Counted from the first letter of the stretch, positions 1 through 64,000 are shown. The stretch is DNA of 64,000 bases from Anaeramoeba ignava BMAN (GCA_028826165.1 JAPDFW010000104.1:1-64000); one strand, 5' to 3'. Numbers and translations: made by a program. The notes: generated by a model not told the origin, from the sequence alone.

Positions 1-3000
1 TGAAAATTTTATCAAATTTCTTTTTAATTTGTTTTTTTTCTTGAATATTTTCCAAATGTTTTATTATAAAAATCATATTCTTGAAATATTTAGTTCTGAA
101 ATATATTTTTGAATTTCTTCATTTTTAATTTTTGAATATTTGTTTGAATCTTGAATAATATAATGGATATTTAAAATAAAATTTTGATATTCTTCAAATA
201 AATCATTTATATGTTCAATTTCTGGAAAGAATCTTTTTTCATTGATAATAAATTTGTTTTGTTTTTGTTAAATCGAAATCATTTGTGTATTGGAAAAGAG
301 TTAATAAAAATGTGAAACTCATCCATTTTAAATCATTTTCTTTAAATGGAAAATACTTTAAATAATTGAAAATATTTTTTAAATTTTCATCTTTTTCTAA
401 TAATTTGAAAATATGACTAAATAATATTGAAAATAAATTTGGAAATTGGAAATTCATTTTTGATTTTGGATTTGGAAAAATTTATATTATTTTCAATTTT
501 GATTTTGATTTTGATTTGATTTTGATTTGATTTTGATTTTGATTTTTGATTTTTGATTTTCATTTTCATTTTATTTTGATTTTTGATTAATTAATTTTTG
601 TAAAATTTGAAATTGTTCAACAATGAATTTATTTTTTCTTTTTTGAATTTGTTTTATAATAATTTGGAAATAATTTTCAAATAAATTAATTTTTTCATTT
701 TGATTTTTGCATAATTGAGAAATATCAATAATAGATTCCGAATGTTTATCATTTTTGGAAAGTTTAAAATTTTGAAATGAATTTTGAAATTTTTGAGTTT
801 GATTAATTTCTTGTAAATTATATTTGTTGAGAAATAATATGTAAATTTTCATCCATTTATCAAACAATTTTTCAAAATCTTTTTCAAAATCTTTTTCAAA
901 ATTCTTTCATTTTTCATTTCAATTATAAATTCATAAATTTTATCAAAGTGGAGTTGAAATAATTGTTAAATCATTTGATAAATTATGATTATTTAAATAA
1001 TTTTCAATAATTTCAATTTGTTTTTAATAAATTTTGAAATTAGATTTTCTTTTGAATTTGATTTTTGATTTTGATTTTTGATTTGATTTTGAATTTCTTT
1101 CTTTTTAAATCTCTTTTATCAATATTCAAACAATATTTATAAATTTCATAAATTTTTGAAATATATTCCAATTAATTTTTGTAGAAATTTCTTTTTAATG
1201 ATAAATTTGTTAAATCTTCATTTTTTCAAATTGATAAATGAAATCAGAAATATTTCCAATATATTCTTCTAAAAACTTTTGTTCTTCTTTTGTAAAAGAT
1301 ATTTTTGTAAAATCACTCATAAATGCTTTTAGAAATATTTGTGCAGTTGTTTTTGGATTCTTGGAATATTGGTTGGACCATTTAATAATAGGTTTTTCTA
1401 TAATTTCTTGAATTATTTTGTTTTCTTCTTGTTGTTTTGTTTCTTCAAATAATTTGGAATAAAAATATTGGAAAAATGGGAAATTTGAATTATTAAATTG
1501 ATAAGTGAGAATATTTTGGAAATGTGGAATTTTTAAATTTTTGAATATCTTTTCCCATAATTTTTGAATTTCATTGGTGTCTTTTTGATTAATAGGAAAA
1601 AGTTTGAAATTATCATTAATCATAATATTACTGAATAAAATAGCAAATATAGTTTCTAATTTTTCTTTAAATTTAAATTGAATAAATGAAGTTAATGATT
1701 CATTTCTTCTTTTCTTTTCAAATTTTTCATTAATTAATTCATTAATATTCCATTCATATAATTTGATATTTCCATTTTTTCCTTTTTGGATCATTTCTCT
1801 TATTTTTTTCATTAAAATTTCTTTGTTTTTTGATAATTTCATTTCTTCAAAAAATTTTTTGGTTTTTTCAATTTTTTTCTTTGAATTTAAAAATTTAAGA
1901 ATAGAAATTGGAATAATTAATTCAAATATTTTTTCCCAATTTTCTTCAATAACTTTTTCTAAATAATTTCCAGGGAATGTTGTTTTCAAATCAATATTCA
2001 TTTCAAAATCATATTGGAAAATATCATCAATATAATAATATTCAAAATTTTTTTCAAATGAAAAATGGAATGTATTTGTTTCTTCTTGATTTGATGAAAT
2101 ATGAACAATAAACATAAGAAAGCATTTAATTTCTTCTTTTTCTTTTTCAATTATATTTTCAATTAAATATTTGAATTGATAAAATATTTTTCTGATAAAT
2201 TTCTTGTTGGTGTAAAATGAATAATTAAAATGAAATTTGGATCTTTTTTTCTTTGATTCTTCTTATTCATTTGATTATTTTGATTTGATTTTTGAGGAAA
2301 TATTCCAAGAATATCTTTAATTTTCTTTTTGAAATCTTTTTCATTATCAAATTCAGAAATATTTAATTCTTCAATATTAAATCCTTGAATTTCAATATTT
2401 TTTGATTTTGGTGATGATGTTAAAATGATTGATTTTTGAATTTTCTTTGGTTTTAATTCATTTTGAATTAATTCATTTAAATTATTATGATATAAAACTA
2501 TTATATCTTTCACAAAAATATTTTAAATATAAATATTCATTTATCCCCATTTCTAATTCATTTTCATTTTCATTTTCTTTTTCATTTTCTTTTTGATTTT
2601 GGTTTTGATTTTGATTTTCATTTTGATTTTGATTTTGATTTTGATTTTGATTTTGATTTTGATTTTCTTTTTCTTTTTCATTTTCGTTTTGATTTTTTCG
2701 AATTTTGGATTTAAATTGTTGAATTTTTTGTTGAATTAAAAAAATATTTTCAAAATTACAAACTTTCATCCACATATTAACTCCTTCAAAAATCAAAAAT
2801 TGTTTTATTTTCTCTTCATTATCAATTTCTTTTATTTTTGAAATTATTTCTTGAAGTTTTATTGCAAGTGATGGAAATAATCCAGAATGATAAGAAACAA
2901 ATAAATCTTCTTCTTTAATTTTTGAATATTCACAAATTTTTGATCATTTCTTTTTGTTGTTCATAAAATCTTCGAATAATTCCAAATTCAATAAATTCAT

Positions 3001-6000
3001 CTAATTTCAATAAATATTTTTCAAATCTATTTAAAATAGCTGGTGTTTCATTATGATAAGCATGACTTTTATCACAAATTGAAATTAATCTGAAATTAGG
3101 ATCAATTTTAATTAAATTTTCAATATGTCCCATTGAAATTTTGTGCATAAAGATTGTTTCCTTCTTTGATATAATTTTGATTTAATAAATCATATAAAGG
3201 TAGAAATAAATCGTTATTATTATATAAAATAATTATTTCTCCTTTTCTTATTGAATTTTCAACTTTATGTAAATCTTTAATAATTTTAACTTTTGTTTGA
3301 TCTTTTGGGAAAGAATTTCCAAAAACAACACTAATTTTTCTTCCTTCTTCTTCAATTAAACTTTCAATAATTTGTAAAATAATTGGTAAATTTAAAGTTT
3401 CATCAATTAAAATCATCATATTTCTTGAAAAATCTGAAATTTCATTTGGATTATTTAATCCATAATTTTCAAATATTCTTTTTTGAATATTTTGATAAAT
3501 GAGTTCTTTTGTTGTTATTTTTGTTAATGATATTAAATTTAATGATTTGGATTCATTTTGAAATTGGGAAATATTTTGAATAATTTCTGGTTTGGAATTA
3601 AAATTTCTTAATAAAGCATTTGAAATTAAGCTTTCATTATTATAAGAAATGTTATGAGTTATATAAGAATATCCAATCATTTTAACAAAATAATAAAAAT
3701 CTCTAAGTCCAAAATAAGGTTTCCATTCTGAATTTTTTTCTTTTTCTTTTTGATTTTTGATAATATTTTTGTAAATTCTTGAAAGACTATCTGCAAATAG
3801 TTCTGGAATTTTAGAATTCATTCCTGTATTTTTTGAAGATAATATTTGTTGAGCTGTTTTTTCAATTTCTGTTATTGAATCTCTATAAATAAGAATTCCT
3901 CTATTCATTTCACTTGGATCTAAAATCCAATTTGATATTGAAACAACCGAAACTGCTTCCATTTCTTTTAAAATATCTTCTAATTTTTCATTTTCATTTT
4001 CATTTTTATTTTGTTTAAATCTTTTTTGAAGTCTTCTTGATAATTCTTTTTCTGATTCTTCAAGTTTTGAATGAAGTGTTTTAAGTGGAAATTCAGAACT
4101 CCATTCTGCAAGTGCAATTTCATCAAGAACAACAACTCCTAAAGTATTTCCATTTTTTGTATTTTGTTTAGCTAATTTGAAAACTTCTTCAATTTCTTTA
4201 TTTGTTCTTATTTGTGAACATTGAATAAAAGATTGATAAAGAGATCTAAGTTTAAGTTTTCTTAATAATTCATTAATTTCAAATGGTGGTTTAAAAGATT
4301 TTAAAATGACTTCAAGAGAAATTGATTTTGAAGTTCCTATTTATTATTTATTAATTTAAATTTTTAATTTTAAATTATAATTTTAATTTTAATTATAATT
4401 TTTACCTGGTTTCCCAATAATAAATAAAGGTATTTGAGTATAAATTGAAATATAAAGCAATAAACAATTTTCTTTTAATGCTTTATTTTTTGCAATCATT
4501 TTTTCTTTAAAATTATAATCTAAATTTTCAATTAAATTTGTTTTAGCATTTTCAATTATTTCTTTATAATCTTTTGATTTTTCATTTCCAAAAATTTTAA
4601 TTGAATATTTTTTTCTTTTTTTTTGATTTTTTTCTCTAACTTCATAACAAACAAAAAGAGATAAATAAATTGCTTTTTGAATTATTATTCCATCTTCTTC
4701 TTTTTCTTTTTGTTCTTTAATCTGTTTTAAATTAATTTGTTTTAAATCAATTTTATCTTTTAATAAAATTATACCAGCTCTTGATCTTGATTCATAAATC
4801 CATCTAAATATTCTAAGAGTTCTTGAAATATCTCTAAGTGAAACTTTTGAAGCTAAATTCTTTTTTTCATTTTGATTTTGATTTTGATTTTCTTCTTCTT
4901 CTCTAATATATTGATGAGATTTTTGAATATATTCAATAAAATTTTCCATAAATCCTCTGATTCTTTTAATATCTTCTTCTTTTTTAAAAATAGAATCAAA
5001 TGTGTTTTTAACCATTTTTTGAATATAAGGTAATTCTTGTTCTTTTTGAAGTGAATTAAAATTTAATATTTGTTTTTGTAAAGAATCTGGAAGTTTTTGA
5101 ACTCTATAAACTGATTTTTGAATTTTTTTACTTTCTTCATTTTCATCATCTTTTTGATAAAATAACCCAAATCTTTCATATTCTTTTTTATCCGTTCCAC
5201 TTCTTTCTCTATATGGATTAATTGCTGCTATTAATCTTATATTTGTTGATATCTTTTTCTCATTAAACATTTTATCAATAAATAAATATTTGAAAATTGG
5301 AATAAAAGATTTTGGAGCTGTATTTAATTCATCAAAAAGTATTATAAATGGTTTTGGAAAACATTTTTCTCCTTCTTCAATTAAATTTTGAATATCTTTT
5401 TTCTTTATAGAATTATTAACGTTTAATGTTTTGATTTTTTGTCCCAAAATAGTTTCAAATAAATATTCAATTAATGCAGTTTTTCCACATCCAGTTTCTC
5501 CACTTATAATTGTTGGAAGATTAACAAAATTTCTGAATTGAAGAAATAACATTTTAGAAACATTATCAAAAGTAAGAACATATTTTGATTTTCCTTTTTT
5601 ATGTTCTTCAATTAATTCTTTATCAATTTCTTTTGGATTAAGAGCAGATAAAAATAGGAAAATTTTTTCAATTTCTTCTTCAGAATTGAAAGTATCAGAA
5701 AATATTGATTTTATTGAACTTAAATTTGTTTCTGCTTTTTTTTCATGTTTGTCAAATAAAGGAGAATCTTTTGAATATTTTTTTATAAATAATCCAAATC
5801 CTGAAAAAAAATTATCCATTTGTCTTCTTGATTGAATTGAAATTGGAATAATATTTTCATTTTCATTTTTAAATTGTAATTTGGGAAGAAAAGTATAAAA
5901 ATTATCAAAAATACTTTTGTTTTCTGATAATAAAGGAAATAAAATAAATCTTGAAATTGAAAGAAACCAACTTTTAAGGATTGATTTTGTTAATTTTTTC

Positions 6001-9000
6001 TTATTTGTTTTGTAATTGCTAATCTTCCACCCTAATATTGGTTTAATAAATACTTTTAATGAATTCCAAAATTGTGATAATAATCTAAATGTGTAAATAT
6101 TTTTCATATTTCTTCTATTAAATTGATTTAAAACAATAGAAATATTTTCTTCAATTAATTCAATAAATCTTTTTGGATTTGGTTTATCATCTTTTTCTAA
6201 TATTTCTTTAATAGTTTCGGATTGATTTGCATCTAATTGGTTGTTAAATAGTTTATCTTCTAATTTTATCATTAAATTTGCAACTTTTTTTAATTTTTTA
6301 TCCTCTTTTTCAATTATTTTTTGATTTGAATCAATTTTATAATTTTGGAAAACAAAAGAATCTTTGTTATAATTTAAATAATGTAAATTAAATTGATAAA
6401 GTGGATAAAAAGATTTCCACATTTTTTCATTTCGATTTTGATTTTGATTTTGATTTTGATTTTTGATACTTTTCTTGTTTATTAGGAATTTCAAATAAAA
6501 GAATTATGTTTGATTGAATATTCCAACAAAGAGATTTTGATGATTTTGGATTTGAATTTTCAATAGATCCCCACATTGTAAGTTGCCAAATTGCATCTGA
6601 AATTTCAATAGAACATTTATTTGGAAATTCAATATGAATGAATATTGTTTCTTTTTCTTTTTCTTTTTCTTTTAATTGATTTGTAATTTGATTTAATTTA
6701 GAAATCATTTCAGAAATTGTTCCTTTATTAAGTTGAATAATTTGATATTTATAATTATTTGTTTTTCTTTTAAAATCAAAACAAAATTTTCTAATTTGAA
6801 AACTTTTTCCTTCACCTGTAAAATTTGAATAAAAAACATGAATTTGGTGATAAATTGGTGAACATTTGATAATTTGTTTCAGATTTTTGTTAATTTCATC
6901 TTCAAAATCAATATTTAGTTTTCCTTCTTGAAGTAAAGAAGATAAAAATGTTTTTTCTTGTTTTTGATAAAATTCAAATATTATCATTGGTATTTTTGTA
7001 AAGAAATCAATTGAATTTGTTTCAGAAATTAGAATATTTTGACATTTTTGAGATAATCTATCAGCATGAATTATTGAAAATAATAATGAAAAAGAACCAT
7101 TATTTTCTTGTATTTCATTATAATATTTATAAATTGAGAAAAAATTAATTATATCTTCAGGTTTTGTATTTGAATTACAAATCAAAATTTGTTCTCTTAA
7201 TGGAAAAGATTTTGAATATAAATAATAAATCATTGTAACATAATTCAATATTTTTGATTTTTCTGTAATTTTTATAATAAATATTTTTGGATTTCGAATT
7301 GATCCATCTCTTTTTTCATCGATTTGTTTTTTCAATTTAAATTGGATTTTTTGAAGATTTCTGTTTTTTTCTATAATTGATAAATTTATTTTGAAAATGG
7401 AATCTTGAATAAATTTTAAGGAGAAACCTTTTTCAATTTTTTGAAAAAAAGATTTTGAAAAATCAATTAAATCAATTTTTTCAAATTCTGGATTTATATA
7501 TTCCATAAAATTTATTTCGTTAGTTCTTTTTTCTCCATTAATTAATCTGATAATTGATTTAAAAAATTTCAATTTTGATTTTGATTTTGAATTTGATTTT
7601 GATTTTGATTTTGATTTTGATTTTGATTTTGATTTTGATTTTGATAAATTAAAAGAAGTTGTTGATTGGTTAAAATTCCTTTTAAAGGTATTTCTTTTAA
7701 ATTTTCTTCATCTTCTTTCCATTTTTTAAGATTTTCTTCAATTTTGTTATTAAATTGATTTAATTCTTTGAAATTATCAAATTCTTTTGAGTTTTTTGGA
7801 TTTTTTTTGATTTTAATAGGTTCGTCAATTTCTTGAATTTTTTGATAATATTGAATTGGAATAAATCTTTTCAAATTTTGATAAATTTTATCAATAATTT
7901 TAAATAATTGCTCATATTGTGGAACGAAAGTGAACTTTTGTTCATGTTTTGATTGATATTTTGATTGATATTTTGATTGGTGTTTTGATTGATGTTTTGA
8001 TTGATGTTTTGATTCATTTTCATTATTTCCCAATGCAATTTTTGGTTTTTTATCTAATGCAACACTTAACATATTGATAAAATCTTCAATATTTTTTTCA
8101 TTTGATTTTTTTGTTTGAATAATACATTTAAATAATGGTTCTTTCAAATCAAAAATCAATTCACATCCTTTTTCAAAAATATTGAAAATATCTTGAAGTA
8201 AATTTGTAGATGAATCTTTGGATGATCCCTTAACAAGTAATGGGAAATATTTAATCAATAATTTTATATCAATTTCTTCTTTTGTTTTTTCTTGAAATTT
8301 TATTTTCTTGATTTCATTTTGTAAAGAAGGAAGATCATTAAATTTGTTTGATAAAAGTATTGGTTTAAAAATATTTTTGAGACTAATTAAAGATTTTTTA
8401 AATTCTTTGTATGGAATAAAATCATTCGATTTTAATTTTTTCATTTCATTTTGAAACTCTTTTTCATTTTTTGATTTTAACCAAATTAAGATTGTCTCAG
8501 TTGATATTTGTTGAGAATTATTATTTGATGGAAATAATTCAATGATAAATTCAAGAATTTTATAATCAATATTAATTTTTTGATTCATTTCTTTTTCAAA
8601 ACTATTTATTTGTTTAATTTTCTTTTCTTTCCAAATATTTTGTAATTGTTCAATTTCTTTGGTTTGATTTGAATTATTTTCATTTCTTTCCAAAAATGCA
8701 TTAAGGAAATTAGTAATTGAATTTATATTATTAATTATTTTTCTAATTTGGAAAAATTTTAAGATTTTTTTTTTGATTTCTTGAATTTTTTCAATTTTTG
8801 GGAAATTATTTTTTGTTAATAATTTAGAAACGAATTGTTCTTTGTTTAATGGGAATTTTTCATTTAATTCTTCCAATTTTGTTTCCATATTAATACTATT
8901 TTTCCATTTTTCCCAAATTAATTCTACTTTTTTACAAATTTTTGATTTCTAGATATTGATTTTTTTTGATTTCTTGATTTTTGATTTTGATTTTGATTTT

Positions 9001-12000
9001 GATTTTGATTTTGATTTTGATTTTGATTTTGATTTTGAAGAAATTCTTGAAATTGCTCTCTAAAAAATAAATTTTGATGAAATAAATCAATTGAATTGAT
9101 TTTTATGTTTTCGATATTTTTGAAAAAATTTGAAAATTCATTTAAGGTTATTTCTCCTGATTTGATTTTTTCCCAATCTTTAAATTCTTCATTTATTTTT
9201 TCATCTTCAAAATTATCAAAAAATTCCTTCATTTTAGAAAGTTTATGATTTAAATGATTGAACTTCTTTTTGTTTTTTTCAATTTCATTTTGTTTTTGTT
9301 CTTTTGTTTCTTCAATTTCATTAAATAAATTGAATATTTCATTAAATTTATTTTCATTAATAAGATAAAAATTAAAATCAGATATTGTTGCTTTTTCAGG
9401 TGATTTTAATTTTTGGAAATATTGATTTAATTCTTTTTGATAATTTTTCAGTTCTTCATGAAATTTTTGAGTATCTTTGAAACATTAATTGGTAAATATT
9501 TGTTTATAGGTTTACTTTTTTGAAAGTTTAAAAACCAAATTATTGATTTTCTCCATAACTCTTGAAGTTTTCCATTTTCTTTAAAAATATCAATCCAAGT
9601 AATTTTTTGATTTTGATTTTTATTTTGATCTTTCTTTTTCTTTTTTCTTTGATTTTTATTTTGATTTTGATTTTGATTTTGATCTTGGTAATTCAATTTT
9701 TTTCTCCAATTTTCTAATTGAATTGATAAAGGAATATATTTTATAAAATCAATTCTCATTAAATTTTGGAAATCATTTATTGAATCATTTTCACATAATT
9801 CTTGGATTTGATTTTCAAACTTTTCAATAAATTCTGCTCTTTTTGATTGTTTTGAATTGCATTATTATTATAATTTTGGAATTCTTCAGATTTGAAAATT
9901 GAAATTGAATGTAAAATCTTTTGGAAATAATTGCTTTTTTTAAAAGAAGGTTGATTTGAAATTGAATCATTAATCACATTTGGAATAATAGTTCCAACTT
10001 GACTTAATTCATGTCTATCCCATTTATATTCATTTTTTTTAAAACTAAGGTAACATTCCATCCAAAATTGAAAACATTTTAATAAATTTGGAAATTTTGT
10101 AATTTTTAACTTATTTTGGAAATCTGGATTTAAAATAAAAGAAAGCTTTGATTTTCGAAAGAACTTTGAATGAATAAAATCAAACCAAATTTTGTTTGAG
10201 TAACTGAATTTGTTTGAGAAAATTAATTCTAAAACTTGATTTGTTAATTTGATTTTTGTTTTTGATTGAAGATAAAATGAAATGATATTTTTAATATGAG
10301 AATTTTGGATATTTTCTTTTGATGGTGTAAATTGTTGATTAAAATGAATGTAAAGAGGAAGAAATTCGAGATTTGAATTATCAATACATTTTGTATTATA
10401 TTTATAAAGAAATTGATTTAAGAATGAAAAAAGATGTTGATTTTGAGTATTTTGATGAGAAGAAATAATAATTTCATTTGCTTTTTGAAAATCTTGTTGT
10501 GTGCATTCATTAAAAATTTTGGAAATAGAAGATTCACTATATCTTAATCCAATAACAAATAACATTCTTGCAAGAATTTCAGGATTTGATTTGAAAATAA
10601 GTTGAGTTTTGTCTTTATTTCCAAGTTTTTGTTTTTGGAATTGATCAAGAAAATGCAGAAAATATTCAAAATCTGAAATATGCTCTTTTTGAATTGTATA
10701 ATTAATAATAGCATCAATTATTCTTGTTCCTTTTTTTTTCTCTTTTTCACTTAAATCATAAATAATTGTTTTTGGATTTTGAATTTGATTTTGAATTTTT
10801 TTGGATTCTTGATTATTAATTGAATAAGAAATATTTATTGAAGAAGAAATAAACTTGAAAAAATAAACATTTTTATAAGTAAAAACATTTTCAGCTTCTT
10901 TTTTTTCAGGTTCTAAAATATAAAGTTTTGGTTTTTGTTTCTTTTTGAGCAAATAAAATGAACAAAATTTCTTTTTCTTTTTTTAAATTCGAATTTGAAT
11001 TTTCTTTTGAATTTGGTTTTGATTTTGATTTTGATTTTGATTTTGATTTTGATTTTGATTTTGATTTTGATTTTGATTTTGATTTTGATTTTGATTTTGA
11101 TTTTGATTTTGATTTTGATTTTCATTTTGATTTTGATTTTGATTTTGATTTTGATTTTGATTTTGATTTTTGATTTTGATTTTGATTTTGATTTTGATTT
11201 TGATTTTGATTTTCATTTTCATTTTCATTTTCATTTTCATTTTCATTTTCATTTTCATTTTCATTTTCATTTTCATTTTCATTTTCATTTTCATTTTCAT
11301 TTTCATTTTCATTTTGATTTTGATTTTCATTTTGATTTTGATTTTGATTTTGATTTTGATTTTGATTTTGGTTTTCATTTTGATTTTGATTTTCATTTTT
11401 TTTGATTTTCATTTTTCATTTTCATTTTCATTTTTCATTTTCATTTTCATTTCATTTTCAATTTCAATTTCATTTTCATTTTCATTTTGATTTTCATTTT
11501 TTTCATTTTCATTTTCATTTTTTTTTGATTTTGATTTTGATTTTTGATTTTGATTTTGATTTTGATTTTGATTTTCATTTTGATTTTCATTTTCATTTTC
11601 TTTTCATTTTCATTTTTGATTTTTCATTTTCTTTTTCTTTTCTTTTTCATTTTGATTTTGATTTTGATTTTCATTTTGATTTTTGATTTTTCATTTTGAT
11701 TTTCATTTTGGATTTCATTTTCATTTTTCATTTTCATTTTTTGTGTTTGTGGTTTGTGGTTGTGTTTGTGGTTTTAGGTTGTGTTTGTGGTTTGTGTTGG
11801 TTTGTGTTTGTGTTTGTGTTTTGTTTTGTGGTTGTGGTTGTGGTTTGATTTTGTGTTTGTGTTTGTAGTTGTGTTGTTGTGGTTTATGGTTGTGTTTGTG
11901 GTTGTGTTTTTGTGGTTGTGTTTGTGGTTGTGTTTGTGTGTTTGTTGTTTGTGTTTTTGTTTGTGTTCATGTTTGTGTTTTGTTGTGTTTGTGTTTTTGT

Positions 12001-12109
12001 TTTCAGGTTTGTGGTTTGTGTTTGTGTTTGTGTTTGTGTTTGTGTTTTAGTTTGTGTTTGTGGTTTGGTTGTTTTTTGTGTTTGTGTTTGTGTTTTTGGT
12101 TTTATTCAT
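1..12109 (-). CDS. RNF213: RNF213/mysterin-like giant multi-AAA+ ATPase; 3' end lies outside the window; broken into many ORFs by indels
   Basis: Collinear RNF213-type motifs across the ORF fragments: TGEGKS, SGETGCGKT (Walker A), FDELNTA (Walker B), VSLRDISR, IIGKPG|TSKS (Walker A split by a GT-AG intron at 4337-4405), VVVLDEIALAEWSSEFPLKTLH, SISNWILDPSEMNRG, FGLRDFY, FGNSFPKDQ, LYDLLNQNY, PAILNRFEK. The start at 12109 (MNKTKNTNT...) is tentative and follows a TTTCATTTT motif. Confidence 0.85.
11019..12100. repeat. Hexamer microsatellite block (TTTTGA)n/(TTTTCA)n grading into (TTTGTG)n; encodes NQ/NE/NT repeats on the minus strand
   Basis: Directly visible tandem repeats. Confidence 0.9.
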
Positions 12110-12235
12110 TGTTTTTGATTTCAAAAGTTTAAAAAAAATGAAAAAGAAAAAAATTTTTCTTTTTAACAAAACAGGAAAAATTTGGAAAGGAGAAAAATGC
12201 AAAAATTTCCCCTTTTTAAATAATCTAAAAAAAAA

Positions 12236-14250
<2,015 letters not shown>

Positions 14251-14279
14251 TAAAATTTAAAACCAAAAAAAAATAAAAT

Positions 14280-14350
14280 TTTTCATTTTCATTTTTTTCA
14301 TTTTCATTTTTTTCATTTTCATTTTTTTCATTTTCATTTTTTTCATTTTT
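14280..14350 (+). promoter_or_regulatory. Tandem TTTCATTTT initiator-like motifs upstream of MRD1
   Basis: Reiterated TTTCATTTT directly 5' of the ATG at 14368; the same motif precedes most genes in the window. Confidence 0.5.
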
Positions 14351-14367
14351 GTTTTTTGTTGTTTAAA

Positions 14368-16988
14368 ATGTCTTCAAGATTAATTGTGAAAAATTTACCA
14401 AAATATATCGATGAAAAAAGGCTCCGCGAACATTTTTCGACACAAGGAGAAATCACTGACATCAAACTAAAACGAACACAAAAAGGAGCAACAAGAAGAT
14501 TTGCATTTATTGGATATAAAACTGAAGAACAAGCAAAACAAGCATATGAATACTTTCGAAACACATATTTCGACACAAGCAAATTGGAGGTCTCATTTGC
14601 GAAGCCAATCGGATCAAATGATATAGAAAGACCGTGGAGCAAATATTCAAAAGGCAGTTCTCTTTATTATCAAGCGCATCCTGAAATACAGAAACAAAAA
14701 AAATTGGAGGTTGATCTCCAAAGGAAGAAAAAATATCAAGAAATGCAAGAAAAAAAGCAGAAAATGTTTAATGAATCTGTCGCCAATGATCCCAAACTCG
14801 TGGAATTTCTGCAAGTTATGAAGCCACGAAGTAATACTAAGAAATGGACGAATGATGAAATTCTTAAATTAAAGCCAGTTATTAAAAAGAAAAGAAAAGT
14901 TGGCAATTTTGTTGAGGAGGAGGAGATGTCAATAGTCTCCGGGTCGCTGAAAAAGAACAAGAACCAAATATACACCCGGAGGCATAAGAGGTTTATTGAT
15001 GATGAGGATCCCGAGAAGGGAGATAATTTGATTGGGAAAAACGAAGAAAAGGATGCGAACCAAAAGTCAATCCAAAATGACAGCAATATTTTCATCGAAA
15101 CCAACAGCAATTCGAATGTTCCCGTTGATAATGATTTTAATGCCAATCAAGAGGATTCGGTTGTTAGTATTGCGTTTGATGATGGTGTTTCTGATTTCGA
15201 GTATTTTAGTTCGAAAAAAAAGGAGAAATTAAGTGATGAAATTGAACTAAATAAAAACGGAAAAAACGAGAAAGAAAATGAAGAGCAAGTCGAGGATTCG
15301 CTTGTTGCGAAAACTGGGAGATTGTTTGTGAAGAACATTCCTTTTACTACAACTGAAGAGGAGTTATCAGAATTTTTTGGGGAATACGGGACAATTTTGG
15401 GTAGAAAGATTCAAATTTTTAAATTCAAAAATTCAACTTGATTTTTTAAAGAAAAATTTATATTCCTTTTTCGTTTTAGAAACTCATATTCCTTTAAAAG
15501 GAAACAAAGCAACCCTTATGGAATTGCTTTTGTTTTATTTAAAGAGCCGATTGATGCTGTTTCTGCTTTTGAAGAATTGAATGGGAAGTTTTTCAAGGAA
15601 GAATTCTTCAAATTTCTGCAGCAAAAAGAAGAAGTTGAAGAAGAAAAGGATGAAGATAATGATTCAGGGGCAAAAGATGGGATGAGAAGGGAGTCAAAAT
15701 TTCAAAGGAAGAAACAAAAGAAAGAAAGAAGAATGCAGAAAATACGATTAATTGGAATTCGATATTTTTAAGTGTAAATCAAAAAAATCCAAAAACATGA
15801 AATCTAATGAAATTTAAAAAAATTAAAATAAAATTAAAAATAATAAAAAAGAGTGATACTGTAGCAGAAGCTGTTTCAAAGAACTTGAACATTTCTAAAT
15901 CACAACTTTTAGATCCACAATCCTCAAACATGGCAGTTCGATTATCATTAGCAGAAACAAGTGTGATATCTGAAACAAAAGCTTATTTAGAAAAAGAAGG
16001 AGTAAATTTAGATTCTTTCAACGGATTGAATGCATTAACAAAAAGAAGCAAAACAACAATTTTAGTGAAAAACCTTCCGTTTTCAACAGAAAAACAAGAA
16101 ATTGAGGAAATTTTTTCCAAATTTGGATCAATTAAAAAAATAATTATTCCTCCAACAAAGGCTGTTGCTCTTGTTGAGTTTATACACCCAACGGAAGCTA
16201 AAAAGGCCTTGAGATCATTGGCATATCGCAAGTATCGACATGTGCCGTTATTTCTTGAGTGGGCGCCGTTGGCGTCTTTAAAATCCAATGACGAAAAAAA
16301 AGACGAAAACAAATCCAAGATTATGAAACAAAATTTGGATGAGTCTCTCAAACTTACTGATCAAGACTCTGTTGGATCCACTTTGTTTGTGAAGAATCTT
16401 TCATTCGAAACTGATGAAGAAAAACTGCGGGAGGTTTTCCAAAATTTCAGAGTGAAATCAGTGAAAATTTCGAGGAAAAAAGATGTTAAAACCGGAGAGT
16501 TGGCATCTATGGGATTTGGATTTATTGATTTTGAGAATAAGAATGAAGCGCTTAAGGCAATAAAACAGAAGCAAAGTGTTGTTGTTGATGAACGAGAGCT
16601 TGTGCTTGAGTTTTCTAAGTCGCGAGGGAAATCGGGAAAATTGGGGAAGAAAAAAAACCGAAAATTAGTTGATTTGAAAAAATTAAAAGGAACTAAATTA
16701 TTAGTTCGAAATATTCCTTTTGAGGCAACAAGAAAAGAAATTCGGGAGTTATTTGGGTCATTTGGAGAAATAAAATCTGTGAGAATTCCAAAAAAATTTG
16801 ATGGAAGTCATCGTGGTTTTGGATTTGTTGATTTTGTGACTAAACAAGAAGCTGAAAATGCTAGAAGTGCTTTATTAAATACTCATCTTTATGGAAGGCA
16901 TTTGGTTGTTGAAGAGGCAAAGGATGATAAGAGTATTGATGAGATTCGGAACAAAGTTGGGAAGAAATTTGGGAAACAAATGAAATGA
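14368..16988 (+). CDS. MRD1: Mrd1/RBM19 multi-RRM pre-rRNA processing protein (5 RRMs)
   Basis: MSSRLIVKNLP...RRFAFIGYKTE...RPWSKYS, GRLFVKN, MAVRLSLAET, TTILVKNLP, STLFVKNL...SMGFGFI, TKLLVRNIPFEA...HRGFGFVDF...HLYGRHLV. Introns at 15401-15479 and about 15774-15851; small indels at about 15500-15770. Confidence 0.93.
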
Positions 16989-17069
16989 ATTAAAAATATA
17001 AATCAAAATTTACATAGAATATTTTCAATAAAAACTTAGATAAAGCTTTTAAATTTAAATTTAGATAAA

Positions 17070-19735
17070 AAATTATAAATTAAATTATAAATTAAATTAT
17101 AAATAAAATTATAAATAAAATAATAAATAAAATTATAAATTAAATTATAAATAAAATAAATTATAAATAAAATTATAAATAAAATTATAAATAAAATTAT
17201 AAATAAAATTATAAATTAAATTATAAACAAAATTATAAATAAAATTATAAATAAAATTCATAAATTAAAAATTATAAACAAAAATTGAATAAAAAAAATA
17301 AAAAGTGGAACAAAATCTATAAATTAAATTATAAAAATAAATAAATAAATTATAAATAAAATTATAAATTAAATTATAAATAAAAATTATAAATAAAATT
17401 AAAAAAAATTATAAACAAAAATTATAAATGAAAAATAAAAACAAAATTATAAAATAAAATTATAAATTAAAATTATAAATAAAATTATAAACAAAATTAT
17501 AACAAAAATTATAAATTAAAATATAAATAAAATTATAAAATAAAAATTATAAATAAAAATAAATAAATTATAAATTAAAATTATAAACAAAATATAAATA
17601 AAAACTATAAATAAAATTATAAATAAAAAAATAAAATTATAAAATAAAATTATAAATAAAAAAATTAAAAATAAAATTATAAATTAAAAATTATAAATTA
17701 AATTATAAATTAAATTATAAATTAAATTATAAATAAAATTATAAATAAAATTATAAATAAAATATAAATAAAAAAATTACAAAATTATAAATAAAATTAT
17801 AAATAAAATTATAAATAAAATTATAAATTAAACATATAAATAAAATTATAACAAAATAAATAAATTATAAACAAAAATTATAAATAAAATTATAAATAAA
17901 AATATAAATAAAATTATAACAAAAATATATAAATTAAATTAAAAAAATTATAAACAAAATTATAAATAAAATTTAAACAAAATTATAAATAAAATTATAA
18001 ATAAAATCAAATTATAAATAAAATTATAAATAAAAATTATAAATAAAAATTATAAATAAAATTATAAATAAAATTATAAAATAAAATTATAAATCAAAAT
18101 TATAAATAAAAATTATAAATAAAATTATAAATAAAAAAAATTATGAACAAAAAATAAAATAAAATTATAAAAAAATAAAATTATAAATAAAAATTTTAAA
18201 AAAATTATATAAAATTAAATTATAAATTAAAACTCAAACAAAAATTATAACAAAAATAATAAATAAAATTTAAAAAAATGAACAAAAAGTGGAATAAAAT
18301 TATAAATAAAATTATAAATTAAATTAAATCAAATTTATAAACAAAATAAAAAAATTATAACAAAATTATAAATAAAATTATAAATAAAATTATAAATAAA
18401 ATTATAAATAAAAATTATAAATAAAATTATAACAAAACTATAAATAAAAGGTAAAAAATAAAATTATAAACAAAAATAAAAAAAAATTATAAATTAAATT
18501 ATAAATTAAAATTATAAACAAAATTATAAATAAACAAAAATTATAAACAAAATTATAAATAAAATTATAAAATAAAATTATAAAACAAAATCATAAATAA
18601 AAACTATAAAAAAAATTATAAACAAAAATAAAATATAAATAAAAAATTATAAACAAAATTATAAATAAAATTATAAAATCAAAATTAAAATAAAATTAAA
18701 CAAAAATCATAAATTTTATAAAATAAATTAAACAAAAATCATAAACAAATATAAACAAAAACAACAAAAACAAAAGGGAAATTAAAATTTTGAAAATCAA
18801 AAAATTGGAACAAAAAGTGGAATAAAAAAAACAAATAAATTAAAACAAAAATAAAAAAAATATAAATAAAAACCAAAAACAAAAAAATAAAACAAAATCA
18901 TAAACAAAAACCATAAAAAAACGGAATCATAAACAAAAAAAAACAAAAATTATAAACAAACAACAAAAATAACAAAATCAAAAATAACAACAAAATAAAA
19001 ACAAAAAAACAAATCAAAATTTAAATAAAAATTGAATAAAAACGGAATGAAAAGTGAACAAAAACAAAAAATCAATTATAAATAAAAATCATAAAAAAAT
19101 TTCAAACGATATTTAAAATTATAAAATCAAATTATAAATAAAAAAATAAAAAAATTATAAATTCTTTATGAATTAAAATGGAATTAAAATTAAAAAAATT
19201 CAAATCAAAATTATAAATAAAATTATAAATAAAATTAAAAATTATAAAAAATTTAATAAAAAAAAAATAAATAAATAAAAATCATAAAATAAATTATAAA
19301 CAAAAATTAAACAAAAATTATAAATTAAAACAAAAATCATAAAATCAAAATCATTAAAAAAAAAATGGAATAAAAAAATTTAAATTAAAATTATAACAAA
19401 AACTGAATAAAAATTGAAATCAAAAATTATAAACAAAATTATAAAAAAAATTAAATAATAAATAAAAATATTAAATCATAAATAAATTTGAATAAAAATT
19501 GGAATAAAATTATAAATTAAAAATTATAAATAAAATTATAATTAAAATTATAAATAAAATTATAAATAAAATTATAAATTAAATTATAAATTAAAATTAT
19601 AAATTAAATTATAAATAAAATTATAAATAAAATTATAAATTAAATTATAAATTAAATTTAAATTAAAATAAAATTATAAATAAAATTATAAATTAAATTA
19701 TAAATAAAATTATAAATTAAATTATAAAAAAAATT
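17070..19735. repeat. (AAATAAAATTAT)n satellite of about 12 bp with a degenerate centre
   Basis: Visible tandem array; no ORFs. Confidence 0.9.
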
Positions 19736-19883
19736 GGAATAAAAATTGGAATAAAAAACCTTTCAAAATTAATGAGAAAAATTGTTTAATTTTTGTTTTT
19801 AAAAAATTTTTGCTTTTTTTTTTTAAATAAAATTTTTTTTTCATTTTTCTTTTCTTTTTTGAATTAATAAAAAAAAGAAACAA

Positions 19884-22387
19884 ATGATTCTTTATCGACT
19901 TTTCAATTTATTTTTGGGTTACATTAAATTATTATTTTCGCACAATCGAAACATTTGGATTTTACAAACATACCCCCAAAAAGGGAGTATATTTTTCTCA
20001 GCAACGCATCCAAATTCGTTAATAGATCCAGTTCTAGTTTCTTTTAAAACACCACGTTTAGTTCGTTTAATTGGAAAATATTCACTTTTTAAAATGCCTT
20101 TTATTCGAACAATTGCAAGAGGAATTCAAGCTGTTCCTATTAAAAGAGCTCAAGATTCTGGTTTGGATCCTTCTCAAATGCAAAAAGTTAATGACCAAGC
20201 TTTTGGTGAAATGTATAAAGCTTTTAATAAAGGTCAATGTATTGGTATTTGGCCAGAAGTATTTATTTTATTTTTCAAATCAAAAACAAACAACAACAAC
20301 AAAAACAAAAACAAAAACAAAAACAAAAACAAAACGAACAAAGACAACAAAAATAACAAAACAACAAAAACAACAAAAACAAAAACAACAACAATAACAA
20401 AAACAATAACAAAAACAAAAACAACAAAAACAACAACAACAACAAAACAAAAATAACAACAAAAAAAATAACAAAAAGTTCCAAATCATTTTAAATAAAA
20501 ATTGAATAAAAATTACATTTGAAATTAAAATTAAAATTAAAATTAAAATCAATATTAAAATTAATATTCAAATTCAAAATTAAAATTCAAATCAATATTA
20601 TAATTAAAATTAAAATTAAAATTAAAAATTAAAATTAAAATTGAAATTGAAATTAAAATTAAAATTAAAATTAAAAATTAAAATCAAAATTAAAATTCAA
20701 AATCAATATTAAAATTAAAATTAAAATTAAAATTAAAATTAAAATTAAAATTAAAAATTAAAATTAAAATTAAAATTAAAATTAAAATTATAAATAAAAT
20801 TAAAATTAAAATTAAAATTAAAATTCATTTTGAAATTAAAATTAAAATTAAAATTAAAATTAAAATTAAAATTCAAAATCAATATTAAAATTAATATTCA
20901 AATTAAAATCATAAATAAAATTATAAATAAAATTAATATTAAAATTTGAAATTAAAAATTAAAAATTAAAATTAATATTAAAATTAAAATTAAAATTAAT
21001 ATTAAATTCAAAATCGGATAAAAAATCAAAATTAATATTAAATTCAAAATCGGATAAAAAATCAAAATTAAAATTAATATTAAAATTCAAAATCGGATAT
21101 AAAATTAAAATCGGATAAAAAATCAAATTTATAAAATTAAGGGAGCTTCAATCATAAAACCAGGTTTATTACCATTTCGAACAGGAATAGCAAGAATATT
21201 ATTTGGAGGAATCAACGATATAAAGAAAAAACATCCAGAAAAAAGCATTTCTGTGATTCTAATAGGAATAAACTACACATCATCAAGAAAATATCAATCA
21301 TCAATATTCTTAGTTTATGGACCAGTTATGGAAGTATCAGATGAAGTACTCGAAATGTGGAGAAAAGAACCAAGAACAACAGTGAAAAAATTAACACTAT
21401 TTTTCGAAAAATGCACAAGTAGATTATTCTTGAATTGCCCTGATTGGGAAACTTTTGATATCGTTTCAACTACTCAAATGTGTTTATCAGATAAAAATTA
21501 TTCACCTAGAAAATTTACTGAATTGGGAATCAAAGTTTATGAATGCTTTAAAAGATTTAATAAAGAGGATGAAGATTGCAAGAAATATATTGAAGTGTCA
21601 CAAAAATATTCACAAAATTTAAAGAAATCAAAAATCCAAGACTCAGAAATCATCAAAAACACAAACTATTCCGTTTTTTTTGGAAGTTTGAAAATTTTCT
21701 TTTCAATCATTTTTGTGATTATTTACTTCGTATTTGCTTTGCCTGGTTTGGTTCTTAATTTTCCATTGGTGATTCATGCAATTCGAACAGGGTTAAAAAG
21801 CTATAAAAAACCTGAGAATTGTGCAAGTTCTCGTTTGCTTTTTTTTTCAATAATTGGATTTTGTCTTGATATTATTTATTCCTCAATTATTGCTAAAATT
21901 TTCGGTGGAATTTATTTTCTTCCTGCTTTTTGGGTTTTTGCTCTTGGTCATGCTACTTCTTTATTTGTTAATTCAATAATTGGATTGTCTCGAAAAATTC
22001 GATCAACTGCGAAAATTTTAAAAAAATCGGAAAAAAGCAAAAGAAATTCTTAATTTAAGAAATCAACTGATTGAATTGTTTTTTAATTGTAAAAATAAGT
22101 TTTGTAATTTGGAAAGTTTTAATGAAAAGGAAAAAATGCTTTTTGATGTTGAAAATTTGGGAAGTGATGAATTTTGGTTTTTGGAGGAGCTTAAAACTGT
22201 TAATAAAAATGATACTAAGTTTTGGATTCAAAAAGAAATGATTGAAAGTATTGAAATTGAAAATGAAAATGAAAATGAAAATGAAAATGAAAATGAAAAT
22301 CAAAATCAAAATGAAATTAAAATTGAAAATCAAAATGAAAATGAAATTGATTTGGAAAGTGATGAAAACAAAGAATTAATGAATTGA
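19884..22387 (+). CDS. Glycerol-3-phosphate/lysophospholipid acyltransferase (PlsC fold, Gpt2/Sct1-like) with C-terminal transmembrane helices
   Basis: HPNSLID (HxxxxD) and WPE|GAS...GLLPFRTGIARI rejoined across intron 20259-21141; hydrophobic helices in the C-terminal half; an extra A in a homopolymer near 22035. Confidence 0.85.
20259..21141 (+). repeat. Repeat-filled intron, (ACAAAA)n then (ATTAAA)n
   Basis: GT at 20259 and AG at 21140-21141 restore the PEG motif. Confidence 0.8.
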
Positions 22388-22552
22388 ATTATTGAATTAA
22401 TGAATTGGATTGAATTTTTTTTTTTTTGGATTGAATTTTAATCAAAAAAAAAATTTGGAATAAAAGAAAAAGAAATTTTATTTGAAAAAGAAATTTTATT
22501 TGAAAAGAATTTTATTTGAAAAAGAATTTTATTTGAAAAGAAATTTTTTTGC

Positions 22553-23657
22553 TCAATCAAAAAAAGATTCAAATGCAATTCCAACTTCAGAAATCATATC
22601 AGATGTTGTCATAGATCTTTTCTTTTTAGAAAAAGCAAGACTATTACATTTTCTTGTAATCAAACAACCAGCATAACCAGCAACAATAGGAATTCCAATT
22701 TCTTTATTAATTTGGGATTTTTTTGGAGAATCCAAATTAAACCAATTCAAAAAAACACCAATTGCACCTGAAAGAATATCTCCTTGACCAGAAACTCTCC
22801 TTGAAGAACCAAGAAAATTGCAAATCCGAGTATTTTTTCCATTACTTATAATATCATTGAAACCTTTTTTGAGAACCGTTACATTCCCTAATTTTTCTGA
22901 CATTTTTTTGACATTTTCCATTTCTTTTTGAAGATCAAAAACTTTCTTTGGATTTTCTTTTGGATTTGGTTCTTGTTTTTCTTCAGGAAAAAGAGAATTT
23001 TGCAATCTCCAAAACTCCATTTTATTTGGTGTAATAATAACATTTTCATTGCCTTTTATTAATTCTTTATTTTGAGTGATAATAAATAATCCATCAGCAT
23101 CAATAACCATTGGAACTTTTTTTTCTTTTGCAGATAAAATGATTTTTTCCACTTGATTTATTACTTTTGGATCTCTTCCTAATCCTGGTCCAATTATTAA
23201 TCCTCCTAATTTATCTAACCAACTTGTAATATTTTCCACAATTTTCTTTTCTATTCCTTCCGCTGTTTCTTCTTCATTTCTTAGTTTGCTTTTTGCTATT
23301 TCGTTCTTGATTTCTTCTTCAGACATTAAAATTGGATGAACAATTAAATCAGGACTATAAGATTTTATAGCTGTTCCTGCATTTTTTGTGCAAAAAATAT
23401 GAACCAAATCAGCTCCCTTTTTTAAAATAAAATAAATATTCAATCAAAAATTAAATATTTAATTTAATATTTAATATTCAAAATTTTAAATTAAATTATT
23501 CTACAATTTTTAATGCAGTTATTCCTGCAAAATATGGTCCTCCTGTATATAATGTTGAACCTCCAATAACAGCAATTCTTCCCATAGAACCTTTATGAAA
23601 AGTTTCACTAAGTGAAGGAATAAGTGAAGATATTATTTCAATAGGAATTGTTGACAT
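22553..23657 (-). CDS. NAXD: ATP-dependent NAD(P)HX dehydratase (NAXD/CARKD/YjeF-C family)
   Basis: HKGSMGRIAVIGGS..YTGGPYFA, GADLVHIF (after intron 23417-23504), IGPGLGRD, VIDADG, ITPNKMEF, RRVSGQGDILSG. Confidence 0.93.
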
Positions 23658-23711
23658 TTAAAAAAAATGAAAAATGAAAAATGAAAAATGAAATTTTTAT
23701 TTTTTTTTATT

Positions 23712-25622
23712 TTATTTTAAAAAAAAATTCTCTATAATTTCATTTGCTTTGTTTGAAATATCTTGATTTTCATGATTTTGTAATTTTTCTAAAATTGAAA
23801 CAGCTTCTTCTTCTTCAAAAATATCTATTAAATTTTGAACATTTAATCCTTGAGTTAAAATTCTTTCCCAACAAAATAAACCAATTTGAATAGTTTGAAT
23901 ATCATTAATTGTTAATAATTTAGAAATTCCTTTGACAACTTGATTTTTAATCATTTCTTGAATTAAATTTTCATTATTAATTTCAAGTAAATTTGAAATT
24001 CCAAAAATAGCTTGTTTTTGAATTTCAAATTTTTCTTTTAAAAGAGCTTGTGATAAAATTTGAATAATTCCTGTTTTAATTGCATTTTCTTGTATTTTTA
24101 TATTTGAAGCACAAATATTTGAAAGAGCCCAACAAGAATATCTTTTAAGATCTGAAATTGGACTAGCAAATGTTTTAAAAAGAATAGAAATGATATTATA
24201 ATTAATAAGTTTTTCTGTCATTTCATCTTTCCAATTAAGTAAATTCCCAATAGTTTTTAAAGAAGGAGTTTGAAATTTTGGATCTTGATTTCTTGTTTAT
24301 AAAAAAAAAGCAAAAAAATTAATAAACGAGAACTTTTTTTTTGCTTTTTTTTTTTACTCTAAATTAATTATTAAATATTCTAAAAGTTCTTTAATTTCAA
24401 AAAAAACTTGTTTGAATTCATCGTTTCCTTTTGATATATTTTCAAGACATTCAAGAAGATAAATTGAAATTTCTGAATTTTTTGAAGAAGTTTGAGCAAA
24501 AAGTGGATCAAAAAGTAATTTAATTTTTTCAAAATTTGGCAAAGGATTTCTTGTAATAAAAATGGAAATCCAAACAAAGTTTTTGATTGTACTTTCACGT
24601 TTGGAAAATTTTTGAGTAATTTCAGATAAGATTTGAATAAAATCAGTATCAATAACTTGATCTCTAAAATCAATTGATTGAGAAATTATATTTGCAAAAG
24701 AAGTAATACACTTATTTTTGAAAAGAAGATGAATAAAACAAAATTGAATTCAATTTTGAATTAAAATAATCATTAATTTTTCTTTTTTACTTGATCTATA
24801 ATATCTGGGTCTTTTGTTTGAATAAGAAGATCTAAAATTTTGGGTGCAATTCCCATATTTATAATTTCTGAAGTTAATTCAAGTGATCCACTTGTTAAAT
24901 GAGATAATGAAGTAATTGCTTCATACTTTGATTTTGGTTTTTTTGTAAAAAAAATTTGTTTAAATATTTTATATATAATAAAGAAGATAATATTAAAGAT
25001 ACTTGAATTAAAACTTTTGGTGATTGTAAAAATTCAATAAATAAGGGAATAAATCCATTATCAATAATTTCTCTAATTGGTGGATTAGGAAATAATGAGC
25101 AAATTTCGCGAACTTCACTTAAAGTATGATCTTGAGTTTGAGGATCAAGTAATAATTTATAAATTTGAGGTAGATTTTGAATCTTATATTTTTAATTAGA
25201 TATTGAAATTGAAATAAATATTGAATATTGAAATTGAATTAAATATTAAAATAAATATTGAATTAAATATTGAATATTGAATTAAATTAAATATTAAATT
25301 AAATATTGAAATAAAAATTGAATTAAATATTGAAATAAATATTGAAATAAATATTAAATTAAATATTGAATAATGAATTGAAATAAATATTGAAAAACAC
25401 TTTTAAACGAATTTGTTCAAAATATTTTTGATTTTCTTCAGAAAGAAGTTCTTGAGCTGAACGAAGATTTGGATTTCTTCTTTTAAATAATTGCTCTTCT
25501 TTTTTAGATTTACTTAAAATAACAGTTTGAATTTCTCTTTTTTCTTTATTAAATTGAAAATTAATTCTTCCTTTAAAATTATTTTTTCTTCTTTCTAAAC
25601 GTTGTCTAAGAGAATTTGACAT
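23712..25622 (-). CDS. Importin-alpha-like protein (IBB plus ARM repeats), multi-exon, divergent
   Basis: IBB-like RRKNNFKG...KKEEQLFKRRN; PPIREIIDNG, PSLKTIGN and CWALSNICA ARM signatures; several short GT-AG introns. Confidence 0.8.
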
Positions 25623-25798
25623 TTTAAAAGTAAAAGTAAAAGAAAAAAAAAGAAAAAGAAAAAAATGAAAATTAAAATTTTTTTTTTCATTTTTTTTTTT
25701 AAATTTTTTTTATTAAATTTTCCAACTTTAAAACAAAATAAACATTAGCAATAAAAAGAACAAAAAGACATTAACAATAAAAAGAACAAAAAAAAACT

Positions 25799-31982
<6,184 letters not shown>

Positions 31983-32029
31983 TTTCAAAAAACAAAAGAA
32001 AAGAAAATCAAATTTAAAATCAATAATAA

Positions 32030-32890
32030 AATTAAAATTCATTTATAAAATTATAATCAAAATTAAAATTAAAATTAAAATCAAAATTAAAATCTAAATT
32101 CATTTATAAAATTGAAATCAAAATTAAAATCAAAATCAAAATTCATTTATAAAATTAAAATCATTTATTAAAATTAAAATTAAAATTAAAATTGAAATTA
32201 AAATTAAAATTAAAATTAAAATCAAAAATAAAATTGAAATTAAAATTAAAATCAAAATTAAAATTAAAATTAAAATCAAAATCTAAATTCATTTATAAAA
32301 TCAAAATTAAAATCAAAATCAAAATTAAAATTAAATTAAAATTAAAATTAAAATTAAAATTAAAATTAAATTAAAATTAAAATCAAAATCAAAATCAAAA
32401 TCAAAATTAAAATCTAAATTCATTTATAAAATTAAAATTAAAATCAAAATTAAAATTAATATTAAAATTAAAATCAAAATTAAAATTAAAATTAAAATTA
32501 AAATTAAAATTAAAATTAAAATTAAAATTAAAATTAAAAGTAATTAAAATCAAAAATTAAAATTAAAATTAAAATTAAAATTAAAATTAAAATTGAAATT
32601 AAAATTAAAATTAAAATCAAAATCTAAATTCATTTATAAAATTAAAATTAAAATCAAAAATAAAATTGAAATTAAAATTAAAATCAAAATTAAAATTAAA
32701 ATTAAAATCAAAATCTAAATTCATTTATAAAATTAAAATTAAAATTAAAATTAAAATCAAAAATAAAATTGAAATTAAAATTAAAATTCATTTATAAAAT
32801 TAAAATTAAAATTTAAAATTAAAATTAAAATTAAAATCAAAATTAAAATCTAAATTCATTTATAAAATTAAAATCAAAATTAAAAATAAA
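32030..32890. repeat. Intergenic (AAAATT/AAAATC)n array with interspersed TCTAAATTCATTTAT units
   Basis: Visible tandem array. Confidence 0.85.
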
Positions 32891-33038
32891 ATTGAAAAAA
32901 ACCAAAAAAATTATTTTCATTTTTTTTTTAATCATTAATTTTTTTAAAATAAATTAGAACAATAAAATTTTTTGGAAACATTAATTTGAAAAGAAAAGAA
33001 AATAAAACAAATTAAATAAAAAAAAATAAATTAAAAAG

Positions 33039-35897
33039 ATGAAAAAAAAAAATTCACTTCGATCATTATTAGATAAAAAAACATTATTGCCGGAAGTTAG
33101 GGATGATTCAGCAAAACTTCAAATCGCACTTTGGCGAGTGTGGCCAAGTCGTATAAGATTTTGTTGCAACGGTTCATGCACTACTGGCCCTGATATAAGA
33201 ATGCTTATCTTTACTTTTGTCTTATTTAATGTTCCAATGATCGCGTTTATTTTTTCTGTTGGTTTGAAAATTATTGAGTTTTTATCTTATTATGTTATTA
33301 TTATTGCTGGTATCCTCTTTTTATTGGTTAATATCTTTCTGTTATTAACTGCTTATGTTAATCCTGGTATTATTAGAAGATGTCCTTTACCAGAAGTTGT
33401 TGTAATTTTCATTTTTATTATTAAATCTAAATCTAAATCTAAATCTAAATCTAAATATAAATATAAATATAAATCTAAATATAAATATAAATCTAAATAT
33501 AAATCTAAATCTAAATCTAAATCTAAATCTAAATATAAATATAAATATAAATCAAAATCTAAATATAAATCTAAATATAAATATAAATCTAAATCTAAAT
33601 ATAAATCTAAATCTAAATCTAAATCTAAATATAAATCTAAATCTAAATCTAAATCAAAATCTAAATTAAAATCAAAATCAAAAATTAAAATTAAAATTAA
33701 AATCTAAATCTAAATCTAAACTAAATATAAAATAAATCTAAATCTAAATCTAAATATAAATATAAATATAAATATAAATCTAAATCTAAATATAAATATA
33801 AATATAAATCTAAATCTAAATATAAATATAAATATAAATATAAATATAAATATAAATATAAATCAAAATCAAAATCTAAATCTAAATCTAAATCTAAATC
33901 TAAATATAAATATAAATATAAATATAAATCTAAATCTAAATCTAAATCTAAATCTAAATCTAAATATAAATATAAAATCAATATCAAAATCTAAATCTAA
34001 ATCTAAATATAAATCAAAATATAAATATAAATATAAATCTAAATTTAAATCTAAATCTAAATCTAAATCAAAATATAAATCTAAATCTAAATATAAATAT
34101 AAATATAAATATAAATATAAATATAAATATAAATATAAATATAAATATAAATATAAATCAAAATTTAAATATAAATATAAATCTAAATCTAAATCAAAAT
34201 ATAAATCTAAATCTAAATATAAATATAAATCAAAATCAATTTGGAAACAATTGTTATAGCAAAAATCAAAATCAAAGAATCAAATTGTTTATCCAACATC
34301 TTCAAAAGATGTTCAAATTAATGGAGACAAATATCGTTTATTTTATTGTGGTAAAAAAACAACAACAAAATCAATATTAAAAATCAATTCTAAAAATCAA
34401 TATTAAAAATCAATATTAAAAATGAAAAGAAACTTGCAATATTTATCGACCTCCAAGAACTTCTCATTGTAGAAGATGTGATCAATGTGTTGAAAAATTT
34501 GATCATCATTGTAAAAAAAAAAAAGAGAAAAAAATCAACTAAAAAAAATGGAATCAATTATTAATAATTCATTTTCATTTTTCAATTTAATTTAATATAT
34601 CAATTCAATTCCAAAATTTTTTCGATTTTGGTTTTCAAAACAAATTCAAAAGGTCCTTGGGTTGGAAGTGATGTTGGTTTAAGAAATTATCGTTATTTTG
34701 CTTTATTTGTTTTTTTAATCACTTTTTCTGAATATTTTATTATCGTTTTTTCTCTTGTATTATTAAGTTTACTTACAAAAAAAAATTTCGCTGATTTTGA
34801 TGGTTTTGATGCTTTTAGTGAAGCTACAAAAAAAGCTCCTGAAACGTACTTATTTTCTCTTTATAAACAAAATTAATTTTATATTCAATTTTATATTCAA
34901 TTTTAAAATAGATTGATCTTTGCTATATTTTTACTTTTTACTGCTTGGCCAACAACAAATTTATCATTTTTTCATTTTGGTTTAATTTCTCAAAATTTAA
35001 CAACTCGAGAATTTGTAAATAAATCCAAAAAAATATTTAAATCCAAAAATATATTTAAATCCAAAAATATATTTAAATCCAAAAAAATATTTAAACCCAA
35101 AAATATATTTAAATCCAAAAATATATTTAAATCCAAAAATATATTTAAATCCAAAAATATATTTAAATCCAAAAATATATTTAAATCCAAAAATATATTT
35201 AAATCCAAAAATATATTTAAATCTAAAAATATATTTAAATCCAAAAATATATTTAAATCCAAAAAAATATTTAAATCTAAAAATATATTTAAATCTAAAA
35301 AATATATTTAAATCCAAAGATATATTTAAATCCAAAAAAATATATTTAAATCTAAAAATATATTTAAATCTAAAATATATTTAAATTCCAAAAATATATT
35401 TAAATCCAAAAATATATTTAAATCTAAAAATATATTTAAATCCAAAAAATATATTTAAATCTAAAAAATATATTTAAATCTAAAAATATATTTAAATTAA
35501 TAAAAAATAGATCAAAAATAGATATCAAGCAAGAGAAAATCCTTTTTCACATGGATGTTGTGGAAATTGGAAAGAAGTTTTTTGTTCAAAAAATCCAAAA
35601 ACAAATTTTAGTTTTAAAAGTTTTATTTCAGAAAATGAACTTGAATCTTTAAAAATACAAGTTTTAAAACCAGAATCTAAATGTTGGCCAGAAAAAAAAT
35701 TACAAATAATTGAATTTTATCAAAAATATCAAAAAACAATAAATTTAAAATCAGAAATTTTAAAAGAAAATTTAATTGAAAATGATTTAGAAAAATTAAA
35801 TGAAAATTTAAATGAAAATTTAAATGAAGATAATGATTTAATTTTAGATGAAGATAATAATGAAAATTTAAAAGAAAATGATTTAGAAATTAAATAA
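33039..35897 (+). CDS. DHHC palmitoyltransferase (Erf2/ZDHHC9-14-18-like), 6 exons
   Basis: NPGIIRR; C|[28 protein letters not shown]|[15 protein letters not shown]; NLTTREF; ENPFSHG. Exons approximately 33039-33401, 34260-34350, 34430-34510, 34653-34844, 34912-35014, 35511-35897. Confidence 0.92.
33423..34232. repeat. (AAATCT/AAATAT)n hexamer array in DHHC intron 1
   Basis: Visible tandem array. Confidence 0.9.
35018..35495. repeat. 18-bp minisatellite (AAATCCAAAAATATATTT)n in DHHC intron 5
   Basis: About 25 visible tandem copies. Confidence 0.92.
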
Positions 35898-36064
35898 GAA
35901 AAGATTATTTAATTAATTTGTTGTAGAAATCAAATAAAAATAAAACTAAATTTAAATAAAAAAAAATAAAAAAAAAATAAATTTTAAAATATTAATATAA
36001 ATAATGTAATTTTTAAAAAAAAAATTTAAATTAAAAAAAATAAATTAAATTTAAATTTAAAATA

Positions 36065-36137
36065 TCCCGTGTAGCTCAGTCGGTAGAGCGTTGGACTCTT
36101 AATCCAAATGTCGTCGGTTCGAGCCCGGCCTCGGGAG
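36065..36137 (+). tRNA. tRNA-Lys(CUU)
   Basis: Cloverleaf: acceptor TCCCGTG/CTCGGGA with one T:T mismatch, D-arm TAGCTCAGTCGGTAGAGC, anticodon arm TTGGA-CTCTTAA-TCCAA, T-arm GTCGG-TTCGAGC-CCGGC, discriminator G. Confidence 0.95.
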
Positions 36138-36199
36138 TATTTATTTATTTTTTTTTTTTATTATTTTTTTTAATTTTAATTTAAATAATCAATTAATTC

Positions 36200-36636
36200 T
36201 TTTATTCCACTTTTTTTTATTATATTTATTATATTTTTTATTAATATATTTATTATATTTATTATTAATATATTTATTTATTTATTATTAATATATTTAT
36301 TATATTTATTATTAATATATTTATTATATTTATTATTAATATATTTATTCCACTTTTTTATTGTTATTATATTTATTATTAATATATTTATTATATTTTT
36401 TATTAATATATTTTTATTTTATTTATTACTTTTTTTATTTATTATTATTATATTTATTATATTTATTATTATTATATTTATTATATTTATTATTAATATA
36501 TTTATTATATTTATTATTAATATATTTATTATTAATATATTTATTATATTTATTATTAATATATTTATTATATTTATTATTAATATATTTATTATATTTA
36601 TTATTATTATATTTATTATTAATATATTTATTATAT
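36200..36636. repeat. AT minisatellite (ATATTTATTATATTTATTATTAAT)n, left half, interrupted by the transposon
   Basis: The same unit resumes at 40034. Confidence 0.88.
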
Positions 36637-36885
36637 GAGAGAAAGGGAGAGGCAAAAACATCTCAAAATATTTAAAAAAAAATTCCCCTTTTTATTGAAA
36701 AATAAATTAAAAATTCTTTTGTGAAACCTGAAAATTTGAGGCCGCAAAAGGCTAATGGGGAAATTTTTATTTTTTGAAAAATCAATCAAAAAAAATCAAT
36801 CAAAAAAAATCAATCAAAAAAAATCAATCAAGAAAAATCAATCAATCAAAAGAAAAAAGAGATTAGTTGAATTTGAATGGAATAT

Positions 36886-37797
36886 TTACTTATCATCTCT
36901 TTGATATGTCATCAAGACATATGAATTCGATTTCCGGCAAGGATTAGGAATAGTCAAAGTTGTCGAATCATCAAAAACTTGAAAATCTCCAGCATTTCTT
37001 TCATCTTTCACTTCAGTCCAGAAATGACCTCCCTTTTGCTTCTTGTTCTTCTCCTTGGTGATGAATTGATCCCCAAAATGACAATGAGTTTGACATAGAA
37101 CTAGAAGGAGAATAAAAATTATTAAGTTGAATCTTTCTTGGAACTTGTATTCTTGCCATATTTTTCTTTCTTCCTTCAAAATTGGATCATAGAAGCTTCT
37201 TTTGACAAATATCATGAAAAATTTGGGAATATGAATTAAAAATTGGAAAGAACTTTGAACTTTTTGACAATGTTCACAAAATAGGAGATTGTTTTCATCA
37301 AAGTAATTTTTTGAGAAAAATGAATTGAGCAATTCTATTAAGTTACAATCTTTTTCACTTTCTAAACTTAGCAGTATACCTGTTTCTTGAGGAAAACTAA
37401 AGGAAAAATGTTTACATTCCAAGCATTTCACTTTTTGAAAGAAAAATAAGAAAAAATCAATCAAAATAATTTTGTTCCATAAATCTAAGATGTGATACAA
37501 GAGATCATCTTGATTTGGAATATCTAAAATTGTTTCCTTGTTCAATAATTCAAATAAATTAATAAAAAATTCGTGTAGATCTTGTTGGTTCAAATTATCA
37601 AAATTGACAAAATGCTTACCTACTTCCTTTCTCAAATCTTGGACTTCTATATATCTTTCGTTTGAATTAAAAATATCCCATAATTTTTCTGAAATATCTC
37701 TTAAAAGAAGAAGATTTCTAGCCAATGTCCTGATCAAAATCTGGACAATTGATGCGATATAACATGAATTTCCAGAGTTGGGGATTGTTTGAATTAC
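36886..37797 (-). CDS. Ubiquitin-specific protease (peptidase C19) domain, transposon cargo
   Basis: Cys box TIPNSGNSCYIASIVQIL just 5' of the called ORF, QQDLHEFF, CLEC/CEHC zinc ribbon, PKFFMIFVKR, His box GGHFWTEVK...FQVFDDS, SYVLMTYQR. The frame is open from an AG acceptor at 37798-37799. Confidence 0.88.
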   Translation of the reverse strand, partial: VIQTIPNSGNSCYIASIVQILIRTLARNLLLLRDISEKLWDIFNSNERYIEVQDLRKEVGKHFVNFDNLNQQDLHEFFINLFELLNKETILDIPNQDDLLYHILDLWNKIILIDFFLFFFQKVKCLECKHFSFSFPQETGILLSLESEKDCNLIELLNSFFSKNYFDENNLLFCEHCQKVQSSFQFLIHIPKFFMIFVKRSFYDPILKEERKIWQEYKFQERFNLIIFILLLVLCQTHCHFGDQFITKEKNKKQKGGHFWTEVKDERNAGDFQVFDDSTTLTIPNPCRKSNSYVLMTYQRDDK

Positions 37798-37870
37798 CTA
37801 TAAAACACAATATTCAAAGAAAATCAGAAGAGAAGCACACAAAAAGAAAATATTTTCTTTTTAGTTTTAC

Positions 37871-39519
37871 CTGGTTTCTCTATTCAAATTTTGGTTTAAA
37901 GGGAAGTAAATTCTGAATTTCTAATTCAGGAATCTTGTTAGATTTGTTTTTCTTTTCAATTTGTTGATTTTCGTTATAAATTTCTATCATTTGATTTTTC
38001 TTTTCTTGCTTTTTGTAATTTTTGGCTCAGAAATGGTCGCTTTTTTGGTTTCTTCTTTTTGTTGATTATCAACCTCCTTTTCGTTCTCCTTTCTTGAAAT
38101 TGGAAGATTTTGAGATATTGGCTGTATTAATTTTGAGTGATTTTTCATTCACATCTTGAATCTGAAAATTATGATTGGCTAAATCTTTATCATAAATTTG
38201 AATCTTCTTGATTATTGGAATTCTTCTTTTACGTCCTCTTCTTTTTGGGATTAAACCAGGCTTCAAAATGACCTTTATCATAAAAATAAATGAGTTTTTC
38301 AGATATGGAATTCCTTGTGTGTAGGAATATTTAATCGAACGGTCAACTGACATAATTGTTGGAAAAAGTGTTCTTCAGAGTTTTCAGATAATTATCTAAC
38401 TCTTCAATTGTTCTTATATTCCCAAAAGCTTGATCTATTTCTTGAAATATTGCCGAAATGGGCATCACTGTAATTTTTACCATGATTTGTGAGAAAATAT
38501 CCAATGGTAATTTTCTTAAAATTAGAAGAGAAGAGTTGAATTATTGTTGGAATCACCAAATTATTTTTGAGACTAGATCCTCCATCACTAAAAATTGAAA
38601 TGCTTTCATAAGAATTTAGTTTTTCGTTGTTTTTGATCTAAAATTTGTGCAAATTTTCCTAAAGATTCCATCACAAATACCGAATCCTAAAACAAAATTA
38701 AGATTTTTTTAAGTTTTTCTTGTAAATTCTAAATTCTAAATTCTATAACATTACTTTGCTTTTCTCTTCTGAGATATAATCGTAATATTCAAATTCAGTT
38801 CCTTGAATTAAACATATATTGAAGATAACCCATGAATTTTTGATGTAAAATTCTTGAGTATTCCACCCATCTCGATATTCTTGTATGTTCTCTCCGAAAT
38901 CTAAAATAATAACTAGTTTTGTGGGATCTTGTACTTCATCTTTAAAGAAATTTCTCATCATTTGAACTTTATTTCTGTGATTCGCCACTTTTTGAGGATT
39001 AGGATTTGCACACTTTTCACATTGGAAGAAAATTGGTGTATTGTGTTTCAAACAGAAATAATGACTCGAATAAAAGCAAAATTTTCTATAATCTACATTG
39101 GGTAATGAATCAGATATTTGCTTGAAAATCCTTTTTTTAGAGAGGCCTGTTCTATAAGTTGGAATTTCTTTCCTGGAATAAAAATCTGTGTTTGAGAACG
39201 TTTGTAAATGTTCTAGGATTCTAAGTAAGGCTGATTCTTTTGAATCAAAGTTGCATCTTCCTTCATTCTTCTGTTGCTGTAAATTCAAAGGAATAAGAAG
39301 GCGATGATGTTGTGACCTACAATGTCTTTGAATTTTCCATTTAGAGATTCCTTGGAGTTCTTTATCGCATATTGAGCAATATACAGAAAAATTGGTCTCA
39401 TTCAAAGTAAGAAATGAATTCTTGTGGATAAATTGCTTTACTGTTCCATTTACTTCCTTTTTTAGGTTTTTTTTAATCTTTGATTCATAATTTATGTGTA
39501 AAACCCCAATATTTTCCAT
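37871..39519 (-). pseudogene. Sola2-like DDD transposase with an N-terminal C2H2 finger and C-terminal linker; disrupted by frameshifts and stops (decay or assembly error)
   Basis: CSIC..RHCRSQHH finger; CEKC; ILDFGEN (D1); intron after SEEKSK, then DSVFV; SIFSDGGSSLKN (D2, about 38590); HGKNYSDAHFG (D3, about 38470); IRTIEEL; KRRGRKRR. Confidence 0.72.
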
Positions 39520-39813
39520 AAACTTCTAAATCCTCATGTTTCTTCTTGACCAAACCAACAAAGATTTCCAAACTCGAATTATTTTTGATTTCAATTTTCT
39601 TTTGGAGAAAGAAAATAGTAGAATGATTTTATTTCATTCCTCAAGAAAAAGATGAATGAAATTTCTTTCCGGAAATTTTTGAAATTGATTATTTTTCAAC
39701 TTGAAAAAGCGCAAATTTGTTTGAAAAAGTAACAAAAAGTGACATTTCAAAAAAAAAAAGAAAAGGAAAAATGGATCAAAACAAGCAAAAATTTTTCTTT
39801 TAAATTCAAATTC

Positions 39814-39952
39814 AGGAAAAAAAAAATTAAATAAGATCTTTTATTAAAATTATAGGAAAAAAAAATTTAATAAGATCTTTTATTAAAATTATAGGAAAAA
39901 AAAAATTTAAATAAGATCTTTTATTAAAATTATAGGAAAAAAAAAATTTAAT
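39814..39952. repeat. Subterminal direct repeats of about 40 bp (AGGAAAAAAAAATTTAAATAAGATCTTTTATTAAAATTAT), 3.5 copies
   Basis: Copies start at about 39814, 39854, 39893 and 39934. Confidence 0.85.
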
Positions 39953-40033
39953 TGAGAATAGAATAATTTTTGGGGCATGAAAGGCTTTCAAAGGCTTTTT
40001 TTTTTATTTATTTTTTTGTGCCTCGAATCTCTC

Positions 40034-40500
40034 ATATTTATTATTATTATATTTATTATTAATATATTTAATATATTTATTATTATTATATTTATTATAT
40101 TTTTTATTAATATATTTATTATATTTATTATTAATATATTTATTATATTTATTATTAATATATTTATTATATTTTTTATTAATATATTTATTATATTTAT
40201 TATTAATATATTTATTCCACTTTTTATTTAATATATTTATTATATTTATTATTAATATATATTTATTATATATTTATTATTAATATATTTATTATTAATA
40301 TATTTATTATATTTATTATTAATATATTTATTATATTTATTATTAATATATTTATTATATTTATTATATTTATTATTAATATATTTATTCCACTTTTTTT
40401 TATTATTATATTTATTATTAATATATTTATTATATTTATTATTATTATATTTATTATATTTATTATTATTATATTTATTATATTTTTTTTTAATATATTT
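40034..40500. repeat. AT minisatellite, right half
   Basis: Same unit as 36200-36636. Confidence 0.88.
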
Positions 40501-40533
40501 ATTAATTAAAATTGAAAATAAATTTAAGTTGAT

Positions 40534-42247
40534 TTATTTATATTTTTGATTATGTAATTCATTAGCAATTGTAACTAAATTAGGTACAGATTCATTTAAT
40601 TGAAAATAATCCATTGCTATTTCTAATTCATTTATAATCTCTTTTGTCAATTTAAATCCATTATCTTTAATTTCATTTGTATATAAATAATAAATCAAAA
40701 TTTCAAAAGCTTCATCACTTAATTCACTATAATCTGTAACTTTATTTGATTTATCTTCAGTCACAGATAAAAACATTCCTCGATATAATTCACTTCTTGC
40801 TATCAAAACTAATTTATGAACTAGAACATTCTTATTACCTCTTTTGATAGTGAAATCTTTGCTTTCTTTATCATAATACATTCTCTTCATTGCTTCATTT
40901 AATCCTTCTTTCCAAAATTTATATCTCTTCATTTCTTGTTTTGAATCAATATCAATATCATAATTCCCATAAATCATTTCCAATATTTCTTTTGCTTCTT
41001 TTTCATCTTTACTTTGAATTAATAATTTAAGATTAGTGATATTTCTCGAACCAATTCTATATCTCAAAATAATATCATGAACTGGAATCCTCTTCTGATC
41101 TTTAGTTACAAAACAATAATCACTAAACTCTTCATTTCTAAAAAAATTAACAAAATCTTCATTTAAATTTGAAATCAAAGAATAATGAAGAAATGATGTT
41201 TCATATCCACATCCAATATCATAATTAGAAACATTAAGCCAGAAATTATCAGTTTCAATTTCAACTGGATAAATCTTATTCTTTTTTATTCCCAATTCCC
41301 AACTGCCCAAAATCATTTTTCCCAAATGCAAAAAGTTTCCCTTTTGATGTTAATATCAAACTATGTCCTTTCCCACTTGAAATTCTATCAATATTTAAAT
41401 TATCAAGTAAAGGTGATCTAATCAAAGTAAAAGAATTAATATCACCACAATTATAAATCCCATTAGATATTGAATTTCCACATGAATAAACTCTTCTTTT
41501 CCCATCTTCTCCTGAAATTAGCATTATTGAATGAGCATTTCCACATTGAATATCAATTATTTTGCCTTTAGGAATATTTTTAAGTTTTGTAAGTTCACTA
41601 ATTTTTTGAATTGATGTATCTAATCCAAGTTGACCATAGCTATTATTCCCACATCCAAACAACTCTTTTTTTGAATTCAAAATAAAAACATGACTTGATG
41701 AATTTCCTGTAAAAACTTTAGAAACATCTTTCATCATTAAAATTGCTTGTTTTTTTTGATCATTTAAATTATTTCCAAGTTGTCCAAATCCATTTTCTCC
41801 AATTCCATAAACATTTCCTTTTGAGGTTAATAAATAAACTGAAAAAGCTCCACAAATCACATCATTCACATTTTGATCTTCAGGATCTTCAATTCTTTTG
41901 GAAATATTGATAAATTCATTTTGAGATTGTTTTTCTGATTTAGTGATGATATTTCCTGATAAATAAACTTTTTTTTCATTTGTTAGAATTGATATAATTT
42001 TGTTTCCTGTTGATATCTTTTCAATCTTTTCATTTCTAATTGATATTTTTTTTTTGGAATTTGTTTTATATTCTTCTGCTTTGCCATTTTGATAAAGAAC
42101 AAATATTGAATCACTTCCTATTATTTGTTTAATTTGATATTCTTTTTTTAAATTTATTTGGATTGGCTTTTTAATTTTTGAAGATGAATTTTTAAGAATT
42201 TTTGAAAAAGTATTAAATCCAAAAATTCTAATATCTTTTCTTTTCAT
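40534..42247 (-). CDS. RCC1-repeat plus tandem BTB protein, divergent paralogue, with one frameshift in an A-run at about 41285
   Basis: GENGFGQLG, GNNSYGQLG and GKNDFGQLG RCC1 blades; FSDYCF..PVHDIIL and KDFTI..VHKLVLIARSELYRGMF BTB domains. Confidence 0.85.
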
Positions 42248-42366
42248 TTTTAATTTAGGAAAAAAAAAATGAAGGAAAAAAAAAAGGAAAAAAAAAATTT
42301 TTTTAATCCAAAAAAAAAAGGATAAAAAGGAAAAAAAAAAAGGAAAAAAAAAAGAAGAAAAAATTT

Positions 42367-44076
42367 TTAATTGAAATAAACTTCAACTTCTGCAATATTC
42401 CAACTCTTTGATCCTGCAAAAAAATTCCTAGATTCTTCTCCATATTTCATTCCTAAAGGCATTTCAAAACCTTGATCTCGATATCCAAAATCACTTATAC
42501 CTTTTTTTGTTGATAAATCTTTAATCCCAATATATCCTCCATTTCCAAACCAAATTGTATTACTTGGACTTTGATAAATACATGATCCATTTAGATAATT
42601 AAACTTTGAAGGTGGATAATTTGTTGGATTTTTCAATGTAAAAATAAATGCATTTTTATCAACTTCCCATTTTCCATTTGATTTAAATCCTTTAGAAAAT
42701 CCCTTTTTCGGAACAAATCCAATTTCAGTAAATCCTCCAAAAATACAATTATTTCTTGTTTTGATAATTGCTAATGATTCTGTTTTTCCTTTACATCTTG
42801 AATAAAATTTTTTATTTGAAAATCCATCATTTATTGCTGAAAATCCAAGTTCCATCTTTTTAAATAATTCATCATTTGATATCCATTCTTTTAAATATTG
42901 AATGTAATTAGTATCTTGAATAATTTTGGATTCTTTGAAAACTGTTTGTAAGATTTCTTGATTTTCTTTTTCTTGATTTTCTCTCTTTTCTTGCATTTCT
43001 TTGTATTCTTGTGATTCTTTGTATTCTCTTTCTTTTTGTTTTCTTTGAATTTCTTTTTCTTCTTGAATTCTTTTTTCTTCTTGAATTCTTTGTTCTTCTT
43101 CTATTCTAATTTGTTCTACTTTTTTTATCTGTTCTTCTTTTTGAATATCTTTTAAAACTAATTGTAATTCTCGAAATTCTTTCTCTTCTTTTTCTCTTTG
43201 TACTTGTTCGAAAATAAACCTCATTTCTTCAATTTGTTGATCTTTTTCTTTCTTTTCTTTTTCAATTCTTTTGATTTTTTCATCTTTATCTTTTTGCATT
43301 TTTGAAGAAAATAGATAAGAAATGAATTCATTTGGAATCATTTGATTTTCTGAAATTTTTTGGATTGTTATTGTATCTATATTGATTAAGTTTTGAATTG
43401 TTTTGATTGTAATTTGATCAATAAATGTTTTCATCGTTTTCTTCTTTTCTTTTTCTTTTTCAACTTTATTTGAAACCCATTTTTCTAAATTTTTAATTAA
43501 TGTAATAATTGGAATTTCATTTTGTTTTTGTGAATCTTTTTGAATAATTTCAATAATTTTGGAAATTGATTTTTGATTTAATTTTTCAAATTTTTCATTT
43601 TCTAATATAATTTTCAAATTATTTTGAATAAATTTATCACATTTCTCTTTTAAATTAATTGATAAATTATTAAATTTTCCAAAAATTTCAAAAAAATAAT
43701 TTAAATTAAAATCTTTAATAATTAATTTTTCAATTAATTTATAAAGTAATTCTAATTTAAATTTAATTGAAAGATTTAAAATTTCAATTAAATTCAATTC
43801 ATTTATTTGAATATTTCCTGTATAAATAAATTGAATAATTTGTTTCATATTTTCTTCTGAAATTTCTTTAAAAATAATTTCTTCAACTTGATTTTCTTTT
43901 AAATAAACATCAAAAAAAGGAGATTGACAACTTAATATTGATTTATGACAATTAAATTCTTTTAAATTTTCTCCAATTTTAAGAGTAATATCTGAATAAT
44001 TTTGATTTGATTTTATTAATTTTTGATAATTTTTAATTAAATTTGAATTAATTTCTTTTTGATTAATTGAATCCAT
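42367..44076 (-). CDS. BTB-coiled coil-TLDc protein
   Basis: YSDITL..FNCHKSILSCQSPFF...FIYTG (BTB); FSAINDGFSNKKFYSRCKGK..IFGGFT..AFIFTLKN..EVEVY (TLDc). Confidence 0.9.
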   Translation of the reverse strand: MDSINQKEINSNLIKNYQKLIKSNQNYSDITLKIGENLKEFNCHKSILSCQSPFFDVYLKENQVEEIIFKEISEENMKQIIQFIYTGNIQINELNLIEILNLSIKFKLELLYKLIEKLIIKDFNLNYFFEIFGKFNNLSINLKEKCDKFIQNNLKIILENEKFEKLNQKSISKIIEIIQKDSQKQNEIPIITLIKNLEKWVSNKVEKEKEKKKTMKTFIDQITIKTIQNLINIDTITIQKISENQMIPNEFISYLFSSKMQKDKDEKIKRIEKEKKEKDQQIEEMRFIFEQVQREKEEKEFRELQLVLKDIQKEEQIKKVEQIRIEEEQRIQEEKRIQEEKEIQRKQKEREYKESQEYKEMQEKRENQEKENQEILQTVFKESKIIQDTNYIQYLKEWISNDELFKKMELGFSAINDGFSNKKFYSRCKGKTESLAIIKTRNNCIFGGFTEIGFVPKKGFSKGFKSNGKWEVDKNAFIFTLKNPTNYPPSKFNYLNGSCIYQSPSNTIWFGNGGYIGIKDLSTKKGISDFGYRDQGFEMPLGMKYGEESRNFFAGSKSWNIAEVEVYFN

Positions 44077-44128
44077 TTCTTTTTTTAAAAAGAAAAAAAT
44101 GAAAAAAAATGAAAAAAAAATTTAATTA

Positions 44129-46071
44129 TTAAATTTTGATAAAAGTTTTTTTCCTAAATTTTGTATGTTTTCATTATTAGTAAACTTATTCAATGCTGTT
44201 TCAATTGATAGATTTCCATTTATATTTTTAAATTCTTGTATATCATCTAATTAAAAAATAAATAAAAATAAATAAATTTTAAATTAAATTTTTTTGGAAA
44301 TTATAATTAAATACTTAAATCAAAATTGATTTTATTTAAATAAAGAATTGATTTTTCTTGAATATTTTCATTATCTTCAAAACCTTTCATTGCTTCTAAA
44401 ATAATTGGAATTCCTCTTAAATTCTTATCTCTAAATTTATTTACTATTTAAATATAAATATTAATTTTTAAATTTATTAAATTATATTTAAATTATTTTT
44501 TACTATTAATTTTATCAGAAAGTTGATTTAAAACAGAAATTCCTGTTTCTTGAATTCTTTCATCTTGTTTATAAAAAGAAATTTTCTCTAATACTTGATC
44601 AAATGGAAATGTATCTATTTTGATTAATTTTAATTAATTTTAATTAATAAATTCCTCTTTTTTTTCTTTTGGTTTTTTAATAATTTAATTTAAATCAACC
44701 TTTTGTTTTATCATTTAAATAATCTTCTAAACTTTTTTGAAATGTTTTTTTTTCTTTATCATCTTGAATAGATTTTTTAATTTCATTTAATCTATCATTC
44801 AACTCTTTAATTTGTTTAGCTTTTTTTTGATTAATTTCATTTATATCAACCAACTTATTATTCAAAATGGTAATTAATACTTCAAAAGGTAAAAATGAAT
44901 TGAATTCAAAACTATAAATTAAATCGGGTTGAATTCCCTTATTTTCTTTAAGATCATTAACAAATATAAAAAAATTTTCTATCGATTCATGTTTGCGTTC
45001 TTTTTTTTCTTTTTTTTCTTTTTCTTTTTCTTCTTCTTTTTCTTCTTGTTCTTCTTTTTCTTGTTTTTCTTTTTCTTCTTTTCTTGTTTTTTCATAACTT
45101 TTGTTAAATTTTTCTGCCAAATCCAAAAATAATTTTGTTTTATTCTTTGCATCACTTGAATAAATCAATTTAATAATCTTAACAAAATTTTTATCATCTA
45201 ATGTTCCAAATTTATCCTTTTCAATAAAATTACCAATATCTCCAATTAATTTTTGGCAAACAGACATAAGATAACGAGAACCAATATCACAACTTTTAAA
45301 ATAATATTCAAGTGGATTAAAGTCTTTAGTTTGTTTTTTAATAAAATTTTCAATTTCTTTTTCTATTTTGATTTTAAGAGTTGTGAGTATAAATAAATGT
45401 GCAAGTTGATAAATTTTCTCAAAATTGTTATTATTAATTTCAATTTCTGCTGTATAAATGAAATGAATAACTTTTTCAACAATTTCTGGTTCAAAATCTG
45501 GTAAGAAAAAATGTGGATTTTTTTGACTATGATTTCTTATATACATAAATGGTGATCTTGAATTTAATGTTAATTGATGACAAAGTATTTTCTTTTGTTC
45601 TTTTCCTGCATAAATGAAAAAATCATAATCTTTTTGTGTTTGATAAATTAATTTTTGATGAGCTAGAAATTCATCTACTAAAAATTTATTATATTCTTCT
45701 AATGGCATTTCATAAAGTTGATTTTTATTCATTTGTTTTATATTTTTTAATTTATTTTCATTATCAATTTCATTTTCATTTTCAAATTCATTTTCATTTT
45801 CATTTTCATTTTCATTATTACTTTCAGAATCAGTTTCATTTTCATTTTCAAATTCATTTTCATTTTCATTTTCAAAATCAGTTTCATTTTCATTTTCATT
45901 TTCATTTTCAGATTGATTTTCAAATTGATTTTCATTTTCATTTTCAAATTGATTTTCATTATCATTTTCAGAATCAGTTTCATTTTCATTTTCAAATTCA
46001 TTTTCAAATTGATTTTCATTATTTTCATTATTACTTTCACTTTCACTTTCACTATTACTTTTTGAATCCAT
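44129..46071 (-). CDS. Acidic N-terminus, BTB, coiled coil and C-terminal ARM-like repeats; 4 exons
   Basis: BTB YDFFI..CHQLTLNSRSPF..FIYTAEI. The ORF splices at ACAAAAG|GTTG through three phase-1 introns to exons encoding QDERIQETGISVL, GIPIILEAMKGFEDNENIQEK and IETALNKFTNNENIQNLG; stop at 44129. Confidence 0.8.
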
Positions 46072-46289
46072 TTTGCTTTATTTTTTTTGTTATTATTTAA
46101 TAATTTTATTTTAATTTAATTGAAAAAAAAAAAACGGAAAAAAAAAATGAATTAAAAAAATTTGGATTTTTTTTCCTTTTTTATTTAAAAAATTAAATCA
46201 AAATTAAATCAATTTTTTTCATTAAAATTTAATTTAAAAAAAGAATTTATGTTAATTTTATGTTAATTTATTATTTCCTTTTTGAAATA

Positions 46290-46730
46290 AATTAATAAAA
46301 ATATTTTTATTTAAAAATATCAATTTATAAATCTATTTTAATTTATAATTAAATAATGAAATCAACTTATAAATCATTTTTAAATATTATTTTAAATTAA
46401 ATATTAAATTAAAATTATTCTAGAAAATTAAATAAATTTATTAAATTAATAAAAATATTTTTATTTTTAAAAATATCAATTTCTAAATTTATTTTTAATT
46501 TATAATTAAATAATAAAATCAATTTATTTATTATTTTTAAATATTATTTTAAATTAAATATTAAATTAAAATTATTCTAGAAAATTAAATAAATTTATTA
46601 AATTAATAAAAATATTTTTATTTAAAAATATCAATTTCTAAATCTATTTTAATTTATAATTAAGTAATGAAATCAATTTATAAATCATTTTTAAATAAAA
46701 TTTTAAATTAAATATTAAATTAAAATTATT
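46290..46730. repeat. AT-rich tandem repeat of about 155 bp, 3 copies, in a divergent intergenic region
   Basis: AATTAATAAAAATATTTTTATTT...AAATTATTCTAGAAAATT units start at about 46290, 46444 and 46601. Confidence 0.8.
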
Positions 46731-46766
46731 TTCATTTTTTTCATTTTTTTCATTTTTTCAAAAAAT

Positions 46767-48653
46767 ATGTTACAACAAAATAATAATAATAATAACAATC
46801 AATTACAAGTATATAAAATAGGAATTTTTGGAGATGGAAATTCAGGAAGAACAAGTTTTACATATCAATTTATACAACAAATATTTATAGGAGAAAATGA
46901 TCCAACAATAGAAGATACATACAGAAAAGAAATAGAAATTGATAAGAAAAAAATAATAATAGAAATATTTGATACAACTGGTCAAGAAGAATTTACATAT
47001 TGGACAACATCAAGAAAAATGCAATTATGTGATGGATTTATTTTTATCTATTCAATAACAAGTAGAAGAAGTTTTGATGAAATTTCAGTTTTGATTGAAA
47101 ATGTTTTAAGAGTTAAAGATACAGATTCTGTTCCTATTTTTATTGTTGGAAATAAAATTGATTTGGAAGATCAAAGACAAGTTAGAAAAGAAGAAGCTGA
47201 AACTTTTTGTATTGAAAGAAATTTACCTTTTATGGAATTGGATTGCCATAATTATGAACAAGTTGAATCAGTTGTTATTCAATTATCTAAATTGATGAAA
47301 AATTGGAATCATTATATTGAAACGGAAAAAAGAAAAAAGAAAAAGAAATGGTTAAGGAAATTATTAGTTCCCAAAAAAGAATGTGAATTACCTGATGAAT
47401 TTACTCTTCCTTCTATTGATATTCAACAAAGCTCTTTCCAATTTGATTATGATAAGATTTTCCAAGATAAAATCAATACTGATGTTAAATTTAGTTTTGT
47501 TGATAATTCAAATAATCAAGGTTATTCATCATTTGATGCTCATCAAGCTATTCTTGCTTCAAGATGTTTTACATTTGGTAAAATTTTCAGAGGATTAAAA
47601 GAAAATAAACTTGAAGAAGTTCAACAAACTTGCAACAGCGTTAATTTGAAATTGATTGAAAATAAAGGAGAAATACTTACTCTTTCAACTGAATATTTCT
47701 CAATTCAATCTTTTTATTCAATGATAAGATTTTTATATTCAGCAATTATTGATGAAGAAGTGAAAAAAAGTGTTAAATTATCAAATGATTTACTTTCAAT
47801 TTCACAAATTTTCAAAATTGATAGTTTGAAAAATATTATGAATAAGAATATTTCAATTTTGGATTTGCAAGATAAATTGAAAGAAAAAAAAGAAAATGAG
47901 AAAGAAATATTAACGCAAATTTCAGATTTGGAAAATCAAATTTCAGAATTACTTTCAAATGAAATGATAACAATGTCAAATAGATTTGCAATGCTTCTTA
48001 GAAAATCACCATTTAGTGATTTCAGAATTATAATAAAAGAAGATGAAAAAGCAAGAGAAAGAAGATTCTTTGTTCATTCACCAATTCTTTCACAAAGATG
48101 TGAATATTTTCAATTAGTTCTTCGAAATGAAATGATGGAAAAAAAGAAAGAAGAAATATTACTTTCTGATATTAGTTTTGATTCCTTTTTACTTGTTATT
48201 GAATATATTTATTCAGATAGATTCTTGCCACCAAATGTAATCACAGCAAAACAAACTGGAAATACAAAACAAATTATTCAAGCTAATAAAATTATGTTGG
48301 AACTTCTTATTATTTGTGATTATTTCCAAATTCCAAGACTTCATCAATTATGTCAAAAGGATTTAATGGAAAATCTTCATGAAGATATGTTTGTTTTTGC
48401 TTTAAATGTTTCAAGTCAATGTAATGCTCAAATTCTTGAAGAATTTTGTATGATTCAAATTGGCAAAAATTTCCAAAAATTCAAAAAAGATCCTCAATTT
48501 AAAAATTATTTAGATCAAGAACAAAAAGATCAAATTAAAAAATATCAATTTCCTCCTGAAAATTATATTAAATATCACAAGAAATTTAAAGTTAAATTAG
48601 CAAAAAAATTTGGACTTATTGAAAAAGAAGATGAAAGATTAAAGAAAAATTAA
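46767..48653 (+). CDS. Ras-subfamily GTPase-like domain plus two BTB domains (RhoBTB-like architecture)
   Basis: GDGNSGRTS, DPTIEDTYRK, DTTGQEEF, VGNKID; BTB1 TDVKF..AHQAILASRC; BTB2 FSDFRI..VHSPILSQRCEYF..EYIYSD. Confidence 0.9.
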   Translation: MLQQNNNNNNNQLQVYKIGIFGDGNSGRTSFTYQFIQQIFIGENDPTIEDTYRKEIEIDKKKIIIEIFDTTGQEEFTYWTTSRKMQLCDGFIFIYSITSRRSFDEISVLIENVLRVKDTDSVPIFIVGNKIDLEDQRQVRKEEAETFCIERNLPFMELDCHNYEQVESVVIQLSKLMKNWNHYIETEKRKKKKKWLRKLLVPKKECELPDEFTLPSIDIQQSSFQFDYDKIFQDKINTDVKFSFVDNSNNQGYSSFDAHQAILASRCFTFGKIFRGLKENKLEEVQQTCNSVNLKLIENKGEILTLSTEYFSIQSFYSMIRFLYSAIIDEEVKKSVKLSNDLLSISQIFKIDSLKNIMNKNISILDLQDKLKEKKENEKEILTQISDLENQISELLSNEMITMSNRFAMLLRKSPFSDFRIIIKEDEKARERRFFVHSPILSQRCEYFQLVLRNEMMEKKKEEILLSDISFDSFLLVIEYIYSDRFLPPNVITAKQTGNTKQIIQANKIMLELLIICDYFQIPRLHQLCQKDLMENLHEDMFVFALNVSSQCNAQILEEFCMIQIGKNFQKFKKDPQFKNYLDQEQKDQIKKYQFPPENYIKYHKKFKVKLAKKFGLIEKEDERLKKN

Positions 48654-48701
48654 TTTTGAAAAAACGAAAAAACAAAAATCATTTTTTTCTTTTTTTCAAA
48701 A

Positions 48702-50486
48702 ATGAATTATTGTTTATTTTTTGGTTTAAATCAATTTCCAATTCTTATCAAAAATAAACCAAATAAAATAACAAAACCAATTCAATTTAAATTTGAAAAT
48801 GAAAATGAAAAACAAATTAAACAAATTTTATCAGGAAACATTTCAATAATTTTCCTTTTTAAAAATGGAAAAGCAATAAAATATTTAAATCAAAATCCTG
48901 AAAAAATCCAAATTGAAGAAAATATTCAAAAAGTAGCTATTGGTTCTCGAAATGAAGCTATTTTAACAAAAGAAAGAAATTTATTTGCCAAAGGAAAAGA
49001 TATTAATCCAAATAATTCAAATGAATTTATCAATATTTCATCATTAATTGAAGATAAAAATGATAGAGTAATCAAAGATATTGTTTCTGGAAATAGTTCA
49101 ATTTATTTATTAACTTCAAATCAAAATGTTTATGGAAATGGTTCAAATTATTATGGTCAACTTGGTTTTGATTCTAAAACACTTAAAGAAACAAAAAAAC
49201 CAATTTTAATGATGAAAAATGTTTCTAAAATATTTTCAGGAAATTCTTCAAATCATGTTTTTCTTTTAAATTCAAATCAAGAATTATTTGGATCTGGAAA
49301 TAATTTTTATTTTCAACTTGGATTAGGAGAATCAATAACAGAAGCAATAATCCAAAAATTAACCAAAATCCAAAATATTCCAAAAGGCAAAATAATTGAT
49401 ATTCAAACTGGATTTAATTTTTCAATAATGTTGATTGAAAATGAAAATGAAAATGAAAATCCAAAAAGAAAACTTTATTCATGTGGAAATTATCAATATA
49501 ATGGACTTGGCAAAAATGAAGATGCTTATGAATTTACTGAAATCAAATCATCTTTATTTGAAAATGATAATAATAATATTCTTGATTTTTCTGTTGGAAA
49601 TTCTCATAATTTGATTTTAACTTCTAATTCAAAATTGATAGGATTCGGAGGTAATTCTTATGGTCAATTAGGAACTGGAGATACAGAATATCAATTAATT
49701 CCAATTCAAATTAAACTTCCTAAATTAAGATTTAATGAAAATATTTCTAATTATCATATTTCTTGTGGTGAAAACAAATCATTTCTTTATTATTCTCCTC
49801 TTTCTTTTTCCAATCTTGAAGAAGATTTGATAAAATTATTTGAAAGAAGAGAATTTTGTGATATTTCATTTAAAACCAAAAATGGAGAAATAATCGAAGC
49901 TCATAAATTAATATTGAAATATAGATTAAAAGATGAAAATCAAATTGAAAAACTTCAAGAAATTATTTCAAAAAAATCAATCAAAGAATCAAATCAAATA
50001 TTTGAAATGATTTATTCAAACAGAATAATAAATCCAAAATTATATTTTGAAATTAAAGAAATTATAAATTCAAATGAAAAAATTGAAGAAACAATGAAAA
50101 GAATTTATTTAAATGAAAAAGATTTTATAATTGAAAGAAAAGAAAAACAATATAAATTTCCTAAATTAATATTAATAATGAGAAGTGAATTATATCGAGG
50201 AATGTTTTTATCTGTAACAAAAGATAAATCTAATAAAGTTACAGATTATAGTGAATTAAGTAATAAATCATTTCAAATATTTGAATATTGGATTTATTCA
50301 AATCAAATTAAAGATAAAATTCAAATTACACAACAAATAATTGATGAAATTGAAATTGGAATTGATTATTTTCAATTAAATGAAACAAATCCAAATTTAT
50401 TTCATTTATTAATTAATAAATTTAATAATCAAAATTACATTCAAAATCAAAATCAAAAAAAAGAAAAAAATTGTTTAATTTTTTAA
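48702..50486 (+). CDS. RCC1-BTB-BTB protein with a C-terminal CaaX (KKEKNCLIF)
   Basis: Intact ORF; GSNYYGQLG and GGNSYGQLG blades; FCDISF..AHKLIL; RSELYRGMF. Confidence 0.9.
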   Translation: MNYCLFFGLNQFPILIKNKPNKITKPIQFKFENENEKQIKQILSGNISIIFLFKNGKAIKYLNQNPEKIQIEENIQKVAIGSRNEAILTKERNLFAKGKDINPNNSNEFINISSLIEDKNDRVIKDIVSGNSSIYLLTSNQNVYGNGSNYYGQLGFDSKTLKETKKPILMMKNVSKIFSGNSSNHVFLLNSNQELFGSGNNFYFQLGLGESITEAIIQKLTKIQNIPKGKIIDIQTGFNFSIMLIENENENENPKRKLYSCGNYQYNGLGKNEDAYEFTEIKSSLFENDNNNILDFSVGNSHNLILTSNSKLIGFGGNSYGQLGTGDTEYQLIPIQIKLPKLRFNENISNYHISCGENKSFLYYSPLSFSNLEEDLIKLFERREFCDISFKTKNGEIIEAHKLILKYRLKDENQIEKLQEIISKKSIKESNQIFEMIYSNRIINPKLYFEIKEIINSNEKIEETMKRIYLNEKDFIIERKEKQYKFPKLILIMRSELYRGMFLSVTKDKSNKVTDYSELSNKSFQIFEYWIYSNQIKDKIQITQQIIDEIEIGIDYFQLNETNPNLFHLLINKFNNQNYIQNQNQKKEKNCLIF

Positions 50487-50686
50487 ACAAGAAATAATCA
50501 ATTAAATTAAAAGAGAAATTAACTATTTTCAATTAAATCAAACAAATTCAAATTTATTTCAAATTTATTAATTAAGAAATTTAAAAAATTTTAAAAAATA
50601 ATCAAAATGCGAAAAAATTTTTTGAAAAGAAAAAAAAATTTTTTTTTCATTTTTTTTTCATTTTTTTTCTTTCATCAAATTTAAAA

Positions 50687-52648
50687 ATGAATGAAATTTT
50701 ATTTTTTGGTTTAAATGAAAACCCAAAACTTATAAAAAATAAACCAAATAAAATAACAAAACCAATTCAATTTAAATTTGAAAATGAAAATGAAAATGAA
50801 AATGAAAAACAAATTAAACAAATTTCATCAGGAAACATTTCAACAATTTTCCTTTTTAAAAATGGAAAAGCAATAGAATATTTAAAAGAAGATGAAAAAT
50901 CAAAACTTTCCAAAAATGAAATTAAAATTGAAAATCTAAATCAAAATGAAAATCAACTTGATCAAATTCCAACAATAAATTCACAAATAATTTCTCTTGT
51001 TGAAGATGATAAATCAATTAAGTACTTGATCGATAAAAAAGAATATTCACCTGATCCTGAAAAAATCCAAATTGAAGAAAATATTCAAAAAGTAACTGTT
51101 GGTTCTCAAAATGTAGCTATTTTAACAAAAGAAGGAAATGTATTTGCCAAAGGAAAAGATATTAATCCAAATAATTCAAATGAATTTATCAATATTTCAT
51201 CATTAATTGAAGATAAAAATGATAGAATAATTCAAGATATTGTTTCTGGAGCTAATTCAATTTACTTATTAACTTCAAATCAAAATGTTTATGGAATTGG
51301 ATTAAATAACAATAGTCAACTTGGTTTTGATTATCAAATCCTTCCAAAAACAGAAAAACCAATTTTAATGATGAAAAATGTTTCTAAAATATTTTCAGGA
51401 AATTCTTCATATTTTGTTTTTCTTTTAAATTCAAATCAAGAATTATTTGGATGTGGTGATAACGGATATGGTCAACTTGGATTAGGAGAATCAAGAAATG
51501 AAATAGAAATCAATAAATTAACTCAAATTCAAAATATTCCAAAAGGCAAAATAATTGATATTCAATGTGGATATTGGCAATCAATAATGTTGATTGAAAA
51601 TGAAAATGAAAATGAAAATGAAAATGAAAATCCAAAAAGAAAACTTTATTCATGTGGTCATAACGGATTTAATGGACTTGGCAAAAATGAAGATACTTAT
51701 GAATTTACTGAAATCAAATCATCTTTATTTGAAAATGATGATAATATTCTTGATTTTTCTGTTGGAAGTTACCATACTTTGATTTTAACTTCTAATTCAA
51801 AATTGATAGGATTCGGAGGTAATTCTTATGGTCAATTAGGAACTGGAGATACAGAATATCAACTAATTCCAATTCAAATTAAACTTCCTAAATTAAGATT
51901 TAATGAAAATATTTCTAATTATCATATTTCTTGTGGTGAAAACAATTCATTTCTTTATTATTCTTCTCCTTCTTTTTCCAATCTTGAAGAAGATTTGATA
52001 AAATTATTTGAAAGAAAAGAATTTTGTGATATTTCATTTAAAACCAAAAATGGAGAAATAATCGAAGCTCATAAATTAATATTGAAATATAGATTAAATC
52101 AAAATGAAAAACTTAAAGAAATTATTTCAAATAAATCAATTAAAGAATCAAATCAAATATTTGAAATGATTTATTCAAACAATTCCAATATAAATCCAAA
52201 ATTATATTTTGAAATTAAAGAAATTATAAATTCAAATGAAAAAATTGAAGAAACAATGAAAAGAATTTATTTAAATGAAAAAGATTTTATAATTGAAAGA
52301 AAAGAAAAACAATATAAATTTCCTAAATTAATATTAATAATGAGAAGTGAATTATATCGAGGAATGTTTTTATCTGTAACAAAAGATAAATCTAATAAAG
52401 TTACAGATTATAGTGAATTAAGTAATAAATCATTTCAAATATTTGAATATTGGATTTATTCAAATCAAATTAAAGATAAAATTCAAATTACACAACAAAT
52501 AATTGATGAAATTGAAATTGGAATTGATTATTTTCAATTAAATCAAACAAATCCAAATTTATTTCATTTATTAATTAAAAAATTTAATAATCAAAATTAC
52601 ATTCAAAATCAAAATCAAAAAAAAGAAAAAAATTGTTTAATTTTTTAA
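50687..52648 (+). CDS. RCC1-BTB-BTB-CaaX tandem duplicate
   Basis: The C-terminal half and about 95 bp of 3' flank are near-identical to the 48702-50486 copy; insertion of about 55 aa near the N-terminus. Confidence 0.9.
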   Translation: MNEILFFGLNENPKLIKNKPNKITKPIQFKFENENENENEKQIKQISSGNISTIFLFKNGKAIEYLKEDEKSKLSKNEIKIENLNQNENQLDQIPTINSQIISLVEDDKSIKYLIDKKEYSPDPEKIQIEENIQKVTVGSQNVAILTKEGNVFAKGKDINPNNSNEFINISSLIEDKNDRIIQDIVSGANSIYLLTSNQNVYGIGLNNNSQLGFDYQILPKTEKPILMMKNVSKIFSGNSSYFVFLLNSNQELFGCGDNGYGQLGLGESRNEIEINKLTQIQNIPKGKIIDIQCGYWQSIMLIENENENENENENPKRKLYSCGHNGFNGLGKNEDTYEFTEIKSSLFENDDNILDFSVGSYHTLILTSNSKLIGFGGNSYGQLGTGDTEYQLIPIQIKLPKLRFNENISNYHISCGENNSFLYYSSPSFSNLEEDLIKLFERKEFCDISFKTKNGEIIEAHKLILKYRLNQNEKLKEIISNKSIKESNQIFEMIYSNNSNINPKLYFEIKEIINSNEKIEETMKRIYLNEKDFIIERKEKQYKFPKLILIMRSELYRGMFLSVTKDKSNKVTDYSELSNKSFQIFEYWIYSNQIKDKIQITQQIIDEIEIGIDYFQLNQTNPNLFHLLIKKFNNQNYIQNQNQKKEKNCLIF

Positions 52649-53159
52649 ACAAGAAATAATCAATTAAATTAAAAGAGAAATTAACTATTTTCAATTAAAT
52701 CAAACAAATTCAAATTTATTTCAAATTTATTAATTAAAAAATAAATTCTTCTTATTCTTTTTTTAATTTAAAAAAAATGAAATAAAAAATTTGATTTTTG
52801 ATTTTTTAATTTGGAAAAGAAATGAAAAAAGAAATCAAAATCAAAATCAAAATTAAAATTAAAATCAAAATCAAAATCAAAATCAAAATCAAAATCAAAA
52901 TCAAAATCAAAATTAAAATCAAAATTAAAATCAAAAATTAAAATCAAAATAAAAATTAAAATCAAAATCAAAATAAAAATTAAAATCAAAATCAAATTAA
53001 AATTAAAATCAAAATTAAAATTAAAATTAAAATTAAAATTAAAATTAAAATTAAAATTAAAATCAAAATTAAAATTAAAAATCAAAATTAAAATCAAAAT
53101 TAAAATTAAAATAAAAATAAAAATCAAAATCAAAATTAAAATCAAAATTAAAATCAAAA

Positions 53160-54330
53160 TTAAAAATGAGAAGAAAATTTTTCCATTTGAAGAAGAAGGA
53201 GTTGGATATTGATAAGAATTTGTAAAATATTCAAAACTTTTTAATGAATTATAAGAAATATTCAAAAATATTCATCAAATATTTTTGTAGAAAGTAAATG
53301 ATTTGAAGTTATTTAAATTTTGAATAATTTGATTTCATAATTTCTTGTTTGTGAATTTTGGAAATTTGTGAAAAAATATCCCCAAGTATTAATTGATTCA
53401 ATTATTAATGAAAGAAATGAAAGAAATACTAAAACTTCTAAATAATCATTAATAATTTCCAAATTAGTTAAATTGATTCTAAAAATTTGATTAAGATTTG
53501 AATATGGAAAAAATAGAAGAATTGATGAATTTCATCAATAAACATTGTTTTAACATAAAAATATGTTAAATTTGAAAATCCAATATCAATAAAATTTGAT
53601 AAATCAATTTTATCAAGATGATAACATGTGCCAACATAACTATAATCAGAAATCAAAGCATAAAAATATTGGTTTGAATAATTAATCAAAAAGTTTTTAA
53701 TTTTTTGTGTTTGAGTTAAAATCAAAGTATCAATTATTTGCAAATCAGAACAAGTAATTTTAATAATTGAATAATTTACATTTGAATAATTATAAAATGC
53801 AATAAAGAATTTGATTTTCTTTATTAAAATATGGTTGTATCAACAGTTACATTTGAATAAATGAATTTTTTGTTATTAATTAAGAAAGTTGATAAATCCA
53901 ATTTAAGAAATCAATAATTATCCATGAAAAATTAAGCAAATTAATTTGTTGAATCAATTTCTCCATAATAAATTTCACTATTAGAATTGAGAATTAGATA
54001 ATCAATAATCTCAAATGAGGTGAGATTAATTTTAATGATCAATTCATTATAATTATTAAACAAAACATAACTTATCTGATTATGTTCATCAATCAAAACA
54101 AATTTTGGATTGATATAATAAAAATAACTCAACATTTAGCATAAGTAATTTCCTAGTTAAGATAATCAACAAGTTTTAATATCAAATTTAAAAAAATTAA
54201 GAATTTGAACTTGATCCAAGATTAACATAATAAACAAATCCTTCTTCATTATCAATTAAAGAAACAGATAGATCAATTATTCCAAGTTAGAAATTGAAAA
54301 TATAAACTGGAATAACTTAATTTTGAATTA
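53160..54330 (-). pseudogene. Fragmented gene for a beta-rich repeat protein (KINLTSFEIID / KIDLSNFIDIG repeats); function unknown
   Basis: Several short collinear minus-strand ORFs with similar repeated motifs, interrupted by stops and frameshifts. Confidence 0.45.
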
Positions 54331-54360
54331 TCAAAAGAAAAAGAAAAATGAATTTATTTT

Positions 54361-56103
54361 TTATTTTTGATTATTAAATTTCTTAATTAATAAATTCAAT
54401 AAATTTGGATTTGTTTGATTTAATTGAAAATAATCAATTCCTCTTTCTAATTCATTAATTATTTCTTTTGTAATTTGAATTCCTTCTTTAATTTGATTTG
54501 AATAAATCCAATATTCAAATATTTGAAATGATTTATTACTTAATTCACTATAATCTGTAACTTTATTTGATTTATCTTCAGTTACAGATAAAAACATTCC
54601 TCGATATAATTCACTTCTCATTATTAATATTAATTTTGGAAATTTATATTGTTTTTCTTTTCTTTCAATAATAAAATCTTTTTCATTTAAATAAATTCTT
54701 TTCATTGTTTCTTCAATTTTTTCATTTAAATTTATAATTTCTTTAATTTCAGAATATAATATTGGATTTATTATTCTGTTTGAATAAATCATTTCAAATA
54801 TTTGATTTGATTCTTTAATTGATTTATTTGAAATAATTTCTTGAAGTTTTTCATTTTGATTTTGATCTTTTAATCTATATTTCAATATTAATTTATGAGC
54901 TTCAATTATTTCTCCATTTTTGGTTTTAAATGAAATATCACAAAATTCTTTTCTTTCAAATAATTTTATCAAATCTTCTTCAAGATTGGAAAAAGAAGAA
55001 AGGAAAGGAGAATAATAAAGAAATGAACTATGGAAATTACCACAAGAAATATGATAATTAGAAATATCTTCATTAAATCTTAATTTAGGAAGTTTAATTT
55101 GAATTGGAATTTTTTGATTTATTATATCTCCAATTCCTAATTCACCATGAGAATTACTTCCAAATCCTATTAAAATTGAATTAGAAGTTAAAATTAAAGT
55201 ATGATAACCACCAACTGCAATTTCAAGAATATAATCATCATTTTCAAATAAAGATGATTTGATTTCAGTAAATTCATAAGTATTCTTCTTTGTATCAAGT
55301 CCATTATATTTAGAATATCCACATGAATAAAGTTTTCTTTTTAGATTTTCAATTTCAATCAACATTATTGAATGAAAATTTCCAGTTTGAATATCAATTA
55401 TTTTACCTTTTGGAATATTTTGAATTTTGGTTAATTTTTGGATTTTTTCTTTTCTTGATTTTCTTAATCCAAGTTGACCATAAAGATTAGATCCAGATGT
55501 AAATAATTCTTGATTTGAATTTAAAAGAAAAAGAAAATTTGAAGTATTTCCTGAAAATATTTTAGAAACATTTTTCATCATTAAAATTGGTTTTTCTGTT
55601 TCTTTAATTTTTTTAGAATTAAAACCAAGTTGACCATAATAATTTGAACCAATTCCATAAACATTTTGATTTGAAGTTAATAAATAAATTGAATGAGCAC
55701 TACAAATGAAATCTTGAATTATTCTATCATTTGTATCTTCAATTAATGATGAAATATTGATAAATTGATTTGGATTTTTTGAATTAATATCATATCCTTT
55801 TGCAAATACATTTCCTTCTTTTGTTAAAATAGCTTCATTTTTAACACCAACAGTTACTTTTTGAATATTTTCTTCAATTTGGATTTTTTCAGGATTTTCA
55901 TTTAAACCATTTTCATTTAAATATTCTATTGCTTTTCCATTTTCAAAAAGGAAAATTGTTGAAAATCTTCCTGATGAAATTTGTTTAATTTGTTTTTCAT
56001 TTTCATTTTCAAATTTAAATTGAATTGGTTTTATTATTTTATCTGGTTCATTTTTTATAAGAATTGGATTTAGATTTTGACCAATAAATATAATTTCATT
56101 CAT
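54361..56103 (-). CDS. RCC1-BTB-BTB paralogue, inverted, without CaaX
   Basis: Intact 580-aa ORF aligning end to end with the 48702 and 50687 copies; ends KKFNNQK. Confidence 0.9.
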   Translation of the reverse strand: MNEIIFIGQNLNPILIKNEPDKIIKPIQFKFENENEKQIKQISSGRFSTIFLFENGKAIEYLNENGLNENPEKIQIEENIQKVTVGVKNEAILTKEGNVFAKGYDINSKNPNQFINISSLIEDTNDRIIQDFICSAHSIYLLTSNQNVYGIGSNYYGQLGFNSKKIKETEKPILMMKNVSKIFSGNTSNFLFLLNSNQELFTSGSNLYGQLGLRKSRKEKIQKLTKIQNIPKGKIIDIQTGNFHSIMLIEIENLKRKLYSCGYSKYNGLDTKKNTYEFTEIKSSLFENDDYILEIAVGGYHTLILTSNSILIGFGSNSHGELGIGDIINQKIPIQIKLPKLRFNEDISNYHISCGNFHSSFLYYSPFLSSFSNLEEDLIKLFERKEFCDISFKTKNGEIIEAHKLILKYRLKDQNQNEKLQEIISNKSIKESNQIFEMIYSNRIINPILYSEIKEIINLNEKIEETMKRIYLNEKDFIIERKEKQYKFPKLILIMRSELYRGMFLSVTEDKSNKVTDYSELSNKSFQIFEYWIYSNQIKEGIQITKEIINELERGIDYFQLNQTNPNLLNLLIKKFNNQK

Positions 56104-56219
56104 TTTTATTTTTTTATTTTAAAATTGTTTAATTTTTTAAAAAAGAAAAAAAAATGAAAAAAAAAATTAAAAAAAATCATTTTTTCATTTTTTCATTTTT
56201 AAAAAAATTTTAAAAGAAA

Positions 56220-57741
56220 ATGATCAATTTTTTATTATATTTTTGTTTATTTTCAATTATTTTTTCACTTCCAGTAAATTTTGATTGGAGAAATATTAAT
56301 GGAATTTCATATTTAACAGCAATAAGACAACAAGTATTTAAAATAAATAAAAAAAAAAAAAATTTAAATAAAAAATTTATTAATTTTTTTTTCAAAATTT
56401 TAAACTTTAAAATTAGCATCTCCCTCAAGTAAAAATATTTATTTTAGTTTTTTACTTTAATTTCCTTTATTTAAATTTTATTTAATAATAATAAAAATCT
56501 TATTAATTTTTTAGTATGTAATTTAATAATTATTTCCAAAAAGAACCAAAATTATTTCTTTTTTTAAAATTTAAAATGATTTAATTTTAATTATTTATTT
56601 TTATATTATATTATTTTAGTGTGGATCATGTTGGGCATTTAGGTAAAATTATATAAAAAATAATTATAAAAAATTATAAAAAAAATTTATGAAAAAAAAA
56701 TAATTTATAAAATTATTTATAAAAAAAATAAAAAGTACAACAAGTTCTTTAAATGATCGAATTAAAGTAAAATAAAAATAAAAATAAAAATAAAAATCAA
56801 TTTAAAAATCAAATCAAAAAATTTTAAATAAAAAATAAATAAAAATCGGATAAAAAAATTTTAAAATAAAAAATAAATGTAAAAAAAAAAAGATCAAAAG
56901 AAATAATACAGAACCAGATATTTATTTAAGTCCACAACATCTTTTAAATTGTGCACCAAGTGTAGGAACTTGTTATGGAGGATATGTTTGGCTTTTAATG
57001 CCTTGGATTCAAAAAAACGGAATTGTAGATGAAACTTGTAAAAAATAAAAATAAAAAAATAATAATAAAAATAATAATAAAAATAAATTATTTATAATAA
57101 AGGTTCTCCTTATCAAGCTATTGATAAAGAATGTACACCAATTAATACTTGCAAACAATGCTTTGGATTTAATAAAAATTGTACAGTTATTGAAAATCCT
57201 ACAAAATATTATATTTCAGATTGGGGTCAATTAAATGGAGAAGAAGAAATGATGAATGAAATTTATAAAAATGGGTATTTTATATTTATTATTAAATTTA
57301 AAATTAAATTAAGAAAAAAGGTGAAGAAAAAAGTGTCAAAAAATATTAAAAGAAAAAAATTTTAATTTTAATTTAAAATTTAAATTAAAAAGTCCTATTG
57401 TTTGTGGAATTGCTTGTCCAGAAGCATTAGATAATTGGGATCAAGGAGATGAAATATTTTATGATAAAACTGGTGCTAATTCACTTGAACATTGGATTTC
57501 TGTTGTTGGTTGGGGACATGATGATGAATCAAATCTTGATTATTGGATTATTAGAAATAGGTTTTTTTTAATTTTTTTTAATTTAAAATTAATTTAATTT
57601 TTTTAATTTTTTATTTTATTTTTTAGTTGGGGAAGTCAATGGAATAAAAAATATGGTGGATTTTTTAATTTAGTTAGAGGAATCAATAATATTGGAATTC
57701 AAAAATGGTGTTATTATGGAAATCCTATTGTGAAAGATTAA
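56220..57741 (+). CDS. CTSZ: Cathepsin X/Z-like papain-family (C1A) cysteine protease, 9 exons
   Basis: Exons 56220-56333, 56417-56428, 56515-56517, 56620-56642, 56736-56766, 56893-57037, 57103-57274, 57393-57560 and 57627-57741 give LPVNFDWRN..RQQHLPQYCGSCWAFS..LNDRIKIKR..GPIVCGI..EHWISVVGWG..YWIIRNSWG. Confidence 0.9.
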
Positions 57742-57823
57742 GTTCAAATTCAAATTCAAATTCAATTTTCAAATTTCAAATTTCAAATTTCTTTTTTTAA
57801 TAAAAAGGAAGAAAAATTTCAAT

Positions 57824-60800
57824 TTAAAATTGTTCTTTTTTTCTTTCTTCATAACATTCATCACATATTCTAACTTTTGTGAAAATATTTAAATCAATTA
57901 ATTCTTGTTTATGATTACTACATTTAGCACAAACAGCTTTTTGACATGATTTACATTGATGTTTTAAAACTTGTGAATTAAATTCAATTCCACAAATTGA
58001 ACAATTTTTAAAACTTTGGAAATCAAAAACTTTTTGTTCATATTTTTTATCAGGAAGACTCCATTCAATAATTTTCCCTTTAGAATTTCCAGTATAAAGA
58101 TATTTATTACTTTTTGAAACTGATAAAGCTGTAATTGGTGAATCTGAACAAACTAATTCCCAAAAAACACTCATTGTTTGATTTGTATCATTTTGAATAA
58201 AATTGTTATTAAAATTATTATTGTTATTATAAGTTGGTTTCCAAAAACGAACAACTCCATCATAATGTCCTGTTAAATAAACATGTTCATCACAAAATTG
58301 AGATTTATTACTCATTCCTAATGATGTTATTTTTTGTGATAAATTATCCATTGGTTTTGATTTTCCAATTAAATTTCCATTCAAATTCCAAACAACAATT
58401 CTTGAAAAAGAACAAACAACAATTTCTCCACTAATTTCATTAATTTGAATAAATTCAGGATGATGTTGTAATTCATATAAATATCGAATATATCTCAATC
58501 TTTTAAGATCCCAAATATGACAAGTTAAATCTTTTGAACCTGAAACAATTATTGAATGAGCTTTTGAAATTGCCAAACTTGTAATTTTCTTGGTATGTCC
58601 TGTTAATCTAGATAACAATATCAATGGTTTTGATTGATGTTCAAATTTCCATACATTTACACAACAATCTCCTCCTCCTGTAACAATAATATCTCCACAT
58701 ATTGCTAATGATGTAATTTTGTCATTGTGAATTTGTTCTTGAATAAAAACTGTTTTCTTTTCTTTGATATCATAAGTTCTAAGTGTTTGATCTGAATAAT
58801 TCCATTTGTAAATGATGTTTAAATTTTGTGGAAAAATTGTTTGTTGAAATTGTGCAAATGCTACTTGATTCTCAATTCTTTGTATTTGATAAATAGCTTT
58901 TCCATGTTGAAAAATTACTTTACTATCTAAAAATTTTGGGAATGAATAAAATTCTGGATTGTATTGTTTTATTCTTCGTTTTTTATGTTTTTCTATATTT
59001 ATCATTTTTTGGGAATTTATTCTTGTTTTGTTAATTTCTTCAATATATTTATCAATCCAATTACAAATTTTGGAACATATTATTTTGTTTTCTAATCCTT
59101 TTCGATTCGTTTTAATAAATTCAATTGAATTATTTCCACTCCATTTAGGTAATTCAACATTCCCAATTAAATTTTCTTTTTGATTTGGAAATTTTAATTG
59201 ATTTATATTTTGTAAAAATTCTGGAAAATTATAAAATTCTGGAATTATTCCATTTAATTTCTTTTCTTGTGTAAAATAATTAGGAATTGATTTAAATAAT
59301 TCTTCTTGGAATTGATTAAAAGAATATCTGAAAACATTTGGGAAAATTCTAATCAAAAGATTTAATACTAATTTTTGTGTAATTTTTGAACTAAAAATTT
59401 AAATTAAAATTAATAAATTTAAATTTAAATTTAAGTTAAATATTTTTTTTACCTAATTTCTTCTTCATTTGATTTTTTTAAATTAACATAACTTTTGCGA
59501 TTATTTAAATCAATTTCTAAAGAATTATAATTTTTGAAAATTATTGGAAAGATAAAATATTGTGAAAGATCATTGTAAGATCTTCCTAATAAAGTATTAA
59601 TTTGCATTAAATATTTATAATTTGTTATCATTCCATTTCTCCATTTTTCAGTATCAATTTTATATTCTGTTAATTCTTTTTGGATATTTTCAATAGAATT
59701 TGTTTCTTGATTTGTTTCTTGATTTGATTTTGATTTACATTTAGAAACCATTTGACAAATCATTTGATAAATTGAATCAAAATCATTTTCTTCAAAAACT
59801 AAATAAATTGTTTTTCCTCTTAAAGTAAATATTTCAAATGATATTTCTTTATTTGAATAAATTCTTGGAAGTATTTTGATAATATCATTAAATTTAATGC
59901 AAAAATATCGAATTTTACGATGTAATCTTTCAAGATTTGATAAATAATAATGAATTAGATGATGTTTCTTTTTTTTATCATCATTTTCATTTTGAATTTG
60001 ATTTTGATTTTGAATTAAATTTTCATTAATATTCTTGATTCTAAATTTGGAATAATCAACAAAATACATTTCTGTTTGTGATAAAAGTAATCTCGATTTA
60101 TAACAATAAATTCCTGATACTCTCATAACTTGTATCATTTTTTCTATCTTTTTGTTTTGTTTAATTTCTTCTATCATTTCTTTGAAAATTATTTTCCAAT
60201 TTTTCAATTCATCTTGTTTCGGAAATCTTGGGAATATTGGTATTAATTTACTTCTTGTTCTTTCTGGTCCTTCATTCTTATCTAATTTGTAATGTGGTTT
60301 TTCAATTCCAAATGCTTTTTTACATTTTGAAAAAATAGTTCTTTCAAAATGAAAATTTTTTCTTTCTTTTTTCCATGAAATGTATAATTTATAATTTTGA
60401 TAAATTTGTTTTTGTTTTCTTGTTTTATCTTTTTGAATTAAATTTTGAATTGGATATAAATTTTGGATTTGATTTAAATTTTCATTTTGATTTAAATTTT
60501 GATTTGGATTTGGATTAAGTTTAATAATAACTTCTTGTTCTTTTTGAATTCTTTGTTTAATTCTTTCAAATCCTGGTTTTTGATTAATTTCTCTTGTTTC
60601 TCTAATTTTTTCTTGATATTCTTCAATAAATTGTTTCAATTTATTTGAATCATCAAAAGATGTTGAAAAATTATCAAATAAATTTTCTGTTGTTTTTGAT
60701 GTTTTAAAACAAAATAATGTTTGAATTTGTTTTGAATGTTTGGAAATTAATTTTTTCCAAATAATTTTAGAATTTTTGGAAATTTTTTTAATATCACTAA

Positions 60801-63800
60801 GTAAAAAATCCCACATAAAATAACAAAATGATGAAAGAAAATCTGAATAGGAATTTTGTAAATTGATAATAATTTCAATGTGTTCAATTATCTTCTTGAT
60901 TATTAGAATTAATTTATCATTATTTTCAATATTTGTAAAATCATAAACTTGATATCCTTGATTTAAATTAATGCTTTGATTTTGTCCAAAATTAATAATG
61001 GAATTAAAACTTGAAATTATGAAATGATCAAGTTTTTGATAAATTCTATTAAGTAATTCATCTTGTCCAATTTTTTGTTGTTTTAATTCACTTGATATAT
61101 ATTTTGGATCTCCTTTAATTTTACTATTACTTTTGTTTAATTCTTGTGAATATTTCTTATTTCCTTGAATGATAATTTTAAGTAAACAAACAAATAAATC
61201 AATACAAATAACATTTTCTTCTAAAAATCCTTCTTGACTAATAAAAGAAATGAATTTGAATAAGTTTATCAAAAATTGATTGTTTTTTTGATAAATTGGA
61301 TATTTTTCATCATTTTGAAGTTTCTGAATCAAATAATAAAGAATTTCATTTCGTAATTTCTTTTGTAAATTTGTTTTGGAATTAAATAATTCATAAATAA
61401 CTGTTAAAAAGGAATTTATTTGTTGTGTTTCTTCAAGAGTTTGAATTATAATATCTGTTGTAAAATCTTCAATTTGATTTATAATTTCATTTTTGAATAA
61501 AATATTTTTTTCTTCATTTTCATTTTCATTTAAATTGATAAAATGAGAAGATATTAATGGAATTGAAATGAATAAATTGAGAAATTGTTGTTTTCTACAA
61601 TATTCTTTAAATTGTTTTGAATAATTTAAAACTTTTTTGAAAAATTTAAAGCTTTCATTTATAACTTTGAAATGAAATTCATTTCCTTTAATTGGTTTTA
61701 TTTCTTTTTCTTGATTATCATTAATTTCATTTGTTTTGGAAATTTCAATTTCTAAATAATGTTTATAATTTTCTGATAAAAGTGGAATTAAAATTTGAAT
61801 AAATGAAGTTGAATAAATTTTGATTTGTTTAGTTTTCAAATTTAAAGATTTTTCCAAAAGTTTTTCAATAACTTCATCATCAAATTCTTGTGTTTGAATA
61901 ATTTCATTGTTTGGAATACCAAGAAATAAACAGAAAATCCAATAATAAATTGCTGAAACATCAAGGAAATTTTTGAATTTTAAAATACAATTTTCTATTG
62001 ATGAATTATTACTTATAAATTTGTTGAGATTGTTATTTTTCAATAAGAGAATTGATTGAATATTTAAAATATTGAGTAATATTGGTATTGGTGTTTGTTG
62101 ATTCAAAAGTAATAATCCCCAATCAATTCCAAATACATTAAATGTAATTTCATTCATTTCTGGTTTTCTTGAGTTTTTAATCAATTCATTGCAAAATTTC
62201 AAAATAACATTTAATAATAAATAATTGATCTTCTCTTTTCTTGTTAATTCTTCAATTTTGGTTTTTGGTTTTTGGTTTGTATTTCCAGTATTTATTGCAA
62301 TAAAATTTGCAATAATTTCTAATTCTTCTTTTTTGATTCTAGATTCATTGATAATAATTTTTTGAATCAAATCAATACAAATATTCACAATAACAAATTT
62401 ATTTGTTTCTGTATCAATTAAATCCAATAACATTTGAATTAAATTAATTTTTGATAATTGTTCAATATTGAAAATAGATTTGGGATTATTGGAAATTAAG
62501 GAATCAATGTTACTGAAAATGGTTTTTTGAACTTCTTCTTTGAATTGAATAAAAACATTTTTTTCAAGAAGTGTTTTTAAAATTGCAAGATGAATTACAA
62601 CATTTGAATTTGGATTATCATTTACTGTGTTTTTAATGCAAATTAATTCAAATAATAATTGAATATTCTCAATACAAAATAATTTTGCTTGTTTTTTAAG
62701 TGCATAATGGAATAAATTTAATGAATCAAATTCAATAGATTGATTGAAATTTATTGCGTTTGATTTCACCAATTCGTTAAATAATAAAATATAATGTGTT
62801 AATTCATTTTCATCTTTGGCATTTTCAAATAATAAAAACATTGTGGAAAGTGAATTAATATCATGGAATTGAAGAATAAATCCTTTCTCACTGTAAACAG
62901 TTACATTTCCTGCAAGAATACATAGCATATCTCCTGTTTCTTGGTTATCTGAAAGATTAATAAGAACATCTTTTTTCTTTTTATTAATTTTCTTTTTATC
63001 ACAATGATAAGCATCAAATGCAAATAAAATATTTTCTTTTTTCAATGGAAGAGAAGAAGGTGAAAATCCAAATAATCCAAAATTGTTTATAATTTCTGAA
63101 TTTTTGTTGAGTTGATTGAAACAATCTGAATTTAAATTCGAAAATGATAATTTGGGAAGAATTGAATTATCCAAAAAAGATCCATGATAAAAATTTGATT
63201 CCATAAGATAAAGTGTTGTTGCATCAAGAGATGAAATTGTGTTTGTTTGAATGTAAATTTGTGATATTCTCCACATTAAATCATAAGGTTGTTTTTGTCT
63301 TGATAAAGTTCCAAAATGCATTTTAAAAGGTAGTATTGAAGATGAAGGATAAGGTGCTTTACATTCTTGACAAAAACATCCATTAACATATAATTTAGCA
63401 ATACTTTGTGATATTCTTGAATGTGAATGTGTTAAAACCAAATGATACCATTTTCTTTGTTCGAAATTAAATTTATCAAAACATGTAAATGTTTGAATTG
63501 ATGTTCTAAGATAAAATTTATCACGTGAAATAAATCCTGATGTTACAGATTGTTTATCTTGATTTTGCAATGAAAAGATTCGGATTTGATGTGAATATTT
63601 ATCTTTCATTTTTCTTTTGTTATAATCAAAATATATCCAACATGAAAAAGTATATCCATTTTGTGGTGGCCAAAGTTTAGGATTTAATGAATCAATATAA
63701 ATATTCCCATATCCTGATTCTCTCATATCAAATTGTAAAAATCTTGGTGTGTTTCCTTTTCTGATTATATCAAGAAGTATTCCAAATAATGAATTTGGAA

Positions 63801-64000
63801 GTTCATTTGGTTTTGGAAGAAATGAAATGAAATGTTTTAAACTTGAAATTGATGAACAATATGGTTGAACATTTTGGATAATTTGGAATAAAATGGTTCT
63901 GAAATTAGATGGTTGTCCTATTAAAATTGAATGAAATTTTTTGAAAATGATGATACAAGTTTGAGCTTTTCCAATTTTTCTAATGTTTTTAATGTGTTTT
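57824..64000 (-). CDS. BEACH-domain protein (ConA/LamG, ARM, PH, BEACH, WD40, FYVE; WDFY3/LvsA-like); 5' end lies outside the window
   Basis: WPPQNGYTFSCWI, LDKNEGPERTR, WRNGMITNYKYLMQINTLLGRSYNDLSQY, IPEFY, VELPKW, WD40 GH..WD repeats and a terminal 8-Cys finger; intron at 59391-59452. Confidence 0.88.

Follow-up and report, generated by a model that had tools for sequence, protein, structure and literature searches.

A Sola2-like DNA transposon of Anaeramoeba ignava predicted to encode a transposase fused to a USP-type deubiquitinase

The window, a stretch of 64,000 nucleotides from Anaeramoeba ignava BMAN (GCA_028826165.1, JAPDFW010000104.1:1-64000), carries transposase motifs and a USP (peptidase C19) domain side by side on the minus strand, and raises the question of whether the two belong to one mobile unit and what a deubiquitinase would do there. 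The whole element was delimited at 36637..40033 (minus strand; 3397 bp here and 3415-3514 bp in four sister copies). GAG at 36637, CTC at 40033 and the ATAT target-site duplications (TSDs) at 36633..36636 and 40034..40037 were read in the sequence, as was stated in the original prediction, which had been made from the sequence alone. Short imperfect terminal inverted repeats (TIRs) were also present, formed by the left terminus (36637..36656, plus strand; the 3' end relative to the gene) and the right terminus (40018..40033, minus strand; the 5' end), with 6 identical nt at the start, a 3-nt offset and then a second matching block. Three subterminal direct repeats of ~40 bp (39817..39948; repeat family D15) were the same in all copies, and a 14-bp tandem repeat 3' of the stop codon (36774..36850) was variable in copy number, which accounted for most of the length variation among copies of this family (family 1).

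Copies were sought in the entire A. ignava genome (42.8 Mb, 147 contigs). Family 1 comprised five full-length copies, 95-98% identical and on different contigs, and the four outside the window had identical end bases, were bordered on each side by ATAT and lay in unrelated flanking sequence. Both termini were identical in all five copies; the terminal words occurred at these five loci, and the left end additionally, in identical form, at one relic of family 1 (C73; L006:1378-1813), which has an internal deletion joining the left end to a partial USP exon at 88% identity. Two more Sola2 exon-2-like matches were located near this relic. The USP was present in five of five family 1 copies and so travels with the termini, as had been proposed, rather than being a syntenic host gene. 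Movement of family 1 was recent, since its four other copies differed pairwise by 9-24 substitutions in 3.4 kb. Family 2 comprised six copies (0.4-1% apart; ~45% protein identity), with GAG...CTC ends and ATAT duplications. Of the full copies in these two families (five in each), 10 of 10 were flanked by ATAT. Because ATAT was invariant at all sites, the duplication was tested by repeat register: with 4 bases removed, the tandem repeat around the insertion returned to register in 6 of these 10 copies, and with other lengths removed in at most 1 of 10. ATAT is a true 4-bp duplication. The insertion target usually lay within A-ATAT-T, and the window copy sits inside an AT-only tandem repeat. The element is a cut-and-paste DNA transposon that has recently moved as a unit, inserting at and duplicating ATAT.

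The predicted transposase motifs were located on the minus strand as DFGEN (D at 38901), SDGG..KN (38586) and HGK...D..FG (38466). When the transposase core was used as query, word-index protein searches returned no match; relatives were found only by exhaustive profile search, which gave 553 at E <= 0.001. The three Asp were near-invariant in the 97-111 relatives aligned, as was the HGK motif. One relative (P0060, E 1e-11) was Heterostelium (Polysphondylium) PPL_04538, with motifs matching Sola2_PPa-1; Sola2_PPa-1 and Sola2_DFa-2 have the DF..N, SD.G and HGK...D motifs of the element (supplement, PMC3627910). Direct pairwise comparison of the element with the PPa protein, using a model lacking part of the core, gave a weak match (21%, E 0.002). 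The structure model of family 3 had pLDDT >90 over most of 120-510, and its best matches were the DDD domains of Metnase/Mos1 (Z 12.6, rmsd 2.8 over 166 residues). DUF7869 was matched by 20 of 97 transposase relatives. Pfam, which contains no Sola2 model, returned no match for the element transposase. Neither the Sola1-type motif SD.C.GQN.N nor DUF7869 was found in the element's own protein (P0002 matched UCH only), and the element motifs were SD.G..[LI]KNN and HGK. Sola2 termini are said to have been given as GRG...CYC by Bao et al. in 2009; the GAG...CTC ends of families 1 and 2 and of two metagenomic relatives fit this pattern. The target site of Sola3 is TTAA, and all TSDs read here were ATAT, so the element did not show the Sola3 target. 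In a quick IQ-TREE tree the element was not cleanly separated from long-branched Sola1-like rows, which attached beside the A. ignava clade with support of only 85-87. The element was filed under the Sola superfamily as putatively Sola2-like, by its motifs, ends and 4-bp TSD; together with the copies that share its ends, these bear out the proposal of a Sola2-like mobile element and extend Sola2-like elements to metamonads. None of the results named in the original prediction as refuting it was obtained.

Exon boundaries were assigned on the minus strand from the majority of the five copies (ATG at 39745, stop at 36886; 331 + 275 + 306 = 912 codons). Exon 1 (38755..39745; 331 codons in the intact C90 copy) would encode an N-terminal domain, a C2H2-type zinc finger (39304..39378, shared by four families and also conserved in the C142 homologue), a CxxC..H motif and the first catalytic Asp (38901). 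Intron 1 (38687..38754; 68 nt, GT-AG, putatively phase 0) is used by public gene models, and its position was common to families 1-5. Exon 2 (37871..38686; 275 codons in three sister copies) would encode the second Asp (38586), the HGK motif, the third Asp (38466) and a basic linker. Intron 2 (37798..37870; GT-AG, putatively phase 0; 73 nt here and 76-78 in the sisters) lies between the linker and the USP. Exon 3 (36886..37797; 306 codons in two sister copies) would encode the USP catalytic domain. The N-terminal ~90 residues (39470..39745, minus strand) may form a ubiquitin-like (beta-grasp) domain, but the resemblance was weak, with Pfam matches below cut-off to PB1 (E 0.16, family 1) and the Crinkler N-terminal domain (E 5e-4, family 3); a similar region was also seen in relatives without the USP.

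Along the frame a zinc finger comes first, followed by the RNase H-fold DDD core, a basic linker and the USP. Phase-0 GT-AG junctions were present in all five family 1 copies, and every exon was open in at least one real copy. Two family 2 copies read 905 codons (905 aa) as assembled, with both introns at the family 1 positions. Family 3 (C40) lacks the second intron, and the C-terminal half of its transposase (SDGG..HGK) and the USP were read in a single stop-free frame. The USP had been described as a separate, co-oriented gene; it is instead the last exon of the transposase gene, because there is no Met of its own before the catalytic Cys, the same phase-0 intron sites recur in other families and family 3 is intronless at this point. 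From the splice signals we infer that two introns are removed and one transposase-USP protein of ~912 aa is made. Searches were performed with single exons, with an alignment of single exons on the natural intronless ORF, or with public proteins; exons were joined only for the codon counts and the tree. The NCBI models KAJ5079105, KAJ5069497 and KAJ5069443 join the same exons, with products named as ubiquitin hydrolases only, and several annotated 'ubiquitin carboxyl-terminal hydrolases' of A. ignava are transposases.

This layout was compared with known systems. Polysphondylium pallidum PPa-1/4/5 and Dictyostelium fasciculatum DFa-2 are Sola2 elements with 4-bp AT-rich TSDs and short imperfect TIRs (Bao & Jurka 2013, PMC3627910). 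Like the element, they have a DDD transposase (DF..N, SD.G, HGK...D.HF), TSDs that include ATAT, and an extra 3' module (Fanzor). Their Fanzor is a separate gene, whereas the USP here is fused in frame to the transposase; further differences from PPa are the strictly ATAT TSD, ~21% identity to the PPa protein, the C2H2 finger and the possible ubiquitin-like N-terminus. Ginger1 transposases carry OTU or Ulp1 at the C-terminus, and Ulp1 is found in Mutator elements (PMC2836005). Ginger1 resembles the element in having a cut-and-paste transposase with a C-terminal cysteine protease of the ubiquitin/SUMO system, an intron-split gene and a 4-bp TSD, but belongs to a Gypsy-integrase-like DDE superfamily, and its proteases are OTU (C65/C85) and Ulp1 (C48), not C19. 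Trichomonas vaginalis XP_001314237.1 joins transposase_11 to Peptidase C19 (PMC2836005); this places a DNA transposase with a C19/USP domain in another metamonad, although that transposase is of IS4/IS5 type rather than Sola, and it is a single protein record noted there in passing. UCH and OTU domains occur in Helitron2/Helentron subgroups (PMC11417382), and Helitron VTD deubiquitinases show activity towards K48 chains, their proposed role being to keep transposition proteins from degradation by the proteasome (PMC9741609). These transposon-borne deubiquitinases include the same Pfam family (UCH) but reside in rolling-circle elements with RepHel, lacking a DDD transposase and TIRs or a TSD of the element's kind. 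Mutator/MULE elements likewise pair a cut-and-paste element with a protease of a ubiquitin-like system (Ulp1, C48). Zisupton elements also carry Ulp1 (C48). Both Mutator/MULE and Zisupton differ from the element in their SUMO protease family, their superfamilies and their 8-9-bp TSDs.

The original prediction gave the protease cargo of DNA transposons as mostly Ulp1/C48 or OTU and knew of no C19 USP in Sola. No Sola element with a protease was found in the openly accessible literature, and a transposase-USP pairing in Sola appears to be new. C19/USP domains were already known on DNA transposons (PMC2836005, PMC11417382), so that only the Sola host is new, given the Trichomonas transposase and Helitron2. 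Unrelated transposons (Ginger1, Mutator, Helitrons and now Sola) have repeatedly gained ubiquitin/SUMO-system proteases, and for cut-and-paste elements the role of such proteases in transposition is not known to have been tested.

The prediction of one new element family was partly upheld: related elements with a USP, unreported for Sola, do exist, but they make up at least five USP-bearing families rather than one. The single loci C26 and C67 had the same layout as the other families. The five USP-bearing transposases formed one clade (SH-aLRT 97), and the element USPs were mutual best matches within the genome, ahead of host USPs; these two results indicate one old capture, in which the USP was evidently acquired once, in the ancestor of the five A. 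ignava families, and maintained. No USP fusion outside A. ignava was found among the best 150 of the 553 transposase relatives, in seven metagenomic loci of relatives (where the positive control worked) or in a metagenome scan, and among the genomes searched the fusion was found in A. ignava only. Two close metagenomic relatives, on short eukaryotic metagenome contigs (L054:74-2664 and L056 about 196-2779), were complete elements of 2.6 kb, ending in GAG...CTC and flanked on either side by ATAT, but lacked the USP. Sola2-type reading frames with no UCH match nearby were also present in A. ignava (C142, C51, C64, C62). Because sister elements with the same ends do without it, the USP is an accessory and takes no part in the cutting chemistry. 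A language-model search suggested that the USP might come from giant viruses, but this was not borne out by the three viral USPs compared, whose scores (22-39 bits) lay below those of host USPs (49-57).

The predicted USP motifs were found on the minus strand, with the Cys at 37764, a QQD box, four zinc Cys, the His at 37026 and Asp-Asp at 36972/36969. Pfam UCH scored 43 bits for the window and 129 bits for family 3 (cut-off 23.9), and the USP profile matched human USP8 (E 6e-34) over the Cys box, QxD box, finger zinc ligands, His box and Asp pair. The predicted USP structure had a pLDDT of 42, too low for use. Among the three readable families the USPs shared 23-41% identity with only 14% of columns invariant; the oxyanion Asn, the Cys, the QxD Asp, the four zinc Cys, the Gly-His and the last Asp were invariant in all three. 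The Cys box of family 1 departs from the canonical form, and in family 2 the usual first Asp is replaced by Ser, as in some active USPs (USP30, USP16). The invariance indicates that the catalytic residues have been kept under selection since capture, as does a rough dN/dS between families 1 and 2 of 0.42 in the USP (0.23 in the transposase core; dS near saturation). From what is known of the family the USP is probably an active deubiquitinase.

We consider it moderately probable that the locus is an autonomous Sola2-like transposon encoding an active transposase-USP fusion in which the USP would most likely be self-protective. By analogy with the DDD family, the fusion protein would bind the ends, excise the element and insert it at ATAT, leaving the 4-bp duplication. 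The tethered USP could trim ubiquitin chains off the transposase itself or partner subunits, and the de-ubiquitinated transposase would escape proteasomal degradation long enough to finish transposition. Self-protection of the transposase or its partners is favoured because a deubiquitinase tethered to a foreign protein in the nucleus would most simply serve to remove that protein's degradation signal, and a comparable role was proposed for the Helitron deubiquitinases; even given an active fusion, this role is held with slightly under half of our confidence. It is doubtful, though conceivable, that an Anaeramoeba-only Sola lineage depends on the active fused USP to counter a host pathway that ubiquitinates transposases. 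If so, the element would be direct evidence that a protist uses ubiquitin to defend itself against transposons, and an arms race would be recorded in the five diverged USPs. The element offers an independent capture with good controls: it is compact (3.4 kb), recently mobile and strict in its ATAT target; there are five diverged USP-bearing families, with the active site kept where readable (three), and USP-less sisters with the same ends. A single Cys mutation would suffice to test the role of the USP.

The strongest alternative accepts the same active fusion but has the USP act on host proteins at DNA. At donor or target sites it would remove ubiquitin from histones or repair factors and so ease access or direct the repair of the break. 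The transposase would bring the USP to DNA ends, the closest solved relatives of the element USP include USP8, USP15, USP2, USP21 and SAGA Ubp8, and a DNA-repair role was proposed by Bao et al. for the Ginger1 Ulp1/OTU proteases (PMC2836005). Similarity to the solved USPs is generic, however (~25%), no nucleosome- or repair-targeting motif was found, and the insertion sites are simple AT-rich repeats. Action on host proteins is judged somewhat unlikely.

Under a further alternative the USP would be a captured passenger, now a pseudo-enzyme or a mere ubiquitin-binding or scaffold domain. In its favour, the element USPs show divergence (UCH 43-129 bits) and, by the rough dN/dS given above, faster evolution than that of the transposase core, and the USP-less sister elements described above also fit such a passenger. 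The invariance of the catalytic and zinc residues across USPs of such low identity, and the open frame in families 1, 2 and 3, argue against it, and loss of activity is considered improbable.

Less probable again, to the point of being very hard to credit, is that the transposase and USP are made separately, or that intron 2 is usually retained and a transposase-only form dominates. In families 1 and 2, read-through into intron 2 reaches a stop after ~20 codons, which makes a USP-less isoform possible. Separate production is opposed by the lack of a Met before the catalytic Cys in the USP exon and by family 3, which without an intron there cannot make a separate USP. One fused protein, predicted from the splice signals, is preferred.

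The window copy differed from the majority of five by 23 coding indels and 45 substitutions, compared with 1-5 and 5-10 in the other copies. As assembled, these indels leave the transposase frameshifted and two USP stretches out of frame, so that the description of the USP as catalytically intact is apt for the family but not for the window letters. The A. ignava assembly was built from Nanopore reads and polished with Pilon (PMC11550330). Homopolymer runs held 14 of the 23 indels, mostly deletions, and short-read contigs (collapsed over copies) had the majority's lengths (2264 and 1117 nt, compared with 2250 and 1115 in the window). The USP exon of the window copy had 28 private substitutions, 23 of which were common to the deleted C73 relic. 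The frameshifts are most likely assembly errors; the shared substitutions point to mis-polishing, with gene conversion from the C73 relic as another possible source. Real inactivation of the window copy was rejected as the main reading, given the homopolymer indels, the majority-length short-read contigs and the substitutions common to the relic. The reading of the element as a segmentally duplicated host USP gene, or as a chimera of the assembly, is refuted: the assembly does come from polished Nanopore data, with errors in the window copy, but five plus five full copies have exact ends, TSDs and unrelated flanks, and the 2264-nt short-read contig spans intron 2 together with transposase and USP Cys-box sequence.

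Several minor observations were made. The A. ignava genome contains ~140 UCH matches, many inside very long open frames (>2000 codons), and at least 14 of the loci belong to these transposons. The C142 locus (L049:4-3510, minus strand) is one ORF of 1168 aa, without introns or a USP; it has an intact Sola2-type DDD core, low-complexity ends and a C-terminal CCHC knuckle, and may be either another family or a domesticated transposase. C61 (L051 / P0017) is a 744-aa annotated model in which tyrosine-recombinase-like, Harbinger-like DDE and Sola2 core pieces, identified by eye, appear to be joined, perhaps as nested elements. Within the window, a tRNA-Lys(CTT) gene (36065-36137, plus strand) lies ~500 bp from the left end of the element, and the neighbouring host genes (40534-46071, minus strand), which are of RCC1/BTB and BTB-TLDc type by eye, are unrelated to it.
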